IMG/VR virus record: IMGVR_UViG_3300033076_001357
Span: 1 to 64,000 of that record
Length of the DNA stretch: 64,000 bases
DNA from: a virus
Taxonomy: Duplodnaviria; Caudoviricetes
Strand: one strand, 5' to 3'
Shown here: positions 1-64,000 of the stretch, in pieces
How the letters are laid out: each line of letters opens with the position of its first letter
Position numbering within the stretch: position 1 is the first letter of the stretch
Position numbers and translations under genes: made by a program
Notes under the pieces: model-generated
What the model was told of the DNA's origin: nothing
Seen by the model: only the letters and a program-made list of their open reading frames with translations
Database searches by the model: none

Positions 1-181
1 CGCGCCCGGCGGACCGCCGCCGGGACCTGGGGCCCGGCCGACCGCGCCACCCGCGCCGCCCGTCACGCCGCGTGACACCCCGCCCCCGCCCGGTCACCCG
101 ACGTGACCGGGCGGGGGCCGCCGCCTCCGTTCACCCGACGTGACCGGGCGGTCACGGGCTGTCACAAATTTTCCGGGGGAG

Positions 182-280
182 CTTTTAGCACTTCACGTTG
201 GCCGCTGTCAAGTATCTTGACAAAATTCGCGTGAACCGTCAACCAGCTGCGTTTAGCACATCAAGCCGCCGCTGTCAAGG
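182..280. repeat. Two imperfect direct repeats (TTTAGCAC...CCGCTGTCAAG) plus palindrome TGTCAAG-TAT-CTTGACA
   Basis: Copies at ~184-212 and ~252-279; palindrome at 206-222; AT-richer than its surroundings. Confidence 0.7.
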
Positions 281-485
281 TCGCCGACGCGACCGAGGGC
301 GTCCCGCCGCTGAGGCACCGAAGCTGGCCGCAGGCGCCGGTCTTTGTTGCCGGAGGCCGCGACCGGTCCGGTAGCACGGTCCGGTCGCGCCGGGTGACCG
401 GGGGTGGCTGGGCGCAGCGAGGCGCTGTGTTCGGCACGGCGGCTGGCCCCTTCCTCGGGGGCCCGCCCCCCGTTGTTGTGATTAC

Positions 486-515
486 ATCTTATCACACGGG
501 TTGCCCCTCTCGCAA
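486..515 (-). promoter_or_regulatory. Repeated sigma70-type promoter P1 (TTGCGA-18-TAAGAT)
   Basis: Matches the consensus shared by ~21 intergenic copies. Confidence 0.7.
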
Positions 516-671
516 CCCGGTTGGGAGCAGCGAGGGGGGCAACGGATACCAGGCGGGTCCTCCCGCCCCCGGTGGCGTCCGGGCGGGTCCTCCCGGTGGC
601 GTCCGGGCGGGTCCTCCCGGCCTTCGGTGGGGCCTCCCGTCGCCTCTCGGGGCGGGTCCGGTACCCAGGAC

Positions 672-705
672 GCCCCGCTACGCCCGGATAGGGCGTAGCG
701 GGGCG
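672..705. terminator. GC hairpin CCCCGCTACGCCC-GGATA-GGGCGTAGCGGGG (identical copy at ~1002-1031)
   Basis: Perfect inverted repeat just downstream of a minus-strand stop codon. Confidence 0.65.
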
Positions 706-713
706 CTGGCCGG

Positions 714-914
714 TCAGCTCTCGTTCGCCTCGCGGCCCTCGCGCAGCGCCCGCAGAACCCGCCGAGCGCCCGGGAACAGCAGGTCGGAAACCGCGTCCAC
801 GCCTTCGTTGGCGGCCAGCTGACGCGACCGGCACCGGCTGCATTTCGCGACGTTGTAGTCGTACGCGGGCTCGCCGCAGGTCTTGCACGGGTCACCGTAC
901 TGGTGGTGGGTCAT
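714..914 (-). CDS. Small zinc-finger protein (CxxC...CxxC)
   Basis: MTHHQYGDPCKTCGEP...CSRCRS; GGAAGA RBS, downstream of promoter P2. Confidence 0.7.
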   Translation of the reverse strand: MTHHQYGDPCKTCGEPAYDYNVAKCSRCRSRQLAANEGVDAVSDLLFPGARRVLRALREGREANES

Positions 915-968
915 CTCGTCTTCCTGGGCGTTGCGGCGGGGGCCGGGTGCCCCCGCCGTTCTGATACC

Positions 969-998
969 ATCATACCACAGGTGTTTCCTTGCACGCAA
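969..998 (-). promoter_or_regulatory. Promoter P2 (TTGCGT-18-TATGAT)
   Basis: Consensus match; ~55 bp identical to the P5 region. Confidence 0.8.
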
Positions 999-1043
999 CC
1001 CCCCGCTACGCCCGGATAGGGCGTAGCGGGGGGGGGGGCCAGC

Positions 1044-1517
1044 TCAGCCGACCAGGGCCAGGTCCCAGGCGACGCACGCCAGGTCCCACAGGCGTTGCGC
1101 CTCGGCGACGTCGCCGCGCGCCTCCGCGTGGTCCGCCTTACCGGCCAGCCAGTCACCGTGCTCCGCGTATTCACCGCTGGTCGCGGGAACCGTCGCGGGC
1201 TCCTCCAGCAACGCCAGCAGCTTGGCCGTCTCCTTCTCGGCGAGGTAGGCCAGGTGCGGCTTGGTGAAGCGCGGACGGCCCTTGCGCATCACCGTGAAGA
1301 AAACGATCCGGTCCAGACGGAACGACAGCTCCTCCTGCCGGGTCCGGCACCAGCCGGTCACCAGGTAGTGGCCGTCGCCGCTGACCCACAGGTCGGTGGG
1401 CTCCACGGTGCGCAGCTTCACGACGTCGGAGCCGCTCTTGCGGTACCCGATCCGGATCGGCTTGCGCTCCCCGATCGCCCGCGCCAGCGCCGTCAGCAGC
1501 TCGGTGGTCTCCGGCAT
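1044..1517 (-). CDS. Stand-alone WYL-domain protein
   Basis: IRIGYRK...RTVEPTDL...HYLVTGWCRTRQEELSFRLDRI matches the WYL pattern; AAGGAG RBS; no HTH. Confidence 0.85.
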   Translation of the reverse strand: MPETTELLTALARAIGERKPIRIGYRKSGSDVVKLRTVEPTDLWVSGDGHYLVTGWCRTRQEELSFRLDRIVFFTVMRKGRPRFTKPHLAYLAEKETAKLLALLEEPATVPATSGEYAEHGDWLAGKADHAEARGDVAEAQRLWDLACVAWDLALVG

Positions 1518-1570
1518 CTTGGTCTCCTTTGGTGCGGGCGGGGGCCGGGTGCCCCCGCCGTTCTGTATCT

Positions 1571-1600
1571 ATTACACCACGGGTGTTTCCTTGCGCGCAA
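1571..1600 (-). promoter_or_regulatory. Promoter P3 (TTGCGC-18-TGTAAT)
   Basis: Same spacer GCAAGGAAACACCCGTGG and downstream AACGGCGGGG motif. Confidence 0.7.
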
Positions 1601-1640
1601 CCCCCCCGCCCGGCTAGGGCGGGGGGGTTGCGCCGGGCGG

Positions 1641-2216
1641 TCAGCCGACGCAGCTGCGAGCCCAGAAGACCTGGTTGCCGACCCGGAAAGACAGCTCCCC
1701 GTCCAGCGCCACCAGCAGCCGGGTGGTGGCGCTCGTGTCGCTCGCGTCGGCGACGTCGGGCGTGCCGTCCTCGTCGAAGAACCTCAGCAGCTGCTCCAGC
1801 TGGTCCGCGAACGCCCGGGCGCGGCTGGCGCGGTCCCGGTGGCCGTAGCCGCGCCCGGCGAGCCGACGAGCCTCCTCGGTCAGCTCGGTCCCCAGCTGTA
1901 CCACCACGTCCAGCGCGGTGGCGACCCGCTTCTCCCGGCCGGGCTCGGGCTCCTGGCCGACCAGGTTGTGGCCGACGTGCCAGTGACGTCGCATCACCTG
2001 GGTCCGGGCGGGCGGGGCGGGGGTGTGGTCGGCCGGGACCGGCCAGGTGCCCCACAGGGCGTGCCACGTGTCGGCGTGCTGCTCGCACACCAGCACCTCG
2101 CGCTGCACCCCGTCCGGGTTACAGGCCGACGGGTTGGCGACCTGCAGCAGGCCGATGCGGGTGGCCACCTGCTGGCAGCCACCCCGCCACGGGTTCTCGC
2201 ACGCGGCGATGGTCAT
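1641..2216 (-). CDS. Hypothetical protein, Cys/His-containing N-terminus
   Basis: GAGGAG RBS before MTIAAC; own promoter P4. Confidence 0.7.
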   Translation of the reverse strand: MTIAACENPWRGGCQQVATRIGLLQVANPSACNPDGVQREVLVCEQHADTWHALWGTWPVPADHTPAPPARTQVMRRHWHVGHNLVGQEPEPGREKRVATALDVVVQLGTELTEEARRLAGRGYGHRDRASRARAFADQLEQLLRFFDEDGTPDVADASDTSATTRLLVALDGELSFRVGNQVFWARSCVG

Positions 2217-2272
2217 CCTGGGCTCCTCGGGTGAGAGCGGGGGCGGCGGACCCGCCCCCGCGTTGTGATTCC

Positions 2273-2302
2273 ATCGTATCACGGGGGTTTCCCCCCGCGC
2301 AA
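2273..2302 (-). promoter_or_regulatory. Promoter P4 (TTGCGC-18-TACGAT)
   Basis: Consensus match. Confidence 0.8.
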
Positions 2303-2348
2303 CCCCCCCGGCACGCCCCGGGGGCCAGCCCCCGGGGCGCGGTTAGGG

Positions 2349-2567
2349 TCAGATCAGCCTCTCGCCCGTGCCCAGGTCGGTGGCGACCAGGTTGGCCACC
2401 TCGGTCACCCCGGTGCCCTTCTCGTCGGCCTCGAACATCTGCTTGATGTGCCCGAGGGCCGTGGCGGGGGTCAGCGGGTGCTGTCCGTCGTAGAGGTGCT
2501 CCCACGCCTCGGCGTAGACCTCGACGACCATCTGAACGGCGATCCGGATCTTGGGCTGCTCGGCCAC
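2349..2567 (-). CDS. Hypothetical protein
   Basis: AAGGAG RBS; own promoter P5. Confidence 0.7.
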   Translation of the reverse strand: MAEQPKIRIAVQMVVEVYAEAWEHLYDGQHPLTPATALGHIKQMFEADEKGTGVTEVANLVATDLGTGERLI

Positions 2568-2617
2568 GACGCGCTCCTTGGGTTCGCGGCGGGGCTTGTC
2601 CCCGCCGTTCTGATACC

Positions 2618-2647
2618 ATCATACCACAGGTGTTTCCTTGCACGCAA
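2618..2647 (-). promoter_or_regulatory. Promoter P5 (TTGCGT-18-TATGAT)
   Basis: Identical to P2. Confidence 0.8.
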
Positions 2648-2692
2648 CCCCCCGGGGGCTCACCGGCCAGGGTGAGCCCCCGGGGGGGGCGG

Positions 2693-3448
2693 TCAGCTCG
2701 CGGGCTGCTCGGTCATCTTGCGGGTGCGACGCGGCGCGCGCTTCTTGGGCGCGGGCTTGGCCGCCTCGGCCGGGTCGGCGGCGGCGAACGCCGCGTCGCT
2801 CTCGGCCTGCTGGGCGCGCCGCTCGTTGGCCGTCTCGGCCTGCGCCTCGGCCAGCATCGTCGCGAACAGGTCCTCTTCGGCCGCGACGATCGCGGCCAGA
2901 TCGGCGTCGGGCAGCTCCGTCCGGGCCTCCGCCAGGTCGTCGCCCGGGTCGGCCGCCGGGGCCTCGGCGACGACCGGGGCGACCGGAACCGCCTTGGTCG
3001 CGACCTTCTTCTTGCCGGTGACGCGGTCGGCCGCCTTGCGGATGCCGTCGGCGACCAGGTCGCCGAAACCGAACAGCTCGGCGACCTCCAGCGCGGGCAG
3101 CGTCCGGCCGGTCTCGGCGTCGGTCACCAGCTCACCGGCCACCCCAGCGCGGATCAGCAGCCCCTTCAGCTTCGCATCGTGCCCAGGGGCGAAGACGCGC
3201 TTGGTGTCGGAGACGCAACCCGTCTCCTCGCCGCTGCCCGCCAGGAACGCCGCGCAGCGGCAGGCGTGCACCTGGCGCCGGGCGGTGGCCGCCTGCCGCT
3301 CGGCCCGTCGGGCCGCGAGGGTGTTGGCCTGGATCGCGGCCAGCGCGTCGGCGGCCAGCTGGGCCAGGTCGGCGGCGGGGGCGGTGTTCAGCGCCAGGTC
3401 GGCGGCGGCGGGGGCGGTCTTGGCGGTCTTGGCGGTCTTGGCGTTCAT
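2693..3448 (-). CDS. Ala-rich protein with CxC...FAPGHDAKL domain and basic C-tail
   Basis: AAGGAG RBS before MNAKTAK; motif shared with 29442..29876. Confidence 0.75.
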   Translation of the reverse strand: MNAKTAKTAKTAPAAADLALNTAPAADLAQLAADALAAIQANTLAARRAERQAATARRQVHACRCAAFLAGSGEETGCVSDTKRVFAPGHDAKLKGLLIRAGVAGELVTDAETGRTLPALEVAELFGFGDLVADGIRKAADRVTGKKKVATKAVPVAPVVAEAPAADPGDDLAEARTELPDADLAAIVAAEEDLFATMLAEAQAETANERRAQQAESDAAFAAADPAEAAKPAPKKRAPRRTRKMTEQPAS

Positions 3449-3520
3449 CACGGTCTCCTTGGTGTCGGCCGCCCGGCGGGCGGCGGGTCCGGGGCGGCGA
3501 TCCCGCCCCGTTGTGATTCC

Positions 3521-3550
3521 ATCGTACCACACGGCTTGCTGTCTGCGCAA
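3521..3550 (-). promoter_or_regulatory. Promoter P6 (TTGCGC-18-TACGAT)
   Basis: Consensus match. Confidence 0.75.
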
Positions 3551-3587
3551 CCCCCTCGCCGACGCGGTCCGGGGGCTGCGCGGACGG

Positions 3588-3710
3588 TCACAGCTCGTAG
3601 CTGTCCCGCCGCAGCTGCTCGGTCGCGTCGGCCGCGTCGTCGGGCTGCTCCCAACCGGCCTGCTCGCGCCAGGCCTCGCGGCTGTCCTCGTCGTTCGCCA
3701 GCGTCGCCAC
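3588..3710 (-). CDS. 40-aa acidic peptide MATLANDEDSREAWREQAGW... (not in ORF track)
   Basis: CAGGAGG RBS, GTG start, directly under promoter P7. Confidence 0.6.
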   Translation of the reverse strand: MATLANDEDSREAWREQAGWEQPDDAADATEQLRRDSYEL

Positions 3711-3767
3711 CGTGTCCTCCTGGGGGTCCGGGGCGGCGGGGTGGGCCCCCGCCGCCGTTCTGTTACC

Positions 3768-3797
3768 AGGATACCACGGTCGTTTCCCTCAGCGCAA
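3768..3797 (-). promoter_or_regulatory. Promoter P7 (TTGCGC-18-TATCCT)
   Basis: Consensus match. Confidence 0.75.
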
Positions 3798-3974
3798 CCC
3801 GGAGCGGGCGGCCCGCTCCTCGCACCGCTGCGCCCGGGCCACGGACCGGCTGGCTGCCGCCCAACGGCGGTCAGCGGCCTCGTTGTCGTCCTTCTCGGCG
3901 AGCGAGAGCGCCGCCGCGACGTGGCGCGACGCCTGGCGCCAGGCCGCGTCGGCGAGCAGACGGGGGTTGGTCAC
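3789..3974 (-). CDS. Small Ala/Arg-rich hypothetical protein
   Basis: GGAGG RBS; under promoter P8. Confidence 0.65.
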   Translation of the reverse strand: MTNPRLLADAAWRQASRHVAAALSLAEKDDNEAADRRWAAASRSVARAQRCEERAARSGLR

Positions 3975-4027
3975 GGTTGCCTCCGGTTGCCGTACGGCGA
4001 GGGCCAGCCCCCCGCCGTTCTGTTACC

Positions 4028-4057
4028 AGCGTAACACGTGTGTTTCCCTCCGCGCAA
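4028..4057 (-). promoter_or_regulatory. Promoter P8 (TTGCGC-18-TACGCT)
   Basis: Consensus match. Confidence 0.75.
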
Positions 4058-4087
4058 CCCGGCGACGTGATGTGACGCACGTCACAT

Positions 4088-4128
4088 ACAGCTACGCCCC
4101 GTGACCTGTGATCACGGGGCGTAGCTGT
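4088..4128. terminator. 17-bp-stem hairpin ACAGCTACGCCCCGTGA...TCACGGGGCGTAGCTGT
   Basis: Perfect inverted repeat, intergenic. Confidence 0.7.
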
Positions 4129-4178
4129 CATGTTCGCGTCAGGGTCAGTAGGTGGTGAGGTCGACGCCCCTCAGGACG

Positions 4179-4544
4179 TCAGCCGGTCGAGAAATCCGGT
4201 AGGCCGCCTCCGATTCGGGCGCCTTGATGTACGCAGCCCGGGTGATGAAACCTTCCGGGCTTACAGGGGTCGCGGCCTTCCACCTCGAACAGGTTGCCGG
4301 TGCGACCGTCGACGGCCAGGCCGCCGACCTTGATTCCCCCTACCAGCCGGGCGCTGATGTCGGTGTTGTCGGTCGCGACTTCAAGGTCGATACCGGCGGC
4401 AGCCAGGTCCTCAAGGGCCCCCAGTCCCGCGTTCAGACACAGACGCATCACCTGGTCGATCTCAAGGCCGAAGTTCTCGGACGCCCTCAGCAGCCGGGCG
4501 GCCAGCTCGCCGGTAACCTCGGCCAGCACCTTGGGGTCACTCAT
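4179..4544 (-). CDS. Hypothetical protein, possible ribbon-helix-helix N-terminus
   Basis: AAGGAG RBS; LAEVTGELAARL...IDQVMRLCL pattern. Confidence 0.6.
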   Translation of the reverse strand: MSDPKVLAEVTGELAARLLRASENFGLEIDQVMRLCLNAGLGALEDLAAAGIDLEVATDNTDISARLVGGIKVGGLAVDGRTGNLFEVEGRDPCKPGRFHHPGCVHQGARIGGGLPDFSTG

Positions 4545-4592
4545 GGGGCGTAGCTCCTTCTAGATTGACGGATAGCGCGCGGGTCCTCCTGG

Positions 4593-4811
4593 TCAGGACG
4601 AGCGGTAGACCTCGACCACCTGGGGCGCGGCCCAGATGTCGGGGTCGGCGTCGGCGGTGAAGATCATGCGGGCCGGTCCGACCCCGTGGTCGCCGTAGTC
4701 GGCGGCGACCTCGTGGTTGGAGACCACCTGACCCAGCTCGGGCGCCGCGACGAACACGTCACCCGGCCTGACCTTGCTGATGTCCGTGAGGAAGATCCGG
4801 CGCGTCACCAT
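4593..4811 (-). CDS. Small hypothetical protein
   Basis: Overlaps the upstream stop codon; phage-like codon usage. Confidence 0.6.
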   Translation of the reverse strand: MVTRRIFLTDISKVRPGDVFVAAPELGQVVSNHEVAADYGDHGVGPARMIFTADADPDIWAAPQVVEVYRSS

Positions 4812-4978
4812 TCGACGTCATTACCTTCGAACCCGTCGGGGAGCAGCGGCAGCTCCTTCTTGGTCCACTCGCGCAGTTCACTGTCGCGTCGCGCGAGGTT
4901 CTCGCGGATGCGGCTCTTGCCGCCATCGTCGTCACGGGGCGGAGGCGTGTTGTTCACGGCGTCAGCCGCTCCTTTCAT
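4805..4978 (-). CDS. 57-aa hypothetical protein MKGAADAVNN... (not in ORF track)
   Basis: ATG at 4978, TGA at 4805, overlapping the next gene start. Confidence 0.4.
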   Translation of the reverse strand: MKGAADAVNNTPPPRDDDGGKSRIRENLARRDSELREWTKKELPLLPDGFEGNDVEW

Positions 4979-5024
4979 AGGTAGCGGCGGCGGCCCCGGT
5001 CCGGGGCCGCCGCCGGGGCGCGGG

Positions 5025-5249
5025 TCAGGCGTTGTCGGCCGCTTCGCGGTGCGCGAACTCGACGAAGGCCTTGCGGACGACCTCCGCAGCCTCCGTGCTC
5101 ACGTCCCGGTCGGAGTACTCGCGGTTCGCCGGGACCTGGGCGATCTGGGAGCCGTGGGCGTCCTCGGCGATCAGGTTGCCGTAGCCGTCGGTGACGACGG
5201 TGACGACGTGGAACCCGTTGTTGCCCTCGTTGACGATCTTGCGGCCCAT
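5025..5249 (-). CDS. Small hypothetical protein
   Basis: GGAGG RBS; under promoter P9. Confidence 0.7.
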   Translation of the reverse strand: MGRKIVNEGNNGFHVVTVVTDGYGNLIAEDAHGSQIAQVPANREYSDRDVSTEAAEVVRKAFVEFAHREAADNA

Positions 5250-5305
5250 CAGAACCTCCGGGTAGGGTCGGGGCGGGAGCGCTGCGCCCCCGCCGTTATA
5301 CTACC

Positions 5306-5335
5306 AGTATACCACGGGTGTTTCCCGGGGGACAA
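5306..5335 (-). promoter_or_regulatory. Promoter P9 (TTGTCC-18-TATACT)
   Basis: Consensus match. Confidence 0.8.
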
Positions 5336-5342
5336 GTCCCGC

Positions 5343-5576
5343 TCAACGCGACAACGCCGCGTCCAGCTCGGCGTCGGTGGCCGACAGGACCGCGAAATAC
5401 GCGTCGAACAAGGGCTGGCCCGGGTCGCCGTCCAGAGCCACCGCGCCCGCCACCGGCGGGCTGTCGGGGAACACCAGCACGCTGCGGGCGTAGGCCACCG
5501 CCTCGGCGGTGGTGGTGTCCGGCCACGACTCGCGCTGGTCGGCGGCGACCAGGGCCACGGCCTCGGTGAGTTCCAT
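5343..5576 (-). CDS. Hypothetical protein
   Basis: MELTEAV start just after the upstream stop. Confidence 0.6.
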   Translation of the reverse strand: MELTEAVALVAADQRESWPDTTTAEAVAYARSVLVFPDSPPVAGAVALDGDPGQPLFDAYFAVLSATDAELDAALSR

Positions 5577-5581
5577 CGGCG

Positions 5582-6076
5582 CTACGCGGGGTGGACGTTG
5601 TACTGGTCGCGCAGCTCGGCCACCAGTTCGTCCAGCAGCTCGTCGTTGTCCTGGTCGCGGTTTTCCCACCGGACCGCGTCCCCGTCCGACAGCCGGACGA
5701 GCGACCCAGCGTCGAAGGTCAGGACGTCCTCGTCGTCGTAGGCGGTGCCCCACGGGGCCTCCGACCACCAGGTGGTCACGTCGAGTACCGGCAGACCGAT
5801 CTCGCTGTGACGGACGTTGACCACCTTGCCGATCTCGGCGTCGCCGTCGTTGATGAACACCAGGTCACCGACGTTGATCGAAGGGTCGTGGACCACCGCC
5901 TTGATGTCCCGGGCGCTGTGCCCGGGCTTGCTGGCGCGGTGACCGAAGAGGACTTCGATGGTGTGTCGCACGAACTCGGTGGGGTCCATTCCCATCTCGT
6001 CGGCGAGGGTGAGGAGCGTCTCGGCGGTCCCGCCGGAGACGGCGATGCGCATCTGACGCTTCGGGCTGTCGGTCAC
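5582..6076 (-). CDS. RHH/CopG-like N-terminus plus SH3-like C-terminal domain
   Basis: MRIAVSGGTAETLLTLADEMGMDPTEFVR; VGDLVFI..IGKVV; GGAGG RBS. Confidence 0.6.
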   Translation of the reverse strand: MTDSPKRQMRIAVSGGTAETLLTLADEMGMDPTEFVRHTIEVLFGHRASKPGHSARDIKAVVHDPSINVGDLVFINDGDAEIGKVVNVRHSEIGLPVLDVTTWWSEAPWGTAYDDEDVLTFDAGSLVRLSDGDAVRWENRDQDNDELLDELVAELRDQYNVHPA

Positions 6077-6130
6077 TGTTACCTCCGGGCTGGAGGGGCG
6101 CCGCCGGTAGCGGCGCCCCGTTGTGATTCC

Positions 6131-6160
6131 ACCCTACCACGGGGGTTTCCCCCCGCGCAA
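6131..6160 (-). promoter_or_regulatory. Promoter P10 (TTGCGC-18-TAGGGT)
   Basis: Consensus match. Confidence 0.7.
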
Positions 6161-6445
6161 TCAGGGGGCCGACTCGACCTGAACGTTCGAGGGCACCCAG
6201 AACGACCAGCTGAGGCTGGCCCACCCGACGTGGTGGTGGTCCGGGTTGCTGACCTGAGAGGCGCTCTCGACGTCGCCGAGCAGCTCCGTAGGCACCAGGT
6301 ACCTGGCGAAAGCCGACCTCGACTTGTCCGTCGCTTCGACGAGAACCGTCGTCAGCCAGCTGTCCGACTGCGACACGAAACCGATCAGTGACCGTCCGTG
6401 GTAGGAGAAGCTGACGGTCTCGCCCTTCTTGAACTCAGTCTTCAC
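6161..6445 (-). CDS. Small SH3-like beta-barrel protein
   Basis: FKKGETVSF...LIGFVS; AAGGAG RBS. Confidence 0.6.
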   Translation of the reverse strand: MKTEFKKGETVSFSYHGRSLIGFVSQSDSWLTTVLVEATDKSRSAFARYLVPTELLGDVESASQVSNPDHHHVGWASLSWSFWVPSNVQVESAP

Positions 6446-6480
6446 GCGGCGTAGTCTCCTTACTTCGAGTGGTGATGGAG

Positions 6481-6657
6481 TCAGTCGACCTTGGTGACGC
6501 TGGACGGGTGCCAGATGTCACGTCGGGCGAACGGCGCGTTACGCTTCGCTGACTCGTCGTCGAGGATGATCTCGACGCCAAGGTCAGTGTCGGACTCGAC
6601 CACGCCCGACAACCGGCCCTCATCGATGTGAGCTTTGTCACCCTTGGTGAACTTCAC
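6481..6657 (-). CDS. Small SH3/KOW-like protein VKFTKGDKAHID...
   Basis: CAGGAGG RBS, GTG start, under promoter P11. Confidence 0.6.
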   Translation of the reverse strand: MKFTKGDKAHIDEGRLSGVVESDTDLGVEIILDDESAKRNAPFARRDIWHPSSVTKVD

Positions 6658-6686
6658 GGGGGTCCTCCTGTGTCTCTGGTACCGCC

Positions 6687-6716
6687 ATTCTAGCACAACG
6701 GTTTCCCGCCGGGAAA
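6687..6716 (-). promoter_or_regulatory. Promoter P11 (TTTCCC-18-TAGAAT)
   Basis: Consensus spacer (GAAAC, TG) and -10. Confidence 0.65.
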
Positions 6717-6893
6717 ATGGCTTCAAGGCGGGTCCTCCGCGCCCGGGCCACGGGCTCGGGAAAGCGCCGCAGGCCCGGTTGACGGCAGACACGGACCCGA
6801 GGGCCGGGACGGGGTCTTCCGCCGCCTGAGAGAGCCGCCCCGGTACTGAGCGCCGGAGACCCCCTGTACGGTTGAGGAAGACCCCGTCCTGTG

Positions 6894-8288
6894 TCACGAC
6901 GGGGTATCCCAGGACAGCGGCGTCCTGGTCCGGTACTCCAGAGACTCTATCTGCAGCCACAGGTGGCCGGTTCGCGGCTTCAGCTGAAGCGTCATCCGGG
7001 CCCAGTTGGGCCGTTCCAGCGACCCGACCCCGCTGAACTCGGCGCTCCGGGCGGTTCGTGGCAGCGTCCACTTCAGACCCTCGCCCGTTTCCTCGGCTGC
7101 GGCCACCGCTCGCCTCACCAGCCGCCACGCGGTCTCGGTCTCGACCCCCTGGTCCTGCAGCCAGGTCAGCGCCGCCGCAGCTTCGGCTCGGTTCCTGGCC
7201 GTCTCCAGGTTCCGCTCCATCGCCTCCTTGTCTATTCCCATCTGCCGTATCAGGTTGGTACACTTGATGGCGGCCCACTGTGCCAGGGTTGTTGCGGTCG
7301 GCACCACCACTCGCTCCACCGAGCTGTGGCTTATGTCCCGTTCACCCCACAACACCACCCCACTTTGCACAGTTGACCCCATTCCCTTTACTATGTTATA
7401 CAGCCCTATCATTTGCTCTGCGGTTACAGGGTTTGACTTATGGGGCATCGAGCTTGAGCCCCATTGACTGCACTGGTCGAAGTTTTCCCTTATTTCGTCG
7501 ATGCCGCTCTGGGCTCCCAGCCTCACCTCGTTGGCCACCGCTGCCGCTGCCGCCGCCACGCCCTCGCAGCCCCACACCATCTCGGCCACCAGGTCCCGGC
7601 TCACCACCTGCAGGCTGCTGTCCGCCGCCCTCATCCCCAGCAGCTTGGCGAATTCCAGCTCTTCCCCCCGGCTTATTCTCTTGTAGTCTCCCACCGGTCC
7701 GCTGAGCTTCACCCTCCCCACTTCCCTTGTCGCCCGTGCAAGGCGCTGGGTCGCCCTCTCGGCCATCAGCGCCTTGTCCGCCAGCCAGTGGCCCAGCGTC
7801 GACTCCTCCGCCCACTGGCCGTGGGTCCGGGCCACCCGCCGGGTCTCGCGGTTCTTCATCGCCGCCCTGGCCAGCTCCCCCGTCAGCTCCCACGCCGCCC
7901 GGGTCACCAGCTTCCCCGCCAGCCGCCACCTTATCGCGTTGGCGCTGTCCACCAGGTCGCTTGAGGTCATCCCCCGGTGCACCGCCGCCAGCGCCAGCGC
8001 CCCCGCGCGGCCTCCCCCCGCGCGGCCTCCCCCCGCGCGGCCTTCGGCCGCGAGGGCGATGTTCCTGCGCCAGCAGTTCAGGAACGCCACCACGTCGTGA
8101 CGGGTCCGGGCCTCCTCGTCGGCCACCTCCCGCTCGGTCGGCACCGCCGCCGTTCTCATCACTTCCAGCGCCTTCTCGTCCAGCCCCTGGGCCTGGGCCG
8201 CCGCCGTCTCCACCCTCGCCCACAGCCGGTACTGGGCTCGGGTCGACCACAGCTCTTCCATCTCGGACGTCTGGTACCTGGATATCAC
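6894..8288 (-). CDS. purB: Adenylosuccinate lyase (fumarase/ASL superfamily), phage-encoded
   Basis: MISRY..EM..LWS; TRHDVVAF; HRGMTSSD; RTHGQ; KLSGPVG; QVVSRD; GSSSMPHKSNP; ERDISHSSVER. Confidence 0.93.
   Translation of the reverse strand: MISRYQTSEMEELWSTRAQYRLWARVETAAAQAQGLDEKALEVMRTAAVPTEREVADEEARTRHDVVAFLNCWRRNIALAAEGRAGGGRAGGGRAGALALAAVHRGMTSSDLVDSANAIRWRLAGKLVTRAAWELTGELARAAMKNRETRRVARTHGQWAEESTLGHWLADKALMAERATQRLARATREVGRVKLSGPVGDYKRISRGEELEFAKLLGMRAADSSLQVVSRDLVAEMVWGCEGVAAAAAAVANEVRLGAQSGIDEIRENFDQCSQWGSSSMPHKSNPVTAEQMIGLYNIVKGMGSTVQSGVVLWGERDISHSSVERVVVPTATTLAQWAAIKCTNLIRQMGIDKEAMERNLETARNRAEAAAALTWLQDQGVETETAWRLVRRAVAAAEETGEGLKWTLPRTARSAEFSGVGSLERPNWARMTLQLKPRTGHLWLQIESLEYRTRTPLSWDTPS
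8001..8043. repeat. 15-bp tandem repeat (~3 units) inside purB encoding GRAGG repeats
   Basis: ccccgcgcggcctcc units; in frame. Confidence 0.8.
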
Positions 8289-8361
8289 AGTTTCCCTCTT
8301 CTCTTCTCTCTCCTGGCTACGCCGACGGCCCCGGGGTTCTCCCCCGGGGCCGTCGTCCTTC

Positions 8362-9291
8362 TCAGTTCCGGCCGCTGGATCCGAAGCCGTTGCTACCGCG
8401 CGGCTTGGGCCGCACCCGGCCCCACGCCGCCTTCCCCGCCCCCACGGCGGGCAGCAGCACCAGCTGCACCAGCCGGTCGCCCTCCTTCACCATGACGCCC
8501 GTCTTGGTGGGGTTGTGGACGCTGGCGAACAGCTCGCCGCTGTATCCTTCGTCGATCACTCCCGGCGTCACGTCCAGCCCGAGCTTGAACTTGGTGGAGC
8601 TGCGGCCGGTCACCAGCCCCCAGTACCCGTCGGGGATGTCCACCGCCACCCCGCAGTTGACGTAGGTGGTCTTGCCGGGGGGCAGCCACGTGTCCTTCGA
8701 CGTGAACAGGTCGAAGCCCGCGTCGGTCTCGTAGGCCCTCTCGGGCAGCCGGGCGTTCTCCGCCTTCTTCTCGAACACGATAGCGCCCCCGCGCGCGGGC
8801 TCGACCGCTTCCTTCAGCGCCCTGGCGAACGCGGTTCCCCGGTCGGCCGCCGTCGAGCCCCTGCGGGGCGCGGGCTCGGCCAGCTCCCGCACCGTGTCGC
8901 GCAGCCACTGCGCTCCCGACCGCACCCCGGGGCCGTCCAGCGGCACCTCGCGGAAGTTGTCGTTCATCTTCCAGTTGTCGATCAGCATGCTGACTTCCAG
9001 GTCGGTGGCCAGCGCCACCGGCTTACCGTTGTCCACGGCCCACTGGATCTCGATCGGCACGCCGATGCTGGGCACGCCATGCTTCAGCACCGCCATCACT
9101 CCGTCGGCCTCCCGCAGCGCCAGCCGGTTGATGGCCTGGCCGATACCGGCCGGGTCGCCGCCGCTGTCGAACGCCAGGGCGGGCCGGAACACCGTGGCTC
9201 CCGCCTCGACCAGCGTGGCGCTGGCCAGCTCGGCCATCCGCTTGGACCTCTCGTCGGCCTGGTCTATCGGCTGCGCCAGGTAGATCAACAT
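8362..9291 (-). CDS. dut: Fusion: NDT/DNPH1(Rcl)-like N-glycosidase plus trimeric dUTPase
   Basis: N-term IYLAQP...ADGV...SIGVPIEIQWA...SMLI; C-term AGFDL, GRSS, GVIDEGYSGE, GDRLVQL, RGSNGFGSSG; start at MLIYL with AAGGA RBS. Confidence 0.85.
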   Translation of the reverse strand: MLIYLAQPIDQADERSKRMAELASATLVEAGATVFRPALAFDSGGDPAGIGQAINRLALREADGVMAVLKHGVPSIGVPIEIQWAVDNGKPVALATDLEVSMLIDNWKMNDNFREVPLDGPGVRSGAQWLRDTVRELAEPAPRRGSTAADRGTAFARALKEAVEPARGGAIVFEKKAENARLPERAYETDAGFDLFTSKDTWLPPGKTTYVNCGVAVDIPDGYWGLVTGRSSTKFKLGLDVTPGVIDEGYSGELFASVHNPTKTGVMVKEGDRLVQLVLLPAVGAGKAAWGRVRPKPRGSNGFGSSGRN

Positions 9292-9368
9292 CGGTAACCG
9301 TCCTTTCGGCTCCCGCCTTCGGCGGGGGTGAGGGGGGCTCCCGCCTTCGGCGGCGGGAGCCGGGGGGG

Positions 9369-9809
9369 TCAGCGGGTCCGGGCGCCGACCGCGCCGACCA
9401 CGGCGGCCACCGCTTCGAAGGTGTGGTGCCACGCCTGGTCCAGGCAGTACGCGCCGTTCATCCCGTGGTCGGCGAGCCGGACGAACACGCCCTTGCCGGT
9501 CAGGTCGGCCAGCCTCTTCAGCGGCGTCCGCCGGTCGGCCACGTAGTGGGTCACCGCCGACAGCGCCAGCGCGGCGGTCAGCGCCCTACCGTTCAGCCGG
9601 ATCCCGCTGGCCCGGCTGGCGGCCATCAGCGCCACCGCCTGGGTGGCGGTGTAGCTGGCGACGTGGGCTGCGCACGCCTTCCGGCCGTCGCCGCCGTTGG
9701 TGCCCTTCACCCGGGCCTGCCGGTCGGTCTGGATCCAGTGGTCGGCCAGGTCGGCGGCCGTCCTGAGCGCCGCGTAGTTCAGCGCCGTCACTCCGGGTTC
9801 CACGGTCAT
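9369..9809 (-). CDS. DUF3307-like His-rich membrane protein
   Basis: ADHWIQTD.QA..KG; HVASYT; SAVTHYVADRR; DQAWHH. Confidence 0.7.
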   Translation of the reverse strand: MTVEPGVTALNYAALRTAADLADHWIQTDRQARVKGTNGGDGRKACAAHVASYTATQAVALMAASRASGIRLNGRALTAALALSAVTHYVADRRTPLKRLADLTGKGVFVRLADHGMNGAYCLDQAWHHTFEAVAAVVGAVGARTR

Positions 9810-9869
9810 CGTATCTCGTCCTTCGGGGGTCGGGGGCTGCCGCCGGGGCTTTCCCCCGCGACAACCCCC

Positions 9870-9899
9870 ATTGTACCACGGAAGTTCCCTACTGGGAAA
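9870..9899 (-). promoter_or_regulatory. Promoter P12 (TTTCCC-18-TACAAT) upstream of DUF3307-dut fusion-purB
   Basis: Consensus match. Confidence 0.65.
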
Positions 9900-10280
9900 C
9901 TAGCCCTCGTCGTCCGGCCAGCCGCCCGCCGCCCGGATCCGACGGCTCATCATCCCGTACGCGACCAGATCGGTCAGCGTGTCCTCCTTCGGCCGCTCCC
10001 CGCGCATCACCGCGTCGGTCCACCTCTCCATCTTCTGGACCGCGTTGATCCAGCAGCCCAGTTCCTGGGCCTCCTCGCTGCTGATCTCTTCCCGGCCGCT
10101 GAGCCGGGCGATCTTGCGGCCCAGCTGCTCCAGCGAGTTCGACCCGTAGGTGACCGCCTTCACGGCCACCATCCCGATGTCGTCGGTGGCCGTGCTCAGC
10201 CACCACTCGCGCAGCCCCTCGGCCCTCGCCGCGCGCGCGGCGAGGGCCTCACCGCTCAGCACCCATCTTTCGTGAGACAT
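9900..10280 (-). CDS. All-alpha NTP pyrophosphatase-like protein (MazG/MazZ/DUF1599-like)
   Basis: KAVTYG...QKMERW...EDTLTDLVAYGMM pattern; adjacent to purZ. Confidence 0.65.
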   Translation of the reverse strand: MSHERWVLSGEALAARAARAEGLREWWLSTATDDIGMVAVKAVTYGSNSLEQLGRKIARLSGREEISSEEAQELGCWINAVQKMERWTDAVMRGERPKEDTLTDLVAYGMMSRRIRAAGGWPDDEG

Positions 10281-10304
10281 CGTGTGACGCGTCCTCTCTC
10301 TGAT

Positions 10305-11432
10305 CTAGATGAACACTCCGGTCACCGGGCTGGTGCCGACGAACCGCACCCGGGCCCCGGTCTCGGTCTCCCGCTCGTCCAGCCACTCGGTGGCCCCTTC
10401 GCTCAGCTCCCGCAGCCCCCTGGCCCCCATGACCTCGGGGAACTGCTGGTCCAGCATGGTCACCGCCAGGTTGACCCTGCTGCCCCCGTTCGCCTGCACC
10501 GCCCGCCTCACCAGCTCGGAGTCCCAGGCGCCGACCCGCCGGACCTTCTGGGTAACTGTGGTGCGTTCCTCCTTCAGCCCCAGCTCCCCCCAGCTGGTCT
10601 CCCCCTTCATCGGCCCGCTGTTGCCCGCCACCCGGATCGGTCGGGTCCGGCACGCCAGCCACACCTCGAACTCTCCCACCGAGGGGTGCCAGGGGCTCAG
10701 TCCTGCCTGGGCCAGGAAGTCGATGGCACGGCAGTCGCCCGACGTGCTGTACGGGTACTCCCCAGCGTGCAGCCCCAGACCGAACCCCTGGGTGCCCTCG
10801 ATCAGCACCGTGGCTCCGTCCTCCAGCGCCCCGTACATCAGTCCGGCCGTGTCCGCCTCCCCCCGGACCACCTGGCCCCACAGCTTGGCCGTCCTCATCA
10901 CCCGGTCGGCCCGGGCCGCTCCGATCCCCTTGGCGGTGGACCCGAGACGGGCGGTCATCCCCAGCTCCCGCTCCTGGAGGACGTGCTTGTGGTCCAGCCA
11001 GGTGGCCTGACTGTCGACCGTCAGCCGCTCGGCGACCCGGTACCCGGCGCTGGACAGCGCCGCCAGCTCCTCGTTCAGCGTGTTGATGCTGACCTCGCTC
11101 CCGGCGGCGATCACCAGCCGGGCCGTCTCGTTGGCCACCGCCGCCACCGGCACCTGGCGAAGCTTCCACGGGTGGCCGATGAATTCGCCGTTGAAGTAGT
11201 GGTCGTCGACCGGCTCGCTTCCCCACAGTCCCTCGGCGGGGACGTGGCCGATCGCGGCCCCACACCACTTCGGGCACCGGCCGTGGACGATGTGGCCAGC
11301 GTTCGGGCCACCGACCCTCACTCCCACCGTCGCGCCGCTGACGCGGTCGGGGTTCAGCAGCTGGGCGCTGACGTGGCCCTTACCGCAGCTTCCGTACATC
11401 GCGTCGCTGACGACGATCAGCCTACCGGACAT
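10305..11432 (-). CDS. purZ: PurZ0-type N6-succino-2-amino-2'-deoxyadenylate synthase (PurA paralog)
   Basis: DAMYGSCGKG (Ser at the PurA catalytic Asp position), GPNAGH, GSTAKGIG, EGTQG, YPYSTS, RVAGNSGP, ERTTVTQKVRRVG, TMLD. Confidence 0.9.
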   Translation of the reverse strand: MSGRLIVVSDAMYGSCGKGHVSAQLLNPDRVSGATVGVRVGGPNAGHIVHGRCPKWCGAAIGHVPAEGLWGSEPVDDHYFNGEFIGHPWKLRQVPVAAVANETARLVIAAGSEVSINTLNEELAALSSAGYRVAERLTVDSQATWLDHKHVLQERELGMTARLGSTAKGIGAARADRVMRTAKLWGQVVRGEADTAGLMYGALEDGATVLIEGTQGFGLGLHAGEYPYSTSGDCRAIDFLAQAGLSPWHPSVGEFEVWLACRTRPIRVAGNSGPMKGETSWGELGLKEERTTVTQKVRRVGAWDSELVRRAVQANGGSRVNLAVTMLDQQFPEVMGARGLRELSEGATEWLDERETETGARVRFVGTSPVTGVFI

Positions 11433-11494
11433 TTTTCCTCTTTCCCGTTCTGTGGACGGCCCCCGGGTCCCGCCCGGGACCCGGGGGCGGGGGT

Positions 11495-11683
11495 TCAGCG
11501 GCCCTCGATCAGGGCCAGCGCCTCGGCGTCGTCGGCCGGGACCTGCAGGCCCCGGGGGGTCGGCTTGGTCGTCGGCCGGGGCCGGGGGGTCCCGGTGCGG
11601 GGCCGGGTCAGTGGCGGGTCGGTCTCGGTCCTCATCTCGGGTCCGGGGTCGGGTCCCGGCTTCCTTCCACCGAACAGCGTCAT
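11495..11683 (-). CDS. Small Pro/Thr-rich hypothetical protein
   Basis: GAGG RBS; first gene after promoter P13. Confidence 0.5.
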   Translation of the reverse strand: MTLFGGRKPGPDPGPEMRTETDPPLTRPRTGTPRPRPTTKPTPRGLQVPADDAEALALIEGR

Positions 11684-11713
11684 CGCGGCGGATCCTCTCT
11701 CCGTTGTTACTCC

Positions 11714-11743
11714 ATTATACCACCGGGCTTTCCCCCGGCGCAA
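11714..11743 (-). promoter_or_regulatory. Promoter P13 (TTGCGC-18-TATAAT) upstream of purZ
   Basis: Perfect -10 with TG extension. Confidence 0.8.
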
Positions 11744-12026
11744 GTGGCGCCCAGACCAGCTCGGTCGACCCCCCGTGGCCGTGGATGGCCACCACGTGGT
11801 CCACGGTCTCGAACATCACGGTGGTAGGAGTGTCGCTGAGCCACCTCATCACCACTGTACCGTCCGTGAACTCCACGCCCTCCGCCACCCGCCCGGTCCC
11901 GCTGACCCGGCTGACGTCGACCTTGCGGTCCAGGTAGAACAGCCGGGGCCTGGACCCCTCCGACCGCCCCACCGCCTGGTTCATCCGGTTCGCGTCGTCT
12001 TCCGACAGGATCTCGCTCATCCTCAC
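11715..12026 (-). CDS. Conserved actinophage hypothetical protein
   Basis: DVSRVSGTGRVAEGVEFTDG...W...IHGHGGST pattern. Confidence 0.75.
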   Translation of the reverse strand: MRMSEILSEDDANRMNQAVGRSEGSRPRLFYLDRKVDVSRVSGTGRVAEGVEFTDGTVVMRWLSDTPTTVMFETVDHVVAIHGHGGSTELVWAPLAPGESPVV

Positions 12027-12093
12027 CGCTTTCTGTTCCTCTCACACGCCCGGGCCCCCTCCGCCGTGACTGGCGGAGGGGGCCCGGTAGGGG

Positions 12094-12339
12094 TCAGTGG
12101 ATGCGTCCGGTGCGCTTCCACCGGTCCAGCGCTTCCACCGCGCGGTCCAGGTCCTCGATCATCAGATCGCAGTCCGGGTCGCTCCGGCAGCCGGGGTAGG
12201 TCTGCAGGGCCCGCTTGGCGGTGACCGCCCGGCCGATCACCGTCCGGACCTCGGCCAGCGCCCGGCTGGTCTGCCTTCCCCGGGGGTGGTCGGAGTCGAC
12301 CGGCTCCGGCTCCTCGTTATCGGCGTTGATCGTTACCAC
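12094..12339 (-). CDS. Hypothetical protein
   Basis: AAGGAAGGAG RBS, GTG start. Confidence 0.55.
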   Translation of the reverse strand: MVTINADNEEPEPVDSDHPRGRQTSRALAEVRTVIGRAVTAKRALQTYPGCRSDPDCDLMIEDLDRAVEALDRWKRTGRIH

Positions 12340-12353
12340 TCCTTCCTTCTCGT

Positions 12354-12830
12354 TCAGTACCCCCGGCCCTTCAGGGCCAGTCGCCTGAGATGGTACAGAC
12401 CCAGACACTCCGAGTCCTTGCAGTGCGAGCCGTGGCCGTACGACTTCCACGACCTCAGCGGCTTGACGGGAGGCTTGAACTCGGCCAGCCGGTACAGCGC
12501 TTTGTGGTGGCTGGCCTGGTAGCCGATGAACGGCACCCCGGCCCGTCGGCACAGGTGACGCATCACCCCGATCAGCTCGCACACCTCGAAGGTCGACCCC
12601 ATCTGGTTCCGGTTCACCTCGGCGCCCGGGTACAGCATGAACACCTCGTAGACTACGAAGTCTATCTGTCGCAGGGTCATGGCCTCAACCAGGTAGTCGA
12701 CAAACTGGGCCGGGGCCATCTCCTGGCTGCGGGTAGGTTCCGCTCCGCGCCACCAGGTCAGCCCCACGTGGACCGCTCCCGGGTCCACGCTCAGCCAGTC
12801 CCCCGCTGGAGGGTAGCTGTCATCCGTCAT
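12354..12830 (-). CDS. RuvC-like Holliday junction resolvase
   Basis: LSVDPG..HVG; VVYE; ELIGVM; HCKDS (RNase H fold acidic residues). Confidence 0.75.
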   Translation of the reverse strand: MTDDSYPPAGDWLSVDPGAVHVGLTWWRGAEPTRSQEMAPAQFVDYLVEAMTLRQIDFVVYEVFMLYPGAEVNRNQMGSTFEVCELIGVMRHLCRRAGVPFIGYQASHHKALYRLAEFKPPVKPLRSWKSYGHGSHCKDSECLGLYHLRRLALKGRGY

Positions 12831-12865
12831 GGGTCCAGTCTACCGGACCCTTGACAGACAGTCAA

Positions 12866-13336
12866 CTACTCGTGTATGCCGCGTTCGGCCAGCTTGGCCC
12901 TCAGCCGCTCGACCTCCATCAGCAGCTCGTGGACCGCCCCCCGGGCGCTGGCCAGCATCAGCTGGTTGACGCGGCTGAGGGCCGAGATGTCGTACTCGAC
13001 GCGACCGGTAGGCCCGCCGGTAACCTGCAGACAGCCCTCCCGCAGGAGCCAGGGGCCGGGGTCCGCCTCCCGGTCGATCCTGTGGTACAGGGCCAGCAGG
13101 GCGTCGGAGAGCCTCGGGTACTGGTCCGGGGTGAGCCGCACCCCGCAGGCCTCGAAGGCGTCCAGCACCGCCCGGTTGCTGCGGAAGTACCGCGCCAGCT
13201 CGTACTCGGTGTCGGCGTCCCAGCCCGCCCGGAAGGCCCGGACCATCTCGGTGGCGGCCTCGGTGACCGCCCCACTGTCCACTCCGGCGTCCAGCAACAC
13301 GCCGACTACGCGCTTGAAAACGTCCTTCGTCTCCAT
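12866..13336 (-). CDS. Hypothetical protein
   Basis: GAGGGG RBS; contiguous with neighbours. Confidence 0.7.
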   Translation of the reverse strand: METKDVFKRVVGVLLDAGVDSGAVTEAATEMVRAFRAGWDADTEYELARYFRSNRAVLDAFEACGVRLTPDQYPRLSDALLALYHRIDREADPGPWLLREGCLQVTGGPTGRVEYDISALSRVNQLMLASARGAVHELLMEVERLRAKLAERGIHE

Positions 13337-13341
13337 CCCCT

Positions 13342-13596
13342 CTACTCCTTCTCCTCGAACCAGATGTGGTCCATCAGCCGGAACGGGCGGGTCTGCCTCA
13401 CCCGGTTGGTGGCCAGCAGCAGGTCCAGCACCCCAGCCACGTGGCGGTCGGCCTGGACCAACACGATGGCGTCGAACAGGGCCCGGGTGCGGTAGTGCTC
13501 GGCCCGTTCCTGAACGGTGAACTCCGGGTCCAGCCCGACCGCCCCGTCCATCACCCGGCAGAAGTCCGCCGGGTACACCCTCCTACGGTTTTCCAT
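13342..13596 (-). CDS. Hypothetical protein (start MENRRR)
   Basis: GGAG RBS downstream of promoter P14. Confidence 0.65.
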   Translation of the reverse strand: MENRRRVYPADFCRVMDGAVGLDPEFTVQERAEHYRTRALFDAIVLVQADRHVAGVLDLLLATNRVRQTRPFRLMDHIWFEEKE

Positions 13597-13630
13597 CTGA
13601 CGTCTCCGTTCTAGGTAGCCACTACCCCCC

Positions 13631-13660
13631 AGGGTACCCCAGGGGTTTCCCCCTAGACAA
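13631..13660 (-). promoter_or_regulatory. Promoter P14 (TTGTCT-18-TACCCT)
   Basis: Spacer AGGGGGAAACCCCTGGGG. Confidence 0.65.
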
Positions 13661-13733
13661 GTGGCACCGGCGGTTCCTCCTCCTCCGCCGCCGTTGACCA
13701 CGTAATGATCCGGCCAGCCCGCTATCTCGTCGT

Positions 13734-16034
13734 TCACTTGTCGGCGGACCAGCGCTCGGGCTCGATGCCGAAGTGCATGGTCCTTCCGCGCACTCCGAAG
13801 TACCGCTCGAACACCTCGTTGCCGATCGCGGACACCCGCTGGGCCTGGGCCCAGCCTTCCGGCGTGTCAGGGTGACGGGTCACCAGCGAGTCGTGGATCT
13901 GCAGCAGCAGGCATCCCGGCAGCTCCCGCTCGACCCGAGTCATCCAGGGGATCATCGCCCTGGCGAGGTTGCCCTGGATGACCTGGTTGACGGCACTGTT
14001 CGTCTTCTCGTTGACCGCGTACCACCGCCGCCAGCCGTCCAGCATCGTCAGGTAGCCGGGACCCCCCTGCCACCTGGTCACCTTCCACTCCGCCTGCTCC
14101 GCCATCACCTTGAATTCGGGGTAGGTGTCGAAGAAGTTGGCGATGGCCTCCCTGATCTCGTTCATCGACATCTTCTGGCCAGAGGCCGCCTCCACCTGCT
14201 CCTTGATGGCCATCACGCCGCCGCCGTACAGGATGCCGAAGGTGGCCCGCTTGGCCGCGTTCCTGAAGTCCTTGAAGAGCGGATGGCTCTCGTCGATCTT
14301 GAAGAACGCCTTCGTGTTCATCCCGTGCAGGTCGAGCCCGGCGTCCAGCGCGTCCCACAGCGACGTGACCCCCGCGATCACCGTCACCACCCGCAGCTCA
14401 CCGGTGGCCAGGTCGTGCTCCGCGTGGAAGTACCCCGGCTCGTTACCGATGAACGCTCGGACCGGCGTGGCCCCATCCGGGATCAGCCGACCGTGAGGTA
14501 TCGCCTGGCACTGCCAGCGACCCACCGCCAGCCGCCCCGACTTCGTGCCACCGGCGGCGTCCGAGGGACGGTCGAAGTCACCCTTGCACTGTTTGTACCG
14601 GGTCCTGATGCGACCGTCCCTACCGGTCCTCATCGCCCAGCCGGTGTACCACTTCGAGTCCGAGTTGCGGTTCTTGGTCCACCGCATCAGCTCGCTGGCC
14701 CACGGCACGCCGTCTTCCACCAGCCGCCTCAGTTCAACGATGTCGAGCCTGGGTTCCCTGGTCTTCTCGGTGCGGTCCAGCGGCTCCAGCCCCAGCCCGT
14801 TTTTACCCCCGCACTCCTCGCAGTCCCTGTCGCAGAAGAACACGCTCCAGTCACCGGCCGCCAGACTCCGGGCCCGGCTGCAGCCGGGCCCGAAGAAGAA
14901 CCTCTTGGCCTGGGCCAGCTTGGACGGATCGAACGGCATCTTCGCCGCCAGCTCGCGGTTGCGCTCCCGCAGCTTCCGCCCCTCGGCCAGCGAGGGCTCG
15001 ACGTCGTACCGCACCCCCCGGCGTTCCATCCGGTACAGGGTGGTACGCAGTTCCATCTCGTCGTCGTACAGCCTCCAGAAGTTCGGCAGCACCGCCCCCT
15101 CCTCCGCCAGCGCGTCCTGGTACTCGGCCAGCCGGAGGGTCAGGTTGGTGTCCTTGGCCGCGTACCGCTTCATCGCCGCCACGGGGTGCCACATCAGCAG
15201 GTCGTACCGCTTGGTCATCCGCACGCCGACCTTGGCCAGCTCCTTGGCCAGCTCCTGGGCCTCCGACCCCTCGTCCTCGCCCCACAGGCGCTTGGCCGTC
15301 TTCTTCAGCGCGGCCGGTTCCAGCGGGTCGATCAGCTGCTTCTGGACCACCAGGGTGCACCGGATCCGCCTCCGTACGTTACCGGGGACGGCCAGCGGCT
15401 CGCCGCTGGGCTCCATCATGTGGAGCCGCTGCGGCTCGCCCAGCCGCCAGGTGCCCGGCTCGCTGTCCGGGTCCCACGCCGCGAATCCCTCGGGCACGCC
15501 CGGGTCGCCACCGGCGCCCGCCCGGAGACCCGCCGCGAACATGGGCATGTCGTGGATGCTGTTGTGCATCACCAGGTTGTCCCGCCGGTCCAGCCAGCCG
15601 ATCAGCGCGGCGTAGTCGCTGGAGGGCAGGTTGACGACGTCCGCCGGGGTGAACGTGGTCCCCAGCAGCTTGGACATCGCCGCCAGGATGCGGGCCTGCT
15701 CCGTCTCGTCGATGACCGCGAAGGTGGCATGTCCGGTCTCGGGGTCGATGTCGGGCCGACCCGGCTTGCCGATCACCGGCCCCTGGTCGAACTGCCAGGC
15801 GTGGTCGGTAATCTCGCCCTCCACCCACCCCCCCTCATCGTCCGGAACCGGCTCGCGGTAGCTGACCGACACCACCGAGATCCTGGCCTCGGGCTGGGGA
15901 GGGTTGTTACCGCTCTTGAACGGCTCCCCGTCCCGGTACAGTCCGGACCCCTCGGTGTCCACGCTGACGAACCACCCGGGGGGCAGCTCCGGCAGCTCCA
16001 CGTCACCCACAACGGTAACGGGCAGCGTGCTCAT
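13734..16034 (-). CDS. polA: Family A DNA polymerase with 3'-5' exonuclease
   Basis: Exo VDTEG, HNSIHD, YAAKD; pol motif A HDLATGELR, motif B RNAAKRATFGILYGGG, motif C QIHDS. Confidence 0.92.
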   Translation of the reverse strand: MSTLPVTVVGDVELPELPPGWFVSVDTEGSGLYRDGEPFKSGNNPPQPEARISVVSVSYREPVPDDEGGWVEGEITDHAWQFDQGPVIGKPGRPDIDPETGHATFAVIDETEQARILAAMSKLLGTTFTPADVVNLPSSDYAALIGWLDRRDNLVMHNSIHDMPMFAAGLRAGAGGDPGVPEGFAAWDPDSEPGTWRLGEPQRLHMMEPSGEPLAVPGNVRRRIRCTLVVQKQLIDPLEPAALKKTAKRLWGEDEGSEAQELAKELAKVGVRMTKRYDLLMWHPVAAMKRYAAKDTNLTLRLAEYQDALAEEGAVLPNFWRLYDDEMELRTTLYRMERRGVRYDVEPSLAEGRKLRERNRELAAKMPFDPSKLAQAKRFFFGPGCSRARSLAAGDWSVFFCDRDCEECGGKNGLGLEPLDRTEKTREPRLDIVELRRLVEDGVPWASELMRWTKNRNSDSKWYTGWAMRTGRDGRIRTRYKQCKGDFDRPSDAAGGTKSGRLAVGRWQCQAIPHGRLIPDGATPVRAFIGNEPGYFHAEHDLATGELRVVTVIAGVTSLWDALDAGLDLHGMNTKAFFKIDESHPLFKDFRNAAKRATFGILYGGGVMAIKEQVEAASGQKMSMNEIREAIANFFDTYPEFKVMAEQAEWKVTRWQGGPGYLTMLDGWRRWYAVNEKTNSAVNQVIQGNLARAMIPWMTRVERELPGCLLLQIHDSLVTRHPDTPEGWAQAQRVSAIGNEVFERYFGVRGRTMHFGIEPERWSADK

Positions 16035-16106
16035 CTGTCGTTTCCTTTCTCTCGCACGGCGGGGCGCCCCCGGCCTCGGGCCGGGGGCGCCCCCGTTCTC
16101 TTCCCG

Positions 16107-16634
16107 CTACGACGGGTCGTTCAGCCGACCGGCGAGGACGAACTCCCAGGCCAGCGGGGCGGAGCCGAACACCAGCCCCATCAGCTTGGTCGCCTTGTCC
16201 TGGTGCTCCGCCCGGAGCGACTGCGACGGGGCCCTACCCGAGCTGGTGAGCAGCACCGTGTACTTCCGGTCGCTGACGCTGATCAGGTCCTGGACGGTCG
16301 CGCGGTGCCTCAGCTCGTCGTGCGGGTCCACCAACGACACCGGGAACTCGCGCACCCAGGACCGGACCTTCACCTCCAGCTGTTCGCCGGTGGCGTCGAC
16401 CGTCACCTTGGTGGTGAACCTGACCCAGTCCAGTACGTCCGGTCCGCTGTACGGACGGACCTCCTCGATCTCGATCTCGACCTGGTTGGCCTGGTGGTAC
16501 TGGTTGCGCCAGGTTTCGGCGTCCTCACCTGCCGTGGGGCCGGTGAACACGGCCAGCAGCAGCGGATCCTCTCCGTCGTACCGGTTCGTGTTCCACACCA
16601 GGAACACCGACTCCGGCTTCTCCACCGACGTCAC
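16107..16634 (-). CDS. Hypothetical protein
   Basis: GTG start overlapping upstream TGA; GGAGG RBS. Confidence 0.65.
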   Translation of the reverse strand: MTSVEKPESVFLVWNTNRYDGEDPLLLAVFTGPTAGEDAETWRNQYHQANQVEIEIEEVRPYSGPDVLDWVRFTTKVTVDATGEQLEVKVRSWVREFPVSLVDPHDELRHRATVQDLISVSDRKYTVLLTSSGRAPSQSLRAEHQDKATKLMGLVFGSAPLAWEFVLAGRLNDPS

Positions 16635-17242
16635 TTCGTCCCTCCGTTCTCGCTCGCCACGCGAGCCTCGACCTCCGCGAGACGGTCGAGGCTGACCGCG
16701 CTGAAAACCGGCTGGCCCAGGTCGGCCAGCCGCCGGAAGACCCGCTGGACCCGGCCCACCAGCGCCTCGTGCTCCTGGGCCACCCGCTGGGACGCCCTGG
16801 CGGTGTTGGGCCGGGAGGCGTGGGTGCGGATCTTGATCACCCGGTACCACTCGGAGGGGTACAGCTCCTCACCGATCGGGTTTCCCCTGATCATGGTGAG
16901 GCTGTGGCCGACCGGGAAGCTGTCGGCGGTCAGGCTGAGGCTGGTCCACAGGCTGGCCCCCTGCTTCCTGCCTTCCTTCAGCACCTTGCCGGTGTGGAGG
17001 CTGACCGAGGTGATCCAGGTTTCCTCCACGTTCGGGCTGCGGGGGCCGTCGTGGACCGGCACCAGGTTCTCGACCCGGAACCTGGCCTCGCTGTCGTCCA
17101 GGTCCGTCAGCTGGCGTATCTGGCTGGCGTAGCCCTGCGCGTTCTCCTGCGCGTCGGCGCCCGTGAACACCGCCACGGTCTCGGTCAGTCCCCGGGGGCT
17201 GACGCGCAGCACCACCGAGACCCGCGTCTCTTCCGTCGACAT
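16631..17242 (-). CDS. Hypothetical protein
   Basis: AAGGA RBS; under promoter P15. Confidence 0.7.
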   Translation of the reverse strand: MSTEETRVSVVLRVSPRGLTETVAVFTGADAQENAQGYASQIRQLTDLDDSEARFRVENLVPVHDGPRSPNVEETWITSVSLHTGKVLKEGRKQGASLWTSLSLTADSFPVGHSLTMIRGNPIGEELYPSEWYRVIKIRTHASRPNTARASQRVAQEHEALVGRVQRVFRRLADLGQPVFSAVSLDRLAEVEARVASENGGTK

Positions 17243-17284
17243 CCGCTGGTCCTTTTCTGGCTGGGGGTTGTTGTCCTACAGACA

Positions 17285-17314
17285 AGTGTAGCACGGGGTG
17301 TTACGGGGTGGCAA
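17285..17314 (-). promoter_or_regulatory. Promoter P15 (TTGCCA-18-TACACT)
   Basis: Consensus match. Confidence 0.65.
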
Positions 17315-17945
17315 CTATCCCCCGACGCTGCTGGCGGACCCGGGCCACCGCCCGCCTCAGCCGCCGCAGACCGACCCCCCGCTCACCACCGCGCAACAGC
17401 ACCTTGAACATCTCGGGCTCCAGCAGGTCGATAAGCCGCAGCCCCGCCTCCACCCGCTCGACTCCACCCGACTCCACCCGCCACTGAGCGGCCACCGGTT
17501 CCCCGTCCGCCCCCTCGTTCGGCAGCAGCTGGACCGTCATCGACAGGTACGGGAAGGCCCCGGCGATACGCTTCAGGTCCTCCTCCACCTCGTCGCACTC
17601 GGGCCACTTACCGACGTTGAAGCTGCTGCACCCGACCGTTCCGTCCCAGTCGCACCAGCCGTGGGGGCCGCCGATCCAGCAGGACGAGATCCGGTGGTTG
17701 TCCAGGTACCTCAGACCGAGATAGCCCAGCTCCCCGTTGACCCTCTCGGCGTCGTCGAGGTCGTCCTCCCTGACCCCGAGGACCCCGTGGACCCTGCGGT
17801 TCCACTCCTGGTCGTTGGACCACAGCCCGTGAAGGTCGGTGGTGCGAATGATGATCTCGTCCGCCTGCTCCGGGGTGACCCGGTCGCCCGCGACCACCAG
17901 CCGGGGCCACTTGCCCAGGTAGACGTCGTCGAAGCTTACTGACAT
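17301..17945 (-). CDS. Conserved phage hypothetical protein
   Basis: AGGAGAGG RBS; Trp-rich WIGGPHGWCDWDG motif. Confidence 0.7.
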   Translation of the reverse strand: MSVSFDDVYLGKWPRLVVAGDRVTPEQADEIIIRTTDLHGLWSNDQEWNRRVHGVLGVREDDLDDAERVNGELGYLGLRYLDNHRISSCWIGGPHGWCDWDGTVGCSSFNVGKWPECDEVEEDLKRIAGAFPYLSMTVQLLPNEGADGEPVAAQWRVESGGVERVEAGLRLIDLLEPEMFKVLLRGGERGVGLRRLRRAVARVRQQRRGIVATP

Positions 17946-17962
17946 GACCGTTCGTTCCTCTC

Positions 17963-18352
17963 CTACCGGCTCGTGCTGGTCAGCGCCCGGAGGGCCTGGG
18001 GCCAGCTGGTGAACGTGACCGCCCGGTCGTCCAGGTAGGCCCGGGCGGGAAGCTTGCGGTTGGTGACCAGCAGCACCCCCATCTCGTTCCAGAACTTCAC
18101 CGGCTCACCGCCCCCACCCTCGCCGTCCACCCTCACCACGAACTCTTCGCCGCCTTCGCCCCGGGCGAAGGCGGCGAGAGCGGCGGCCACCTGGGCGGGG
18201 TCCCGGCTGGTGAGGATGAACACCGGCTCCCAGGCCATCAGCTCCCGCAGACCCTCCAGGGCACCAGGGAGCGGCCCGTCGTAGACGCTGCCGTCGAGCC
18301 ACCCGCTCCGATAGGCGTGGATAACCCCGTCGAAATCGACACCGATAGCCAC
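17963..18352 (-). CDS. HAD-superfamily phosphatase (PNK-phosphatase/nucleotidase-like)
   Basis: VDFDGVI motif I, LTSR motif II, YLDDR motif IV. Confidence 0.85.
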   Translation of the reverse strand: MAIGVDFDGVIHAYRSGWLDGSVYDGPLPGALEGLRELMAWEPVFILTSRDPAQVAAALAAFARGEGGEEFVVRVDGEGGGGEPVKFWNEMGVLLVTNRKLPARAYLDDRAVTFTSWPQALRALTSTSR

Positions 18353-18421
18353 CGCTTCCTCCTCATTCCTTGTGTGTCTACAGCCGCCGCCCCCGGCTGC
18401 GCAGCCGGGGGCGGCGGTGGC

Positions 18422-18592
18422 TCAGTGAAACCTGATCAGCAGGTACAGGGTGACCACCAGGGCACCCAGACCCGCCAGGACGCTGACGGCGGCGACGAGC
18501 AGGGCCGTGGCCACGGCTCGGGCCACCCGCCTCCCCCTTCCTCCCTCTTCCTCACCGACGGCGCCACAGACGCCGCAGGAGTAGCTGGTCAA
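18422..18592 (-). CDS. Small single-pass membrane protein
   Basis: C-terminal hydrophobic helix; TTG overlapping upstream stop. Confidence 0.5.
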   Translation of the reverse strand: MTSYSCGVCGAVGEEEGGRGRRVARAVATALLVAAVSVLAGLGALVVTLYLLIRFH

Positions 18593-19134
18593 CTCGTTAC
18601 TCTCCCCTCTCGTATCCCGGCCGAAGGAGCCGGGTTCTGGGCGATCACGGCCGCGATACCCGACAGCGACGGCACCGAACGGCAACGGCGCCTGCTGGCG
18701 GGGGTGAGGCACCAGGAACCGGCTGGTTCCAGACGCAGACCCAGGCTCTTGTTCTTCGGCTTGATCCGGCCGGACCACATCAGGTGGTACAGCCACCTGT
18801 CGCCCGAGGAGACGAACCGGTCGGCGTCGGACAGGCAGCGCTCGGCCAGCTCGGGCGGGGTGAGCCTGCGCCCCGTCTCCACTATCACCACGTCCAGACC
18901 CGACCCGTTCTCCCCCGCCCGGCTGAACCCCACCCGAACCGGCCAGCCGTTGCGGACCGCGTGATCCGCCAGGTCCCGGGCCGCCCGGGGCAGTCTACGG
19001 CCCCCGGATACCCCGTCCCGGGCTTCCGTGGTATCTTCCGCCGCCTGAGAGGCCGTCTCCGGGCCCGAGGACCGGCCCGCCTCTTCCAGGCGGCGGGAGG
19101 GGCCTTTCCGCCCCTCCCGCTTCTTCGCACTCAT
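18589..19134 (-). CDS. Hypothetical protein
   Basis: Start MSAKKR immediately after the helicase stop. Confidence 0.6.
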   Translation of the reverse strand: MSAKKREGRKGPSRRLEEAGRSSGPETASQAAEDTTEARDGVSGGRRLPRAARDLADHAVRNGWPVRVGFSRAGENGSGLDVVIVETGRRLTPPELAERCLSDADRFVSSGDRWLYHLMWSGRIKPKNKSLGLRLEPAGSWCLTPASRRRCRSVPSLSGIAAVIAQNPAPSAGIREGRVTS

Positions 19135-19139
19135 CGTAG

Positions 19140-20972
19140 TTACCGCCAAAACTTCGAGAAGTCGGCCAGGTGCCCGCTCATCGGGTTGGCGCTCCAGGCG
19201 ATGGACCGCGCCCTGTCGTCCGAGATGATCACCCGTCCGTCGTCCTCCACGGTACGGACCAGCCGACCCACCCCCTGGACCAGCTGCTGTATCATGTCGT
19301 CCAGGTACACCTGGTACCCGAACCGGTTCTGGACCGCCCTGGTCTCCAGCGTGGGAACCCCGTAGGGGAGCTTCCACAGCACCACCTGGCGGAGCGCCGG
19401 ACCGGGGACGTCCACACCGGTCCACAGGCCCCGGGTACCGACCAGCACCGCGTGACCGTGAGCCGCGAACTCGGCCAGCATCTCCGCCGTGTCCGCCGCG
19501 TCCGTCCGGTGCTGCGTGAGCACCGGGATGCCGGAGGGCAGGTTGGCCGCCAGGAACCCCGCGACCAGGTCCAGGTCACGCCACGAGGTGGTCAGCACCA
19601 GCGTCCCCCCGCCGCCCTGGTCGTGAGAACGGGACGCCATGTCCACGACCGCCCCCTTCAGCTCCGTGAGCCGGGGAAGCTCGTGGTCCCGGATCTTCGG
19701 GCTGAAGGAGGACACCGCCAGGACGCTCCTGGAGTAATCGAACGGCGTACCCACGTCCTGGAACGCGGTCTGCGAGGACCGGGAACCGGTCAGCCGCCGG
19801 GCCAGGCTGGGCGGCACCGTACCCGAGATCAGCACGCTGGGCTGGCCCGACAGGATCGGCCACACCGTACCCGACGCGTCGATGCACAGCCGGTTCAGGT
19901 ACGGCTTGAGACCGCCCGGGTACATGTCGTCCGGCTCCACCACGATGGAGCTGACGAAGTCGCCCCCGCCCCCGTCGCCGTCGCCGACAGGCGACGGCGA
20001 CGAGAAGTCCACGAACCGGTCCAGAGCCTTGATCCGCTTCTTCAGCGTCTTCTTCAGCGCCGGGTCGCCCAGGGCGACCACCTGGTCCAGCTCCCGGCCG
20101 AGCTGCTGAGACAGGGCCACGGCCTCCTGGCGCATCTGCCGCAGCTCCGGATCGTCCGGGTCGACCGCAGCCTCCCGCTGGTCCGACGACAGGCACGCCT
20201 CGGTGACCTGCCGCATCACCCACTTCCGCAGGTCCGGGACCTCCTCGTACACCTTCGCGTTGGGCCCCATACGGTCCGACAGGCACCCCCGGGCCACCGC
20301 GTCCAGCTCGTGGCACTCGTCGACGAACAGCGCCCCGTAGTGGGGCAGCAGCCGCGACGACCCGGCGGTGAAACCCTGAACCAGCTGGTCCCACACCAGA
20401 AGGTGGCCGTTGGTGACCACCACGTCCGCCGTGGACGCCCGCTTGCGGGCCAGCTGGACCCCGCAGGTATGCTCCTCGTTCTCACAGTCGCCCGAGCACC
20501 CGAACGATTCGTCCAGGCCAGGGTGCTGCGCCCACTCCAGCGCACCGTCGGCGGTCAGCTCCCGGAACCGCTTCGCCGCCTCACGCCCGAACCTGGTCTC
20601 GAACCCGAAGGAGTCCGAGCACAGATACCGCCCCCTTCCCTTCAGGTACTGGATGTCCGCGCCCGAGGCGGCGGCGATACGCGGGGCGTCCTTCACCACG
20701 TACTGGTCGATCAGCCGGTTGGTGGGACACACCACCACCGAGGGCCGGTCGGTGACACGCCGGGCCTCGATGGCCGTGGACAGCGCGGCGAACGACTTTC
20801 CCACGCCGGTACCGGCCTGGACGAACTGGACACGGTCGCGGGCCACCGCGTCGCGGGCGAGATCGACCAGCTGCTGCTGCTGGACGCGAGGGGCCAGACC
20901 GAGCTGGGCCATCGCCTGCTCGAACACCCGCTGGTGCTCGGCTGACGAGGCGTCGGCATCGAACCTGAGCAT
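19140..20972 (-). CDS. DinG/YoaA-like SF2 helicase
   Basis: AGTGVGKS Walker A; VDECH; Cys cluster (CSD..CSGDC..C); ISGT; LWTGVDVPG; QGVGRLVR. Confidence 0.88.
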   Translation of the reverse strand: MLRFDADASSAEHQRVFEQAMAQLGLAPRVQQQQLVDLARDAVARDRVQFVQAGTGVGKSFAALSTAIEARRVTDRPSVVVCPTNRLIDQYVVKDAPRIAAASGADIQYLKGRGRYLCSDSFGFETRFGREAAKRFRELTADGALEWAQHPGLDESFGCSGDCENEEHTCGVQLARKRASTADVVVTNGHLLVWDQLVQGFTAGSSRLLPHYGALFVDECHELDAVARGCLSDRMGPNAKVYEEVPDLRKWVMRQVTEACLSSDQREAAVDPDDPELRQMRQEAVALSQQLGRELDQVVALGDPALKKTLKKRIKALDRFVDFSSPSPVGDGDGGGGDFVSSIVVEPDDMYPGGLKPYLNRLCIDASGTVWPILSGQPSVLISGTVPPSLARRLTGSRSSQTAFQDVGTPFDYSRSVLAVSSFSPKIRDHELPRLTELKGAVVDMASRSHDQGGGGTLVLTTSWRDLDLVAGFLAANLPSGIPVLTQHRTDAADTAEMLAEFAAHGHAVLVGTRGLWTGVDVPGPALRQVVLWKLPYGVPTLETRAVQNRFGYQVYLDDMIQQLVQGVGRLVRTVEDDGRVIISDDRARSIAWSANPMSGHLADFSKFWR

Positions 20973-21014
20973 CGTACGTTCCTTCCTCTTGTCGGGCTGT
21001 TGACTGCCGCGCCG

Positions 21015-21425
21015 TTACGGCGCGATGATGGGGCTGACCTCGTCGACCGAGACGAGGTGGACCGACGGCTCCTGGTCGACGGCCGGACCGGCCGACGGGT
21101 CGGGGGCCTTGGCGTAGATGTTGAAGCCGTCACCGTCCGGGGCGGCGCGGACCGACCACTCGAACTTGTCCCACCAGTCGTGGGCGCGGACCCGGTCGCG
21201 CACCTGACGCGCGGAGCCACGGGTGGCGTGGCCCTGCGAGATCAGGGCCCACTGGCCCGGGTACTCCGCGCGCAGCTTGGCTGCCAGCGCCTGGCGGTAC
21301 TTGAACAGCTGGGACGAGGAGGCCTTACGGGAGACGACCTCCGACGTGTTCACGATCTGGACTTCCACCGGTACCTCCGGAACGGGGCCACCGCTTGTCG
21401 GTGGCGCATGGTACCAGTCTACCAT
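21015..21425 (-). CDS. Hypothetical, possible DNA-binding protein
   Basis: ORF between the helicase and the origin-like region. Confidence 0.6.
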   Translation of the reverse strand: MVDWYHAPPTSGGPVPEVPVEVQIVNTSEVVSRKASSSQLFKYRQALAAKLRAEYPGQWALISQGHATRGSARQVRDRVRAHDWWDKFEWSVRAAPDGDGFNIYAKAPDPSAGPAVDQEPSVHLVSVDEVSPIIAP

Positions 21426-21429
21426 AAGA

Positions 21430-21830
21430 GGTCCCCCAGCACAACTATGAGAATTACTTCAACTGATAGTAACCATATGATAACCAGCCAAGATGCGTGT
21501 ACCCTACACGGAACACTGGAACACCCCTCCGGCGAGAAAGCCTCGTACGCGTACGCGCGAGCACGTACGCCCACACACGTACGTAAAAAGCCTATATATC
21601 CTGTGGGTGTTCCAGTGTTCCATAGCCTCTGACCGGCCACGCTTATGGAACACCCCCTATGTTCCAGGGGGTGTTCCAGAGGGGGTGTTCCGGTGTTCCA
21701 GTAACAGACAGTAGCAGCTCGTCACAGCGAGCAAATGATAATTAGATAACTCCTTGTTACTGGAACACACCAGGGAGTTACTGGAACACCGCTGGAACAC
21801 CGGGGGTGTTCCAGGAGTGTGCCAGGAGAG
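21430..21830. other. Probable replication origin with GGAACAC/GTGTTCC iterons and AT-rich segments
   Basis: At least 12 copies in both orientations; 17-bp perfect inverted repeat 21510-21526 / 21605-21621; non-coding; next to primase-helicase. Confidence 0.65.
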
Positions 21831-21942
21831 CCGTACTAATCTGTCGTAGCACGGGTGCGGCATAATGGAGCAGTTAGTGCGGTTACTCTTCGTAGGAAAC
21901 TAGGGGGGGCTCGCTGGCCCCCTCGGACCCCGGACACACAGC

Positions 21943-22045
21943 GAGGCCGCCGGAGGGGTCTCCGGCGGCCTCGTAGGGGTCTCCCGGCGCCCAGGCCGTA
22001 CCCGGGGCCGTACGCTTGCGGGAGATACCGTCCCGGGCCGGGACG
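21943..22045. repeat. Duplicated element, copy 1 (35-bp hairpin plus 41-bp block)
   Basis: Identical to 25118-25152 and 25180-25220. Confidence 0.85.
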
Positions 22046-22073
22046 GGGTATCCGGGCGGCAGCCGCCCGCTGG

Positions 22074-24803
22074 CTACTCCGTGGCGCGGTCCCGGATCAT
22101 CTGTGAGTACTTGATGGGGATCTCCCGGTACCGCAGCCTGCCGCCGTCCGACAACCTGACCGGCTTACCGCTTCCCGAACAGCCGATGTTGGTGAGTTCG
22201 GACTGGATGGCGTCCTCGCTGGTCAGCGACTCGGTGCGGGAGTCGCGTTCCTTGCGGTCCTTCCAGCAGTCGGCCATCCTGGACACGTTCACCCAGAACG
22301 TCTCGGTCACCGCGTCCCAGAACACCGGCACGTTGACACCCGGGCTGGTCTTACGGTTGGTGACGTCGTTCATCCGGGTCTCGGGGAACAGGTGGGACCG
22401 CCACAGGGTCGGGATCATCTGCAGCACCACCACGCTGGCGTTGCCGAGGTCCTCCTGGTCCCCGATCCAGTTGCGCACCCGGTCGACGTGGAACCCGTCA
22501 CCGGTGAGCTTGTCCAGCACCATGGCCCCCATCAGTATCAGGCTGTCGGTCTGGGACCTGCGGGACGAGGTCTTGTTCAGCCCCTTGAGCTGGCTCAGCA
22601 TCGGGGCCAGTTCGATGATACCCGCCACCAGCGAACCCGCGATCTGGGTGTAGTCGCGGTTGAACCTGCCGAACCACAGTTCCTGGACGTCGTCCCACTG
22701 GGGTCGGGTGGGGTCCTTGAAAGACATCCGTCCCTTGGGGTCGGGGAAGTGCACCGCCACCATGCGGTCGCGGTTGGCCTTCTGGCTGTTGAAGAAGGTT
22801 CCCAGGCCTTCGGACGAGATGGCGGCGCTGGCCCGGAACCTGGTCACCTGCAGCTTGGACAGGTCGGACACGTCCCGGTTGGTGGCGTCGCCCCCCGTCG
22901 CCGCCTGCCGCAACAGCTCCTGGATGTCACCGGCCAGCCCGTCGCAGTCGTCGAACCACACGATGCCGGACGCGTTGGCGCCCAGCGCGGTCCTGGCCGT
23001 GGCCTTGGTCCAGCCGCCGCCCGTGCCGGTGTGCCCGACCAGCGAGAACACCTGCTCCAGAAACTTGGACTTACCGGACTCGGCGGTCCCGTCCACCTTC
23101 AGGATGGGAAACACCGGCAGGTTCAGGTGACCGCGCAGCACGGACATCACAGCCCAGGACCCGACCACGGAGGCCGCTGTCTCGTCGTGGAAGGTCAGCA
23201 CCTCCCGGAACACGTCGACAGCGCCCCTGACGCCGACGACGGACCCGTACCGGCTGCGGGAGTGCTCAATGGCGAACTTGGTGGGGCGAACCTTGGTGAA
23301 GGGCTCGATGGCGGACAGCCCCGGGGTGATTACCCCCTGGTCCGCCACGAACACCCCAGCCTTCTCGTTCCACCCAAGGTGGCTGACGATCTCGCACCGG
23401 GGCGGGTTCTGCGACATCAGCAGAGCCTGCATCCGGGTACCAGCGTCTCCCTTGTCGGTATTGTTGGGGTTGTTGTACCGCAGCAGGCCGCCGTGGCCCA
23501 TGACCCACCGTTTCAGAGCGGCGTTGTTGGCGAGAACGTCGGAGGTGATCTCCCGGTCCCGCTTGACTGTGCCGTCCTTGGTGATGAAATCCACGATCCA
23601 GGTGATGACCCCGTCGTCCTCGTAGACGCTGGTGGCCCGCAGCTTGAAATCGCTGAATACTGCGGTGAGGGCCTTGTGCTGCCTACCCTCTTCGTCGACG
23701 TACGATTCTCTGATCAACGCCTCGTATCCAAACTCCTCGATGCGGTCACGAAGGTGACCGTTGTCTTCAGAGAAGTCCAGAACAACGCTGCTGTCAACCT
23801 TGACGGGGCCGGACGGCACCTCCACCACCGTACCCAGCCGGGTAGACGCGGCCAGGTTGAGGTGGGCCACGGCCTTCCGGTCGGGGTGGTTCTTCCGCTC
23901 CAGCTTGAAGATGGACCCCCACGTCGCCTCAAGGCGGGAGGACTCGTGGGGCTGGTCGGACATCATGTCTACCGCCCGGACGAACCCGATGGCCTCGTCC
24001 TCCTGGAGAAGCCCGGCGGCCACGGAGGGGGCCAGCATCCCGCAGATCCGGGCCAGCCAGTCGTTCCCCCGGTCCGGGTCGTCCGACATCAGCTCCAGCA
24101 GAGCCTTCTTGGACCGGCTGGAACCGTCGGCGGACGACCGGCCGGTCTTGGCGGCGACCAGAGACCACGCCTCGGGGTTGTCCACCCACAGGTCGGGGAG
24201 GAAAGTAAGGTCGTCGGCTCGCGGGGGCGCGCTGGCCTCCTCCCCCTCCGGGGTGAACCACTGGTACCGCAGGCCGTCCTCGTCGATCACGGAGGGCCAC
24301 ACCACCGAGTACCGGTGGCTGAACTGGATGACGTCGATGTCGGTAGCGGCCTTGGTGGGCCACTGCCTGCCGGGGGGAACCCGGTAGAACCTGATGCGGG
24401 AGTCGCCCCACCCCCGGCGGGTCGACGACCAGGTGGGCGGCAGGGGGCACACCCTGGCCTCCAGCTCGGCCAGCTGGTCCGCGCCCCGTTTGGCGCCGTA
24501 GTGATCGACGTCGATTCCGACGACCCCGTCGGGGAGGCGCAGTCCGATGTTGCCGGACCAGGTGGCCACGTCTCCGGCGGCAGGCCAGCGCCCGTCGTAT
24601 CCGGTGTACCCGTTGGGGGGCGGGGACTTCTTGCCCGAGGGAAGTACGATGGTTCCGGACCAGCCCGCCTGTCGGTACAGGTCGGCCGCTCGCTGGAACG
24701 GGGTTTGCTCTTCAGGCACCTCTGTGTTAGACTCGGAGCGGGTGATCGGATGGTCAGGGCCCAGCGGAGGACGGATCCGCTGGGCCTCATTCATTTCTGT
24801 CAT
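22074..24803 (-). CDS. Bifunctional primase-polymerase (prim-pol) fused to P-loop helicase-like domain
   Basis: KKSPP, GNIGLRL..GVVGIDVD, TWSSTRRG, RFYRVP; C-terminal GTAESGKS, VWFDD. Confidence 0.85.
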   Translation of the reverse strand: MTEMNEAQRIRPPLGPDHPITRSESNTEVPEEQTPFQRAADLYRQAGWSGTIVLPSGKKSPPPNGYTGYDGRWPAAGDVATWSGNIGLRLPDGVVGIDVDHYGAKRGADQLAELEARVCPLPPTWSSTRRGWGDSRIRFYRVPPGRQWPTKAATDIDVIQFSHRYSVVWPSVIDEDGLRYQWFTPEGEEASAPPRADDLTFLPDLWVDNPEAWSLVAAKTGRSSADGSSRSKKALLELMSDDPDRGNDWLARICGMLAPSVAAGLLQEDEAIGFVRAVDMMSDQPHESSRLEATWGSIFKLERKNHPDRKAVAHLNLAASTRLGTVVEVPSGPVKVDSSVVLDFSEDNGHLRDRIEEFGYEALIRESYVDEEGRQHKALTAVFSDFKLRATSVYEDDGVITWIVDFITKDGTVKRDREITSDVLANNAALKRWVMGHGGLLRYNNPNNTDKGDAGTRMQALLMSQNPPRCEIVSHLGWNEKAGVFVADQGVITPGLSAIEPFTKVRPTKFAIEHSRSRYGSVVGVRGAVDVFREVLTFHDETAASVVGSWAVMSVLRGHLNLPVFPILKVDGTAESGKSKFLEQVFSLVGHTGTGGGWTKATARTALGANASGIVWFDDCDGLAGDIQELLRQAATGGDATNRDVSDLSKLQVTRFRASAAISSEGLGTFFNSQKANRDRMVAVHFPDPKGRMSFKDPTRPQWDDVQELWFGRFNRDYTQIAGSLVAGIIELAPMLSQLKGLNKTSSRRSQTDSLILMGAMVLDKLTGDGFHVDRVRNWIGDQEDLGNASVVVLQMIPTLWRSHLFPETRMNDVTNRKTSPGVNVPVFWDAVTETFWVNVSRMADCWKDRKERDSRTESLTSEDAIQSELTNIGCSGSGKPVRLSDGGRLRYREIPIKYSQMIRDRATE

Positions 24804-24834
24804 TGCGCCATCCCGTCGGATAGTTGCGATAACG

Positions 24835-25035
24835 TTATGGGCGGTCTTCTGTCAGATCGTCCAGGGAGCAGCCCAGGGCTTCGGCCAACCGGACAGCGTT
24901 TCTCAGGGTCGGTGTGTGTCTTCCGTTGACCCAAGCGGACACGTCGGGTCGATGGGACCCAATTTTACGGGCCAGACCTGACACGGTAACGCCCTTGCGG
25001 GCCATGGCCCTTCTTACTGCCGTCCTGTTCAGCAT
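24835..25035 (-). CDS. XRE/Cro-family HTH regulator
   Basis: TVSGLARKIG...VSAWVNGRHTP...LAEALGCSLDDL; AAGGAGG RBS. Confidence 0.9.
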   Translation of the reverse strand: MLNRTAVRRAMARKGVTVSGLARKIGSHRPDVSAWVNGRHTPTLRNAVRLAEALGCSLDDLTEDRP

Positions 25036-25075
25036 CAGTCATCACCTCCTTGTGACGGACGGGGCGTGAGAGAAT

Positions 25076-25102
25076 CCTACACCTGCGTAGGGGCGGTCCT
25101 AC
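25076..25102. promoter_or_regulatory. Candidate operator CCTAC-N6-GTAGG-N6-CCTAC overlapping a -10 (TAGGAT) on the minus strand
   Basis: Alternating inverted pentamers between two XRE genes. Confidence 0.5.
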
Positions 25103-25117
25103 ATTTTTTCTACGGGG

Positions 25118-25220
25118 GAGGCCGCCGGAGGGGTCTCCGGCGGCCTCGTAGGAGCAGGACGGCCCCGGGAGGCCCGGGCGGGCCGTACGCTTGCGGGAGA
25201 TACCGTCCCGGGCCGGGACG
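25118..25220. repeat. Duplicated element, copy 2
   Basis: Identical blocks to 21943-21977 and 22005-22045. Confidence 0.85.
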
Positions 25221-25223
25221 AGC

Positions 25224-25472
25224 CTACTCCGTGGGAGCGGGAGCCGCCGGGGGGTTCCGCCGGATCACCAGGTCGTCCAGGGAGCAGCCCAGCGCGTCGG
25301 CCAGGTTGGTCATGGACGCCACGGTAGGGGTGCGTCGGCCGTTCTCCCAGCCTGACACCAGCGTACGGTCGGTGCCCACCATGCGGGCCAGCTTCGACAC
25401 CGACAGCGGGTTGCCGTCCGCGTCCTTCAGGTCCTTGCGGAGCCGGGTCATGGCCTCCGGGTTGAACGTCAT
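25224..25472 (-). CDS. XRE/Cro-family HTH regulator
   Basis: SVSKLARMVG...VSGWENGRRTP...LADALGCSLDDL; AGGAGG RBS. Confidence 0.9.
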   Translation of the reverse strand: MTFNPEAMTRLRKDLKDADGNPLSVSKLARMVGTDRTLVSGWENGRRTPTVASMTNLADALGCSLDDLVIRRNPPAAPAPTE

Positions 25473-25553
25473 CAGATTACCTCCTAAATGGGAAGGGCCG
25501 CCCCTCCCCTGGAGGGGGGAGGGGCGGCCCGGGGGTAGTGACGGCGGGAACCG

Positions 25554-26030
25554 TCAGAAGAGGGGCTTGTTCTCGGCGGCCGGGGTGGCCGCCGGAGCGG
25601 CGGAGAGCGAACTGCCGTTGGAGGCCAGGCCGACTCCGACGGGACCGTCGAGCGGCAGGAACTCCTGGATCTTGCTGCTGATCTTGCCCGCGTGGGCGCC
25701 CTTCTGGGTCACCTCGTGTCCGACCTGGGCCCGGATCTTGCGGCCCACCAGTTCACCGGTGTCGGTGTTGACCGGAACGCCGAAGGCGGCGAACACGTTC
25801 TTGAGCTTGAAGTACGCAGCCTCGGAGAGGCTGGTGTTCTCCCACAGCTTGCGCCCGGAGAACGGGCCGTCGACGACCTGGAACGACCACTTCCAGTACG
25901 GGCCCTTCTCGCCCTCCTTGACGGCCACGTCCTCGACCAGCTGGATGACGTAGATGCCGGGGTCGATCGGCTTGAAGCCGTCCTCGGCCGCCTCGACCTT
26001 GTTCGCGACGTCGTCGTTGAGACGGGGCAT
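25554..26030 (-). CDS. DUF669-like single-stranded DNA-binding protein
   Basis: GFKPIDPGIY...FQVVDGPFSGRKLWE...KLK; PF C-terminus; start MPRLND. Confidence 0.8.
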   Translation of the reverse strand: MPRLNDDVANKVEAAEDGFKPIDPGIYVIQLVEDVAVKEGEKGPYWKWSFQVVDGPFSGRKLWENTSLSEAAYFKLKNVFAAFGVPVNTDTGELVGRKIRAQVGHEVTQKGAHAGKISSKIQEFLPLDGPVGVGLASNGSSLSAAPAATPAAENKPLF

Positions 26031-26152
26031 TTGGTGCCTCTCTTTCTGGCGGTACTGCTTCTGTGTATGCCCTCGGTTCCCCGGGCAGGGGTTGCTCTTC
26101 ACGAGCGTGGACTGGAGCGCCGTCTGGCTGGCGGCGCCCCCGTTCTGTAGCC

Positions 26153-26182
26153 AGTATAGCACGTGGTCTTGTGCTAGCGCAA
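26153..26182 (-). promoter_or_regulatory. Promoter P16 (TTGCGC-18-TATACT)
   Basis: Consensus match plus downstream AACGGGGG. Confidence 0.8.
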
Positions 26183-26208
26183 TCCGTGTGCCGACCGGCA
26201 GTGGCCCA

Positions 26209-27075
26209 CTAGGCGGGGGTGATCTCCCCGGTGGACTCATCGACCATGGACCCGTCGAACGGGTTCTGGTGGGTGCGCTCGTAGTAGGTCGTGATCAGCG
26301 GGTCAGCGACAGCCATGGCCCGGCTGTCGTCCGCCTGGACGTACTCGATGATGCGGTCCATGGTGGGGTTGGGGAAGACGGCCGGGAGGGCACCGAACCG
26401 GTCCTTGCCCCGGGCCTTGCCGACGGGGCGGGTGACGGCCACGAACCGGGACCGGTCGTCCTGCGGCCCTTCCTTCTGCTCGGTGTAGCACACGACGTCC
26501 ACGTACCCGACCATGTCCACCGCGAACTTGGGAGTGAGGGCCGGTCGGTAGAACGCCCCGTCGGTGTCGATCTCCCGCTTGGCGAGACAGACGAACACCA
26601 CGTGGCAGTCCAGGTCACGGAACCGACGCGAGATCAGCCGGACCTGCTCGGTCATCTTGCCCCACTCGTCCTGCTCGGCGCTGAACTCGTCGTCCACCAT
26701 GCCGACGGCGGTGCGCTTGACGTGCCGCTTGTGACGGATGTCCTCCATCAGCTTCTTCTGCAGCTCGGTCATGGAGTCGAAAACGACTCCGGCGACCGAC
26801 CCGGGGTCGGAATCGATCATGTCCTTGACGGACCAGTAGAGACGGTCCAGGTCCTCGTAGGAGGTGACCCGGTAGGGCATGATGTTCTCGACCGGGACGC
26901 CCAGCTCGCGAAGGGGCTTGGCCTTCACACCCGATTCGGCGTCGACGTAGATGATCTTGCCGAGCTTGGCCAGGTGGGCGGCGGCGGTGGACTTGCCCGA
27001 CCCGCCTTCACCGTAGTACAGGACGTTGACGAACTCTTCACCCTCGATCTCGGCGAGGGACTTCAACGGGGGCAT
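26209..27075 (-). CDS. AAA_24/Sak4-like ATPase
   Basis: LYYGEGGSGKST; VVFDSMTELQ; DVVCY; KARGKDR. Confidence 0.85.
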   Translation of the reverse strand: MPPLKSLAEIEGEEFVNVLYYGEGGSGKSTAAAHLAKLGKIIYVDAESGVKAKPLRELGVPVENIMPYRVTSYEDLDRLYWSVKDMIDSDPGSVAGVVFDSMTELQKKLMEDIRHKRHVKRTAVGMVDDEFSAEQDEWGKMTEQVRLISRRFRDLDCHVVFVCLAKREIDTDGAFYRPALTPKFAVDMVGYVDVVCYTEQKEGPQDDRSRFVAVTRPVGKARGKDRFGALPAVFPNPTMDRIIEYVQADDSRAMAVADPLITTYYERTHQNPFDGSMVDESTGEITPA

Positions 27076-27143
27076 GCGGTTCCTTCGGGTTGTGTGCGTG
27101 GTGACCTGATGCTGACCGGCGGGCCGAACGGCTCCCGGTAGCG

Positions 27144-27215
27144 TGCCACCAACAGGACTCGAACCTGTGCCTCGGCTGTTTCAGAGCCGCGCTCTACCAA
27201 CTGAGCTATGGTGGC
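27144..27215 (-). tRNA. tRNA-Phe(GAA), no encoded CCA
   Basis: GCCACCA/TGGTGGC acceptor, GCTC/GAGC D arm, CGGCT-CTGAAAC-AGCCG anticodon arm, CAGG-TTCGAGT-CCTG T arm. Confidence 0.92.
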
Positions 27216-27224
27216 GGATGGAAA

Positions 27225-27267
27225 GCGGCAGTTATCGCCGCGCCACTCCGCAAACGATAACTGCCGC
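27225..27267. other. 13-bp perfect hairpin between tRNA-like genes
   Basis: gcggcagttatcg / cgataactgccgc. Confidence 0.7.
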
Positions 27268-27269
27268 AG

Positions 27270-27357
27270 TGTGCCGGACGGGAATCGAACCCGCATCTGT
27301 GAGTGTCTCAGCCAGGTCCTACCTCTGGCTTCACCGTCTTACTTAGACCACCGGCAC
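27270..27357 (-). ncRNA. Atypical tRNA-like RNA (anticodon ambiguous; could be degenerate Leu-TAG)
   Basis: GTGCCGG/CCGGCAC acceptor, GTCT/AGAC D arm, GCGGG-TTCGATT-CCCGT T arm; middle AGCCAG-AGGTAGGAC-CTGGCT lacks a canonical 7-nt U33 loop. Confidence 0.7.
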
Positions 27358-27406
27358 CGCCCGGCTCCTAGGCGCCGGGCCAGGTCGGGTGTGCCTTCCC
27401 GACCAG

Positions 27407-27537
27407 TGAGCGGGGCAGGAATCGAACCTACCTAGGCGGGCTGCCGCCCTATTTGCCTCCAAGGTGAAGGGGAATCGAACCCCACACCCCACCCAGGGGA
27501 ACCCGGAATCGAACCGGATACCTTATCCACTCCGCTC
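27407..27537 (-). ncRNA. tRNA-like RNA with three T-loop hairpins
   Basis: GAGCGG(A)/(C)CCGCTC-A closing stem; GGTTCGATTCC at 27505-27515, 27471-27481, 27418-27428. Confidence 0.6.
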
Positions 27538-27560
27538 TCGCTGTTGAGTTGTTGTGCTAG

Positions 27561-27636
27561 TGGACCCGGCGGGATTCGAACCCGCTACGCGCGCTATCAC
27601 CAGCCGCCGGGTGCACATCCGGCAGACGACGGGCCC
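27561..27636 (-). ncRNA. tRNA-like RNA with acceptor and T arms but a single internal arm
   Basis: GGGCCCG/CGGGTCC-A; GCGGG-TTCGAAT-CCCGC; interior CTGCCGG-ATGTGCAC-CCGGCGG. Confidence 0.65.
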
Positions 27637-27643
27637 AGGAACG

Positions 27644-27808
27644 TTAGTTGGTCTTGACGGGCTTCTTGCACTTACCCCGACCACAGGGGGCCGGGTCGTG
27701 GCGCTGGCCGCACGGCCGGACCTTCCACGCCTTGCCGCTACGGCGCTCGGTGTTGGTGGCGACGGCGACGGCCTTCTTCCCGCCCCCGCCGGAGTTCTTC
27801 TTTGCCAC
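27644..27808 (-). CDS. 54-aa Lys/Arg-rich peptide with C-x3-H-x4-C-x4-C (not in ORF track)
   Basis: AAAGGAG RBS, GTG start; MAKKNSGGGGKKAVAVATNTERRSGKAWKVRPCGQRHDPAPCGRGKCKKPVKTN. Confidence 0.6.
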   Translation of the reverse strand: MAKKNSGGGGKKAVAVATNTERRSGKAWKVRPCGQRHDPAPCGRGKCKKPVKTN

Positions 27809-27846
27809 GTGACGCTCCTTTCTGACGACTGACTGACACCACGGGG

Positions 27847-27970
27847 GGGACGGAGCGGGATTCGAACCCGCATCTGTTGCCAGGGACCGGGACAGCCCAC
27901 CCGAGGAGATCCGCTCCCTTTGTGGGGCCCCTGACGTGCGCTTCCGCTCTACCGTTTGAGCTATCCGTCC
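27847..27970 (-). ncRNA. tRNA-like RNA with canonical acceptor, D and T arms and a ~70-nt structured insert replacing the anticodon arm
   Basis: GGACGGA/TCCGTCC; GCTC-AAACGGTA-GAGC; GCGGG-TTCGAAT-CCCGC; insert closed by GTCAGGG/CCCTGGC. Confidence 0.75.
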
Positions 27971-28029
27971 AACCGGGACGCGACTTCCGCCGCGTCCCTA
28001 GCACCGGGGGGGGCTCGGTGCATACACCT

Positions 28030-28059
28030 ATTGTAGCATAGGACTTGTCTACGGCACAA
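28030..28059 (-). promoter_or_regulatory. Promoter P17 (TTGTGC-18-TACAAT) for the tRNA-like array
   Basis: Consensus match directly upstream of the array. Confidence 0.75.
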
Positions 28060-28366
28060 CCCCCTCTTTGACACGCTGATAACAGCGGTCGCACACCCCC
28101 CCTAGGGGGCACCTGTCGCAGGCGGACAGCCAGCCGTACGTCTGGAGTACGTCCAACGGTGTCCGGGTGTCCTCGGACGCGGTGTCCGGGTGTCCGACGG
28201 TGTCCTCGGACGCGGTGTCCGGGTGTCCGACGGTGTCCGAGACACGTCCGAGGTCGTACAGGGGAGCCACCACCCGGTCCCACAGATCGTCGATGACACG
28301 GTCGGGAACCAGCGATCTGAGAGTTGACCGCAGGTAGGCCCGGGCGTCCTTCCGGGACATCGTCAC
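28049..28366 (-). CDS. Hypothetical protein with DTVGHPDTASE tandem repeat and C-terminal CxxC...CxxC
   Basis: AGGAGG RBS; ~33-bp duplication near 28176-28240. Confidence 0.6.
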   Translation of the reverse strand: MTMSRKDARAYLRSTLRSLVPDRVIDDLWDRVVAPLYDLGRVSDTVGHPDTASEDTVGHPDTASEDTRTPLDVLQTYGWLSACDRCPLGGVCDRCYQRVKEGVVP

Positions 28367-28429
28367 AGCTTCCTCCTTGGTAGATACGGGCGAGCCCTGG
28401 CCGGGCGGGCCAGGGCTCGCGGGTTGGTC

Positions 28430-29416
28430 TCAGTGCCGGGAGAAGTCCTGTTGGAAGCCGGTGTCCAACAGGAACCGGCGCTCTCGTTCCTCGCCGACTT
28501 TTCGTCCGGTAAGGCAGGCTTCGGTGAACGCGCACATCCACCGGCACCGATCGGTGTCCGGATGACGCTGATGATGGTTCGACCTGGAGTACATGGCGCG
28601 CGCGGTGGCCAGAGCCTCCTGAGCGACCGTGTCCAGTTCGCGGTCGGTGCGGTTCAGGTAGGTGCGGGCGAACCTGGCTTCAAGTTCCTGGGGCTTGGGC
28701 TGGACGCCGGGTTTGCCGCCTGCCGACTTGACCTGGTGCCACTCGGCCACCACCTCGGGATAGTCTCCCTTGTTGCGGGTGGTCCTAACCGCGTTGTGGA
28801 TAGCGGCGAATACCGGGCCGCCCAGCTGCCGCATAGCCCACAGGTACAGAGCGAACTGATCGTCCAGGTCCAGCTCACGGTCCTTGGGTAGGTTGGCGCA
28901 GGTCTTGTGGTCGATGAGCATCAGGCGATGGTTGGACCGGTTGCGGACGATCAGGTCAATGCCGCCCTTCAGAACGAACCCGGACAGGCGGCCGGTGGCC
29001 GTGCGCAGCGGTACCTGGAACCTTCGTTCGACATCCACCACTTCCCAGGCAGGGTCGCCCTGCCAGTGGTCGTGGTACCCGGTCAGCATCCACTCGATCA
29101 GGCCGAGTATGTCCGGGTCGATTCCCAGCTGCCGGTAGTCCCGGATCTCGCGCCTGGCGTCCTCAAGGGCCACAGCGCCGCTGGCACCCTGCATGATAGA
29201 CCGGTAGTAGACTTCGATGGTCTTGTGAAACAGGGTGCCCTTGCCCAGGGCCGAGTTGTGAGGGGTGGGCTTGACCCACCGCTCCTTATAGGTCAGCAGG
29301 TGAGCGTGTGGGCACTGGCGGAACTTACTGATCTCCGACCAGCTGATGACGATGGGGGGCACTAGCTTCCCAACGTAGGAGGGTGAGAGGTCAGCCAGGG
29401 GCCGCCTCTCTTTCAC
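28430..29416 (-). CDS. PD-(D/E)XK nuclease (RecB/Cas4-like exonuclease)
   Basis: SWSEI..FRQCP; ERRF; GGIDL; IDHKT; QFALY; C-terminal CRWMCAFTEAC. Confidence 0.88.
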   Translation of the reverse strand: MKERRPLADLSPSYVGKLVPPIVISWSEISKFRQCPHAHLLTYKERWVKPTPHNSALGKGTLFHKTIEVYYRSIMQGASGAVALEDARREIRDYRQLGIDPDILGLIEWMLTGYHDHWQGDPAWEVVDVERRFQVPLRTATGRLSGFVLKGGIDLIVRNRSNHRLMLIDHKTCANLPKDRELDLDDQFALYLWAMRQLGGPVFAAIHNAVRTTRNKGDYPEVVAEWHQVKSAGGKPGVQPKPQELEARFARTYLNRTDRELDTVAQEALATARAMYSRSNHHQRHPDTDRCRWMCAFTEACLTGRKVGEERERRFLLDTGFQQDFSRH

Positions 29417-29421
29417 CTCCT

Positions 29422-29450
29422 ATTTTACCACACTTTTGCGCCTAGGACAA
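29422..29450 (-). promoter_or_regulatory. Promoter P18 (TTGTCC-17-TAAAAT)
   Basis: Consensus match. Confidence 0.65.
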
Positions 29451-29876
29451 GATACCTGCGGCGCGCATCCGGGACTCCATCTTGTTTTTGAGGCTGGGCA
29501 TGGCGGACAGTCGATCCAGCGCCTCAGCGATCGTGAGGGTCTTGTCCCTAACCCCGGCCGCGATCTGGCTGAGCAGCTTGGCGTCGTGCCCGGGAAGGAA
29601 GTTACTGCGGACCGTGGCCCCACACCCACACCCACACGTGCGCGGGCCGCTGCTGGCGCTGGCCGGGGCCGGGGCCGGGGCCGGGGAGACGGAGGGGGCG
29701 TTGACCGCGTCGGCGTGGGCCTGGACGTCCTTGTAGGCCGATGACGGATTGGACGCCGCGCGCCCCCGGTGGCCGCACCGGCACACGGACTGGAACTGGT
29801 TGCCGAGCGTCTGCTCGGGCGGACCCGGGACGTGCTCCAGGTGGGACAGGCTTCCGACTCCGATGAGGTAGCTCAC
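29442..29876 (-). CDS. Protein with CGCGCG...FLPGHDAKL domain
   Basis: AAAGGA RBS; motif shared with 2693..3448. Confidence 0.75.
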   Translation of the reverse strand: MSYLIGVGSLSHLEHVPGPPEQTLGNQFQSVCRCGHRGRAASNPSSAYKDVQAHADAVNAPSVSPAPAPAPASASSGPRTCGCGCGATVRSNFLPGHDAKLLSQIAAGVRDKTLTIAEALDRLSAMPSLKNKMESRMRAAGILS

Positions 29877-29929
29877 GTAACAGTCCTTTCGTGTCCGGGG
29901 CGGCGGGTCCGCCCCGGCGGCGTACTACT

Positions 29930-29959
29930 ATTGTACCAGTACAGTTGCTACTGGGACAA
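29930..29959 (-). promoter_or_regulatory. Promoter P19 (TTGTCC-18-TACAAT)
   Basis: Consensus match. Confidence 0.75.
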
Positions 29960-30523
29960 GCGCCGCCGACGTCCCGGCTGGTACTTCTTTCCCGTCAGGT
30001 TGGACCACCGCTTACCGGTCCAGATGTTGGCCACAGCGCTCTGGCTGACGCCGAACATGTCGGCGAGCTGATAAGAGTCTATGCGGTGCCGGTGGTCGTA
30101 TATGAACAGCACCTCTGTAGGGGTCAGCTTCGTGCGTACGGTCGACCATATCTGGGTGCGATGAATAGGGCTGACGCACAGCCCCTGGCCACAGCTGGGA
30201 ACTGTGACGGCACGCTTGCCGCTGGGAACAAACTCCGGGAACCATTCCTCCATCATCCACCAGTAAGCGGACCGGGTAGCCACCCGGTGGCTTCCTATGG
30301 TCAGGTGATATATGGGGTACGGAAGAGGCCGACCTTCTTTCTCCTTGAATGGACCGGTCCACAGCCAGCACCCGCCCGGGTACCTGTCGACCCAGCCTGC
30401 CCACTTGGCACGGCGGAGACACCGACGCTTGAATGTGTCCTGGTGCTGGTACATACGGCGGGCCGGTGGCTGAGCGATCGTCGCCCAGGCCACCGGCTCC
30501 TCCAGGTCGAACTTCTTAAGCAC
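29948..30523 (-). CDS. HNH homing-endonuclease-like protein with C-terminal HTH, degenerate active site
   Basis: GCWLWTG...HRVA...SCGQGLCVSPIH...KLT...QLADMFGVSQSAV..I..GKRW. Confidence 0.75.
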   Translation of the reverse strand: MLKKFDLEEPVAWATIAQPPARRMYQHQDTFKRRCLRRAKWAGWVDRYPGGCWLWTGPFKEKEGRPLPYPIYHLTIGSHRVATRSAYWWMMEEWFPEFVPSGKRAVTVPSCGQGLCVSPIHRTQIWSTVRTKLTPTEVLFIYDHRHRIDSYQLADMFGVSQSAVANIWTGKRWSNLTGKKYQPGRRRRLSQ

Positions 30524-31435
30524 TTAGGCCCCAAACATCTTACCGAAACATACGTCCCCCGCCGACCGGTCCTTGCTGTCTTCCTTGGTGAGAGTGATAC
30601 CGCAGCGCACGCAGGCCCCGTACAGCTTGCCGAACTGTTTCGCCTGCTCCTTGGTGATCATCATCTCGGGGGTGAGGGTACGGATCGCTCCGTCCTCCTT
30701 GAGGAAGGTGTGGATCCGAACGCTGCCGTTTCGCAGCACGCGGGGTTCATCCAGGATGGTCAGCTTCTTGGCGTACTGTCGGCCGGACCCGTGCACCGCG
30801 TGGATCACCATGTAGATGTTGCCGTCGGGCCGCATGTAGATGCCGTCCTTCAGCGTAGAGCCACCGACGCCGGTGCCGTTGCGGGCGCCCTTGAGCTTGT
30901 CGATCAGCTTGCTGGCCGCCGCGTAGGACAACGTGTCGAGCTTGCTGGGGGTGAGGTTCATCTCGGCGGCCAGCGCGCTGATCAGCTCCAACTGGCGGGG
31001 GCTGGCGGGCTGCTGGTCATCGGGAAGCCGGGGCAGCGCCATCATTCGGGTGATCAGCGCGCTGGCGTTCCCGAACCCGATAAGACCCCCGCCGACGACC
31101 TGGCTCAGGTGACCGGCCAGCTGGGAGCTGAGGCTGGTGACGTCCCGCTCCCTGGCCAGCCGCCGGATCAGGCCGATCTGGGGCTCAGTGGCCGAGCTGT
31201 CGGTGCGAACCGCCGACGACCTCGGCTCCCTGACGGTGAAAGAGGGGGACGGCTCTTCGGCGGCGACAGAAGGAACGACCCTGCCGATGAGGGTCACCAG
31301 CTGCTTGGTGAGACCGATACGGAGCCCGCAGGGGCGGTCTTTGGTGCAGCATTCCCGGTCGTGCACCTTGAGAGCGTCCGTGATGACGTCGCGCTTGTAG
31401 CTGTTGTGCTGGTACTCCGGCGGTATGGTGGCCAT
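30524..31435 (-). CDS. DUF6011-like protein (ATExQ-type repeats, C-terminal zinc ribbon)
   Basis: ATEPQ/ASPRQ repeats; GKLYGACVRCGITLTKEDS...GDVC. Confidence 0.7.
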   Translation of the reverse strand: MATIPPEYQHNSYKRDVITDALKVHDRECCTKDRPCGLRIGLTKQLVTLIGRVVPSVAAEEPSPSFTVREPRSSAVRTDSSATEPQIGLIRRLARERDVTSLSSQLAGHLSQVVGGGLIGFGNASALITRMMALPRLPDDQQPASPRQLELISALAAEMNLTPSKLDTLSYAAASKLIDKLKGARNGTGVGGSTLKDGIYMRPDGNIYMVIHAVHGSGRQYAKKLTILDEPRVLRNGSVRIHTFLKEDGAIRTLTPEMMITKEQAKQFGKLYGACVRCGITLTKEDSKDRSAGDVCFGKMFGA

Positions 31436-31475
31436 CGCCTGGCGTCCCCTCTCTATCCTGTGTTGTATACAACCC

Positions 31476-31505
31476 AGTATACCAGAGCGGTTGCTACCCA
31501 GGCAA
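31476..31505 (-). promoter_or_regulatory. Promoter P20 (TTGCCT-18-TATACT)
   Basis: Consensus match. Confidence 0.75.
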
Positions 31506-31736
31506 GTGGCCGTCGGAGGCGCCGGTGGCGTCCTCTATTACGCGCCTGAGGAGAGTGATGGCCTGATCTATCGGCCCCTGGGACCAGGTCTTGAGGCGGC
31601 TGTCGACGGTGCTCTTGTTCTCAAGCCCCAGCGATATGACGTTGAGGTCCGAAGAAGCCCTCAGCAGCAGCTCCAGCACTACTTCCAGGTCGGTGCGGAT
31701 AGGAAGAGACGCCACTAACTTTCTCCAGTCAGTCAT
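31494..31736 (-). CDS. Hypothetical protein
   Basis: Plausible helical ORF. Confidence 0.55.
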   Translation of the reverse strand: MTDWRKLVASLPIRTDLEVVLELLLRASSDLNVISLGLENKSTVDSRLKTWSQGPIDQAITLLRRVIEDATGASDGHLPG

Positions 31737-31772
31737 GCGAACGGCCCCTCTCGAACAGGGAGAGGGGCCGTC

Positions 31773-31809
31773 GGGGGGGGGGGGGGGGGGCGGGGGGGGG
31801 GGGGGGGGG
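31773..31809. repeat. Poly-G tract (G18-C-G18)
   Basis: Directly visible, next to hairpin 31740-31772. Confidence 0.9.
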
Positions 31810-31810
31810 C

Positions 31811-32137
31811 TCAGGCGGTGATGTAGTCGGACGGGCGGTGGTACCGGTCGGTCAGAACCTGGAACCGGCCGGAGGCGTCCTTGAACTCCTCCGAGTCGTC
31901 CCTGCCGGTGAACTTCCAGGTCCGGTACGGCTTGCTAGGGTTGGACGGGTGGTACAGTCTGACGGTGCCCTCGCCGTGTACATACCCGGTCTCCAGCTCC
32001 ACGCCGGACTGATGGCGCCAGCGACCCGCGTGGACCGAGGCGAACTCGGGAAGCCGTAGAGCTGACCGGAACGCAGCCATGATGGCCTGGACGTTCCGGA
32101 TTCGCCACTCGGCCTCAGGCAGCTTCCTGGTTGTCAC
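31811..32137 (-). CDS. Hypothetical protein
   Basis: GGAG RBS, GTG start VTTRKL. Confidence 0.6.
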   Translation of the reverse strand: MTTRKLPEAEWRIRNVQAIMAAFRSALRLPEFASVHAGRWRHQSGVELETGYVHGEGTVRLYHPSNPSKPYRTWKFTGRDDSEEFKDASGRFQVLTDRYHRPSDYITA

Positions 32138-32393
32138 TGGCGGTCTCCTTGTCGGGGCTGAACACTTCCCGTCGGAGGTACTCACCGAACAGCTGGTGGG
32201 CGTCGGTCGGGGAAGTGTAGATGGTCAGGGCCTCGGCGGCGTCCAACCGGTAGGCCTCGATGATGCGACCGAGCAGCGCCCGGCCGGGCAGTCGCTCTCC
32301 CGACTTCAGCCGGGACGCGGTGGTGAAGTGGCAGCCGACCCTCGCCGCAAATGCGTCGAGAGTAACCGCCGCGCTTGCGGTTTGGTTCGTCAT
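32115..32393 (-). CDS. XRE-like HTH protein, probably leaderless mRNA
   Basis: TLDAFAARVGCHFTTASRLKSGERLP; ATG ~7 nt below -10 of P21. Confidence 0.75.
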   Translation of the reverse strand: MTNQTASAAVTLDAFAARVGCHFTTASRLKSGERLPGRALLGRIIEAYRLDAAEALTIYTSPTDAHQLFGEYLRREVFSPDKETASDNQEAA

Positions 32394-32400
32394 GGTCACA

Positions 32401-32430
32401 AGTATACCACGGAGCTTGTCTCTGGCGCTA
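32401..32430 (-). promoter_or_regulatory. Promoter P21 (TAGCGC-18-TATACT)
   Basis: Consensus spacer and -10. Confidence 0.65.
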
Positions 32431-32441
32431 GTATAGCGGTG

Positions 32442-32480
32442 TGACGCCTGGGGCGTGTGAGACCAGGCCCCAGGCGTCAC
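32442..32480. terminator. Hairpin GTGACGCCTGGGGC...GCCCCAGGCGTCAC ending the late/lysis operon
   Basis: 14-bp inverted repeat after the last lysis-module stop. Confidence 0.7.
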
Positions 32481-32483
32481 GGA

Positions 32484-32990
32484 TCAGTTGTGACGAACCA
32501 GCCAGTTGTGCAGATCGGCGGGGGTGACGTACCGATCCGGCTCGGACGACAAAGAGACGCCCGCCGCGTTGTACGTCTCCGCCACCAGCTGAGAGCAAAT
32601 AACCGCCTGCCGGTGACGGTTCTCCAGTCCGAGCAGACGTCGAAGGAACGGAATGTGGTACGCGGCGATGTCCGGGTAGTCCCAGTAGTCGTAGGGGCGG
32701 CCCTTCATGGCCCAGGCGGCGGCCACGATCGTGACCCGCTGGCCCCGAGACAGACGGACGGACCCGGTGGACCACATCAGGTTTCTACCGTGGTACTCGC
32801 TCAGCGGTTTGACGCGCACGCCCCCGGGCTCAGCTTCCACCAGCTGGCCGTCGCCCAGGTATACGAACGCGTGCTCGTAGTCAGCCAGCGTGTGGCTGAC
32901 CAGCCCCTGGCCCAGCCGGATCAGCAGACCCGTGGGGCCACTGACCCTCACCAGAGCAAAGTCCCCCGGAAGGGGCTCGACGACGGCCAC
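32484..32990 (-). CDS. Permuted papain-like (YiiX/YaeF, NlpC/P60 superfamily) enzyme
   Basis: PGDF; EHAFVYLG; VEAEP; GRPYDY; ICSQLV. Confidence 0.8.
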   Translation of the reverse strand: MAVVEPLPGDFALVRVSGPTGLLIRLGQGLVSHTLADYEHAFVYLGDGQLVEAEPGGVRVKPLSEYHGRNLMWSTGSVRLSRGQRVTIVAAAWAMKGRPYDYWDYPDIAAYHIPFLRRLLGLENRHRQAVICSQLVAETYNAAGVSLSSEPDRYVTPADLHNWLVRHN

Positions 32991-32996
32991 GCCGGG

Positions 32997-33914
32997 TCAG
33001 GCCTTCGGGGGTGCGGAGACGACGTCCACCGACACCTTCACCACCGAGTCCTTGACGGCGGCCTCGACGGCAGCCACCAGCTGGCTCTTGACGCCGGGGC
33101 TCAGGGTGTTCAACGACGCCGACAGCTTCGGCATCAGCTGGTCCCAGGCGCTGGGACTCTTGGGGTCGGCCTTGTAGTCGCCAGCCAGGGCGTGCTGTAG
33201 CCACTGGCACAGGGCCAGGGCGGTGGAGTCGCGGACGTGAGCGGAGGTGACCGCGTTGACTACCTCCTCGTTGACGAACTTCCTGATCTGAGCTTCGGTG
33301 AACGGCAACGAATCCTCCTCGGTTGGGGGGCTGAACGACAGGGCCCATGACTGTAGCGTGCTGCGACTTGTCAAGCCGCAGTAGTCGAGATCCAGGCCAC
33401 GACTCTCGCCGTACTGGTGAAACATCCAGTGCGCCGTGATGCGGGGGTGCCCGATGGGCGCCCCGGGGTCGGCGATCCATAGGAAATCGCCGAAGTAGCT
33501 GGTGGTGTCGACGTTCTTCCAGTACTCGACGTTGCAGTACATGCCGACCGGGTTGTGCGGCATGCGGGACTTGATGTGCTTGAGCCAGGCGTCCTTGTAC
33601 GCCGCCTGAGTCGACTTGGACACGGACTGGTTGGCCGCGTCGTAGCCTTCCCAGTCGAGACAGATGAGGTCTCCCGGTTTCCAGTCCACCTTGCTCAGGA
33701 ACCGGTCACCCTCGGCCGTCGGGCTGTTGCTCATGACGGGGTAGTGGTAACCGCCCCACACGAGTCCGGCCTTCTTGGCGTCGTCTCGCTGGCTCACCCA
33801 CTTGGGGTTGGTGTAGCCGAGGCCTTCGGTGATCTTGGTGAAGGCAAAGCTAAGTCCAGCAGTGGACGGCGAGCTGTCCTGGTAGCTGGACCAGTCTTGT
33901 CCGTAGATTCCCAC
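32997..33914 (-). CDS. Endolysin, GH25 muramidase
   Basis: GQDWSSYQ; KITEG; GYHY; LDWEG; WIADP; QYG..LD.D. Confidence 0.88.
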   Translation of the reverse strand: MGIYGQDWSSYQDSSPSTAGLSFAFTKITEGLGYTNPKWVSQRDDAKKAGLVWGGYHYPVMSNSPTAEGDRFLSKVDWKPGDLICLDWEGYDAANQSVSKSTQAAYKDAWLKHIKSRMPHNPVGMYCNVEYWKNVDTTSYFGDFLWIADPGAPIGHPRITAHWMFHQYGESRGLDLDYCGLTSRSTLQSWALSFSPPTEEDSLPFTEAQIRKFVNEEVVNAVTSAHVRDSTALALCQWLQHALAGDYKADPKSPSAWDQLMPKLSASLNTLSPGVKSQLVAAVEAAVKDSVVKVSVDVVSAPPKA

Positions 33915-33917
33915 AGG

Positions 33918-34391
33918 CTACTTCTCCTCAGGGTCGGTCCTCAGGGCGGCGAACTGGGCGGCGGAAAGGAACTCGGCGGGGGTAGCCAGCCCCTCCCGGT
34001 GGAACCGCACGTTCTGCCACAGAGGCTCCGGTAGAACGTGGATGCCGTACCGGGTCCGGTGGTGGTTGGAGCACAGCACCTCAAGGTTTCCTGGTTGCTC
34101 CACCCACTGCTGGAAGTCCTCGTCGCTGTCGAAGTGCAAGCCGTAGGCCTTTTCCACCTTGTGGGGGTCGACCTGGCCGATGGCGGAGAACTCGATGTGG
34201 CTGTGGTGCAGCTCGGGCTGGCCGCCACACAGCTCGTCGTTGATGATGCACTTCCACAGGCCCTGGGACTTCAGCCTGCGCTTGGCCTCCTCGAACAGGT
34301 GGTAGTGAGGGTCGGTTTCACGAGGCTCGTGAGCTTCGACGTGCTGCACCAGATGCAGGGTCATCATCTGGTCGTGTGCGTTGACGGTCAT
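33918..34391 (-). CDS. HNH-like protein in the lysis cassette
   Basis: C..C...ELHH...NLEVLC..HHR..GIH. Confidence 0.6.
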   Translation of the reverse strand: MTVNAHDQMMTLHLVQHVEAHEPRETDPHYHLFEEAKRRLKSQGLWKCIINDELCGGQPELHHSHIEFSAIGQVDPHKVEKAYGLHFDSDEDFQQWVEQPGNLEVLCSNHHRTRYGIHVLPEPLWQNVRFHREGLATPAEFLSAAQFAALRTDPEEK

Positions 34392-34417
34392 CGCGGCTCC
34401 CAGCTAACGGGCGCGGT

Positions 34418-34672
34418 TCATTTATTGTCTAGGTTACCACAGGTGAAAACCGAAGAATAGGAGGCGGTGCGGCTGTACCCGGTAAGCCGCAGACGGTTCA
34501 GTTCCTCGGTAAGACTGCGGATAGTTTGCTGATCAGTCGTCCTACTGCGCTCCAGGTGCGCGTTGCTGGTAGACAGCAGATTTACTGACCAGCCCACAAA
34601 CATCAGCGCTGACAGCATGGCCGTGGCGGCCAGGGTGGTGATCAGACACACCACCCGGTCTCTGGTAACCAT
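34418..34672 (-). CDS. Membrane protein (holin/lysis accessory candidate)
   Basis: N-terminal transmembrane helix followed by coiled coil. Confidence 0.5.
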   Translation of the reverse strand: MVTRDRVVCLITTLAATAMLSALMFVGWSVNLLSTSNAHLERSRTTDQQTIRSLTEELNRLRLTGYSRTASYSSVFTCGNLDNK

Positions 34673-34674
34673 TA

Positions 34675-34983
34675 TTATTTGGCCCCCTGAGCGGCGCTGT
34701 ACGCCTGAATCACCAGACCGATTATGCCGATGGTTACGGTCACCACGGCCAGTATCTGGCTTTTGGTGACTCCAGGCTTGGCTTCCAAGACGCCGACGCG
34801 CGAACGGACGTTTTCCAGGTCCTCGTCTCGGTTGTGCTCTATCTGGTCGTGCACGTCCACATGGACCGAAGAAGCGGCCACTTGGTCTATTCTGGCGTGC
34901 AGCAGCTTGTGTTCGTTGTCAGACCTCTTTTCGTGGTCTCGTAGTCTTCGGTCCAGCTCCCCCACGGTAACGTCATTCGACAC
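34675..34983 (-). CDS. Membrane protein (holin-like candidate)
   Basis: Coiled coil plus C-terminal transmembrane helix; upstream of the endolysin. Confidence 0.55.
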   Translation of the reverse strand: MSNDVTVGELDRRLRDHEKRSDNEHKLLHARIDQVAASSVHVDVHDQIEHNRDEDLENVRSRVGVLEAKPGVTKSQILAVVTVTIGIIGLVIQAYSAAQGAK

Positions 34984-35017
34984 AGGCCCTCCTGTTCATC
35001 GCAGGTCCGCAGCTGAA

Positions 35018-37450
35018 TCACAGCAGCTGAGGTATCAGTGACGGTAGGTGACGATTGACGTAACTGACAGTGCTGACAGCTGCGGTGCAACGGGTCAACT
35101 CTGGGGACAGGTTGAGCCGTATGTCAGACAAGTAAAGCAGGTTAGCTGCGCTAGGTGTTCCCCCCAAGGTGGGCACCACCGTGGCCCGGGACGCTCCCGA
35201 CGGTACGGCGAACCAGTTGCCGACAAAGGTCCACGTAGTGGCTGGTAGGGATACGATAGTGTTAGAGGTAGAAAGGTAAACGCTGGCGCTGTCGTACCAG
35301 TTGGTGGACAGCGAGAAGCTGGAGGTTCCCAGAGCCGAGTACAGCCACCCGCTGACGTAAACGTAGTTAGGGGCCCCGCTGCTGGCCAGGTTTATCGGGA
35401 TGTTTTCCTTTTCGGACTCTACGTATACTGTGGCCGAGGTGCCGTTAGGGGTAATAAGCCCGGAAAACAGGTACCCACCATGGACGTGGGCGCTGGATTG
35501 AGTAAAGGTGCAGTTGACCGGCGTCCAGTTACTCACCCCGCTAGCAAACGTGGGATTGACGTTCAGAGCCGAGGTAGAATGTACGGTGGTGTCGGACATC
35601 AGCAGCGGCAGGTTGGCATAACTGTACCCGATGTAGCTCCACCTGGAGGCCAGGTTGGCAAACGCTCCGCTGCCCGAGTTTCCGGCGTCAGGGTCCGCCC
35701 AGATGTGATACACGTTAGAGTCATTGATGAAGTTACCGGCCGTGTCGGTTGTAACAACGTTGGCCTGGTTGTCGTACACCACTACTGGCACCGAGTATCC
35801 GGCCCTCAGGGTGGACCACGAAGTTCCGTGTCGGGAAGCCACCAAGGCGTCCGAGCTGTACGATCCGTTGGCTATGGGGATGCTGACGTAGTCGTTCTCG
35901 GTTACCTGGTTGACCTGAGTGAACACTATGTGGTACACCGCGCCGTTGGTCAGGCCGGTGGCCACCAGCGGGATGGAGATCGCCGGTACCGGAGTGAAGG
36001 TAACCTGTTGGTACTGGATGTCGGTGCTGTCGCCGTTGACGGGCATGATGGCCACCACGTCCCATGACCCGTCACCGTTGTCGAACGCGCCCGAAGGTCC
36101 CACCAGGTCGTTGGGGCCACTGACCGAGCTGGTGATGGTCCACTTGTTGGTGACCCAGTGATGATTGAACCCGTAGCTGTTTCCCGACTGTATTAGCGTC
36201 TCGTTGACCGGGGAGACGGTGCCTACTACCGTGTTGTACCCGCCGATGATGCAGGTGGCTGTACCGCCCAAGCTGACTGCGTTGGCAGTGATGTCGTACG
36301 CGTCGACGCCCGTGGGTAGCGGAGACCCTACCTGCCAGGACCCGGTAAGGGTGCCGTCGGCGTTGATGGGAGTATAGTAAACGGCGGTGCTGCTGGTGCC
36401 CGTGCCAGCCAGAGCCGGGATGCCGCCCGACACCACCAGCCAGCTGTCCACCACCGTGACGAAAGCTCCGGTCAGCTTTTGCTGTAGCGCGGGACCGGTT
36501 ACCCAGCTGCCGATGTGGCCGTTGGATATGGTGGCGTAGTACACTGTATTGGCGGGGGTAGGTCCGGTGACGTCCCCGCCGACTACGTATACCGTGTTGT
36601 TGTAGCTGGCGCCACCGGCGTGAGCCACGGCGGTAGGTAGCGAGGACGCGGCTGACCACTGCCCGATTATGCCCTGGTTGGAATCCCAGCTGGCCACAAA
36701 CACGTTGTTGACGTGTGTGTAAACTCCCCCGGACAGCGTCTGTCCGCCAGCGAATACTATGGTGTCGCTGGTGGTTATCACGGTGGCGTTGCTGGCGCCG
36801 ACAGGTAGGGACGGCTGGAAGGTGGCCTGACTCAGCGCCCCTCCGCCAAGGTACTCGTAGGTGAACACCTTGTTGGTGCTGGACACACCATTGTCACCGC
36901 CAGCGCCGATGATGTAGTCACCGCTGTAAGTGAAGCACCCGGAGGACAGGGCGGTCATAATGATGCTGTCGCCGACGGGGGGCGCGATGGTGCTGGTTAC
37001 GGTACCGCCGCTGAGATAGTAGGTGTTGTTCTGGGGAAGCGCACCTGGCCCCGCGTCGGTCAGCCCGGTCGGGGCGGCCAGTGTATTGATTATGCCCGCT
37101 GGCACCAAGGTCTGAGCCAAGGCGCCAGCGGCTATGTTGGGCGATCCTGCCGAGTTACTGTACAAGCTGACCAGAACGTCGCCACCGTTTCCTACCGGCA
37201 ACAATGGGACCAGTACCCGGCCCATCACAGTGCCAGACATGGTTATTGGCTGGCTGACGTCCTGAAGGGTGCTGGGGTTGTACCACACCAGGTTGTCCCC
37301 GCTGAGAGGAGACAGCTTGCGGGCGCCGTTGTATCCTATCCGTAGGTTGTGTGTCCCCACGAATTGTGATATGTGCGCCGCGTGGTTCACCGCAGACAGG
37401 TCTACAGGCAAACCGTTGCTGACTGCGGAGTAATTCGGTGTGGTGGCCAC
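35018..37450 (-). CDS. Minor tail/receptor-binding protein with kelch propeller and C-terminal carbohydrate-binding-like module
   Basis: Repeated GG-Y...W kelch units; VNPTFASGVSNW CBM-like start. Confidence 0.7.
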   Translation of the reverse strand: MATTPNYSAVSNGLPVDLSAVNHAAHISQFVGTHNLRIGYNGARKLSPLSGDNLVWYNPSTLQDVSQPITMSGTVMGRVLVPLLPVGNGGDVLVSLYSNSAGSPNIAAGALAQTLVPAGIINTLAAPTGLTDAGPGALPQNNTYYLSGGTVTSTIAPPVGDSIIMTALSSGCFTYSGDYIIGAGGDNGVSSTNKVFTYEYLGGGALSQATFQPSLPVGASNATVITTSDTIVFAGGQTLSGGVYTHVNNVFVASWDSNQGIIGQWSAASSLPTAVAHAGGASYNNTVYVVGGDVTGPTPANTVYYATISNGHIGSWVTGPALQQKLTGAFVTVVDSWLVVSGGIPALAGTGTSSTAVYYTPINADGTLTGSWQVGSPLPTGVDAYDITANAVSLGGTATCIIGGYNTVVGTVSPVNETLIQSGNSYGFNHHWVTNKWTITSSVSGPNDLVGPSGAFDNGDGSWDVVAIMPVNGDSTDIQYQQVTFTPVPAISIPLVATGLTNGAVYHIVFTQVNQVTENDYVSIPIANGSYSSDALVASRHGTSWSTLRAGYSVPVVVYDNQANVVTTDTAGNFINDSNVYHIWADPDAGNSGSGAFANLASRWSYIGYSYANLPLLMSDTTVHSTSALNVNPTFASGVSNWTPVNCTFTQSSAHVHGGYLFSGLITPNGTSATVYVESEKENIPINLASSGAPNYVYVSGWLYSALGTSSFSLSTNWYDSASVYLSTSNTIVSLPATTWTFVGNWFAVPSGASRATVVPTLGGTPSAANLLYLSDIRLNLSPELTRCTAAVSTVSYVNRHLPSLIPQLL

Positions 37451-37461
37451 AGTTAACTACC

Positions 37462-37704
37462 TTACAGGAACACGGTGGGGTTCAGGTTGGGGGACCCGCT
37501 GGAGCTGGTGTTGACGTCGGTGACCTTGCTGATGGTGATGTTCAGGAAGATGCCGGTAGGCCAGGCGACGTTCTGCAGCCGGGTGACCACGTCCAGGGCC
37601 ATGGCGTCGGTCACGCCGTCGCTGGCGTTCAGGGTTATGTTACCCCCGGAGTTACCGATGCCGATGCCGATCAGGTACTGCGTGACGGTGTTGGTGCTGC
37701 TCAT
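37462..37704 (-). CDS. Small virion-associated protein
   Basis: GGAG RBS, in the tail operon. Confidence 0.6.
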   Translation of the reverse strand: MSSTNTVTQYLIGIGIGNSGGNITLNASDGVTDAMALDVVTRLQNVAWPTGIFLNITISKVTDVNTSSSGSPNLNPTVFL

Positions 37705-37725
37705 TGAGGAACTCCGTTCTCGACG

Positions 37726-38232
37726 TTACGGGTGATCCCACCTGATCCACAGCATGGTTACGATGTCCGCGCCGATGTAGGTAGTGAGGGTGGACCCAGA
37801 GTTCTGAAGCCCCTGTAGCTCCAGGTAGTCTCCTACCACTAGACCGGTAAGGTTTCGGGTGGGGAGGGTGATTCCGGTGCTGATGGCGGTGGACGTGGGG
37901 GTGGCCATCATCGAGGCTAGCCCCGGTATAGCGCTTCCGTTTTTTGCCAAGCGTGCTCCCCGCAGGCCCGTGGTGTTGGCCTGGAAGGTAACGCTGCCGC
38001 CGATGGTGTACGTGCCTGCCACCTGGATCGTATAGCGGGTGTTGTTCACGGAGGTAGAGTGACCACTGTAGTTGTCCACCAGGATGCCCGCGCTGTCGGC
38101 AAAGTTCAGAGACAACCAGGAGGTGCCGGAGGTCATCGAGGTGCTGGTGGCGGTCTGGATGGCCAGGAACTCCGGGGGGTTGTTCCTGAACTGAATGGAG
38201 GCAAGGTTCAGAACTTCGAGAGTGGACGCCAT
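37726..38232 (-). CDS. Minor tail protein (C1q/TNF-like beta domain)
   Basis: RYTIQVAGTY.I.GSV...GDYLELQG.QNSG. Confidence 0.65.
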   Translation of the reverse strand: MASTLEVLNLASIQFRNNPPEFLAIQTATSTSMTSGTSWLSLNFADSAGILVDNYSGHSTSVNNTRYTIQVAGTYTIGGSVTFQANTTGLRGARLAKNGSAIPGLASMMATPTSTAISTGITLPTRNLTGLVVGDYLELQGLQNSGSTLTTYIGADIVTMLWIRWDHP

Positions 38233-38235
38233 TGG

Positions 38236-38991
38236 TCAGCTCACCACCGATAGTGATCCGTTCGAGTATGAAAACGTACGGTACGACTGGATGTACCCCG
38301 CTTGTCCCACGGTGTACTCGGAGTAGGACGCCATGGTGCGCGTGTTGGCGTTGTACACATAGAAAGTCCATCGTTTGCCGCCGTCCTCCCACACCGAGAA
38401 CAGCTGGCCGCTGGGAGTCTGGTCGAACACGGTGTATCTGAAACCGTACGCCTGCGGGGTCCAGGTTATCCCGTCAGGGGAGGTGGAAGCTCCGGACACG
38501 GACGCTGACTGATACCAGGTGTAGTTGTTGACCGGGTCTCCGGCCGCCGCCAGCACCAGCCAGTACGTGGCCCCGTTGGTCAGACCGGTAGCTGGCAGCG
38601 GGTAATACGTACGGGTGTTGACAGCGCCGTTGGCAGTGGTGAGATACGCGTACTCAGCGGTCACAGCGGTACTGACTATCGGTGACCCCGAGGGGGCGCC
38701 AGCCGAGTTGGCGTACAGACTCAGCGTGGTGGGGGTGAGGCCGGATCCGCCGGTCGACACCGTGGTTTCTATGGGGGCCCGCACCAGCCCTACGGTGGTC
38801 CCCACCATGGTGAAAGACTGGGCCAGGTAAGTCAGGTAGGTGCTGGTGGACGCGGTGCCGTTGGTGGTGACCGAGGCTATGGACACGCCGTTGTACAGGT
38901 CCTGCGAGACGTGGGACCCCAAAAACTGGTTGACGTGGTCGGCTTTTGGGGGACTGCCGGTAGAAGCCGTCTGCCAGTTGGGAGTTACCAT
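38236..38991 (-). CDS. Minor tail protein (paralog of 38991..39740)
   Basis: Shared NQFLG, QSFT, SPDG.TWT, EDxG.RW motifs. Confidence 0.7.
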   Translation of the reverse strand: MVTPNWQTASTGSPPKADHVNQFLGSHVSQDLYNGVSIASVTTNGTASTSTYLTYLAQSFTMVGTTVGLVRAPIETTVSTGGSGLTPTTLSLYANSAGAPSGSPIVSTAVTAEYAYLTTANGAVNTRTYYPLPATGLTNGATYWLVLAAAGDPVNNYTWYQSASVSGASTSPDGITWTPQAYGFRYTVFDQTPSGQLFSVWEDGGKRWTFYVYNANTRTMASYSEYTVGQAGYIQSYRTFSYSNGSLSVVS

Positions 38992-39740
38992 CAGCTGACC
39001 CCCGTCTGAAGTCCGTTGGTGTACGTAACAAACCTGGATGAGTACATGTACCCGACGGAGGTCTGACCCACGGTGAACTCGATTATGTTATTGAGGTTGC
39101 CCGTGGAACCGTAGGAGAGACTGGTCCATCGGGTGCCGTCGTCTTCGACGATGAGGGTGGGCTGGCCGTAAGTTACCGTCGTATCCAGAACCTGATAGGT
39201 CAGGCCGTACGACTGGGCGGTCCAGGTAACTCCGTCGGGAGACAGCGCAGCCCCGGACACCTGGTTCGACTGCAACCACTGGTAGTGGTTGGTGACCGTG
39301 CCTACTGGGGCTGTAACCAAGTGATAAACGGTGCTGGCGGTTACAGAAGCCACCAGCGGGAACGTCACCCAGGTACCGGACGTGGCTATGTACTCGCTGG
39401 GGACCAGAACCGAGGCCAGCGCGCTGCCGGTGGGGAACCCGGTGGCGGGGTCATCCGCGTACAGCGACAAGTTGAGTACGGGAGGTGCTGACGGACCTAC
39501 TCCGCTCACCCGCAGCAGCACCTGGCCGATGGCCGTCTGCCCTACGGCGGTGGTGAACGACTGCGAGATGTACTGACCGACTGTAGATACGTTTACGGCT
39601 CCGGCGGTAGTCTGAGAGGCTTTGACTGTTCCGTTTCCATACACCATCTGGGCGGTGTGAAGCCCTAGGAACTGGTTTATCTGACCCGCTGTGGCGTCCT
39701 GGCCAGCGGTCGCCGCCAGCCAGGTGGGAGTGGCTACCAC
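38991..39740 (-). CDS. Minor tail protein
   Basis: Position after TMP; paralog of the downstream gene. Confidence 0.7.
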   Translation of the reverse strand: MVATPTWLAATAGQDATAGQINQFLGLHTAQMVYGNGTVKASQTTAGAVNVSTVGQYISQSFTTAVGQTAIGQVLLRVSGVGPSAPPVLNLSLYADDPATGFPTGSALASVLVPSEYIATSGTWVTFPLVASVTASTVYHLVTAPVGTVTNHYQWLQSNQVSGAALSPDGVTWTAQSYGLTYQVLDTTVTYGQPTLIVEDDGTRWTSLSYGSTGNLNNIIEFTVGQTSVGYMYSSRFVTYTNGLQTGVS

Positions 39741-39755
39741 GCGTCGCCCGCCTTC

Positions 39756-40283
39756 CTACGAGATGCTGAACGTAGCCTGCAACAGCAAGGTGTCAGTAGT
39801 GGGCACCGACAGCGGGGGGCTGAACGCCCAGTGGTCTATCAGAGTACCAGCCTGGGCCACCGTGGCGTTGCTGCTGGTGCCGTTGGCGAACACCCCGGCT
39901 TCGGTTACCGTCCAAGCGGTGGCGGGTGCCGGGAAGTAAAACAACCAGGTGACCTGAGCGGAGATGGAAGCGGTGGCGGGGGAAAACGCCCCGGCACCCA
40001 CCGTCTGTCGTCCGAGTTCGTTGAACAGCAGGGCGTCGGTGTTGGCCACGGTGCCTGCGCCCGACCCCACCGCCCCCCATAGCGGAGTTAGGTAAGTCGA
40101 AGTGGTGATGCCCAGGTTGCTGGCTTGGTCCTGTATGCCCGACCACACCAGCGCCGAAGCCAGCACGGTCTTACCGGCCAGGCACATTATGTTGTCGCCT
40201 TCGCGGCGGTCTCGGACAGAGCCATCCGGGCGAAACACGGTAAGCGACAGCTTGCCGGACACGGTGATAGTGGATTCGCCCAT
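39756..40283 (-). CDS. Minor tail/baseplate protein
   Basis: AVGSG..TV..TD..L.NELGR...TEAGVF pattern. Confidence 0.7.
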   Translation of the reverse strand: MGESTITVSGKLSLTVFRPDGSVRDRREGDNIMCLAGKTVLASALVWSGIQDQASNLGITTSTYLTPLWGAVGSGAGTVANTDALLFNELGRQTVGAGAFSPATASISAQVTWLFYFPAPATAWTVTEAGVFANGTSSNATVAQAGTLIDHWAFSPPLSVPTTDTLLLQATFSIS

Positions 40284-40309
40284 AACTGAAGCGTATCACC
40301 TTAGTGATC

Positions 40310-40528
40310 CTAGGTCCAAGTGAACGTGCCCCAGGTAGCGTTGTCCCAGAACACCTGTGACAGCACTACAACAGATCCGGTGACAGATTCGCCTACGGAG
40401 AACGTCTCGTTGGTCTCTCCGAAGTCGCCCACGCCGTCAGTCACGTCGTTGGCCGTCTGCTGGGTGGACTGGTCGTTCATCGTGCCCAGGATATCGACCA
40501 ACGTGTAGGGACGAAAAACCCCCGGCAT
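40310..40528 (-). CDS. Small tail-associated protein
   Basis: GGGG RBS; in operon. Confidence 0.55.
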   Translation of the reverse strand: MPGVFRPYTLVDILGTMNDQSTQQTANDVTDGVGDFGETNETFSVGESVTGSVVVLSQVFWDNATWGTFTWT

Positions 40529-40534
40529 ATTAGA

Positions 40535-41941
40535 TCACACCCTGATGGCGGTTATGTTGCTGATACGGTGTCCGGTGGTGGTGAACGACACGCGGTTACC
40601 GGTAACAAGAAACGTGTCGTTGATACCCAGCGCGTAACTGTTCTGGGCGTCCGGCACAAACGCATTGACCACAGTGCACACCTGGCCCGACCGAACCCAT
40701 CCGATCCAGTCTTCGGTGGTGTTGAAGATGATGCGCTCTACCGCGAACGCGTACTCGGTCCGCTCCCGCATGGCCCGGTTCAGAGCCATGGGCACCGTGG
40801 TAAGCGACCGGTCCAGGATGTACGTGGCGAAGATGCCGTGGTTGGGACCCGGGTAGGTGGCCTGTGACTGGAAGTCGTTGGCGATAGCCACTACCGGTAC
40901 CTTGTAGTTGTACCAGATGGATATCTCTACGCCCTTGGCCGGTGGAGACGAAGTTGTCAGGGACCAGCCACCGACGCTGTTCTCCACCACCTGCCACGTG
41001 GAGCTGGACGCCGGAGACCCGGCTGGCACTACCGCCGGAGTTACCTTGGTCTTGTTCAACTTGATAATCGGTACGTCGATGACCGTGTACCGTAGCGGCC
41101 ACGCGGTCTGCACCCCATTACTTACCCATTTATCGGTGGGGTGGGGGGACGCGGTGCTGGTGGACCCATGGTATACAACGTTGGTGGCGCCCTGAACTAT
41201 GATGCGGTTACGGATGCCGGTACCGTCCCACTCGTAGTTCATGCTGTCTCGGCTGAAGTGACCCTCAGTAAGGGACCCGTCGGTGGTAGGGCTGGTGGTG
41301 AAAGTCACACCGGACACCTGAGCGGTGGTGGCGTCGAAGAAATGCAGCGCCCGGTTTTCGTCGACGTACCAGCCGAATGGAGTCTGCTTACCGGCCAGAA
41401 CAGATAGTTTGCGCCATGCGTTGGACAGTGTGTTGTAAGCCAGGATGAAACTGGCCAGCTGCGGGCCCTTCTGGACGAAGCCGCCGTTCTCGATGGTGTC
41501 GGCAGTGATACCGCAGTCAGCCTGTCGGGTCAAGCTGATTATTATCTGGTCCACGGTAAATCCGAAGAAGGTCCCGTGTACCTCCGAGGTGTCCGCATAG
41601 AAGGCGTAGTCAACGCACTGAAGCGTCCACTCGTTGACCGTAGGACTGACCACCGTAAGCTTGGGGTTGGTACACAGACCGGCGAACAGCGTCTGGCCAG
41701 CGGTGTTGTCCACCAGCTTGACCTGACTCAGCACCTGTATATGTATCGCGCTACCGCTGGTGGCGTACTCGTCAGTCAGTATGAAAGTGGCCGTGTCCCC
41801 CTGCCTACCAAAGTTCTGTGATATGGACGCCCCGCCGCTGCCGCCCGAATAAGTAAACTTGGCGGTGTAGTTTATCGGCGACCCCCCAGGGGGCGTCACC
41901 GTGAACGTGTAGTTGGGCAGAGGGGTAGGCAAGGTCGTCAC
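40535..41941 (-). CDS. Tail tip/baseplate hub protein
   Basis: Directly after TMP (GTGA overlap); WYVDENRALHF, NRIIVQG. Confidence 0.75.
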   Translation of the reverse strand: MTTLPTPLPNYTFTVTPPGGSPINYTAKFTYSGGSGGASISQNFGRQGDTATFILTDEYATSGSAIHIQVLSQVKLVDNTAGQTLFAGLCTNPKLTVVSPTVNEWTLQCVDYAFYADTSEVHGTFFGFTVDQIIISLTRQADCGITADTIENGGFVQKGPQLASFILAYNTLSNAWRKLSVLAGKQTPFGWYVDENRALHFFDATTAQVSGVTFTTSPTTDGSLTEGHFSRDSMNYEWDGTGIRNRIIVQGATNVVYHGSTSTASPHPTDKWVSNGVQTAWPLRYTVIDVPIIKLNKTKVTPAVVPAGSPASSSTWQVVENSVGGWSLTTSSPPAKGVEISIWYNYKVPVVAIANDFQSQATYPGPNHGIFATYILDRSLTTVPMALNRAMRERTEYAFAVERIIFNTTEDWIGWVRSGQVCTVVNAFVPDAQNSYALGINDTFLVTGNRVSFTTTGHRISNITAIRV

Positions 41942-44900
41942 ATCCTGATACGGGTTCCACCAGCGGGCAGGACCCACGTGGCCAGCCGCGCCTCGATCTT
42001 GGCTATGATGGCGTCCGCGTCCCGGTCGGAGCTGATGGTGCTGCCCCGCAGGTCTATGATCAGTGCTCCGCCACCGCCCCGGCCCCGCATGGCTCCGGCC
42101 CACTCGGCCGGTATAACGGCCTCATGGGGGTGGAGCAAAGCCATGTGGGCGAAGGACCCGGTGTCCCAGGTACCGACTTCGTAACCTACATAAGGACCAC
42201 CGTGTGCCATGGACACCAAGCCCGGCACGTTGTTGATACTGCCGTACCTGGACGCGATGTAATTGATAGCCGCCGCTATGTTAGCCACTGGGTCAAAGAT
42301 GTTCCAGCTGGTGCCGGATTGGTGGTAGGCGCTGAACGTAGCGCCGATGGTCTGCATCAGACCCCGGGACGGGTCGCCGTGCTGAGCGTTGATGTCATAG
42401 TTGTTGATGGCGTTGGGGTTACCACCAGACTCGTGCATGGCGATGGTCTCCAGGCCAGCAAACCACGACATCGGTTTACCGGTAGCGGCCAGCGCCTGCC
42501 TGGTCCACGCGTCCAGCTGGCCGCCCACCCCCTTTGGTGCCGTCTGGTCCTTGTCTCCCAGGAACTTCAGAACACCCTTTTCCAGAGAGCCGATAGCGCC
42601 GATCATCTCCCGGCCCAGGCCGGTGGTGGCCCCCGGTATGGTACCCAACAGGTTGTTGATGACATCAAACGCCGACCTGGCGGTGTCTCGTAGGCCGCCC
42701 AGTGCCAGATTGGCCACGGCTCCGATGGCGCTCTTGATGCCACCAACCAGGCTGCTGACGATGCCACCGCCCGCGTATCCACCGCCTCGGCCGCCGGAAC
42801 CGGCCCCGAACATGGCCAGGATGGCGCCGATACCTCCAGCCGAATTGATCATGTCGTGAGACAGGACGAACTCTCCCGGGGTCAGCCACGCCGGTACCGT
42901 GTCTCCGAACCCCGCACCCGGAACCATACCACCAGCGGCGAATTTCAGCGGAGAAATGGGGCTGAGCTTGGGCCCCCCGAACACCCCGGACACGTCGTTC
43001 CACAAGGTCATGATGCCGTGGTTGTACACGGTGTCGATGACAAAGTTGACCGGATCGGCGGCCAGCTTCTTCAGGTCGTTCCACACGGTACGCAGAGTGT
43101 CGATACCGTCGGAGAACGCGTTGACGATGCCGTCCCAGATGCTCTTGAGGAACCCCGAGATGCCGGTCCAAATGGCATGCCATGCGCCTATCACACCGTC
43201 GGCGATGTCGTTCCAGATGTTTACCAGCCACCGCCACAGGTCGCCGAAGATGGACTTAACGGTGTTCCAGACGGTGGTGGCCACCTCGTAGGCGGTCTCG
43301 TTGATGTCCTTCCACATCTGGCTCCAGTTGCCGGTGAACAGGTCGATGAACACCTTCAGAACACCTTCGATAATGTCGAGAGCAACGTTGATGACGCCCT
43401 TGATGGTGTCCCACGCTGCTTCGAATACCATGATGATGGTGTCCCACGCCGCCCTGATGAAACCCCAGATGACGTCAAAAACCGCCTTGATGACGCCCCA
43501 GATAAGTTCCATGGCGCCCTTGACCGCACCCCAGATAAGGTCCCACGCCATCTTGGTGGCGCCCCACACCGTGTCCCATACGGTCTTGATAGTGTCCAGT
43601 ATCAGGCCGAAGGAACGAGTGACGGCCGACCACAGGTACGCCAGGTACTGGGACACCGCACCCCAGATTACGCCCCAGATGGTGGAGGTGGCGTGGGATA
43701 TCTGGGTCCAGTGCCCCGACACGTAGGACACCAGCTTACCGCCGGTTACGTTCCAAAGCTGGATTATCTCATTCCAGATCTCGCCGAGTTCTTCCACAAT
43801 GTGGTTCCACTCGGCGGACACCGACGCTGATACCACGTGCCAGGCGTGGTTGATCATGGACACCAGCTTGCCGCCGGTGGCGTTCCACAGGTCTACTAGA
43901 CCGCTCCACACGGACTCGAAAGCCGACGCTATGTCCTTGCGGTATTTGATGATAACCGCTACGATCAGCGACATGCCGCCGGTCAGCGGCGCCAGGATCA
44001 GTGGCCACCAGCGCCTGACCGTACCCCCGATCTCGGACCAGATGCTGTCCCACATGTCTACCACGCCGTGCCACACGCCGACGAAGAAGTCAGCGGTGGT
44101 CTTGGCGGCGTCCACCAGCCACTTCCACACCACACTGAGTACGGCCTTGGTCTGACTCCAGTGAGTGGCCACGACCAGGGCGATGACCCCGATAGCGGCT
44201 ATGGCCAGGCCCACCGGGCCCATGCTCAACATCAGGCCGCCCATGATCTCCCTGAAGGCTATCACGGCGATCTTTATCTTTTCGAACACCAACGCGCCGG
44301 TCAGCACCACCGCGATAAGGGTGCTGATAGCTCCGACGGAGCCCAGGATGATGGCGGCCAGATGCTGGTGGTGGCTGGCCCACTCCGCCAGCGGGGACAC
44401 CAGCCTGGAGATGTGGGACACCAACGCGGTAACCGCAGGCAGCAGTCCGGTGCCGATAGAGATGGCCAGCGCGTGGACGGTGTCCTTCAGCTGCGCGGAC
44501 CGGAAGTTAAAGGTGTGCTGGATGTCGGACCAGCCCTCCACGTGGGCACCGGCCTTACTGGCCGCCTCGGCCACGGCGCTGACCGTGTTACGGAAGGTGC
44601 CAAGCCCCCCGTTGGTGAGCGCCAGCACGGTCTGTAGCGAGGTGGAGTCGCCTACGACCTTCTTCAGCGCTGCGGTGTACTCCAGGGCGGCGGGCTGGCC
44701 GCTCTTCAGAAGCTGGTTGAAGCCCATGGACTGGTTCAGTAGGTTGACAAACTGGACGCCCAGCGCGTGCTGCGGGCCGCTGAGGGCCTTGATCTCTTTG
44801 TTGTACTCGCCGAACGACATGCTGCCGTTCTTCAGCTCTTCGGCCAACGACTTGACGTCGGGGGGCATGGAGGCCAGCATGATCTTGAGGTCCTGGGCCG

Positions 44901-46125
44901 CCGACTGAGACTGGTTGAACGCGCTCACCAGGACCTTGCCGTCCTTGATGTGAGCCCCGATGGCGTTGGTCAGGATTTCCAGGGTTCCGGTCAGGCCTCT
45001 CTTACCAAGATTGGCGGACAGATCCTGGGCATTGACCCCCAACTGAGCCATGTACTTGACGGAGTCGATGGTGGGCGACTCCAGCTTCTGGATGGCGTGG
45101 TTGAGGTCCGTAGTAGCCTGCTGAGCGGTGATGCCCTGAGCGGTCATCGTAGCGATGGCGCCAGCGATCTGCTCGAATGATATGCCTGCTGAGTGAGCGG
45201 TAGGCAGCACCGTGGACAGCGAAGAAGCGAACGCCTGGGTGGTCATCTTGCCAGAACCGACCGCCGCCACCATCATGTCCGTGACCTTCACGGCGTCGGT
45301 CACCTTGTAACCGTAGTCTCGCATGATGGTGGTAAGAGCGTTGCTGACCTCGCCCAGGTCGGCGCCTTCAGCCCTGGCGCCTTCGGACGCCGCCCTCAGG
45401 ATGGTAAGAGCGTTGCTGGTGCGGTAACCGGCAGACTCGACCAGGTACAGGCCCTTGGTAAGTTCGTCGGTGCTGGTGGCGGTGTCCATGGAGATCTGAA
45501 GAACACCGGCGCTAAGCGAGGCCAGGTTCTGCCGGGCCTCTCCTGCCGACGTCACCATCTTCAGCATGCTGGACTGGAAATCAGCGCCCGCCTTGACGCT
45601 TTTGTCCCCGATGACCACCGTGGCCAGGGCCAGGGCTCCGGCGGCGACGGCCCCCGCTTTCATCGCCGCCGTACCCAGACCCAGCGAGGTAGAGGTGGCT
45701 TCGGCCGCTGCGGCGGCCTCCCGGGACCTGACGGTTACTTCCTGGTCGGCCCGGCTGAGAGCGTCCAGGGAGGCCACCTGTTTGGCTGACGCCAGCTCCA
45801 CCGCGTCGGCTTGAGCCTTGGTGGCTCCGGCGGCGGTGGCCGCCGCCTGGGTGTACGCTTCCTGCGCCCGAGTTAGAGCTTCGGTGTCCACCCGGAGGGC
45901 GTTCTGAGCGTCGGCCTGTACCTTGAGTGAGCGTTCGTAGGCGGTGGCGGACGCGGCGGCCCGGTCCTGAGCTACCTGCAACTCGGCGGCGGACATCGTG
46001 GCCCGGCTGGACGCGGCGGCCAGCTTGGCGCTCATCGAGTCCATCACGTCGCCGATTTTGCCGAGAATAAACGTAGCCTTGTCTACGGCTTCCACCGTAA
46101 GCAGGACCGACAGCTCGTCTGCCAC
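41938..46125 (-). CDS. Tape measure protein with C-terminal lytic transglycosylase domain
   Basis: 1395 aa Ala-rich helical, Trp-periodic repeats; HESGGNPNAIN...SRGLMQT...DPVANIAAAINY. Confidence 0.93.
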   Translation of the reverse strand: MADELSVLLTVEAVDKATFILGKIGDVMDSMSAKLAAASSRATMSAAELQVAQDRAAASATAYERSLKVQADAQNALRVDTEALTRAQEAYTQAAATAAGATKAQADAVELASAKQVASLDALSRADQEVTVRSREAAAAAEATSTSLGLGTAAMKAGAVAAGALALATVVIGDKSVKAGADFQSSMLKMVTSAGEARQNLASLSAGVLQISMDTATSTDELTKGLYLVESAGYRTSNALTILRAASEGARAEGADLGEVSNALTTIMRDYGYKVTDAVKVTDMMVAAVGSGKMTTQAFASSLSTVLPTAHSAGISFEQIAGAIATMTAQGITAQQATTDLNHAIQKLESPTIDSVKYMAQLGVNAQDLSANLGKRGLTGTLEILTNAIGAHIKDGKVLVSAFNQSQSAAQDLKIMLASMPPDVKSLAEELKNGSMSFGEYNKEIKALSGPQHALGVQFVNLLNQSMGFNQLLKSGQPAALEYTAALKKVVGDSTSLQTVLALTNGGLGTFRNTVSAVAEAASKAGAHVEGWSDIQHTFNFRSAQLKDTVHALAISIGTGLLPAVTALVSHISRLVSPLAEWASHHQHLAAIILGSVGAISTLIAVVLTGALVFEKIKIAVIAFREIMGGLMLSMGPVGLAIAAIGVIALVVATHWSQTKAVLSVVWKWLVDAAKTTADFFVGVWHGVVDMWDSIWSEIGGTVRRWWPLILAPLTGGMSLIVAVIIKYRKDIASAFESVWSGLVDLWNATGGKLVSMINHAWHVVSASVSAEWNHIVEELGEIWNEIIQLWNVTGGKLVSYVSGHWTQISHATSTIWGVIWGAVSQYLAYLWSAVTRSFGLILDTIKTVWDTVWGATKMAWDLIWGAVKGAMELIWGVIKAVFDVIWGFIRAAWDTIIMVFEAAWDTIKGVINVALDIIEGVLKVFIDLFTGNWSQMWKDINETAYEVATTVWNTVKSIFGDLWRWLVNIWNDIADGVIGAWHAIWTGISGFLKSIWDGIVNAFSDGIDTLRTVWNDLKKLAADPVNFVIDTVYNHGIMTLWNDVSGVFGGPKLSPISPLKFAAGGMVPGAGFGDTVPAWLTPGEFVLSHDMINSAGGIGAILAMFGAGSGGRGGGYAGGGIVSSLVGGIKSAIGAVANLALGGLRDTARSAFDVINNLLGTIPGATTGLGREMIGAIGSLEKGVLKFLGDKDQTAPKGVGGQLDAWTRQALAATGKPMSWFAGLETIAMHESGGNPNAINNYDINAQHGDPSRGLMQTIGATFSAYHQSGTSWNIFDPVANIAAAINYIASRYGSINNVPGLVSMAHGGPYVGYEVGTWDTGSFAHMALLHPHEAVIPAEWAGAMRGRGGGGALIIDLRGSTISSDRDADAIIAKIEARLATWVLPAGGTRIRM

Positions 46126-46133
46126 ACGCCTCC

Positions 46134-46499
46134 CTATTCGAACAGCTTAGCTCGTTGGGCCCTGACTTCGGCGTTGGGGTGAGGCCCAACGGGTCCGCTG
46201 CTCACCAGCTTGTCGGTGTGCTGCTGTTTCATGGCCTTGAAGGCCAGTTCGGTCATCTCTTCGGACGAGGTTCCCGGCTGTCTGGACCCCACCCCGGCCG
46301 CCCGCTGCTGCTGGCGCTGGTTCTCTGTCTCTACCTGGTGCTCCAGCTTCATGACGGTAAGGTAGTCCTTGATACGCTGAGGCGGCCACTGGCGCAGCCT
46401 GTCCTCGTCCACCCCGAACCGGGTCCAGAAGGCTTCCAGGGTTCTCATCTCACCCAGTATGTCCGGGCCACCCTTGCCGGACCTAAGCGCCGATAGCAC
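46134..46499 (-). CDS. Tail assembly chaperone, second ORF (probable frameshift extension)
   Basis: Between TAC and TMP, overlapping TAC in the +1 frame. Confidence 0.6.
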   Translation of the reverse strand: MLSALRSGKGGPDILGEMRTLEAFWTRFGVDEDRLRQWPPQRIKDYLTVMKLEHQVETENQRQQQRAAGVGSRQPGTSSEEMTELAFKAMKQQHTDKLVSSGPVGPHPNAEVRAQRAKLFE

Positions 46500-46911
46500 C
46501 TGGCTCGTGAAAGGTTCGCTGGTCCTCCTCGGACCGGACGGAGTCCTCGGTGTTGGCCTCGATGTGGTCGCGCAGCCTGGCCCGGGCGCTGGCTGGCAGC
46601 ATCCGGATCGACTCCAGCTTCTTGGCCAGGGGCTCCAGCGGCAGCAGCTGGTCGTTGTGGTCGGTGAGGTTCCAGGTGACGATGGCCTCGGACAGCAGTA
46701 CCTCGGTGTACGCGGCGGTGTCGGTGATGGTCTCGACCCTCACGGTACGGTTAGCCGACGGGCCACCCTGCTGAGCCTCGGTGACCGCCTTGACCCGGGC
46801 GGCCTGGGCCCGGTCCAGGGCGTCTCCGGACAGGTAGCGCTTGAGCGTCACCTGGTACCCGTCGCCCATGTCCACCACGTCAGTGCCCGAATACTTGGTG
46901 AGAAAACCCAC
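46483..46911 (-). CDS. Tail assembly chaperone
   Basis: Between tail tube and TMP; AIVTWNLTD. Confidence 0.75.
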   Translation of the reverse strand: MGFLTKYSGTDVVDMGDGYQVTLKRYLSGDALDRAQAARVKAVTEAQQGGPSANRTVRVETITDTAAYTEVLLSEAIVTWNLTDHNDQLLPLEPLAKKLESIRMLPASARARLRDHIEANTEDSVRSEEDQRTFHEPGAIGA

Positions 46912-46992
46912 AACTTACTCCCGTACAGACGACTGGCCCCAAGGGCCGGTATTGACCCTGGGGCCAGTGTATCAGCCGCTGACTCGTTCGGC

Positions 46993-48426
46993 CTAGTACG
47001 GCAGGTACACTCCGTTGGAGATGAACGCCGTGACGGTCGTCAGGGTGGATAGGTTGAGACCTAGGTCGATCGTCAGGGTGGACATGACGACGTCGTCCAT
47101 CTTGATCGCGTCGGTGTAGGTCTTCAGCCGACCCTTCGGCATGTAGAACATGATGTACCCGCCGGTGGACGGATGGGTGAACGCCAGCTGCACCGGGAAG
47201 TTGGTGGACGGAGTGGACGTCATCTGGGTCCAGTAGCCCCAGGTGGGGTCGTCCAGCGACGTGAACACCACGTCGCACTTGAACGTCACCAGACGGGTGA
47301 CCGGGGTCAGGAACTGCAGGTCATGGGTGCCGTTGTAGGTGTAGGTGTCCTTGAGTCCGTTCTCGATGGACACGTCGGCCGAGGTGGCCTGGATCACAGC
47401 CTGGTTGGACAGGGACAGCGTGGTCTCCGCGAACACGAACGGAGATTCGTCCGTGACCGAGATGGCGGACGGCGTGGCCAGCACCGCCGAGTGCTTGGAC
47501 CGCCAGTCGACCGCGATGGTGGCTTCGGCGTTACCGGTGGTGGAGGTAATGCCCAGCTTGTTGATGCGGGACCCCGCGAACTGCAGCGACTCGAAGCCGC
47601 CGATGTTCTTCTCCACCGTGAACGATGGCAGGGTGTTGGCCTGGGTCACCGTGTGCAGATACATCGCCTGAACGATGGACACGTTGACCGAGCTGGCGTG
47701 CGCGTAGGTCAGCGCCGAGTCCAGGGTCAGCGTGGTGGTGACCACGTTGGTGACCTTGCGCACCTCGGAGGTGGTGGTGCCGGACGGACTGTTGACGTCG
47801 ATCTGGATGATCGTGCCGTTGACGATGCCGGTGGCCGAGGTGACCGTGACCGAGGTGGCTCCGGCCAGAGTGGGCGCCGACAGCGTGGTGGTGGCGGACG
47901 TCACCGCAGCGGAGCTTATCGCGTGGTCGAACGTCAGAGCGTCCGCCACCGTGACCACGGATCCCGCCACGTTGGAGATCTTGCGGACCTCTAGGGAGGG
48001 GGCCGACCCGATGCGGATCTCCTGGCCGACGGCGAAGCCGGTGGGAGAGGTCAGAGTGACTGACGTAGCCCCAGCCGACGAGCCAACGGACAGCGTGGTG
48101 GAGGTCGGGGTGACCGGCGTTCCCGACACGCCGTACCCCACGGCGGCGTCGGCCCCGATGGAGCCGGGGATCAGCGTAACCGCGTTGCTGGGGAACAGCG
48201 GACCGTTCAACGACCCAGCGTTCTTGTACTGACCGTAGACCGGGAAGATGTTCAGGTCACGCTGGCCCATCATCACCTTGGGCCAGAACAGTCCGGGGTC
48301 CAGTTCCAGAGTGTTACCCGACATGGGCTCGTAGGTTGTCGGGGTGACCGGCGTGCCAAACGCCGTCTCCTTGGCCAGGCCTGTGGCAGAGAGCGATCCG
48401 TATCGCTCGACAACAGTAGTAGGCAC
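46993..48426 (-). CDS. Major tail tube protein with inserted beta domains
   Basis: GLAKETAFGT N-terminus; SFTVEK; SIENGL. Confidence 0.85.
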   Translation of the reverse strand: MPTTVVERYGSLSATGLAKETAFGTPVTPTTYEPMSGNTLELDPGLFWPKVMMGQRDLNIFPVYGQYKNAGSLNGPLFPSNAVTLIPGSIGADAAVGYGVSGTPVTPTSTTLSVGSSAGATSVTLTSPTGFAVGQEIRIGSAPSLEVRKISNVAGSVVTVADALTFDHAISSAAVTSATTTLSAPTLAGATSVTVTSATGIVNGTIIQIDVNSPSGTTTSEVRKVTNVVTTTLTLDSALTYAHASSVNVSIVQAMYLHTVTQANTLPSFTVEKNIGGFESLQFAGSRINKLGITSTTGNAEATIAVDWRSKHSAVLATPSAISVTDESPFVFAETTLSLSNQAVIQATSADVSIENGLKDTYTYNGTHDLQFLTPVTRLVTFKCDVVFTSLDDPTWGYWTQMTSTPSTNFPVQLAFTHPSTGGYIMFYMPKGRLKTYTDAIKMDDVVMSTLTIDLGLNLSTLTTVTAFISNGVYLPY

Positions 48427-48459
48427 ACGCCTCCCAGATCTAAGTTTTCTTATTCAATG

Positions 48460-48744
48460 TTACACGGTCGGGGATTCGGTGTCTACCGCCCAGTCCCCCC
48501 GGGCCCGCAGCCGGGCGGCCAGCTCGTCACCGACCCGAACCACCTGATCGGTTGCCACTTCGCCACCCAGCTCCATGAACACCGTGTCCTGAGGGCCGGT
48601 GAACCGTAGGGCCGTGAGGCTCTCCGTGGCGTCTCCCGGGGCCTCCACGGCCTCGGAGGTGCTCGGGGCCGTGGAGGCTCGCGAGGACGTCTTCTTGGTG
48701 GTCTTCGTGGTCTCCGTGACGCTGTCGTGAGCCGTCTCGTCCAT
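48460..48744 (-). CDS. Small virion morphogenesis protein
   Basis: AAGGAGG RBS. Confidence 0.55.
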   Translation of the reverse strand: MDETAHDSVTETTKTTKKTSSRASTAPSTSEAVEAPGDATESLTALRFTGPQDTVFMELGGEVATDQVVRVGDELAARLRARGDWAVDTESPTV

Positions 48745-48755
48745 GGCCGTCCTCC

Positions 48756-49199
48756 TTATAGGCCTCGGTAGGCCCTTCCCATTATCCTGGCTATCTCGCT
48801 CAGTTTGCCGCGTACCGCTCGATCGGGGTAGTTGTTGGGCCGGGTGCCAGGGTGAGCCACCCAAGCCGCGAACGCGTCTGTGCCCCAGTGAAGCGCTCTT
48901 GCCGTGTCCGGGGTGATGATGTGCGCCCCCGTCCCGTGAATCACGTACGGGGCGTACGGAACGTCCCCGGCGGAAAACACCAGCTTTATGCTGTTGCCGG
49001 TGCGGACCTGGGTAACCTGGGTGGAGTCCCTAAGGGCACCAGTCATAACCGGCGCCTCGGATTTTATTGCCTCCACCAGCATCGGTCCGACCTTGTCGGC
49101 CCACCTGCGGCTGGCCGAGTCCCACCTCAGGTTGCCTATGAAAGCCCGTACCTTACCGACGTTGTGGCCTTCGATTAGGACTATGTCTCCGCTGGGCAT
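48756..49199 (-). CDS. HK97 gp10-like tail completion protein
   Basis: APVMTGALRDS; YAPYVIHGT; HPGTRPN. Confidence 0.8.
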   Translation of the reverse strand: MPSGDIVLIEGHNVGKVRAFIGNLRWDSASRRWADKVGPMLVEAIKSEAPVMTGALRDSTQVTQVRTGNSIKLVFSAGDVPYAPYVIHGTGAHIITPDTARALHWGTDAFAAWVAHPGTRPNNYPDRAVRGKLSEIARIMGRAYRGL

Positions 49200-49200
49200 A

Positions 49201-49683
49201 TCAGGCTTGCACCTGTTCCCTGACGTCGCAGATGATGCGGGCCGTGTACACCAGCCACCGCTGGTCTTCCACCGAGTGCACCGGCGAGTAGTCCCACCTC
49301 AGACGTTCACCGATCATCTCTATGTTGGAGTTCTGACCGGTGAGGGGGTCTTTGGCGTTCAGCACCGGCATGGGCGTCACCCGCAGCCTCTGGCACACCG
49401 CGTCCACGATGGCGGGGAACGCCACGTCCGACGCCTGGTCGTCCGCCGGTCCGAACCAGATCAGCCACAGGTCGATCTCGTGCTTGATCACCCGGAACCC
49501 GAGACCTCGCGGCATGGACCTGCGGATGTCCTCAGCTGTCGACCCCCACACGTACACCGCCGGGTCCATTCCGTTACCCGGGTTGGGCGGCGAGATGTAC
49601 GCGGTCAGTACCCCGGCTGACCCGGGCAGCTGCAGCTGGTCCAACACTCCCTTCAGCAGCTGTTGTACGGTGTTGAGAGGCAC
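49201..49683 (-). CDS. Tail terminator/head-tail protein
   Basis: Synteny; GTG start after upstream stop. Confidence 0.6.
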   Translation of the reverse strand: MPLNTVQQLLKGVLDQLQLPGSAGVLTAYISPPNPGNGMDPAVYVWGSTAEDIRRSMPRGLGFRVIKHEIDLWLIWFGPADDQASDVAFPAIVDAVCQRLRVTPMPVLNAKDPLTGQNSNIEMIGERLRWDYSPVHSVEDQRWLVYTARIICDVREQVQA

Positions 49684-49693
49684 TAGGTCCGCC

Positions 49694-50659
49694 TTAGATG
49701 ATGCGCTTGTACGGGTTGAGCATTGCCTTGGCCTCACTCAGCAGGTCGTCAGGGCCGCGCGATCCGCTGGACGTTTTCGATCCGGGAAGCGCCTGCACCG
49801 TCACCGCCGTGGCTCCTCGTACCAGCGCCTGAGACACGCACAGCAGTATTACGGCTTGCTGTATGGTCTCGGTCATCGTGGTGACGATGGTTCCGCTGAC
49901 GTGCTCGTACACCAGCGGGGTGGTCAAATGGAGTACACCAGGTCCGGTTACCGCCCCCGTGGTGGCAGGAGTGACCGAACTAACCAGGATGGTCTCCTGC
50001 CCGCTTGAGCTGTGAAGCGTACCCGACGCTCCCACCCACCCGGTTATGTCGTCCACCGACAGGGACGTGGCTCCCACCAGCGCGTCGGCCGTCAGTGACC
50101 CGTGTGGCCAGCCGTTGATATAAGTTATCTGGACGTCGTAGGCCATGCGGCCGAACGCCCAGGTAACGATGCCGGGCGCCAGCAGTATCGACTGGCCACC
50201 GTCTCCCGATCCGTTGGGGGCGGTGGACCCGTAGGTACCCACCACCGGCCGGTCCACCCTCATCTGGTTGGCCGATATGGCGGTGTACTCCGGAGGAAAC
50301 GCCGAAGCGGGGGACCACTGACCCGACACGATGGACAGCACCGGCAGCCTGGACGCGATGACCCGGGCCCGGCCGTTTCGCTGAAGCTGGAACCTGAAGT
50401 CGCCGGGGCCGGTGAACGTCTCGGTGTCCACCGTTGCCCGAAGGGTGGTGTTGCAGATGCTGTCGGCCATAGCCGACGCCCTGGCGCAGATATTGGACAC
50501 CTCGGCGTAGTACGCCGAGGGGGTGGGCTTGCCGCTGTTGGATCCTACGGTAGACCAAGAGATGCCGGTGGGGGCGGCCAGCAGCATCTCCGGGCTTACG
50601 TACGGCGTGCTAGGACCGGTTACCAGAACCCCGGTAGTGTCTTCCAGTCCCATCGTCAC
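49694..50659 (-). CDS. Head-tail adaptor/connector
   Basis: PYVSPEM; ASAMADSIC; ITYINGW; synteny. Confidence 0.7.
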   Translation of the reverse strand: MTMGLEDTTGVLVTGPSTPYVSPEMLLAAPTGISWSTVGSNSGKPTPSAYYAEVSNICARASAMADSICNTTLRATVDTETFTGPGDFRFQLQRNGRARVIASRLPVLSIVSGQWSPASAFPPEYTAISANQMRVDRPVVGTYGSTAPNGSGDGGQSILLAPGIVTWAFGRMAYDVQITYINGWPHGSLTADALVGATSLSVDDITGWVGASGTLHSSSGQETILVSSVTPATTGAVTGPGVLHLTTPLVYEHVSGTIVTTMTETIQQAVILLCVSQALVRGATAVTVQALPGSKTSSGSRGPDDLLSEAKAMLNPYKRII

Positions 50660-50837
50660 CCACCTCCCTGGCGCACTTGGTGCACACCCACTGGTCTATC
50701 GACGGGTCCCAGGTGACGTGGCGGGTGCACACCCCCCTGTCGCACCTGGCGCACACCTGTACGATGTCACCCGTCCGGACAGATCGGCCGCGCACGGGCC
50801 CCGAGCACCTGGCGCACCGGTTGCCCGGACGGGACAT
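50610..50837 (-). CDS. Small Cys-rich zinc-finger protein
   Basis: CARC...CARC..C..H...CTKC. Confidence 0.5.
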   Translation of the reverse strand: MSRPGNRCARCSGPVRGRSVRTGDIVQVCARCDRGVCTRHVTWDPSIDQWVCTKCAREVGDDGTGRHYRGSGNRS

Positions 50838-51349
50838 TACTGGGCTGCCTTGCGAGGAGCTGCCACCTTCTTGGCGGGGGCCCCTGCCAGAGTGACCGTC
50901 GGACCTCCGGCGGGGGCGGTGTTGTCCAGGCCCGCGATGGTGAGAAGCTGGGCCAGGTCCTCGGGGGCCAGGCTCTTCAGCGCCGACATCAGCTCGGAGG
51001 TGGACGGCGGGGCCGGGGCCGGGGCCGCGTGGCCCAGGTATCCCTGACGAACGGCGGCGGCCAGCGTGTCGCCGAGCTGCCGCACCATCAGAGCGGTGGC
51101 GGCGGAACCTTCCTTCTCCTGGGTCTCCAGCAGCCTGCGCTCGTCCGGGGTCAGCGCCACCTTGTCGATGCTGTGGGCCCAGCCGTGGGAACTCAGCGGG
51201 GGCCGGGTCAGCGCCTGGCCGCAGCTCTCGCAGTCCAGCGCCCACCGCTCCCCCTCGGCCAGCTCGGCGGAGACGTGCGGTTCACCGCACCCTCCGAACT
51301 GAATCGGGACGGTGATGGCCCGGACGTCCGACGGGGCGTAAACGGTCAT
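50837..51349 (-). CDS. Hypothetical head-module protein
   Basis: GGAG RBS; GC..H, CESC. Confidence 0.6.
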   Translation of the reverse strand: MTVYAPSDVRAITVPIQFGGCGEPHVSAELAEGERWALDCESCGQALTRPPLSSHGWAHSIDKVALTPDERRLLETQEKEGSAATALMVRQLGDTLAAAVRQGYLGHAAPAPAPPSTSELMSALKSLAPEDLAQLLTIAGLDNTAPAGGPTVTLAGAPAKKVAAPRKAAQ

Positions 51350-51630
51350 TCGGCAGTCTCCTCGATGGTGGCGTCCCCGCACCGGGGACAAGTCTCGTTC
51401 CACGCGTTCCATCTGCGCCCTCGGCACGGGACGCACACCCGGGTCCGCTTGGTGCCGAACGACATCTGCTCGCCGCTGGACATGATGCCGGACTGCCCGT
51501 AGAACGACGTCTTGAGGTACCGCGCGTGGCTCTCGCTTACTTCGACCTTGTCCCCGGGCTTGGCTGAATACTTGGTGCCGTCGGCCATGTCCAGCCCGCG
51601 ACAGCCGTCCGGCAGCTGTATCTTTGGCAC
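51346..51630 (-). CDS. Small protein with C-terminal zinc ribbon
   Basis: CVPC...CPRCG. Confidence 0.65.
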   Translation of the reverse strand: MPKIQLPDGCRGLDMADGTKYSAKPGDKVEVSESHARYLKTSFYGQSGIMSSGEQMSFGTKRTRVCVPCRGRRWNAWNETCPRCGDATIEETAE

Positions 51631-51737
51631 CTGGCACCTCTCGACGTAGCTAGCAAGTTACCCCGATGGTACCAGATCAACGGCCACCACGCCACCACCC
51701 GGCTCGACCGCTGCCGGATGGTGGCGCCTTGGGGTGA

Positions 51738-52274
51738 TCAGCCGACCCGGCGGGCGACCAGGGTGGCACCGTAGACCGAGCTGGCGGTGGCGTTGCCGAG
51801 GGCCTTGACGTTGACGGTGTCCACGGCCGACAGGTTGAGCACCACTGGCGGAATGTCCCATTCCACTGTGGATCCGGTGGTCGACGGGACGATCACCAGA
51901 ATCGGGTTCAGCCGGGCGGTCGAGGTCTGGTACAGCGCCATGTTGTTGGTGTCGGCGGCGGCTACCGTGGTGCCCGAGATGGTGACCTTGCCCGACACCT
52001 CCCACAGACCAGCGGTACCGGGGGTGATGGTGACGACCACGGCGGCGGCGGCCGGAGCCGACGCGGTTCCGGTGGCCTGGACGGTGATCGCCGAGTCTCG
52101 GTACGAGGCTGTCTGCAGGCTGGCCACGCCGCCCGACGCCAGGCTGGTGGCCAGGGCGTTGCCGTTGACGTCGCCGATGGTGACGATCTGTTCGGTGATG
52201 CCGGGGGCAGGCTGAGCGTACCCGCCGGTCACCGGCTCGTTGGGACTCTGCGCGTTGAAGCTGGAGTTGGCCAT
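51738..52274 (-). CDS. Probable capsid decoration/virion protein
   Basis: Ala/Thr/Val-rich beta protein after MCP. Confidence 0.55.
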   Translation of the reverse strand: MANSSFNAQSPNEPVTGGYAQPAPGITEQIVTIGDVNGNALATSLASGGVASLQTASYRDSAITVQATGTASAPAAAAVVVTITPGTAGLWEVSGKVTISGTTVAAADTNNMALYQTSTARLNPILVIVPSTTGSTVEWDIPPVVLNLSAVDTVNVKALGNATASSVYGATLVARRVG

Positions 52275-52293
52275 CTTCTGCTGTCCTCCCTGG

Positions 52294-52599
52294 TCAGCTG
52301 ACGCTGACGGTGGTGTACGCCTGGATGCCGGTGACCGCAGCGTTCAGCGTCGACGCCATGCTCTTGACCTGGGTGGCGACGAAGTCTCGCACCAGCTGGT
52401 CGGCGATGCGCTCGGTGGTCTGCGGCCACGTGATGGTGACCGTGGCGGTCGACGCGCTGGCCGTGGCGGCGGTGTTGGACACCGTCGGGAACACGATGCC
52501 GTTGAACGCGGCGGCGATGGCCGTGGCGTCCGCGTTGGTGCCGCCCGGGGCGCTGAGCGTGACGGTGGTCTGGTAGGCGACCGTTCCGGTGATTGCCAT
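52294..52599 (-). CDS. Small virion protein
   Basis: GAGGAG RBS; directly after MCP terminator. Confidence 0.6.
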   Translation of the reverse strand: MAITGTVAYQTTVTLSAPGGTNADATAIAAAFNGIVFPTVSNTAATASASTATVTITWPQTTERIADQLVRDFVATQVKSMASTLNAAVTGIQAYTTVSVS

Positions 52600-52665
52600 G
52601 AGGGGGGTTCTCCTCCCGTTTCAGACGCGGGCCGACCCGCCAGCTGGCGGGTCGGCCCGAGACGG

Positions 52666-54498
52666 TTAGGACCAGGTGCCGGTGGATCCGGAACGGTCGG
52701 TCTGCTGGATGCCCTGGAGGATGCCGCAGTACTGCGGGGCGTTGGCCACCAGCGCGCCGTACATGAACATCGAGTAGCGGAAGCTGGCGTCGATGACCGG
52801 CCAGCTGATGCTCAGGTAGTCCTGGACGGTGGTGAACTCCCACACGTTGTTGACGTTCGACCAGGCGAACGGGAGCGTGTAGCTCTGTAGCAGCGCGGTG
52901 CCCTGCGTCAGCCACGGGTGGACCACGACCCGGACCGGCGAACGGGTGATCGGGTTCTGGAACTCGGACACCGCAGCGCCGAGCCGGACGCCGGGGACCT
53001 CCGACTGCTCGACGAACAGCCGGTAGGCGGTGTTCTGGGAACCCGCGTTGACGATGCTGTTGGACATCCGCATGACGTCGCCACCCTCGGCGACGATCTC
53101 GCTCGGGTCGGCGCGGTACGATCCCGGGCCGTCCCACAGCTGCTGGAACGCGGTGTTGAGGACCGAGACGTTGAGGGTGTCTCCGACCGACTGGTTGACG
53201 TATCCGCCCTGCCACCCGGTCGGGTAGATCGCGCTCGGACCTGCCGAGTGGCCGGTCAGCACCGAGATCATGCCCTCCTGCCGGTTCGGCGAGGAGGTCC
53301 CGGTGTCGGCGGTGGGCGGGGTCGACCCGGAAACCGGAAGCGCACCCTGCAGGGTGAAGTTCAGGCCGCCGACGCCCGACTTCATCAGGTAGTACGTGCC
53401 AGCGCTGGCGCCGGTGGTGACGTACAGGTTGTACCACTGCGCTCCGGCGACCGGAGAGATGGTGACGTCGACCACCTGGCCGGAGGACCAGCCCACGCTG
53501 GCGCCGGTCGAGGCGGCGGTCTCACCGTACCAGTTGGCAGCAGTGACCTTGACGAACACGTTGGTGGTGACGCCGGTCAGCGCGGTTTCGCCGGTGTTGG
53601 CGGTACGAGCCGCCAGGGCGGGGGTTCCCGGAGTGCTGAGAGCGACGGAGGTGGCAGCCAGGTGGGCGGCCTCCTCGTTCAGCATGAACTCCTGGAGCAG
53701 GATCAGGTTGGCGAGAGCAGAGACGTCCTCGAACCCCTGGCCACCGAACTGCGCGAGCCACGACAGCGACTCGGTCAGACCCCAGAACCGGTACGGAACG
53801 TTGAGGTCGACGGAGTCCTGGCTGCCCGAGCCCGGGAGGTTGAGCGGCCAGTTGGACATCGAGCCCGCGCCGGTGACCAACTCGGGGATGCCCAGGTCGA
53901 CGAACTTGCCGCCGCTGGCGCCGGTCTGGGAGCCAGAGACGCCGGTGATGACCTTGGTCCTGCGGCTGGTGCCCTGGCCGGGGACGCGCGGCAGCTTGTT
54001 GCGGATCGGCGAGTACACCGGGTAGATCAGCCGGGACGGCGCGACCAGGTCGAACGGGACCAGGCCACTGGCCAGCGGGCTGGTCAGGGTGATGTTCTTG
54101 CCGATGGCGTCCGAGATCTGGGTCTGCAGCCCGCTGACGAACTGGTTCAGCATCTGGGTCTGCGGGTTGGCAGACAGGAACGACCCGAACTGGTTGGCGA
54201 AGTCCGGGCTCATCGACTTGAGTGCCGCGCCCGGGTCCCGGACCGCGTCCTTGATGGCCTTGGTGAAGACCACCTCGGCCCGCATCGAGCGCTTGAAGAT
54301 CTCGCCGTCGTCGCTCAGCGGCCGGTTGCCGCCGGGCTTGGCATAGCCAGCGCCCTTGACGAGGGTGGTCATGGCGCCCGAGACCATGTGGTTGGGCTTC
54401 TCGAACTGATGGAACGCCGATTCCGCCAGGAATTCCGGCGACGCTCCCGACTCGCGGATAGCGTCCATGACGTCCATCGTTCCGGTTGCTCCGGTCAT
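52666..54498 (-). CDS. Major capsid protein with internal Ig/Fn3-like insertion
   Basis: Follows protease; AAAGGAGG RBS; hairpin terminator 52629-52658; PFDL..P, VHPWLTQG. Confidence 0.8.
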   Translation of the reverse strand: MTGATGTMDVMDAIRESGASPEFLAESAFHQFEKPNHMVSGAMTTLVKGAGYAKPGGNRPLSDDGEIFKRSMRAEVVFTKAIKDAVRDPGAALKSMSPDFANQFGSFLSANPQTQMLNQFVSGLQTQISDAIGKNITLTSPLASGLVPFDLVAPSRLIYPVYSPIRNKLPRVPGQGTSRRTKVITGVSGSQTGASGGKFVDLGIPELVTGAGSMSNWPLNLPGSGSQDSVDLNVPYRFWGLTESLSWLAQFGGQGFEDVSALANLILLQEFMLNEEAAHLAATSVALSTPGTPALAARTANTGETALTGVTTNVFVKVTAANWYGETAASTGASVGWSSGQVVDVTISPVAGAQWYNLYVTTGASAGTYYLMKSGVGGLNFTLQGALPVSGSTPPTADTGTSSPNRQEGMISVLTGHSAGPSAIYPTGWQGGYVNQSVGDTLNVSVLNTAFQQLWDGPGSYRADPSEIVAEGGDVMRMSNSIVNAGSQNTAYRLFVEQSEVPGVRLGAAVSEFQNPITRSPVRVVVHPWLTQGTALLQSYTLPFAWSNVNNVWEFTTVQDYLSISWPVIDASFRYSMFMYGALVANAPQYCGILQGIQQTDRSGSTGTWS

Positions 54499-54539
54499 GC
54501 GTTGCCCTCCTTTAGAGGCTAGAGCAGGTAGTGGTCAGG

Positions 54540-57113
54540 TCAGAACAGATCCGGCAGTCCCGCGTTGATCAGCGCCTGGTGCGCCCGCTCGCGGATGTCC
54601 GGGTCGCCGGACTCGGTGAGGTTGCGCAGGTACTGAACGTACGCGGCCTTCTCGGCCTTGACTGCCTTGTCCTGGGCTTCGGCGGCCAGGCTGCGGCGCT
54701 CCACGGGAGCGACCCCAGCTGCCTTCCTGACCGTACCCCGCATCGGGGCCTGGGCCGGGTCGGGCTGACGTCCCAGTTCGTCAAGCTCTCGCTTCAGAGC
54801 CTTGATCTTCTTCTTGTACGGGTTGGTGGCCTTGTCGATCATCGACTTGACGGCCTTGGTGCTGACCGCCGCGCCAGCGGCGGTGTCCAGAGCGGGTCGG
54901 GGGGCGGGCATGGCGTCCGACCCGTTGCGGGGCGGCAGCACGGTGTTGGACGGCGCCATCGGGCACAGCCCCACCGTGGTCTGCTCGATGTGGTCGTGAA
55001 TGGCCTTCATTCGGTTGGCAGTGTACTCTAGCGCGGCGGCTGCGTACAAGTCCCTGCCGGATCCAGTGGCAACCGACCCCAGATCGTTGTTACCCTTGCT
55101 GGCCGGGCTGGGGCGCTCGTGGCCAGAGGTCAGCGGCCCCCGGTCGAACTTGCCAGGGTCCAGGCTGCGACCACCGGGAGGCAGCATCGGCTTCTTGCCG
55201 GCGGCGGTCAGCGGGGCGTGGCCGGACAGGATGTACGGACGCTGGAAGCTTCCGGGCTTCGGCGGGTTGCCCGGGGTCAGCCGGACCGTCGGGTACATGT
55301 CGGTGAACGACTTGTGGACCAGGTCCCGTGCCTCGGCCAGCAGCCGGGGGTGCGACGACTTCAGAGCGTCGGCGTCCGTCGCCAGCCGCCCTAGCACCGT
55401 GGCCGACTCGATGTCGCCGTTCGACATCGCCTTGGCCGCTTCGGCCCACAGGTAGTCCCGGTCGATGGCGGCGTCCAGCGACTTGACGGAGTACTCGGCC
55501 ATCACGTCGCTGGCGTGGTACGCGGCGCACAGCGCGTCGTGCATCCGCTTCATCGCCAGCTGCGGGTCGTTGACCTTGGCGGACTTCTTGGTCTTGGCGT
55601 CCACCGACGACGGAACCTTGTCCGGCTTGGGGTCCTTCTTGGTCGGCATGCCAGCGTCCTGCTCCAGCTGCTCGACGGTGGTGTCTCCGTCGGGCTCTCG
55701 GTGCTCACCGGCTGGTGGCAGGAACCGCTTCTTGGCCTTCTTCGACTTCTTCTTGGCGGCCCGGGTCGGCAGCAGACTCTTGCCGGTGACGCAGGCCGCT
55801 CCGCACTGGGAGCAGAACCGGTCGTCGTCGTCGCAGTCCTTGCCGCACCCCGAGCAGTAGCACTTGGAGAGCGTCGCGGTCGAACCGTCTCCACCGTCGG
55901 ACGGCTTGCACGTGCACGGGAACGCGCTGCAGCACGAGCAGACGCCGTCGTCGACGTCCTCCCCGCACACCGGGCACTTGTCGCCGTCGTACCCCTTGAC
56001 CACCGGGATCTCCTCGGTGCGGTGAGCACCTTCACGCGCGCCGATGACGAAGGTCGGCTTCTTGCCGCCCTTCTTCGGCTTCTTGGCCTTGGAGGTAGCG
56101 TCCATCTCCTTCTTCCACGACTCGGGCAGCTCAGCCACGAAGGACGCACCCTTCCGGCGGGCGATGCGGATGATTCGGCGCTTGAGTTCGTCGCTCGAAT
56201 AGTTGTCCTCCCCGGCCCGGCCGATGGAAGACGCGGCGTCGCTGACGTCCCCGGGGGTGACGATCGGGAAGCTACGGTTGCGGCCAGCGAAGTCCTTGCC
56301 CGGGATCTTCTCCCGGTCCACCCCGCCACCTACGTCCAGGTCCATCTCGCGCTTGGTCAGCCAGTCCTCGTAGCCGCCGTCCACCAGGCCGGTGTCCTCG
56401 CCCTTGGCGTGCCACCGCTGCCACTCGGCGCGCTTGGCCAGGTACTCGGGGCCCTGGGTGGCACTGGACGGGTCAGGTTCGCCCGCCAGCCACTCGGCGC
56501 GTTCGGCCAGCCACCGCCGGGCGAGACCGGTACCGGCGGCCTTGGCGGTGGCGTGACCCTCCAGGTCTCCGTAGGTCCAAGCGGTGGAATCCGACCCGTC
56601 CTCGGACTTGGACAGCTCGGTCTCGGACTTGGACAGCGTGATGGAGCAGTTCTTGTTGGCCGGTCGGTCCACCAGGGACAGCTCGAACAGCTCGCCGCCC
56701 TTGATGATGCCGCCTCGCGCCTTGCCGGTGATGTCTCGTTCGACCACCGGCCGGGAGATGCCCACCGAGTACGCCTGGAGAACCTTGGTCCTGACCAGCT
56801 TCTTGGCCGTGGGCTCGACGATCAGAGCCTTGACGTAGTGGCCGTCGTCGGTTTCCTCGACCGTCAGGCCCTTACCGGCCGGGTACAGCGCCGGGTTGTG
56901 CTGTACCCGCACGTTGCCGCCGGTGTTCAGCCACTTCTGAAGCGCTGGGCCGGACCACTCCGGATCGACGATCTGGTCGTCACTGTCCACCGACCCGTCC
57001 GTGGCCTTGCCGTATACCACGATGTCGCCGTCGTCGGTGGACTCGAACTTGGTGATGGGGAAACTGACGAACAGCTTGTCCGACTTACCCGCGTTGTCGA
57101 GAACAGTGGCCAC
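54540..57113 (-). CDS. HK97-type prohead protease fused to DUF6582-like, zinc-ribbon and scaffold regions
   Basis: VYGKAT...VDSDDQIV; VRVQH; YSVG; ELSLVDRPAN. Confidence 0.85.
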   Translation of the reverse strand: MATVLDNAGKSDKLFVSFPITKFESTDDGDIVVYGKATDGSVDSDDQIVDPEWSGPALQKWLNTGGNVRVQHNPALYPAGKGLTVEETDDGHYVKALIVEPTAKKLVRTKVLQAYSVGISRPVVERDITGKARGGIIKGGELFELSLVDRPANKNCSITLSKSETELSKSEDGSDSTAWTYGDLEGHATAKAAGTGLARRWLAERAEWLAGEPDPSSATQGPEYLAKRAEWQRWHAKGEDTGLVDGGYEDWLTKREMDLDVGGGVDREKIPGKDFAGRNRSFPIVTPGDVSDAASSIGRAGEDNYSSDELKRRIIRIARRKGASFVAELPESWKKEMDATSKAKKPKKGGKKPTFVIGAREGAHRTEEIPVVKGYDGDKCPVCGEDVDDGVCSCCSAFPCTCKPSDGGDGSTATLSKCYCSGCGKDCDDDDRFCSQCGAACVTGKSLLPTRAAKKKSKKAKKRFLPPAGEHREPDGDTTVEQLEQDAGMPTKKDPKPDKVPSSVDAKTKKSAKVNDPQLAMKRMHDALCAAYHASDVMAEYSVKSLDAAIDRDYLWAEAAKAMSNGDIESATVLGRLATDADALKSSHPRLLAEARDLVHKSFTDMYPTVRLTPGNPPKPGSFQRPYILSGHAPLTAAGKKPMLPPGGRSLDPGKFDRGPLTSGHERPSPASKGNNDLGSVATGSGRDLYAAAALEYTANRMKAIHDHIEQTTVGLCPMAPSNTVLPPRNGSDAMPAPRPALDTAAGAAVSTKAVKSMIDKATNPYKKKIKALKRELDELGRQPDPAQAPMRGTVRKAAGVAPVERRSLAAEAQDKAVKAEKAAYVQYLRNLTESGDPDIRERAHQALINAGLPDLF

Positions 57114-57213
57114 ACGGCTCCAGGGTTATCGGTGGTTGACGTCTACCAGGTGGGCCCGCGCACGGCGCCAACGCACCTTCACCGTAAATAATACTAGTCT
57201 TACGGCTGGTTGG

Positions 57214-57408
57214 TCAAGGCGTCACGGACACAACCGGGTTCAGTCGCATCGGCACCGCCAGCACCACCTTCTGGCTGGAATCTACTAGCGTAAGCATCTC
57301 TTCGCCGACCAGCATGTCTGCCGCCGTTACGCTGTACGACATCGGCGCGGGCACCGAGGACATCTGGCCGGGGGCCGGAGGCCAGAACGTTACGTTGAAA
57401 GTGCTCAT
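57214..57408 (-). CDS. Small hypothetical protein
   Basis: ATGA overlap with portal stop. Confidence 0.5.
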   Translation of the reverse strand: MSTFNVTFWPPAPGQMSSVPAPMSYSVTAADMLVGEEMLTLVDSSQKVVLAVPMRLNPVVSVTP

Positions 57409-59984
57409 CGCTTCTTGTAGTCCTCGCTGTGAGAGTTCATCTCCTTGCCCCAGGGCCCGGCGTCCTGATCCACCGTACCCACCCAGGCCATGATCGACTT
57501 CTGCTTGGTGAGCCGGAAAGCGTCCACTCGGTGCCAGCCGTCCGCTATCTCCAGCTTGTCTCCGTCCGGGGTCTTGACCAGCACTACCGGATGCGCCGGG
57601 GGGGTTCCGTCCTCTATCGCCCGGACCAGCTGGCGAACCTTTACCGGATCGTACGCCCCTCCCGGACGAGGACCCGACTGTATCTGATCCAGCGACACCG
57701 GCTGCGGACCGTGCCAGTGGGCGTCTTTCACCCAGTCGATCAGCGCCGCCGGGTAATGCCTGGCCAGGTACGCGTACACCTCGTGAGTGCCGTCCCCGTG
57801 GTCGGCGTGCTTGATGGACGCCCGAGCGGAGCTGATGGCCTCCTCCACCGACTTGCCTATGGCCAGATCGGCGTACAGGGACGCCCACGTCCGGGTGTCC
57901 ACGTGCTTCCAGTCCCAGTCGTCTATGGATTTGCCCTTGATCAGCCTGCGACGCACCAGGTCCAGCTCCCGCAACGCGCGGCTCTTGATACGAGGCCGGG
58001 GGGCGTCGGCTTCGGCAGCTGCGGCCTGGTGTCCCGGGGTGCCTCGGTCACCGATGGTGTCTAGGTCGTCTTCCGGCTCGGGGGTGTGCGGAGTGGCCAC
58101 CGACGGCTCCACGGTCAGCGGCTTGTCGTCGGGAGACCTGGACGGGCTCATCGGTCCCACGGCCATCGGGTCCGGCCGCTTCGGCACCCCGGGAGCGTTG
58201 TCGTGGTCGCCCACCGACGCGGGTTGGGACGTGGTCGGCCCGCCCTGGCCCTGCTGACGCTCCCTGATCCTCTGGTCCTGTAGGTTCTGGGCTGCGGTGG
58301 TCAGCACCACCGACCCGGTCTGAGGGCTTAGCTGACCTGGAACCGCCATGCCGGTGGACGGATCGATAGACCCGATCGGGGTGATTCCTCGGGTGGTCAT
58401 GTACAGCGGGTCGGAGGTCAGCGGCAGGCCCCATGGCTGTTCGCCACGCTGGATCCGGGCCTCGTCGATGGACTTCATTCCGAAGGACACTTCCTGGATC
58501 AGGATTCCGACCTCGGACGCTTCGTCGACGCCTTCCTCCAGGCCCTCCCACATCCATTCCATGTCCGACTGGCCGCAGATGTCGTGCAGCACGAAGTCGA
58601 ACAGACTGGACTTCAGCCACTTCAGCAGGGGCCGCAGTGCCTTGCGCTGCATGACCTCCTGGCTCATCTTGGCCATCTGGTTCGCCGCGCCGGGAGACTG
58701 AGTTAGAGACACCTTGGGGGCGATGCCAAGCTCCATGGGCATCACCGAGTACCCCATACAGACCTGGTTCATCACCACCTCGTCGAACTGGTCTGCCAGC
58801 GGAACCGGCCGAATCGGGTCTATCGTGGAATTGCTGGGCAGCACGATGATCTTGTGCTTCCACGCCGGGTCCCCCGCCATCGCGTTGAGAGCGTCCTGCA
58901 GCTCCCTCAGCTGGTTGGGGGTGAGGTCCGGGTTACCCGCCGAGATGAACATGCCGGGGACGGTACCCTCGGCGTAGTAGTTCAACTGGTACTGCTGACG
59001 CTGAATGCCGCTCAGAACCGGCACCAGCGACTGCTCAAGGGGAGTGAAGCCGTACGGGGTCCAGTCACGTGCGGTGTACGGAAGGTACAGCAGCTGGTCT
59101 CCCCGGTACTCGGCGGCCAGCTCCTCGCCCATGTCGGCCACGTCGTCCCCGGATAGCGCGGTCATCAGATCGACCCGGGGCACCCCGTAGTTGTAGATCT
59201 GAAACGCCGGGGCCGGTGGCCGGGGAATTCCTCCTCGGATGTCCAGAAGCGGCCGGACCGTCGACCCGTCGATCAGGCACAGAGCGGCCAGGTCCGACCC
59301 CAGCAGACCTTTGCCCCTCCGCCGGGACGGCTGCAGGTACACCGACAAAGCGTCGATAACGAAGACGTCTTCCAGCACCGCCGACAGCCACGAGTTGAAC
59401 GTATGGTACTTCTCCGGGTCGGGTCGCTTGAAGAACTTGAGAGCTTCGGCCCTGCGCTTGGCGAAGTCCATGTGCTGAGACGCCGACCCGCGCATGGCCT
59501 TCTGAGCCTCGCGGGTCGGCACGATGTCCCAGCCCAGGCCGATGATCTCGTTCTTACGAAGCTCGATACAGGCCCTGGCCACCGAATAGGTGTCGCTGAT
59601 GGTCCGTAGGGCTTCGAATGGAGCCAGCCGGATGGCCTCGGTGCCCGGTTCGCCAACCGGCATGTTCCACGCCACCGGGTACGGGAACCTGCGGGGCTCC
59701 GGTCGCCCGGAATCAGGTTCTGGCGCATCGATGCCCACCGGCGCTATCGGACTGAGCGGGCCGAACGCTCCAGAAAGGAACGTGTCCGGTATCCGGGGAA
59801 GTCCGGTACCGTATGGCCTTCCCTGGGTCCATTGCTCGTAGCTGGCCACCAGCGGGCTGATCATCGCCGACCCGGGCTGGCCAGCGGCGGCTGGTACGCC
59901 GCCGAACCCCCCTGGCCCTCCGGGACCACCGACAGAACCGGTCGGCGGAAGAGCCCTGGCCACCGACCCCGGACGAACAGCCAT
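57405..59984 (-). CDS. Portal protein with C-terminal ParB/Srx-like domain
   Basis: ARACIELRK; DALSVY; DGSTV; YGFTPLE; C-terminal PVVLV...IADGWHRV. Confidence 0.88.
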   Translation of the reverse strand: MAVRPGSVARALPPTGSVGGPGGPGGFGGVPAAAGQPGSAMISPLVASYEQWTQGRPYGTGLPRIPDTFLSGAFGPLSPIAPVGIDAPEPDSGRPEPRRFPYPVAWNMPVGEPGTEAIRLAPFEALRTISDTYSVARACIELRKNEIIGLGWDIVPTREAQKAMRGSASQHMDFAKRRAEALKFFKRPDPEKYHTFNSWLSAVLEDVFVIDALSVYLQPSRRRGKGLLGSDLAALCLIDGSTVRPLLDIRGGIPRPPAPAFQIYNYGVPRVDLMTALSGDDVADMGEELAAEYRGDQLLYLPYTARDWTPYGFTPLEQSLVPVLSGIQRQQYQLNYYAEGTVPGMFISAGNPDLTPNQLRELQDALNAMAGDPAWKHKIIVLPSNSTIDPIRPVPLADQFDEVVMNQVCMGYSVMPMELGIAPKVSLTQSPGAANQMAKMSQEVMQRKALRPLLKWLKSSLFDFVLHDICGQSDMEWMWEGLEEGVDEASEVGILIQEVSFGMKSIDEARIQRGEQPWGLPLTSDPLYMTTRGITPIGSIDPSTGMAVPGQLSPQTGSVVLTTAAQNLQDQRIRERQQGQGGPTTSQPASVGDHDNAPGVPKRPDPMAVGPMSPSRSPDDKPLTVEPSVATPHTPEPEDDLDTIGDRGTPGHQAAAAEADAPRPRIKSRALRELDLVRRRLIKGKSIDDWDWKHVDTRTWASLYADLAIGKSVEEAISSARASIKHADHGDGTHEVYAYLARHYPAALIDWVKDAHWHGPQPVSLDQIQSGPRPGGAYDPVKVRQLVRAIEDGTPPAHPVVLVKTPDGDKLEIADGWHRVDAFRLTKQKSIMAWVGTVDQDAGPWGKEMNSHSEDYKKR

Positions 59985-59992
59985 CTGGCCCC

Positions 59993-60217
59993 CTACCTGA
60001 CTTTGTACCGCGTGGTCACCTTTTTCAGGTGAGGAGTGGTCTCACAGAACGTCTGGTGCACCAGCCGGTGTTCCACGGCGTCCTGATACTGCTGAGGAGT
60101 GTTGACAACCCACAGCCTACCGCACCATTCAACCGTTGCGTGGCACAGCAGCACAACCGGGAGAACACGCGGGGCGCCTCGCACCTCAGGCATCGGCACC
60201 TTGTCCCAGTTTACCAT
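59993..60217 (-). CDS. Small Cys/His protein
   Basis: ORF between TerL-side genes and portal. Confidence 0.5.
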   Translation of the reverse strand: MVNWDKVPMPEVRGAPRVLPVVLLCHATVEWCGRLWVVNTPQQYQDAVEHRLVHQTFCETTPHLKKVTTRYKVR

Positions 60218-60645
60218 CAGACAGTTTCCTCAGTATCCGGGTAGTAAGGTATCTCCTCCGGCCAGGCCACGTTGTCCTCCGGCCACACCCCGGCTTCCCA
60301 GAACTCGATCTCGGCCAGTGAGCCGTTCGGATGAAACGTCATTCTCTTCACCCGGGGACAGGCCCGGGCGTGGATGCCGCCGCAGTGTTTGCACGCCTCG
60401 CCGTTGTTGAACCGGGTTCTGAACTCGGTGGCCAGCTGGGGCGTCCACTGATCGTCGTCCTTGGCCGTAGGGTCCTTTTCCACCGTGCCCACGGACCAGT
60501 TTTCCAGTATGTAGGCACCGTTCAGACCCCTCCATCTCATCAGTGCGTCGCGCGCCTCTGTGGCCTCACTCTCCGACTCGTACGGTCCGAAGGTCTGCAG
60601 TATCCCTGACCTGTCGGAAAACCACAGGTGGAGAACGTATGGCAT
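60217..60645 (-). CDS. Hypothetical protein with CxxCxxxH...C motif
   Basis: GAAGG RBS, overlap coupling. Confidence 0.6.
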   Translation of the reverse strand: MPYVLHLWFSDRSGILQTFGPYESESEATEARDALMRWRGLNGAYILENWSVGTVEKDPTAKDDDQWTPQLATEFRTRFNNGEACKHCGGIHARACPRVKRMTFHPNGSLAEIEFWEAGVWPEDNVAWPEEIPYYPDTEETV

Positions 60646-60920
60646 CAGGCGCCGCCCTTCTTTTGCACCGACTGGTTTATGGCCGCCGATATGGCGTTCT
60701 CGTCCACCACCAGGACCCGTTGGGGATCGGTGATCCACACGCTGGGTCGCACCTCGATGGTGCCCGCCCACCCGTGCTCCACCACCATGCCCATCAGGGT
60801 GGCCACCTCGCTGGGAGCACAGTACAGCACCCGCTTACATTCTTCCCTTACCATCTGGATGAATGCCTGATCGAAGTCGAACTGATCGGGCCCGTCGTAG
60901 TCGTCTTCTTCCTCGGTCAC
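60645..60920 (-). CDS. Hypothetical protein
   Basis: GTG overlapping upstream stop. Confidence 0.5.
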   Translation of the reverse strand: MTEEEDDYDGPDQFDFDQAFIQMVREECKRVLYCAPSEVATLMGMVVEHGWAGTIEVRPSVWITDPQRVLVVDENAISAAINQSVQKKGGA

Positions 60921-61288
60921 GGCGCGGCCACCTGGGGCGCGTAGAAGGTGCCGACCACCAGGGCGGTGGCGCTGGTCTGTCCCGGGTCCATCCACAGGAT
61001 GTACGGGCCGCCCCCGTGAGTCAGAAGCGCGGTTCCGGTGGCGGTCAGAATCACCTGAACGGTTGACGCGGTGGTGTCCACGATGATCTGTCCGTTGGCT
61101 GTGGACGCCCCACTGGTCACCGACAGAGTGGGGGACCCGGTGTCGGTGACCGCCCGCCTGATGGCGAACTCGAAGGTCTTGCCGATGATGTTCATCAGCG
61201 TGCCGTCCGAATTCTGCAGCAGGTAGGTGGTGGACCACTGAGAACCTTGGGGGTTGGTGACGTCGACCGTGTTGGGCAGAAAAGTCAT
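60917..61288 (-). CDS. BppU-N-like virion protein
   Basis: QGSQWS..Y...N.DG...FEFAIR...GQI.V...TVQVILTAT.T..L. Confidence 0.55.
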   Translation of the reverse strand: MTFLPNTVDVTNPQGSQWSTTYLLQNSDGTLMNIIGKTFEFAIRRAVTDTGSPTLSVTSGASTANGQIIVDTTASTVQVILTATGTALLTHGGGPYILWMDPGQTSATALVVGTFYAPQVAAP

Positions 61289-61295
61289 CCGCTGG

Positions 61296-62912
61296 TCACC
61301 TTTCGTGGCGGTGCCAGCACTTCGGGCACCGTTCGGGGTGTAGCTTTTTCAGGAATGTGTGGTTACAACCGTCACAGGTTACCACCCCGTATGCCTCGTG
61401 CCAGCCGCCGGACACTACCCAGAACGCCATCACCACCGCGTCCGCGTAGTCGGTGGACCGTCCGATACGTGACCGGATGTCGTCCTTGGACTCTACCTGG
61501 ATCTTACCGCCCGACATCACTCGCCAGTGCGGAGCCGTCAAGTCACCGGTCAGGCGATCGTGAACAGGAAGCATCAGTTTGCTTCCCTTGGACGGGTCCA
61601 GCAGGTCTCTCAGCCGCCACCACGAAGCGGCCCGGGCGTTTACGAAACCCAGCTCACCCGAACTGTCCTTCTTGGACGAAGACGCCGAGGCATTGAACGC
61701 CTCCACCGGCATCTTCTGCTCCCGCAGCCGGTCCACCACGCCAGCGCCGATGCCGATCACGTCCACCACCGCCGACATCCCGGGGTTACCGTCCAGGATA
61801 CCCTTCACCTGCCCGGTAGTGACCATGGTGTCCTGCCGGTTGAACTCCCGCAGGTCGGTGACGATGTCACCGAACCTTATGGCCATGATGGTCTTGTCCG
61901 TACCGGACCTGGCTACGTCGACCCCTACGGTCATCTGACCGTCGGAGAACGGCCTTCCGTTCTCGTCCCACTCCCGCCACCGCTCGTTGGCCGCTTCGAT
62001 CCACGCTAGCGGTATGACTCCGTCCTCGTCGGACGAGTAGAACTCACCCAGCACGCGGTTGTTGTACACCGCCGAATTCTCGCCCCACTGGCTTTTGCGC
62101 TGATCGGCCCACTGTTGAGATATGCGCTTGGCCGCTATAGCTTCTTCCAGCTTGACGTGACGGGGGGTCCAGTCCTCCAGTCCGGGCTTGCGCGCGTGGA
62201 TGTCATAGAACATTCCGTTGGGTTCGCCCGGCGTGGACGCAGCCAGCGCGAACGCTTCCGGCAGCCCCTCGGCAGCGGCTCCGGAGAACGCTCCTTCAGC
62301 GGCTTCAAAGGTACTGGACGGAATAGCTTTGGACTCGTCGAAGACGTACAGCACCGAGTCGGCGTGAACACCTTCAATAAGCTCGGCCTTGTTGGACGCC
62401 ACCGCGAACGCGGCCCCGTGTGTGAGCTTCAGGTTGAGGCTGAGAAGCTCGGTTCTCTCGTCGAACGGCCCCCGGTTCAGCCGGTCCCACCTGATCCGCT
62501 TAGCCCATTTGTGAATCTCCGGCCACAGATACCGTTCAAGCTGCCGCCACGCGCCCGCCGTGGTGGCGATCTTCCAGTCCACTCCGGCATCGTCCCGGGT
62601 CAGAGCGAACCACAGCACCGCAATGGCCGACAGGGCACTCTTGCCCAGACCATGGGGGCCCCGGACGGCCACGCGCTTGTTGACGGGTATACTGGACAGA
62701 ATGTCTTTCTGGTACGCGGTAAGGCCGTCTTCTTGAGAGTCGCCGAAGTCTATGCACTCCAGTGCGAACCTTACCGGGTCGCTGTAGAACCTTCTGGCCG
62801 GTAGGTCCTCGGCGGTCTTGTTGGACACCCCGTTGATCTCGTCGTGCTTCTCCCTTAGCTTGCGCAGCCGCTCCAGCCGCTCCAGTTTGGCCACCGCCAG
62901 GGGGGAAGTCAT
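61296..62912 (-). CDS. terL: Terminase large subunit
   Basis: GPHGLGKS Walker A; YVFDES Walker B; GVDVARSGTDKT; STDYADA. Confidence 0.95.
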   Translation of the reverse strand: MTSPLAVAKLERLERLRKLREKHDEINGVSNKTAEDLPARRFYSDPVRFALECIDFGDSQEDGLTAYQKDILSSIPVNKRVAVRGPHGLGKSALSAIAVLWFALTRDDAGVDWKIATTAGAWRQLERYLWPEIHKWAKRIRWDRLNRGPFDERTELLSLNLKLTHGAAFAVASNKAELIEGVHADSVLYVFDESKAIPSSTFEAAEGAFSGAAAEGLPEAFALAASTPGEPNGMFYDIHARKPGLEDWTPRHVKLEEAIAAKRISQQWADQRKSQWGENSAVYNNRVLGEFYSSDEDGVIPLAWIEAANERWREWDENGRPFSDGQMTVGVDVARSGTDKTIMAIRFGDIVTDLREFNRQDTMVTTGQVKGILDGNPGMSAVVDVIGIGAGVVDRLREQKMPVEAFNASASSSKKDSSGELGFVNARAASWWRLRDLLDPSKGSKLMLPVHDRLTGDLTAPHWRVMSGGKIQVESKDDIRSRIGRSTDYADAVVMAFWVVSGGWHEAYGVVTCDGCNHTFLKKLHPERCPKCWHRHER

Positions 62913-63275
62913 CTACAGCCCCAGGTCGGTGACGATCAGAGAAGCCGAGTTCATGGCGCTGGAGCCGTTCAGCGCGTACGCTATGAACTCGATGACGTGT
63001 GGACCGGCGGACAGCGGGGTGTTGAAGGAGAAGTGCGTACCCGCCGAGTCCTCGTACACCGCTATCCCGTCCACTGTCACGCTGACCTGAACGGCTCCGT
63101 TGTTGACGGCCTGAGACCCGCCGACGAACTGGACCAGGTGGCCCGATCCCGACACCGTGGCGCTGGCCCCCTGCAGCAGTGACGTAGAGCTGTTGGCCGG
63201 TAGCGGTACGTCGGACGCGGTGTCGACCAGCAGCGTTAGCGGGCTGGCCGGTCCGGTAGCGGTGGTGGCGGTCAC
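62913..63275 (-). CDS. Probable virion structural protein
   Basis: Ser/Thr-rich beta protein. Confidence 0.55.
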   Translation of the reverse strand: MTATTATGPASPLTLLVDTASDVPLPANSSTSLLQGASATVSGSGHLVQFVGGSQAVNNGAVQVSVTVDGIAVYEDSAGTHFSFNTPLSAGPHVIEFIAYALNGSSAMNSASLIVTDLGL

Positions 63276-63293
63276 GAGCTGAGTACCTCCGGG

Positions 63294-64000
63294 TCAGGGC
63301 AGGGCGAACTTGGGGGCCAGGATGACCGCGCTGTTGGCAGCGTCCTGAAGGCTGGCACAGACCCGAGTCATGCAGACCCAGGCTATCAGAATGCCGTCGG
63401 TAAAGTCGGGACTCTGTACGAAAGTGGTGGAGTGACCCACTGTGGCCACGGCCGCGCTGAGTGAACTGTACACCGTCTGGCCATACTGGACGCCCACCTG
63501 GGTACCGGCCGTCCTGGTGCCGAACAGATAAACCCGCTGAATGGTGGAGCTGTTGGTTCCGCCGCCCACCGAGGTCAGCACCCCGCCCACGTCGTACACG
63601 GTGGGGTTGAGCTGAGTAGCTGGAGTCTCGGAGTTCGGCAGCTGGGTGCCGTAATAGAACGACACCGGGGTTTCCGCCACTGAGGTGATGACGTTGGGGT
63701 TGTACACGTCTACACCGTAGTTGTACCCCGCACTGAACAGCTGGCCCGCGCTCAGATTGAACCTGAGGTTGGCGCCGTTGGCGGTGACCTTGGCACCAGC
63801 GGCCACGAAGGGATTCAGACTGTTCATCAGGTCTACGTCCTGATTGGCGTTCTGGGGTATGTAGCTCGGTGCCGAGTCCACCGAGATGATGGATCCTCCA
63901 ATGTACACCGTGACGCCCAGCTGAATGGAAGACCGCCGCTGAGAAGCGGTGGGCTTGGCGGCCAGCGAGGTCACGTTGCCAGCGGCGTCCGACACCCACC
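63294..64000 (-). CDS. C-terminal part of a virion/tail-fibre-like protein (starts beyond the window)
   Basis: Open frame runs to the window edge; TIQRVYLF, QYGQTVYSS. Confidence 0.55.
   Translation of the reverse strand, partial: WVSDAAGNVTSLAAKPTASQRRSSIQLGVTVYIGGSIISVDSAPSYIPQNANQDVDLMNSLNPFVAAGAKVTANGANLRFNLSAGQLFSAGYNYGVDVYNPNVITSVAETPVSFYYGTQLPNSETPATQLNPTVYDVGGVLTSVGGGTNSSTIQRVYLFGTRTAGTQVGVQYGQTVYSSLSAAVATVGHSTTFVQSPDFTDGILIAWVCMTRVCASLQDAANSAVILAPKFALP

Follow-up and report, generated by a model that had tools for sequence, protein, structure and literature searches.

Genes of the cluster and the identity of the synthetase

Positions 6894-11432 of the window (the whole 64,000-nucleotide stretch of DNA analysed, part of the 85,119-bp record of an uncultivated phage, with a CheckV completeness of 92%) carry an uninterrupted 4.5-kb run of five minus-strand genes. 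In order of reading they encode a PurZ-family synthetase, a helical protein of 126 amino acids, a DUF3307-related protein, an NDT-dUTPase fusion and a PurB-like lyase; an earlier note on this DNA had listed the same five-gene cluster, and its open reading frames are present as given, except that the start of the fusion gene is corrected below. Very likely this run serves a siphophage with a PurZ0-type Z genome as its nucleotide-pool module, with a predicted route from dGTP to dZTP. By its sequence the cluster belongs to an already described PurZ0 gene set that replaces adenine by 2-aminoadenine (Z), and it is not new as a kind. What we observed directly is the identity of the genes, the conservation of catalytic residues, the clades to which the proteins belong and the linkage of the genes; that the enzymes have the activities discussed here, and that the virion DNA contains Z, we infer from the sequence.

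The synthetase (10305-11432, minus strand; 375 amino acids) is a predicted N6-succino-2-amino-2'-deoxyadenylate synthase. It matches the PurZ model of NCBIfam (NF038379) at 306.6 bits against a cut-off of 300, along with Pfam PF00709 and PHROG 1211, and its P-loop reads YGSCGKGH, with Ser15 replacing PurA Asp13. Ranked against the PDB, it scores highest with the Gordonia phage PurZ0 structure 7VF6 (250 bits), followed by archaeal PurA 2D7U (130), phiVC8 PurZ (85) and S-2L PurZ (54). In the tree it joins the Hiyaa, Ghobes and Wayne proteins in the PurZ0 clade, supported at SH-aLRT 99, and the phiVC8 and Acinetobacter PurZ proteins fall outside. Because the profile score exceeds its cut-off, the P-loop carries Ser for Asp, 7VF6 is the closest structure and the placement is within the PurZ0 clade, we assign the protein to PurZ0; the same profile, P-loop, structure ranking and tree support the earlier note in its recognition of a PurZ0-type Z module.

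Genes resembling purA and purB might instead form an ordinary auxiliary pair for AMP synthesis, converting IMP through adenylosuccinate to AMP and furnishing more adenylate during infection in a phage with canonical DNA. The PurA and PurB reactions are consecutive steps in making AMP, the lyase most resembles ordinary adenylosuccinate lyases in the PDB, and true purA and purB genes do exist in some large phages. We nevertheless regard this explanation as highly improbable: the synthetase passes a PurZ-specific model yet scores far under every PurA equivalog cut-off in NCBIfam, the residue replaced by Ser is the catalytic Asp13 (PMC12884076), and the protein is placed in the PurZ0 clade. Moreover, the enzyme encoded between the purA-like and purB-like genes has characterised relatives that break down dATP and dAMP, and an adenylate-supply reading therefore makes no sense.

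Predicted adenine exclusion and route to dZTP

Within the open reading frame at 8362-9432 (minus strand), Pfam detects Nuc_deoxyrib_tr at 25 bits, under its cut-off of 28.8, and dUTPase at 89.6 bits. Translation most likely begins at the ATG at 9291 and not at 9432, since an AAGGA ribosome-binding site and the N-termini of homologues agree on it, which gives a candidate DmtZ-DutZ fusion of 309 amino acids (8362-9291); the 47 codons upstream of this ATG span a hairpin-forming repeat of 28 nt, present twice (9308-9367, minus strand; TRF period 28, 2.1 copies), that separates the gene from its DUF3307-related neighbour. PHROG matches and identities to known proteins concur: the fusion is 35-39% identical to those of Wayne and Hiyaa, and against the separate Ghobes proteins its Dut domain is 48% and its NDT domain 34% identical. 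The DmtZ residues Y4, D10, P37, N55 and E81 (Ghobes Y6, D12, P57, N77 and E103) are kept; at the lid position, W124 is replaced by Met102. These Pfam domains, in the same layout as in the biochemically characterised Wayne enzyme (PMC12884076), bear out the glycosidase-dUTPase fusion that the earlier note had proposed, and the gene is the sole member of the dUTPase family in the 85-kb record. By analogy, the N-terminal NDT-fold half is a putative dAMP N-glycosidase/deoxyribose-5-phosphate transferase and the C-terminal half, with a trimeric dUTPase fold, a putative dATP/dGTP/dUTP diphosphatase.

DmtZ-DutZ of Arthrobacter phage Wayne is the device by which PurZ0 phages destroy dATP and dAMP and supply dGMP (PMC12884076, 2026); across 98 PurZ0 genomes, dutZ occurs in 98 and dmtZ in 85, and the two are fused in 77 (PMC12884076). 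The lack of DatZ, at first claimed for the window, extends to the whole 85,119-bp record, in which PF12917 and PF13023 find no match at E<=1; nor were DUF550, DUF5664, MazG, guanylate kinase or NDK found there. The record's estimated completeness of 92% means that these absences are not absolute. A lack of DatZ, DUF550 and DUF5664 is also the pattern of PurZ0 phages (PMC12884076). The idea of a different adenine-exclusion mechanism thus holds as far as an NDT-dUTPase fusion is present and DatZ, MazZ and DUF550 are not, but the mechanism itself is already known (PMC12884076).

The PurB-like lyase (6894-8288, minus strand; 464 amino acids) is phage-encoded, as had been said of it. It matches Lyase_1 at 96 bits and the purB model TIGR00928 at 244.7 bits, under the equivalog cut-off of 326, and its best PDB matches are the adenylosuccinate lyases 8JBD and 1C3U (about 181 bits). 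It is 39-40% identical to the PurB-like proteins of Hiyaavirus (Hiyaa gp76, 39%) and 31% to Ghobes gp36, and it groups with PurB-likes from viral contigs that lack PF10397, separately from a tight cellular clade. We infer that this enzyme performs the step from dSMP to dZMP, although its substrate could differ, given the score below cut-off and a C-terminal ADSL_C domain that is undetectable. Were the lyase to have drifted to another substrate or role, host PurB would convert dSMP to dZMP, as in phiVC8, S-2L and SH-Ab 15497. Besides the score and the missing domain, this would fit the in-frame tandem repeat in purB (15 bp x2.9 at 8000-8043, by TRF), which inserts a GRAGG repeat, the long branches of the viral PurB radiation, and the fact that most PurZ0 phages (those of Arthrobacter and Microbacterium) do without a PurB of their own. 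We think such drift unlikely, because the catalytic His and Ser motifs (HDV, THGQ and GSSSMPHKSNP) are intact, the gene has been kept near purZ0 across several divergent phages, and the repeat sits in a loop whose length varies among PurBs.

In the pathway that we favour, PurZ0 would join dGMP and aspartate to form dSMP, with GTP the likely phosphate donor, and the phage's own lyase would take fumarate off dSMP to leave dZMP. The DmtZ half may cleave dAMP to release adenine, and may also transfer deoxyribose-5-phosphate onto free Z base. Since the lyase is the phage's own, the steps dGTP to dGMP to dSMP to dZMP are plausibly all phage-encoded; the gene set allows what the earlier note had asserted on this point, and we put it as plausible. 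Host kinases would then convert dZMP to dZTP, which the family-A DNA polymerase encoded upstream (13734-16034, minus strand; 766 amino acids) might place opposite T. This candidate DpoZ-1-type replicase matches PF00476 (E 4.6e-25) and PHROG 17, and is 59% identical to Hiyaa DNA polymerase I, 68% to its counterpart on contig L016 and 28-31% to Pol I of Wayne and Ghobes; PolA lies upstream of purZ0 in all PurZ0 loci examined.

The helical protein encoded after purZ0

The new lead of this analysis is the 126-amino-acid helical domain (9900-10280, minus strand), an unnamed and unstudied family tied to PurZ0. It had been labelled MazG-like, a label that we could not verify because the protein has no match in Pfam, PHROG, NCBIfam or PDB sequences. 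AlphaFold2 models four helices (pLDDT 91). The family has 759 representatives in a library of 1.8 billion proteins and, among 50,697 phage records, turns up in 31, whose hosts (Microbacterium 18, Gordonia 6, Streptomyces 5, Curtobacterium 1, Micrococcus 1) have the same genus counts as the non-Arthrobacter actinophage PurZ0/PurZ matches. It follows purZ0 by 300-1000 bp in 13/13 records listing both positions; PurZ is immediately upstream in all five informative metagenome contigs, with a 4-nt gene overlap in three, and two independent assemblies (L023 and L024) encode PurZ0 fused to the domain. This distribution and linkage identify the protein as a dedicated PurZ0 partner.

By analogy with Wayne, it is most likely a second dATP/dGTP pyrophosphohydrolase filling the DUF5664-1 role of Arthrobacter phages. 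DUF5664-1 (PF18909; Wayne gp51) occupies the same slot with the same architecture, a variable N-terminus and a C-terminal domain of about 100 amino acids. The two differ in conserved motif, and no sequence or profile match links the 126-residue protein to DUF5664 (PF18909; hhalign probability 0.1), to MazG, or to PF07659 and PF03819. Its family motif is WW...PKAxEYG...ExxE...K..RW...DxxxD..Y...GGWP, and its only conserved acidic residues (E73, D100 and D104) are spaced unlike the ExxE...ExxD of MazG. A non-enzymatic structural or regulatory subunit of PurZ0, acting for example in dimerisation, donor choice or replisome coupling, is a possibility to which we give less weight. Such a subunit would fit with a gene placed strictly next to purZ0, with stop and start codons that overlap in several contigs, with the natural fusion, with the lack of any enzyme-family match, and with the supply of both hydrolase activities by DutZ alone in Ghobes (PMC12884076); the invariant charged residues (K41, K83, R86, D100 and D104, plus E73), however, resemble a ligand or metal site more than an interface, the distribution is complementary to that of DUF5664-1, a proven dNTP pyrophosphohydrolase, and the structural neighbours in BFVD, weak and consistent, are the phage nucleotide-associated domains DUF6378 and Nmad1/DUF1599.

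The next gene (9369-9809, minus strand; 146 amino acids) encodes a DUF3307-related helical protein that matches PHROG 2470 (E 7.5e-19) and no Pfam family of its own; relatives up to 71% identical, mostly from Kitasatospora, carry PF11750 (DUF3307). Its AlphaFold2 model (pLDDT 95.7) has no structural relative that we could find. Homologues occupy the same slot on contig L017 and on a 95.7-kb contig. Of 23 Streptomyces phage records with a homologue, 19 are not among the PurZ matches, which argues against its earlier description as a Z-system accessory; it is probably a passenger, a general Streptomyces-phage gene and not a Z-specific one.

Relation to known phages, and signals between the genes

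By sequence comparison the phage is distantly related to Hiyaa, a Streptomyces phage, and its host is probably Kitasatospora or Streptomyces. The nearest cultured relatives, Hiyaa, Galactica, Keanu and Spocter (Hiyaavirus, 81-83 kb), have a syntenic replication and Z module, with identities of 59% for Pol I, 53-55% for PurZ0, 45-59% for the helical domain, 38-39% for DmtZ-DutZ and, as above, 39-40% for the PurB-like lyase; in Hiyaa itself PurZ is 53%, the helicase 42% and the exonuclease 50% identical. Hiyaa and metagenome contigs of 95.7 and 89 kb show the gene order PolA ... PurZ-helical protein ... (NDT-)Dut ... PurB as well. Hiyaa differs in that its helical domain is the C-terminus of the 419-residue gp68, six small genes lie between the fusion and purB, the DUF3307 homologue lies about 20 kb away, and the virion genes show no detectable relation to those here. 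The suggestion of an unreported variant Z system does not survive these comparisons: DmtZ-DutZ and its adenine-exclusion role were already characterised (PMC12884076), the whole gene set is annotated in cultured Streptomyces phages, and Hiyaa carries the entire module. PurB-like genes are annotated in those four phages and also in Gordonia phage Ghobes.

Arthrobacter phage Wayne and the Gordonia phages Ghobes and Archimedes (PMC12884076; PDB 7VF6) share with this phage a PurZ0-clade synthetase, an upstream family-A polymerase, DutZ and DmtZ (fused in Wayne, as here), and the lack of DatZ, MazZ and DUF550. Their PurZ0 proteins are only 42-46% identical to the one here, their genomes measure 44-45 kb against 85 kb, and their structural genes are unrelated; Wayne has DUF5664, which this phage lacks, and the lid Trp of DmtZ is Met here. 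Ghobes also has a PurB-like lyase and a helical-domain protein directly after purZ0, but its purB lies about 8 kb off on the other strand, whereas in the present phage purB closes the cluster. More distant are phiVC8, S-2L and SH-Ab 15497, which combine PurZ, DatZ and MazZ/DUF550 with host PurB. The logic is the same (removal of dATP, supply of dGMP, conversion of dSMP to dZMP, polymerisation of dZTP); their PurZ belongs to another subfamily (25-30% identity, the pocket here being presumably of the GTP type), HD-domain DatZ and MazG-type MazZ are absent here, Dut-fold and NDT-fold enzymes would exclude adenine, and the lyase is phage-encoded.

The "two dedicated promoters" once assigned to the cluster correspond to two promoter-like sites on the minus strand, each a consensus match only. 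One (11712-11745; TTGCGC, 17 nt, TATAAT with upstream TGG; exact match GGTGGTAYAATGG) precedes a small open reading frame and purZ0; the other (9868-9898; TTCCCA, 17 nt, TACAAT with upstream TG) is internal to the cluster and precedes the DUF3307 gene. Both are of the extended -10 type and are two of seven such sites that line up on the minus strand within the first 12 kb, and the word "dedicated" goes further than these matches; the window holds eight extended -10 matches where 2.0 are expected. Between dmtZ-dutZ and purB is a perfect 13-bp GC-rich stem-loop (8324-8354, minus strand), terminator- or attenuator-like, without a T tract and not called by a T-tract-dependent terminator scan; co-transcription of the two genes is therefore not assured. 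The small open reading frame (11495-11683, minus strand; GC3 0.83) is possibly coding and rich in Pro and Gly, with 62 amino acids from ATG or 82 from a TTG at 11743, and is followed, before purZ0, by a GC-rich hairpin.

A PurZ0 module of described type

Five open reading frames follow one another in tandem on the minus strand between positions 6894 and 11432, all with the high GC3 typical of real genes, and the five-gene cluster of the earlier note is confirmed. The IMG/VR record that contains them, of which the window makes up the first 64 kb, is 85,119 bp long, has a G+C content of about 67%, and is 92% complete by CheckV. Read along the minus strand, the genes encode a PurZ-family synthetase (10305–11432; NF038379), a 126-aa helical protein (9900–10280; open reading frame and AlphaFold2 model), a 146-aa DUF3307-related protein (9369–9809; PHROG 2470), a fusion of an NDT-fold domain to a dUTPase (8362–9291; Pfam and PHROG matches), and a PurB-like lyase (6894–8288; Lyase_1 and TIGR00928). 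A megablast search of 50,697 phage records found no close nucleotide relative of the cluster, the only match being 195 bp of purZ.

The synthetase passes the NCBIfam cut-off for PurZ (NF038379; 306.6 bits against 300) and falls far under the cut-offs of all PurA equivalog models, scoring 124 bits with TIGR00184 (purA), for which 395 are needed. Its P-loop, YGSCGKGH, has Ser at the position of PurA's catalytic Asp13; this residue, Ser15, is nearly invariant among 37 relatives, and replacement of Asp13 by Ser is a criterion for PurZ and PurZ0 proteins (PMC12884076). When compared with solved structures, the protein scores highest with 7VF6, a Gordonia-phage PurZ0 (250 bits), followed by an archaeal PurA (130), phiVC8 PurZ (85), and S-2L PurZ (54). 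In a tree rooted on a bacterial-type PurA, the protein joins those of Wayne (an Arthrobacter phage), Ghobes (a Gordonia phage), Goodman, and Hiyaa (a Streptomyces phage) in the PurZ0 clade (SH-aLRT 99), with phiVC8 and Acinetobacter PurZ falling outside; within the clade it belongs to a sub-clade (98) made up of Hiyaa-like Streptomyces phages and numerous metagenome contigs. Its best relatives are 55–62% identical. The Asp of a T-M-x-D segment (D328), aligned with SMAD of 7VF6, is invariant; in PurA this Asp is the guanine-binding residue, and its presence is the only indirect sign of the predicted use of GTP as phosphate donor and dGMP as substrate. PurZ0 proteins of the Hiyaa clade also share some 35 inserted residues with no counterpart in 7VF6 (here residues ~50–88, positions 11169–11285). 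Cys53, Pro54, His78, and His87 of the insert are nearly invariant (CPxxC...H...H), a pattern that might form a small metal-binding knuckle.

In PurZ0 phages the Dut-like enzyme DutZ converts dATP, dGTP, and also dUTP to monophosphates, and the NDT-like enzyme DmtZ releases adenine from dAMP and is able to move deoxyribose-5-phosphate to Z (PMC12884076, Nucleic Acids Res. 2026). The two form a single 307-aa fusion in Wayne, and in a survey of PurZ0 genomes dutZ was present in 98/98, dmtZ in 85/98, and the fused form in 77/98 (PMC12884076). Mutagenesis has established the importance of Tyr6, Asn77, and Glu103, which are catalytic, and of Asp12 and Pro57 in Ghobes DmtZ (PMC12884076); in an alignment, Y4, D10, P37, N55, and E81 of the fusion correspond to Ghobes Y6, D12, P57, N77, and E103. 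The proposed lid residue, Trp124, is the only one of these DmtZ residues to be replaced (Met102 here); homologues have Trp at this position in Hiyaa, Wayne, and contig L011, and Val in one metagenome homologue. The dUTPase half, a predicted DutZ, matches PF00692 at 89.6 bits, is 48% identical to Ghobes DutZ, and is the only dUTPase-family product of the whole 85-kb record. Both domains of the N-glycosidase/dUTPase fusion described earlier are present, but the gene most likely begins at ATG 9291 rather than GTG 9432: this ATG agrees with the starts of the homologues and follows an AAGGA ribosome-binding site, and the 47 upstream codons cross two 28-nt hairpin repeats. On a related contig (L017:3947–5269) some 280 aa with no NDT Pfam match precede the dUTPase in a single fused protein; they may represent a partner domain of another kind or a highly diverged DmtZ.

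The earlier note saw no HD-domain DatZ, and this is borne out over the whole record: PF12917 and PF13023 match nothing at E ≤ 1 across the 85 kb. Neither DUF550 nor DUF5664 was found in the record, and searches for MazG, guanylate kinase, and NDK were likewise negative there. The different adenine-exclusion mechanism that the note proposed is real, with the predicted DmtZ-DutZ as its enzyme, but is already published (PMC12884076). Similarly, the variant Z system with its own lyase holds as a PurZ0 Z module, but one of a described type whose gene set is also carried by cultured phages. As a whole, the interpretation given in the note is partly supported; of the outcomes that the note itself named as refuting it, a match of the cluster to a described one applies. 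What is new is the helical family linked to PurZ0 and an uncharacterised viral clade of PurB-like lyases. With this cluster a divergent lineage known only from uncultivated DNA, its PurZ0 at most about 60% identical to any other on record and its own DNA predicted to contain Z, joins the PurZ0 phages with Z genomes. The practical value of the cluster lies in these two components, which published work on PurZ0 phages does not address. Both can be tested directly in the cultured relatives Hiyaa and Ghobes, and both matter for minimal, host-independent gene sets that make Z-DNA.

A proposed helical partner of PurZ0

The 126-aa protein had been labeled MazG-like, a label we regard as unproven, since neither profile nor fold searches connect the protein with MazG or with a solved structure. 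AlphaFold2, given an alignment with 47 relatives, confidently predicts four helices (pLDDT 91). Scans of Pfam, PHROG, and NCBIfam returned no match, PF03819, PF04447, and PF18909 included, and a Pfam scan of 47 family members gave scattered single weak matches only, among them DUF6378 at E 0.066. Searches of PDB sequences with phmmer and with a 47-sequence profile found nothing meaningful. With the model as query, Foldseek found no PDB match at E ≤ 0.001 (iMazG ranks first, at E ~2), and VIA-align found generic helical hairpins only (Z ≤ 6.4). E70/E73 and D100/D104 are present, but with a DxxxD spacing as against the ExxE...ExxD metal motif of MazG. Among predicted viral structures the clear matches are family members, including uncharacterised proteins of the Gordonia phages Ghobes and Archimedes; next come consistent weak matches to phage proteins of DUF6378 and of "nucleotide modification associated domain 1" (DUF1599), in agreement with a protein-atlas lead. 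PF07659 (DUF1599) was not found in the genome, and a search of the openly accessible literature found no function for DUF6378 or DUF1599.

The distribution of the family is more informative. It has 759 representatives in a library of 1.8 billion proteins, and by tblastn the domain occurs in 31 of the 50,697 phage records (Microbacterium, 18; Gordonia, 6; Streptomyces, 5; Curtobacterium, 1; Micrococcus, 1), counts that equal those of the PurZ matches in actinophages other than Arthrobacter phages. Where both positions were listed (13 records), the domain forms the C-terminal ~105 residues of the gene following purZ0, 300–1000 bp downstream. Six diverse metagenome representatives were sampled; PurZ lies immediately upstream in all five with enough upstream sequence, and in three of these five the two genes overlap by 4 nt. 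The extra regions of longer family members have no Pfam match except in one PurZ fusion. A natural 485-aa fusion of PurZ0 (residues 2–348) to the helical domain (383–484) is encoded on two contigs (L023:794–2251 and L024:767–2224), where a 115-aa open reading frame and a dUTPase follow it. The two copies are identical and come from independent assemblies, one from NCBI and one produced by Logan from another run. We read the helical domain as a dedicated partner of PurZ0.

What the partner does is suggested by comparison with the Arthrobacter PurZ0 phages, which lack the helical domain and carry DUF5664 in the same position. The DUF5664 protein has the same layout, a variable N-terminus and a C-terminal domain of about 100 aa, and DUF5664 is a dATP/dGTP/dUTP pyrophosphohydrolase (PMC12884076). 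A comparison of the helical-family profile with Wayne gp51 (DUF5664) gave an hhalign probability of 0.1. By analogy, the helical domain most likely does the job of DUF5664-1, a role to which the family's invariant K41, K83, R86, D100, and D104 and near-invariant E73 also point. The alternative, to be set beside the natural fusion on the one hand and these invariant residues on the other, is that the domain is a non-catalytic subunit of PurZ0. Under the preferred reading, a DUF5664-1-like role, or under this alternative, it is a candidate for an "uncharacterized phage protein" of the published pathway scheme.

Tentatively, and with somewhat less than even confidence in the proposal as a whole, we suggest that the 126-aa protein founds an unnamed family of obligate PurZ0 partners, always directly downstream, sometimes fused, and mutually exclusive with DUF5664-1; that it is a subunit of PurZ0 or else a dATP/dGTP pyrophosphohydrolase of a new fold-class; and that, with this protein and a PurB-like lyase adapted to dSMP, the Streptomyces and Gordonia PurZ0 phages would not depend on the host to get from dGTP to dZMP.

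The PurB-like lyase and the DUF3307-related protein

The lyase matches Lyase_1 at 96 bits and keeps the catalytic signature GSSSMPHKSNP and the His motifs HDV and THGQ; the top-scoring PDB entries are adenylosuccinate lyases without exception. Its score with TIGR00928 (purB), 244.7 bits, is under the equivalog cut-off of 326.2, and the ADSL_C domain (PF10397) was not detected in this protein or in its nearest viral homologues. It groups with diverse homologues from viral contigs, apart from a tight clade of cellular actinobacterial enzymes. In tblastn searches a gene annotated as "PurB-like adenylosuccinate lyase" was found in 5/5 Streptomyces and 6/6 Gordonia PurZ0 phage records and in none of the Arthrobacter or Microbacterium PurZ0 phages. 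A search of the openly accessible literature found no discussion of phage-encoded PurB in Z phages, and the phage gene is apparently annotated but uncharacterised. Within purB, a perfect tandem repeat of 15 bp in 2.9 copies (8000–8043) encodes GRAGGGRAGGGRAG, a run of GRAGG repeats placed between the HDV and TSSD motifs in a loop whose length varies. The repeat has the appearance of a recent duplication that kept the reading frame.

The DUF3307-related protein does not match Pfam PF11750 at E ≤ 1 but does match PHROG 2470 (E 7.5e-19), and homologues at 50–58% identity carry PF11750. Its model is a confident helical bundle (pLDDT 95.7) for which neither Foldseek nor VIA-align found a significant PDB neighbor. 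Homologues up to 71% identical abound in Kitasatospora genomes, which points to the host range. The gene occupies the same slot on two related contigs, but in Hiyaa about 20 kb separates it from the cluster. Homologues are found in 23 Streptomyces phage records, 19 of which are not among the PurZ matches; the link to the Z pathway that had been drawn is therefore non-specific, and we treat the gene as typical of the lineage rather than as an established part of the pathway. We also considered the protein, with its conserved His and Asp, as an HD-like substitute for DatZ and dropped the idea, there being no structural support and the gene being common in non-Z Streptomyces phages.

Gene order in relatives and intergenic elements

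The replication genes of Hiyaa are syntenic with those of this phage, unlike the virion genes. The Hiyaa genes run Pol I ... PurZ0 (gp67), gp68, NDT-Dut (gp69), a stretch of six small genes, and PurB-like (gp76), and the same gene order is found on two metagenome contigs of 95.7 and 89 kb. The arrangement of PurZ0, partner protein, DmtZ-DutZ, and PurB seen here is the most compact among the loci examined. A 766-aa family-A polymerase is encoded 2.3 kb upstream of the cluster, and between it and purZ0 lie genes for two conserved, unstudied proteins: one of 158 aa (12354–12830), 50% identical to Hiyaa gp62 and with a weak PHROG match to a RuvC-like resolvase, and one of 103 aa (11715–12026), of PHROG 7499. 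In a related phage, the 95.7-kb contig of ENA ERZ1758400, the cluster includes a NUDIX gene, which separates the gene for the helical-domain protein from that for DUF3307, and GGDEF and Acb5-family genes lie a few kb upstream of purZ0.

Three of the cluster's intergenic gaps (11440–11490, 9308–9367, and 8324–8354) contain GC-rich perfect stem-loops without T tracts, and no T-tract terminator was called in 6400–12400. The gap at 9308–9367 holds a duplicated 28-nt unit, and the hairpin at 8324–8354 separates the fusion gene from purB; these structures may be attenuators, or elements of RNA processing or stability. Extended -10 promoter-like sites occur on the minus strand at 11712–11745 and 9868–9898. 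They belong to a minus-strand series (TGGTAYRATGG) of seven sites, at 967, 2616, 3519, 5293–5316, 9868, and 11712, that is confined to the first 12 kb. The motif occurs 8 times in the window, where 2.0 occurrences are expected, and the series may be a set of early or middle phage promoters.

Follow-up and report, generated by a model that had tools for sequence, protein, structure and literature searches.

Does a phage predicted to build its genome with 2-aminoadenine (Z) in place of adenine carry its own lyase for the second step of Z synthesis, and would such an enzyme be an ordinary PurB or one retuned for the Z pathway? The question is raised by a purB-like gene within a stretch of 64,000 nucleotides (the window), the opening 64 kb of an IMG/VR virus record that is 85,119 bp long and rated 92% complete by CheckV. 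The window has a G+C content of about 59-75% and bears nearly all of its genes on the minus strand, and the record is that of a siphovirus-type genome, with genes for a tape-measure protein, a portal, a large terminase, a family A DNA polymerase, a primase-polymerase and a helicase. A PurZ scoring above the curated cut-off and a dATP-clearing fusion of the DmtZ-DutZ type, which together define a Z-genome gene cluster, occur in this one genome, and its source is predicted to be an uncultured, high-GC phage that swaps adenine for Z. The genes considered here are the following, in window positions.

13734 to 16034, minus strand: family A DNA polymerase of the same replication module (context; phrog_17, E 3.6e-70)
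10305 to 11432, minus strand: purZ (succino-amino-deoxyadenylate synthase), whose product dSMP is presumably what the lyase acts on (NF038379 at 306.6 bits, cut-off 300)
9900 to 10280, minus strand: small ORF directly downstream of purZ, conserved in position in relatives
9369 to 9809, minus strand: ORF annotated by PHROG as 'membrane protein', between purZ and purB
8362 to 9432, minus strand: dmtZ-dutZ fusion, an NDT-like domain plus a dUTPase (Pfam dUTPase 89.6 bits, Nuc_deoxyrib_tr 25 bits)
6894 to 8288, minus strand: purB-like gene, ending in a stop codon at 6894-6896, for an adenylosuccinate lyase of 464 aa and of the B. subtilis/T. maritima type

The preliminary description placed the lyase gene next to purZ, which has to be corrected, as purZ is on the same strand but 2 kb further upstream, and three ORFs (9900-10280, 9369-9809 and 8362-9432) separate the two. 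The small ORF following purZ has no Pfam or PHROG match, and tblastn finds counterparts of it beside PurZ at 25 of the 85 loci screened (28-59% identity). The dmtZ-dutZ frame probably starts in reality at Met47, near position 9294, and its architecture has been characterised in Arthrobacter phage Wayne (PMC12884076). Phages Hiyaa and Galactica have the genes in the same order, purZ, small ORF, dmtZ-dutZ, purB, as does a 95.7-kb metagenome contig that bears a PurB 48% identical to that of the window.

The purB-like gene and its product

The purB ORF has exactly the boundaries given in the preliminary description, starts with GTG and encodes 464 residues at a GC3 of 0.85. The parts of the gene and of its upstream flank referred to below, all on the minus strand, are listed from the upstream side to the stop codon.

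8327 to 8351, minus strand: GC-rich hairpin with 10-bp arms and a 5-nt loop, in the gap that separates the stop codon of dutZ from the start of purB (read from the sequence)
8286 to 8298, minus strand: GTG start (8286-8288) and Shine-Dalgarno-like GAGGG (8294-8298), spaced 5 nt upstream
7989 to 8060, minus strand: loop insertion particular to the lineage, lying between the His64 helix and H104-x-G-x-TSSD at about residues 77-100
8000 to 8043, minus strand: perfect in-frame tandem repeat inside the insertion, 15-bp unit in 2.9 copies, GRAGG-GRAGG-GRAG (100% matches, score 88)
7815 to 7826, minus strand: T155-H156-G157-Q158, with the catalytic acid His156 and the clade-specific Gln158
7428 to 7460, minus strand: signature mobile loop G277-SSSMPHKSN-P287, with the catalytic Ser (278/279), Lys284 and Asn286
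6897 to 7091, minus strand: divergent C-terminal helical domain, about residues 400-464, in place of ADSL_C

The GTG start is supported by the phosphate-binding pair R4-Y5 at the N terminus, since Tyr5 is kept in 148 of 148 aligned PurBs and Arg4 in 147 of them, the exception being a Lys in Gordonia phage Ghobes. The database gene call P0004 is nine residues shorter (455 aa) and fits a start at Met10, with which this pair would be lost. A promoter and terminator scan of positions 6000-11800 returned nothing usable at purB, and the hairpin upstream of the gene was missed by the terminator scan because it has no T tract. The two small ORFs downstream of purB have no similarity to each other.

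The product belongs to the PurB family. It matches Pfam Lyase_1 (PF00206) over residues 8-297 with 96.1 bits against a cut-off of 27, and NCBIfam purB TIGR00928 with 244.7 bits (E 1.6e-72) over model positions 1-399 of 436, leaving the last 37 or so unmatched. Although this score falls under the 326.2-bit equivalog cut-off, TIGR00928 is the best-scoring family by a wide margin, the next best reaching 105 bits and other superfamily models scoring far lower, which indicates a divergent member and not a different family. The best PDB matches are all adenylosuccinate lyases (E about 1e-52), and the AlphaFold2 (AF2) model (pLDDT 86, pTM 0.84) aligns in Foldseek over 455-459 columns of its 464 residues to the PurBs of B. 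anthracis (2PFM), S. aureus (2X75) and T. maritima (1C3C), with TM scores of 0.76-0.85. All the PurB signatures named in the preliminary description, the RTHGQ His and the SSSMPHKSNP loop, are present in the ORF, which contains ARTHGQ (His156), GSSSMPHKSNP (residues 277-287), HRGMTSSD, RHDVVAF and WGERDISHSSVER.

The active site is intact. In the AMP complex of S. aureus PurB the phosphate is contacted by Arg4, Tyr5, Asn276, Ser306 and Arg310, the ribose through O2' by the carbonyl of Arg67 and through O3' by the amide of Asp69 and by Arg4, and the adenine through N1 by Thr95 and through N6 by His141 and Gln212; the nucleotide-binding set comprises R4, Y5, H68/D69, T93-S94-T95, Q212, S306 and R310, and His141 serves as acid and Ser262 as base (PMC2917274). 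The counterparts in the window protein are R4, Y5, R63-H64-D65, T108-S109-S110, H156, Q227, S278/S279, K284, N286, E291, R317, S322 and R326, the sole exception among the contacts being S. aureus Asn276, for which counting by hand along the signature loop gives Gln292 as the aligned residue. In an alignment of 188 sequences, the active-site residues are invariant or nearly so among 68 members of the viral clade described below and 80 cellular PurBs, and the signature loop is invariant in 68/68 and 80/80, respectively. The viral proteins differ from one another at about half of their positions and those of full length retain all active-site residues, only the shortened Ghobes protein departing from them. 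Judged from the alignment, an active site conserved amid about 50% divergence is purifying selection on a working active site.

The C terminus is divergent and has no Pfam match to ADSL_C (PF10397). The GC3 stays at 0.80-0.83 in frame up to the stop codon, the closest relatives have the C-terminal sequence in common with the window protein, AF2 models its helices at a pLDDT of 72-93 and the Foldseek alignments extend over them; on these grounds we argue that the C-terminal domain is probably diverged but present. A frameshifted or decayed 3' end was considered and rejected on the in-frame GC3, the shared C-terminal sequence and the modelled fold.

The loop insertion amounts to about 20 residues relative to T. 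maritima PurB and to PDB 8JBD. It occupies the same loop in the window protein and its seven closest relatives, is variable in sequence and about 20-30 residues long in this subclade, and is modelled by AF2 as a lengthened helical hairpin with a less confident block at residues 81-90 (mean pLDDT 67). The in-frame GRAGG repeat reported earlier was found as described; unlike the insertion itself, the triplicated 15-mer is private to the window genome and, since its copies do not differ, it probably arose by slippage not long ago and probably matters little.

Ancestry of the lyase and its linkage to PurZ

Among deposited phages, the best matches to the window protein are those of Streptomyces phages Galactica, Spocter, Keanu and Hiyaa (39-40% identity), followed by Gordonia phages Ghobes, Sapo, Frizzle and Archimedes (about 30%). 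In a collection of 5.8 billion proteins the nearest relatives are 52%, 49% and 48% identical and also have no PF10397 match, and cellular actinobacterial PurBs (435 aa, with PF10397) begin at about 40%. When one genome per species was considered (185,579 species), the best cellular PurB, from an uncultured Actinomycetota MAG, was 39% identical, followed by those of Actinoallomurus, Actinomadura, Streptosporangiales and Parafrankia (36-38%) and of Streptomyces (33-34%). With such low identities to cellular proteins a recent host copy was rejected.

Trees were built with FastTree (188 rows) and with IQ-TREE under LG+C20 PMSF (78 rows, Ghobes being omitted because of its very long branch), and the two agree. 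The window protein is placed inside PurB and not with pcaB, argH, fumC or aspA. The PurZ-linked actinophage-type PurBs form one clade (SH-aLRT 99; 44 rows; IQ-TREE), every member of known origin being on a phage or viral contig, and the window protein belongs to a subclade of 7-8 members (support 100). This viral clade is nested in Actinomycetota, as sister to the PurBs of Streptosporangiales and Frankia (100), with Streptomyces next out (98). The comparison with host PurB proposed in the preliminary description thus finds, in place of a recent host-like copy, an old viral clade co-inherited with PurZ, and the trees are most simply read as a single old capture from an actinobacterium, after which the gene descended vertically in phages.

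Linkage to PurZ was screened for the best 80 of 178 IMG/VR PurB relatives. Within this set, PurBs of the window clade have a Ser-P-loop PurZ at most 10 kb away at 21 loci, and at four others (L007, L024, L034 and L036) a PurZ above the NF038379 cut-off lies elsewhere in the record. Other PurBs of the clade are on incomplete fragments that end before the site at which near-identical relatives have PurZ, one of them ending within a PurZ remnant, and in a single record, 81% complete (L032), no PurZ was found. More distant viral PurBs among the same 80, mostly of jumbo phages or proviruses, occur with a PurA-type synthetase or with none. Four further PurZ contigs (L057, L069, L075 and L082) bear PurBs of separate cellular ancestry and therefore the pairing arose more than once. 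Pairwise distances of PurB and PurZ co-vary (Mantel r 0.97; 0 of 5000 permutations), which is co-inheritance, as expected of any two co-inherited genes, and no proof of a functional link; of the two proteins, PurZ has changed more slowly (mean p-distance 0.35, against 0.49 for PurB).

For the reverse survey, from PurZ, IMG/VR was searched with an alignment query, a single-protein PurZ query having given no matches. A PurB is encoded in 12 of the 20 PurZ records rated at least 90% complete, and is therefore frequent but dispensable; the other eight are without one, and host PurB thus suffices for many relatives.

Candidate role of the lyase in Z synthesis

Since the phage has an intact lyase of its own, it probably performs the second step of Z synthesis itself. 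We consider it likely that the gene encodes an active PurB-family lyase of Z synthesis, captured once from an actinobacterium and inherited with purZ, whose benefit is one of flux. The enzyme, presumably a homotetramer by analogy with the solved PurBs, whose active sites are built from three subunits, would act by beta-elimination on its presumed substrate, the dSMP made by PurZ, with the base supplied by Ser278/279 of the mobile loop and the acid by His156, and the resulting dZMP would be converted to dZTP by host kinases. After a single capture from an actinobacterium, the gene would have been passed on with purZ across a large group of high-GC Z-genome phages. For the phage enzyme we infer, together with this substrate and activity, that the benefit is most likely extra lyase capacity for a non-physiological deoxy substrate, the whole dA pool being replaced, a capacity that would be independent of host purB expression.

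The preliminary description went further and proposed that the lyase frees the phage from its host. This would hold for one step at most, as neither guanylate kinase nor NDK families were found across the whole 85-kb record, and therefore host kinases are still required after dZMP.

One alternative, which takes up the stronger claim of the preliminary description, is a specialised dSMP lyase, in which activity on the ribo-substrates would be lost or weakened and a preference for 2-amino, 2'-deoxy substrates would have been gained through second-shell changes and the loop insertion; we regard it as possible, if somewhat doubtful. In its favour, several substitutions found throughout the viral clade, next to catalytic elements, arose on its stem. 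Gln158, directly after His156-Gly157, is found in 65 of 67 viral proteins and is Ile, Val or Met in 80/80 cellular ones, the sister group included. Pro198, in the SG-x-VG loop (SGPVG), is present in 66/67 viral against 7/80 cellular PurBs, and in S. aureus PurB the carbonyl of the equivalent residue positions the N6-binding Gln (PMC2917274). Trp73-Arg74, after the His64 helix, is a further clade-wide change, and the independently derived, PurZ-linked PurB of L082 also combines Pro198 with a polar residue at 158. These second-shell changes hint at tuning, and the faster divergence of PurB relative to PurZ may be read likewise. Within the subclade, H159W, P162E, R260Q, H315G and Y388W fall at positions at least 85% conserved in cellular PurBs and could lower activity.

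Against specialisation, the first-shell residues, among them every side chain in contact with the base, do not differ from those of cellular PurB, and the 2'-OH contact in S. aureus PurB is a main-chain carbonyl. E. coli-type PurB likewise has THGQ as its motif, which would then be no novelty in itself. Moreover, published pathways give the dSMP step to host PurB, so no new specificity is required. A broader form of the same idea, which we put forward as a tentative suggestion with the odds against it, is that the PurZ-linked phage PurBs may be a distinct subfamily ('PurB-Z') that goes back to one actinobacterial capture, was retuned by Gln158, Pro198 and W73-R74 (in the subclade also by the insertion and His315Gly), prefers the 2-amino-2'-deoxy substrate and has shed SAICAR or adenylosuccinate activity. 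If this were true, Z synthesis would be shielded from the purine metabolism of the host and from the regulation of that metabolism.

An improbable alternative is that the gene is a general purine auxiliary gene, which would boost the host de novo pathway (SAICAR to AICAR and adenylosuccinate to AMP) and yield more IMP/GMP and ATP instead of serving dSMP in particular. Cellular PurB is indeed bifunctional (PMC2917274), all first-shell residues are unchanged, many large IMG/VR phages have a PurB with a PurA-type synthetase or with none, and more SAICAR lyase would also supply GMP, hence dGMP, to PurZ. However, the window clade is tied to PurZ genomes in the best 80 of 178 relatives screened, with L032 as the exception, no other de novo purine gene was seen among the ORFs scanned, and dATP is destroyed by DmtZ-DutZ (PMC12884076), so that extra flux into the AMP branch would have no obvious use.

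Finally, a decaying or non-catalytic passenger, that is, a captured host gene that no longer makes an enzyme, is very improbable, for even if the sub-cut-off TIGR00928 score, the missing ADSL_C match, the perfect in-frame repeat and the five changed conserved positions could be taken as decay, 68 diverged clade members show little or no change at the active-site residues, GC3 of the coding type continues to the end of the frame, the C-terminal helices are modelled confidently and conserved in relatives, and the insertion is tolerated in eight lineages.

Comparison with known systems

The accessible descriptions of Z-DNA pathways, to February 2026, assign the conversion of dSMP to dZMP to bacterial or host PurB, in agreement with the preliminary description. 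In the literature covered, which excludes the three Science papers of 2021 and the PurZ0 paper of 2023, no paper discussing a phage-encoded PurB in a Z phage was found, nor any enzymology of a phage PurB. The 2026 NAR paper on Ghobes and Wayne, in which the Ghobes Z-DNA nucleotide enzymes DutZ and DmtZ are characterised, makes no mention of PurB or a lyase (PMC12884076). The idea of a phage lyase is not new at the level of annotation, because Hiyaa and Ghobes already have the annotated gene; as far as we have seen, the pairing of PurZ and PurB is visible in GenBank annotation and has been neither characterised nor discussed in the accessible literature.

The closest known systems are the Hiyaavirus phages Hiyaa, Galactica, Keanu and Spocter, high-GC actinophages of about 80-85 kb whose 'PurB-like adenylosuccinate lyase' (e.g. 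QJD54022.1; 457-461 aa) belongs to the same PurB clade and is encoded in the same module order, PurA-like (PurZ), ORF, dUTPase-type gene and PurB. For these proteins the literature yielded annotation only and no biochemical work. They differ from the window lyase in being 37-40% identical to it and in having neither the loop insertion nor the WGERD (His to Gly) change. The 'adenylosuccinate lyase' gp36 of Gordonia phage Ghobes (AOE44413.1), with its counterparts in Archimedes, Sapo and Frizzle, is placed by FastTree within the same viral clade, but is about 30% identical, shorter (365-377 aa) and on a very long branch, and has THGV, without Gln158.

Cellular PurBs (PDB 1C3C/1C3U, 2PFM, 2X75 and 8JBD) have the same fold, signature loop, catalytic Ser and His and nucleotide-contacting residues as the window protein. 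The nearest of them, from Actinoallomurus, Actinomadura and Parafrankia, are at most 39% identical, and the window protein is set apart from cellular PurB by the absence of a Pfam ADSL_C match, an insertion of about 20 residues, Q158, P198, W73-R74, H159W, R260Q, H315G and Y388W.

In the pathway of phages phiVC8, S-2L and SH-Ab 15497, which consists of PurZ or PurZ0, host PurB and host kinases, the same slot is filled, dSMP being converted to dZMP and fumarate. There the lyase comes from the host, whereas the window phage and 12 of the 20 near-complete relatives have their own. If the phage enzyme proved to outperform cellular PurB on dSMP, the pathway's phage-encoded part would be complete, and the enzyme would be a useful part for Z-DNA production in heterologous hosts or in vitro. 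The window lyase is thus a divergent addition to the already annotated Z-module phage lyases and not a new kind, and set against descriptions in which host PurB performs this step, the majority of near-complete PurZ relatives encode their own lyase, which belongs to a long-standing viral clade marked by a distinct sequence signature.

Start of purB and the segment upstream

8261-8288 (-): 5' end of purB, deposited versus proposed start
8327-8351: GC hairpin with a perfect 10-bp stem and a 5-nt loop, located after the dutZ stop and ahead of the ribosome-binding site of purB
9295-9432 (-): 5' part (codons 1-46) of the dmtZ-dutZ ORF, Arg/Pro/Gly-rich (RSGGRRGRRGRRPDPL...)

The recorded purB protein, P0004, has 455 aa, nine residues short of the GTG-started version, a length consistent with translation beginning at Met10. 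Placing the start at the GTG at 8288, which has a GAGGG site 5 nt upstream, brings back the conserved Arg4-Tyr5 phosphate-binding pair, so the deposited call has probably lost 9 codons. The hairpin could act as a terminator or attenuator separating purB from the upstream genes. Among these, the dmtZ-dutZ ORF probably has its true start at Met47, near 9294, where the NDT-like domain begins; its codons 1-46 overlap the end of ORF 9369-9809.

Two further proteins of the window

9900-10280 (-): 126-aa ORF directly downstream of purZ
1044-1517: stand-alone WYL-domain protein (PF13280, 54 bits)

The ORF beside purZ had no match in Pfam or PHROG, and homologues with 28-59% identity were found at the equivalent position in 25 of the 85 screened loci; it appears to be an unnamed Z-module gene that has been conserved. 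The WYL-domain protein, with no recognisable DNA-binding domain, sits in the early region.

PurB among PurZ phages

PurZ records without PurB: L189, L211, L228, L230, L231, L232, L241, L242 (IMG/VR record handles G050, G052, G058-G061, G065, G066)

All eight are near-complete records of PurZ phages, 33-77 kb long, and lack PurB entirely; 12 other near-complete ones carry it. Carriage of PurB is dependent on lineage, and it might track host taxa.

In the PurZ-bearing viral contigs L057, L069, L075 and L082, the lyase looks independently acquired by Z phages, given that their PurBs group with Bacillota, other viral PurBs, Corallococcus and Caldithrix-like PurBs, respectively. In the case of L075, the contig is possibly a provirus or flanking host DNA. 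The L082 enzyme shows convergent Pro198 together with a polar residue following His-Gly.

Follow-up and report, generated by a model that had tools for sequence, protein, structure and literature searches.

A predicted DmtZ-DutZ fusion enzyme in the PurZ0 module of an uncultivated 85-kb actinophage

The gene described here lies in a 64,000-nucleotide stretch (the window) of a viral record in IMG/VR (85,119 bp, estimated completeness 92%). Its product is very probably a bifunctional enzyme of the DmtZ-DutZ type, belonging to a PurZ0-type phage that has 2-aminoadenine (Z) in place of A in its DNA; all of the activities are read across from homologues at 33-54% identity. The domain architecture, the fold, the conserved catalytic and specificity residues, the clade, the gene context and the absence of DatZ- and MazZ-type genes were established in the present analysis. 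Judged by its sequence, the protein is a divergent further member of the DmtZ-DutZ family and belongs to a kind already known, because the mechanism and role of that family were published in 2026.

The name DmtZ-DutZ was introduced by Poubanne et al. (NAR, February 2026; PMC12884076) for a 307-aa protein of Arthrobacter phage Wayne in which NDT and Dut domains are fused. In Gordonia phage Ghobes the NDT-like protein and the Dut-like protein are separate; both were characterised in the same study and named DmtZ and DutZ. DutZ hydrolyses dATP, dGTP and dUTP to the dNMPs, DmtZ converts dAMP to adenine and also transfers deoxyribose-5-phosphate (dR5P) onto the Z base, and the full-length Wayne fusion takes dATP to adenine (PMC12884076). 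In the survey of PurZ0 genomes reported with these assays, dutZ was present in 98 of 98 and dmtZ in 85 of 98, the two being fused in 77 of those 85, and the replacement of DatZ in PurZ0 phages is a conclusion of that study itself (PMC12884076). A 2025 preprint likewise ties NDT and dUTPase to Wayne-like dZ phages (10.1101/2025.10.22.683976).

The fusion is encoded by one open reading frame of 309 codons followed by a TGA stop (Table 1), with a stop-free translation, in surroundings of about 72% GC where every gene lies on the minus strand. The start codon was assigned to the ATG at 9291, a start position common to all 84 aligned fusion homologues and preceded by a ribosome-binding site. A longer reading from a GTG at 9432, which runs into the upstream gene and two hairpins, was rejected because all 84 aligned homologues begin at the equivalent of ATG-9291; the extension is absent from every one of them. 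GC-rich hairpins lacking T-runs were observed on both sides of the gene, at 9308-9362 and 8325-8356 of the minus strand. On the 5' side a CGCCGAAGGCGGGAGCC unit is present twice and a 91-nt stretch folds with -46.7 kcal/mol (z -3.8), and the 3' hairpin has a perfect 13-bp stem, GACGGCCCCGGGG/CCCCGGGGCCGTC; these hairpins may act in termination, or in RNA stability or processing.

Table 1. Positions of the fusion gene, its parts and the neighbouring module genes in the window
Feature	Position	Strand	Basis or remark
PrimPol	22074-24803	-	
Helicase	19140-20972	-	
Family A DNA polymerase (PolA)	13734-16034	-	28% identical to Wayne DNA polymerase I over the full length, E 1e-69
PurZ0-type 2-aminoadenylosuccinate synthetase	10305-11432	-	Ser at the PurA catalytic Asp position (GSCGKG)
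126-aa all-alpha protein, P0093 family	9900-10280	-	Homology, model
146-aa predicted membrane protein, phrog_2470	9369-9809	-	PHROGs (E 7.5e-19)
Ribosome-binding site GAAAGGA	9301-9307	-	9 nt before the ATG
Predicted DmtZ-DutZ fusion, whole CDS, 309 aa	8362-9291	-	ORF, Pfam, alignment
DmtZ domain, residues 1-138, NDT/DNPH1 fold	8878-9291	-	Alignment, profile, model
Linker, residues 139-169, Ala/Arg/Glu-rich, low pLDDT	8785-8877	-	Model
DutZ domain, residues 170-309, trimeric-type dUTPase fold, five motifs	8365-8784	-	Pfam, tree, model
PurB-like adenylosuccinate lyase, directly downstream of the fusion	6894-8288	-	

Comparison with Pfam placed a dUTPase domain (PF00692) at residues 179-307 with an E-value of 1.4e-25 and a Nuc_deoxyrib_tr domain (PF05014) at residues 3-109 with 25.5 bits, under the cut-off of 28.8, and PHROGs returned dUTPase (1.3e-41) and NDT (7.9e-07) for the same protein. 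All five dUTPase motifs that the preliminary description had assigned to the C-domain were read directly in the sequence (I-V: AGFDL, GRSS, GVIDEGYSGEL, GDRLVQL and RGSNGFGSSG), the N-domain motifs that it had quoted are present at residues 4-8 (YLAQP), 75-81 (SIGVPIE) and 101-104 (SMLI), and its assignment of an Rcl-like Ser pocket is borne out by the direct alignment of PSIGVPIE to PSLGVGYE of Rcl. The AlphaFold2 model, for which 79 homologues were used, reached a mean pLDDT of 89.3 and consists of two domains separated by a disordered linker at about residues 139-169; measured from W129 to P183, the spacer is 54 residues long, the family median being 32. Exhaustive structural comparison matched model residues 168-309 to human dUTPase (Z 19.7) and residues 1-138 to the NDT of Bacillus psychrosaccharolyticus (6evs; Z 15.0, rmsd 2.6, 127 aa), with further matches within the NDT superfamily to MilB (4ohr; Z 14.3), Enterococcus faecalis 7m5h (Z 13.9), the Desulfotalea NDT (Z 13.3) and RCL/DNPH1 (2khz; Z 12.4), the same PDB set as that listed for Wayne in PMC12884076. 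The C-domain has the trimeric-type dUTPase fold complete with motifs I-V and the N-domain the NDT/DNPH1 alpha/beta fold; NDT and dUTPase are the only folds in the protein, an HD phosphohydrolase domain being absent from it.

The phylogenetic position of the dUTPase domain was assessed in a quick IQ-TREE analysis of 101 rows with few columns (141), which recovered a DutZ clade of 87 rows (SH-aLRT 99, stem 2.05) including the window protein, Wayne, Ghobes, Hiyaa, Keanu and Zanella. This clade takes in all of the fusions together with Ghobes DutZ and the Dut of Microbacterium phage Zanella, and the dUTPases of 7 non-Z phages fall outside it. Within it, the window domain sits on a deep or basal branch of five members with four uncultured sequences (54-57% identity). 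Four marker residues of the clade, derived in this analysis and not taken from PMC12884076 (found in at least 84% of 85 clade members and at most two of 14 outgroups), are W224, G229, T233 and L254, and the window protein carries all of them. In end-to-end alignment the fusion is 36% identical to Wayne, 43% to Keanu, 42% to Hiyaa and 34% to Ghobes DmtZ; homologues in cultured phages are only 35-39% identical to it. By domain, identity to the characterised enzymes is 33-37% for the N-domain, and the C-domain is 41% identical to Wayne DutZ, 48% to Ghobes DutZ and 54% to Keanu DutZ. A megablast search with the 4.7-kb module brought up no closely related phage genome.

The residues on which the published activities depend were located by alignment. 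The catalytic triad of the DmtZ domain, Y4/N55/E81, corresponds to Tyr6, Asn77 and Glu103 of Ghobes DmtZ and is kept in 83, 82 and 82 of the 84 fusions respectively; D10 corresponds to Asp12 (83/84) and P37 to Pro57, the Pro of transferase type (84/84). Together with G77, these residues are invariant among the DmtZ sequences of the window phage, Wayne, Keanu, Hiyaa and Ghobes and recur in 82-84 of the 84 fusions. In Ghobes DmtZ the substitutions Y6A, E103A, D12A and D12R abolished both dAMP hydrolase and transfer activity, with D12A retaining a trace of dGMP hydrolysis, N77D impaired activity and P57A lowered hydrolysis tenfold, and Asp12 was modelled as binding adenine N6 (PMC12884076); every residue mutagenised there, namely Y6, D12, P57, N77 and E103, has an equivalent in the window protein. 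The five canonical motifs, the true dUTPases found as the nearest solved structures to the C-domain and the gene's standing as the sole dUTPase-family gene of the record would also suit an ordinary dUTPase joined to a pyrimidine-directed, DNPH1-like N-glycosidase acting on dUMP or 5-hydroxymethyl-dUMP, in the service of uracil exclusion or thymidine modification and not of adenine removal, and dUTP is still the substrate on which the Wayne fusion reaches its highest kcat (PMC12884076). This reading is nevertheless very improbable: Asp10, whose Ghobes equivalent cannot be mutated without loss of dAMP activity, is kept, both characterised DmtZ enzymes were inactive, or nearly so, towards the other canonical dNMPs (PMC12884076), the C-domain falls inside the DutZ clade and the gene stands beside PurZ0.

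The predicted 5'-phosphate pocket of the N-domain is uncharged (I9, Q11, S75, I76, G77 and S101), as opposed to the Asp/Asn of nucleoside NDTs. Ser75, six residues before the catalytic Glu, stands against an Asp in 8pqp (PSIGVPIE vs PPDEGVMVE), and Ser101 occupies what we take to be the position of the second 5'-OH contact of NDTs, an Asn, going by NDT and Rcl structures. The same pair of Ser residues is found in DNPH1/Rcl and DmtZ, the ligands of which carry a 5'-phosphate, and a nucleotide substrate fits the fusion to a pyrophosphatase that produces dNMPs; both points argue against an N-domain acting as a nucleoside 2'-deoxyribosyltransferase on dA (dA + Z -> dZ + A) in the manner of NDT-M2 of dZ metagenome contigs. 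Such an activity appears highly unlikely, although the top PDB matches of a six-sequence N-domain profile are nucleoside 2-deoxyribosyltransferases (8pqp, 1.3e-05, followed by MilB at 0.005 and DNPH1 at 0.045) and dA-preferring NDTs have been associated with dZ phages (10.1101/2025.10.22.683976).

The window protein departs from Ghobes DmtZ at the position of Trp124, which was proposed from a docking model to form an active-site lid contributed by the second monomer (PMC12884076); here it is Met102, and the modelled lid feature is lacking. Among the 84 fusions this position is occupied by W in 60, A in nine, V in six, M in four, Y in two, L in two and F in one, and the four nearest relatives of the window fusion carry W, Y, Y and A; the lid Trp is therefore no strict family feature. 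Because the modelled lid residue is Met, the fusion might be a hydrolase line only (dATP -> dAMP -> adenine) with little or no transfer of dR5P to Z, as would accord with the rarity of Met in place of Trp among the homologues, with the variability of the nearest relatives and with the sequence SAML in some family members, as in the pure hydrolase DNPH1. We consider this unlikely, given that the lid role of Trp124 comes from docking, that the transferase-shared Pro37 is retained and that the Trp-bearing DmtZ enzymes themselves gave only about 20% dR5P transfer in vitro (PMC12884076). Hydrolysis and transfer might also be balanced differently in the deep subclade of the window fusion, with its non-Trp lid.

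The gene order PrimPol, helicase, PolA, PurZ0, fusion and PurB resembles that of Wayne, Ghobes and the Hiyaa-like Streptomyces phages. In the PurZ0 of the window, the replacement of PurA Asp13 by Ser was read directly, and the protein is 55% identical to PurZ of Galactica, 46% to that of Ghobes and 42% to that of Wayne, against 26-30% for the Vibrio/Acinetobacter PurZ group. Four metagenomic contigs with a homologous fusion were sampled, and each of them has a PurA-like gene 1-4 kb upstream of it. Throughout the 85-kb record (92% complete), matches were found neither to the YfbR-like, HD_3 and HD domains of DatZ type nor to DUF550, DUF5664, MazG and DUF6378 (Pfam accessions without a match: PF12917, PF13023, PF01966, PF04447 and PF03819), the DUF5664 search having been validated on Wayne; the record holds a single dUTPase-family gene and a single PurA-like gene. 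With DatZ, DUF550, DUF5664 and MazG missing from the record and only one dUTPase-family gene in it, 'replacement for DatZ', the role proposed in the preliminary description, is therefore a fair description of the fusion, and its clade and gene context are those of the characterised homologues. The two-step dNTP to dNMP to free base line on adenine nucleotides, proposed at the same time, agrees with the assays of the Wayne fusion and the Ghobes pair (PMC12884076) and would extend to the window protein by homology. The accompanying proposal that dZ is spared holds only in part across the family, because Ghobes DmtZ hydrolyses dZMP as well (PMC12884076). Wayne and Ghobes, the two characterised homologues, thus already diverge in substrate preference, the Wayne kcat being highest on dUTP.

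Several further observations were made on the surroundings of the module. The phage PurB-like lyase carries, at about 7980-8051 (-), a 16-residue Gly/Arg/Ala-rich insertion with GRAGG repeats relative to Keanu PurB (40% identity). The sole sigma-70-like promoter match in 6500-12200 lies at 9898-9870 (-), with TTCCCA, 17 nt, TACAAT and an extended TG, between the gene for the 126-aa P0093-family protein and that for the 146-aa membrane protein; the latter separates the PurZ0-linked P0093 gene from the fusion. A tRNA-Phe(GAA) adjoining an 89-nt tRNA-Leu(TAG) was called by ARAGORN at 27143-27357 (-), and a 157-aa WYL-domain protein (E 1.5e-14) is encoded at 1044-1517 (-). In the closest uncultured relatives (the contigs of P0002 and P0009), genes for a GGDEF-domain protein and an Acb5-family protein lie upstream of purZ; on one of these two contigs purZ and the fusion are separated by a NUDIX gene, and on the other a Thy1 (ThyX) gene follows the fusion and precedes purB.

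Of the named systems, Wayne DmtZ-DutZ (ALY10777.1) shares with the window protein its domain order, length (307 vs 309 aa) and catalytic and specificity residues, as well as a position downstream of PurZ0 and PolA in a genome that, like the window phage, has neither DatZ nor MazZ; beyond the sequence divergence given above, it differs in its lid Trp, in a spacer of 37 residues (vs 54), and in an adjacent DUF5664 gene, the slot of which is taken by the P0093-family gene in the window phage, which also has its own PurB. Ghobes DmtZ (AOE44404.1) and DutZ (AOE44406.1) are homologous to the two window domains, and Ghobes likewise has a P0093-family gene straight after purZ0; the two enzymes are encoded by separate genes in Ghobes and by one fused polypeptide in the window. 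The closest cultured relatives are the Hiyaa-like Streptomyces phages Keanu, Hiyaa, Galactica and Spocter (38-39% by tblastn), with genomes of about 82 kb which, as in the window, encode PurB and the fusions of which are annotated as dUTPase only; the window dUTPase domain branches outside their subclade, and in these phages the P0093 domain forms the C-terminus of a 419-450-aa protein rather than a 126-aa protein. DNPH1/Rcl and MilB, dNMP/NMP N-glycosidases of the NDT superfamily, share with the window DmtZ domain the fold (Z 12.4-14.3), the Glu nucleophile, the Tyr and the Ser-x-Gly...Ser 5'-phosphate pocket and are not orthologues of it; DmtZ differs from them in a triad Asn instead of Asp and in keeping the transferase-type Pro, and by homology would also differ in being dAMP-specific through Asp10 and able to transfer dR5P to a base. 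The pair DatZ and MazZ/DUF550, known from phages of PurZ type including S-2L, phiVC8 and SH-Ab 15497, does the physiological job predicted for the fusion, the removal of dATP and supply of dGMP for the replacement of A by Z. However, the HD-domain triphosphohydrolase DatZ converts dATP to dA and triphosphate, whereas the route of the fusion would lead from dATP to dAMP and PPi and then to adenine; with folds and chemistry unrelated to those of DatZ and MazZ, the fusion would be a functional analogue and not a member of DatZ.

In the mechanism proposed for the window protein, the DutZ domain would convert dATP to dAMP and PPi, with dGTP and dUTP as further substrates, and Glu81 of the DmtZ domain would then attack C1' of dAMP with release of adenine. 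The resulting covalent deoxyribosyl-5-phosphate intermediate would then react with water to yield dR5P or with 2,6-diaminopurine to yield dZMP. Together the two domains would remove dATP, so that the phage polymerase uses dZTP, while feeding dGMP to PurZ0 and salvaging the Z base, and would in this way fill the role played in PurZ-type phages by DatZ and MazZ together.

The 126-aa protein encoded next to purZ0 defines a family (P0093) that goes unmentioned in PMC12884076. Its homologues include Ghobes gp51 (E 5e-18), Zanella gp53 (E 2e-19) and, in Keanu gp66, the last 100 residues (E 1e-27), and comparison by hhalign with the gene following PurZ on a JGI contig gave a probability of 99.3%. By tblastn, the family occurs in exactly 31 of 50,697 phage records (Microbacterium 18, Gordonia 6, Streptomyces 5, Curtobacterium 1, Micrococcus 1), and the counts per genus equal those of the PurZ search for non-Arthrobacter actinophages; the Arthrobacter PurZ0 phages among these records gave no hit, and the P0093 profile has no match in Wayne, whose slot holds DUF5664-1. 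In the gene orders examined it lies directly after purZ0 in Ghobes, Keanu, Hiyaa, Zanella and metagenomic contigs. Among 1.84 billion metagenome representatives, a profile search returned 930 relatives in which the domain, of about 105 residues, is usually C-terminal, with no informative Pfam domain in the N-terminal parts of the longer ones. In one relative of 485 aa (P0132), a P0093-family domain at residues 381-484 is joined in frame to a homologue of PurZ0 that shares 46% identity with the window PurZ; fusions of this type are found on two contigs (L022:794-2251 and L023:767-2224), with a stand-alone dUTPase two genes downstream. Because of this distribution, the adjacency to purZ0 and the natural fusion, the P0093 protein is argued to work with PurZ0.

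As to what the protein is, the model is a four-helix, all-alpha structure (pLDDT 88.4) for which Foldseek returned nothing from the PDB at E <= 0.001 and for which the best VIA score, Z 6.5, is not meaningful for a helical protein; Pfam, PHROGs and PDB profiles gave no match to the 126-aa sequence. A relationship to DUF5664/MazG was considered and is unsupported, BLASTP and hhalign against Wayne gp51 having given nothing. A weak tail of BFVD matches (E 0.05-0.7) contains DUF6378 and 'nucleotide modification associated domain 1' (Nmad1-type) phage proteins, and one language-model match falls in a cluster with 14% DUF1599. We tentatively suggest that the protein could be a fourth, undescribed component of the PurZ0 module, either a subunit or regulator of PurZ0 or a nucleotide pyrophosphatase, very far diverged, that takes the place of DUF5664-1, a possibility to which we give somewhat less than even weight; if true, the complex in which DmtZ-DutZ operates would be larger than the published one.

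Taken by homology, the uncultivated 85-kb actinophage would be of PurZ0 type and clear its adenine nucleotides through a dUTPase-derived pyrophosphatase fused to a DNPH1-like glycosidase, not through DatZ. The published family therefore extends to a deeper and more divergent branch. The natural variation at the putative lid residue helps in dissecting dAMP hydrolysis from deoxyribose-5-phosphate transfer within one active site and is also useful for engineering the production of Z-DNA. The more original lead is the unannotated, PurZ0-linked P0093 family next door.
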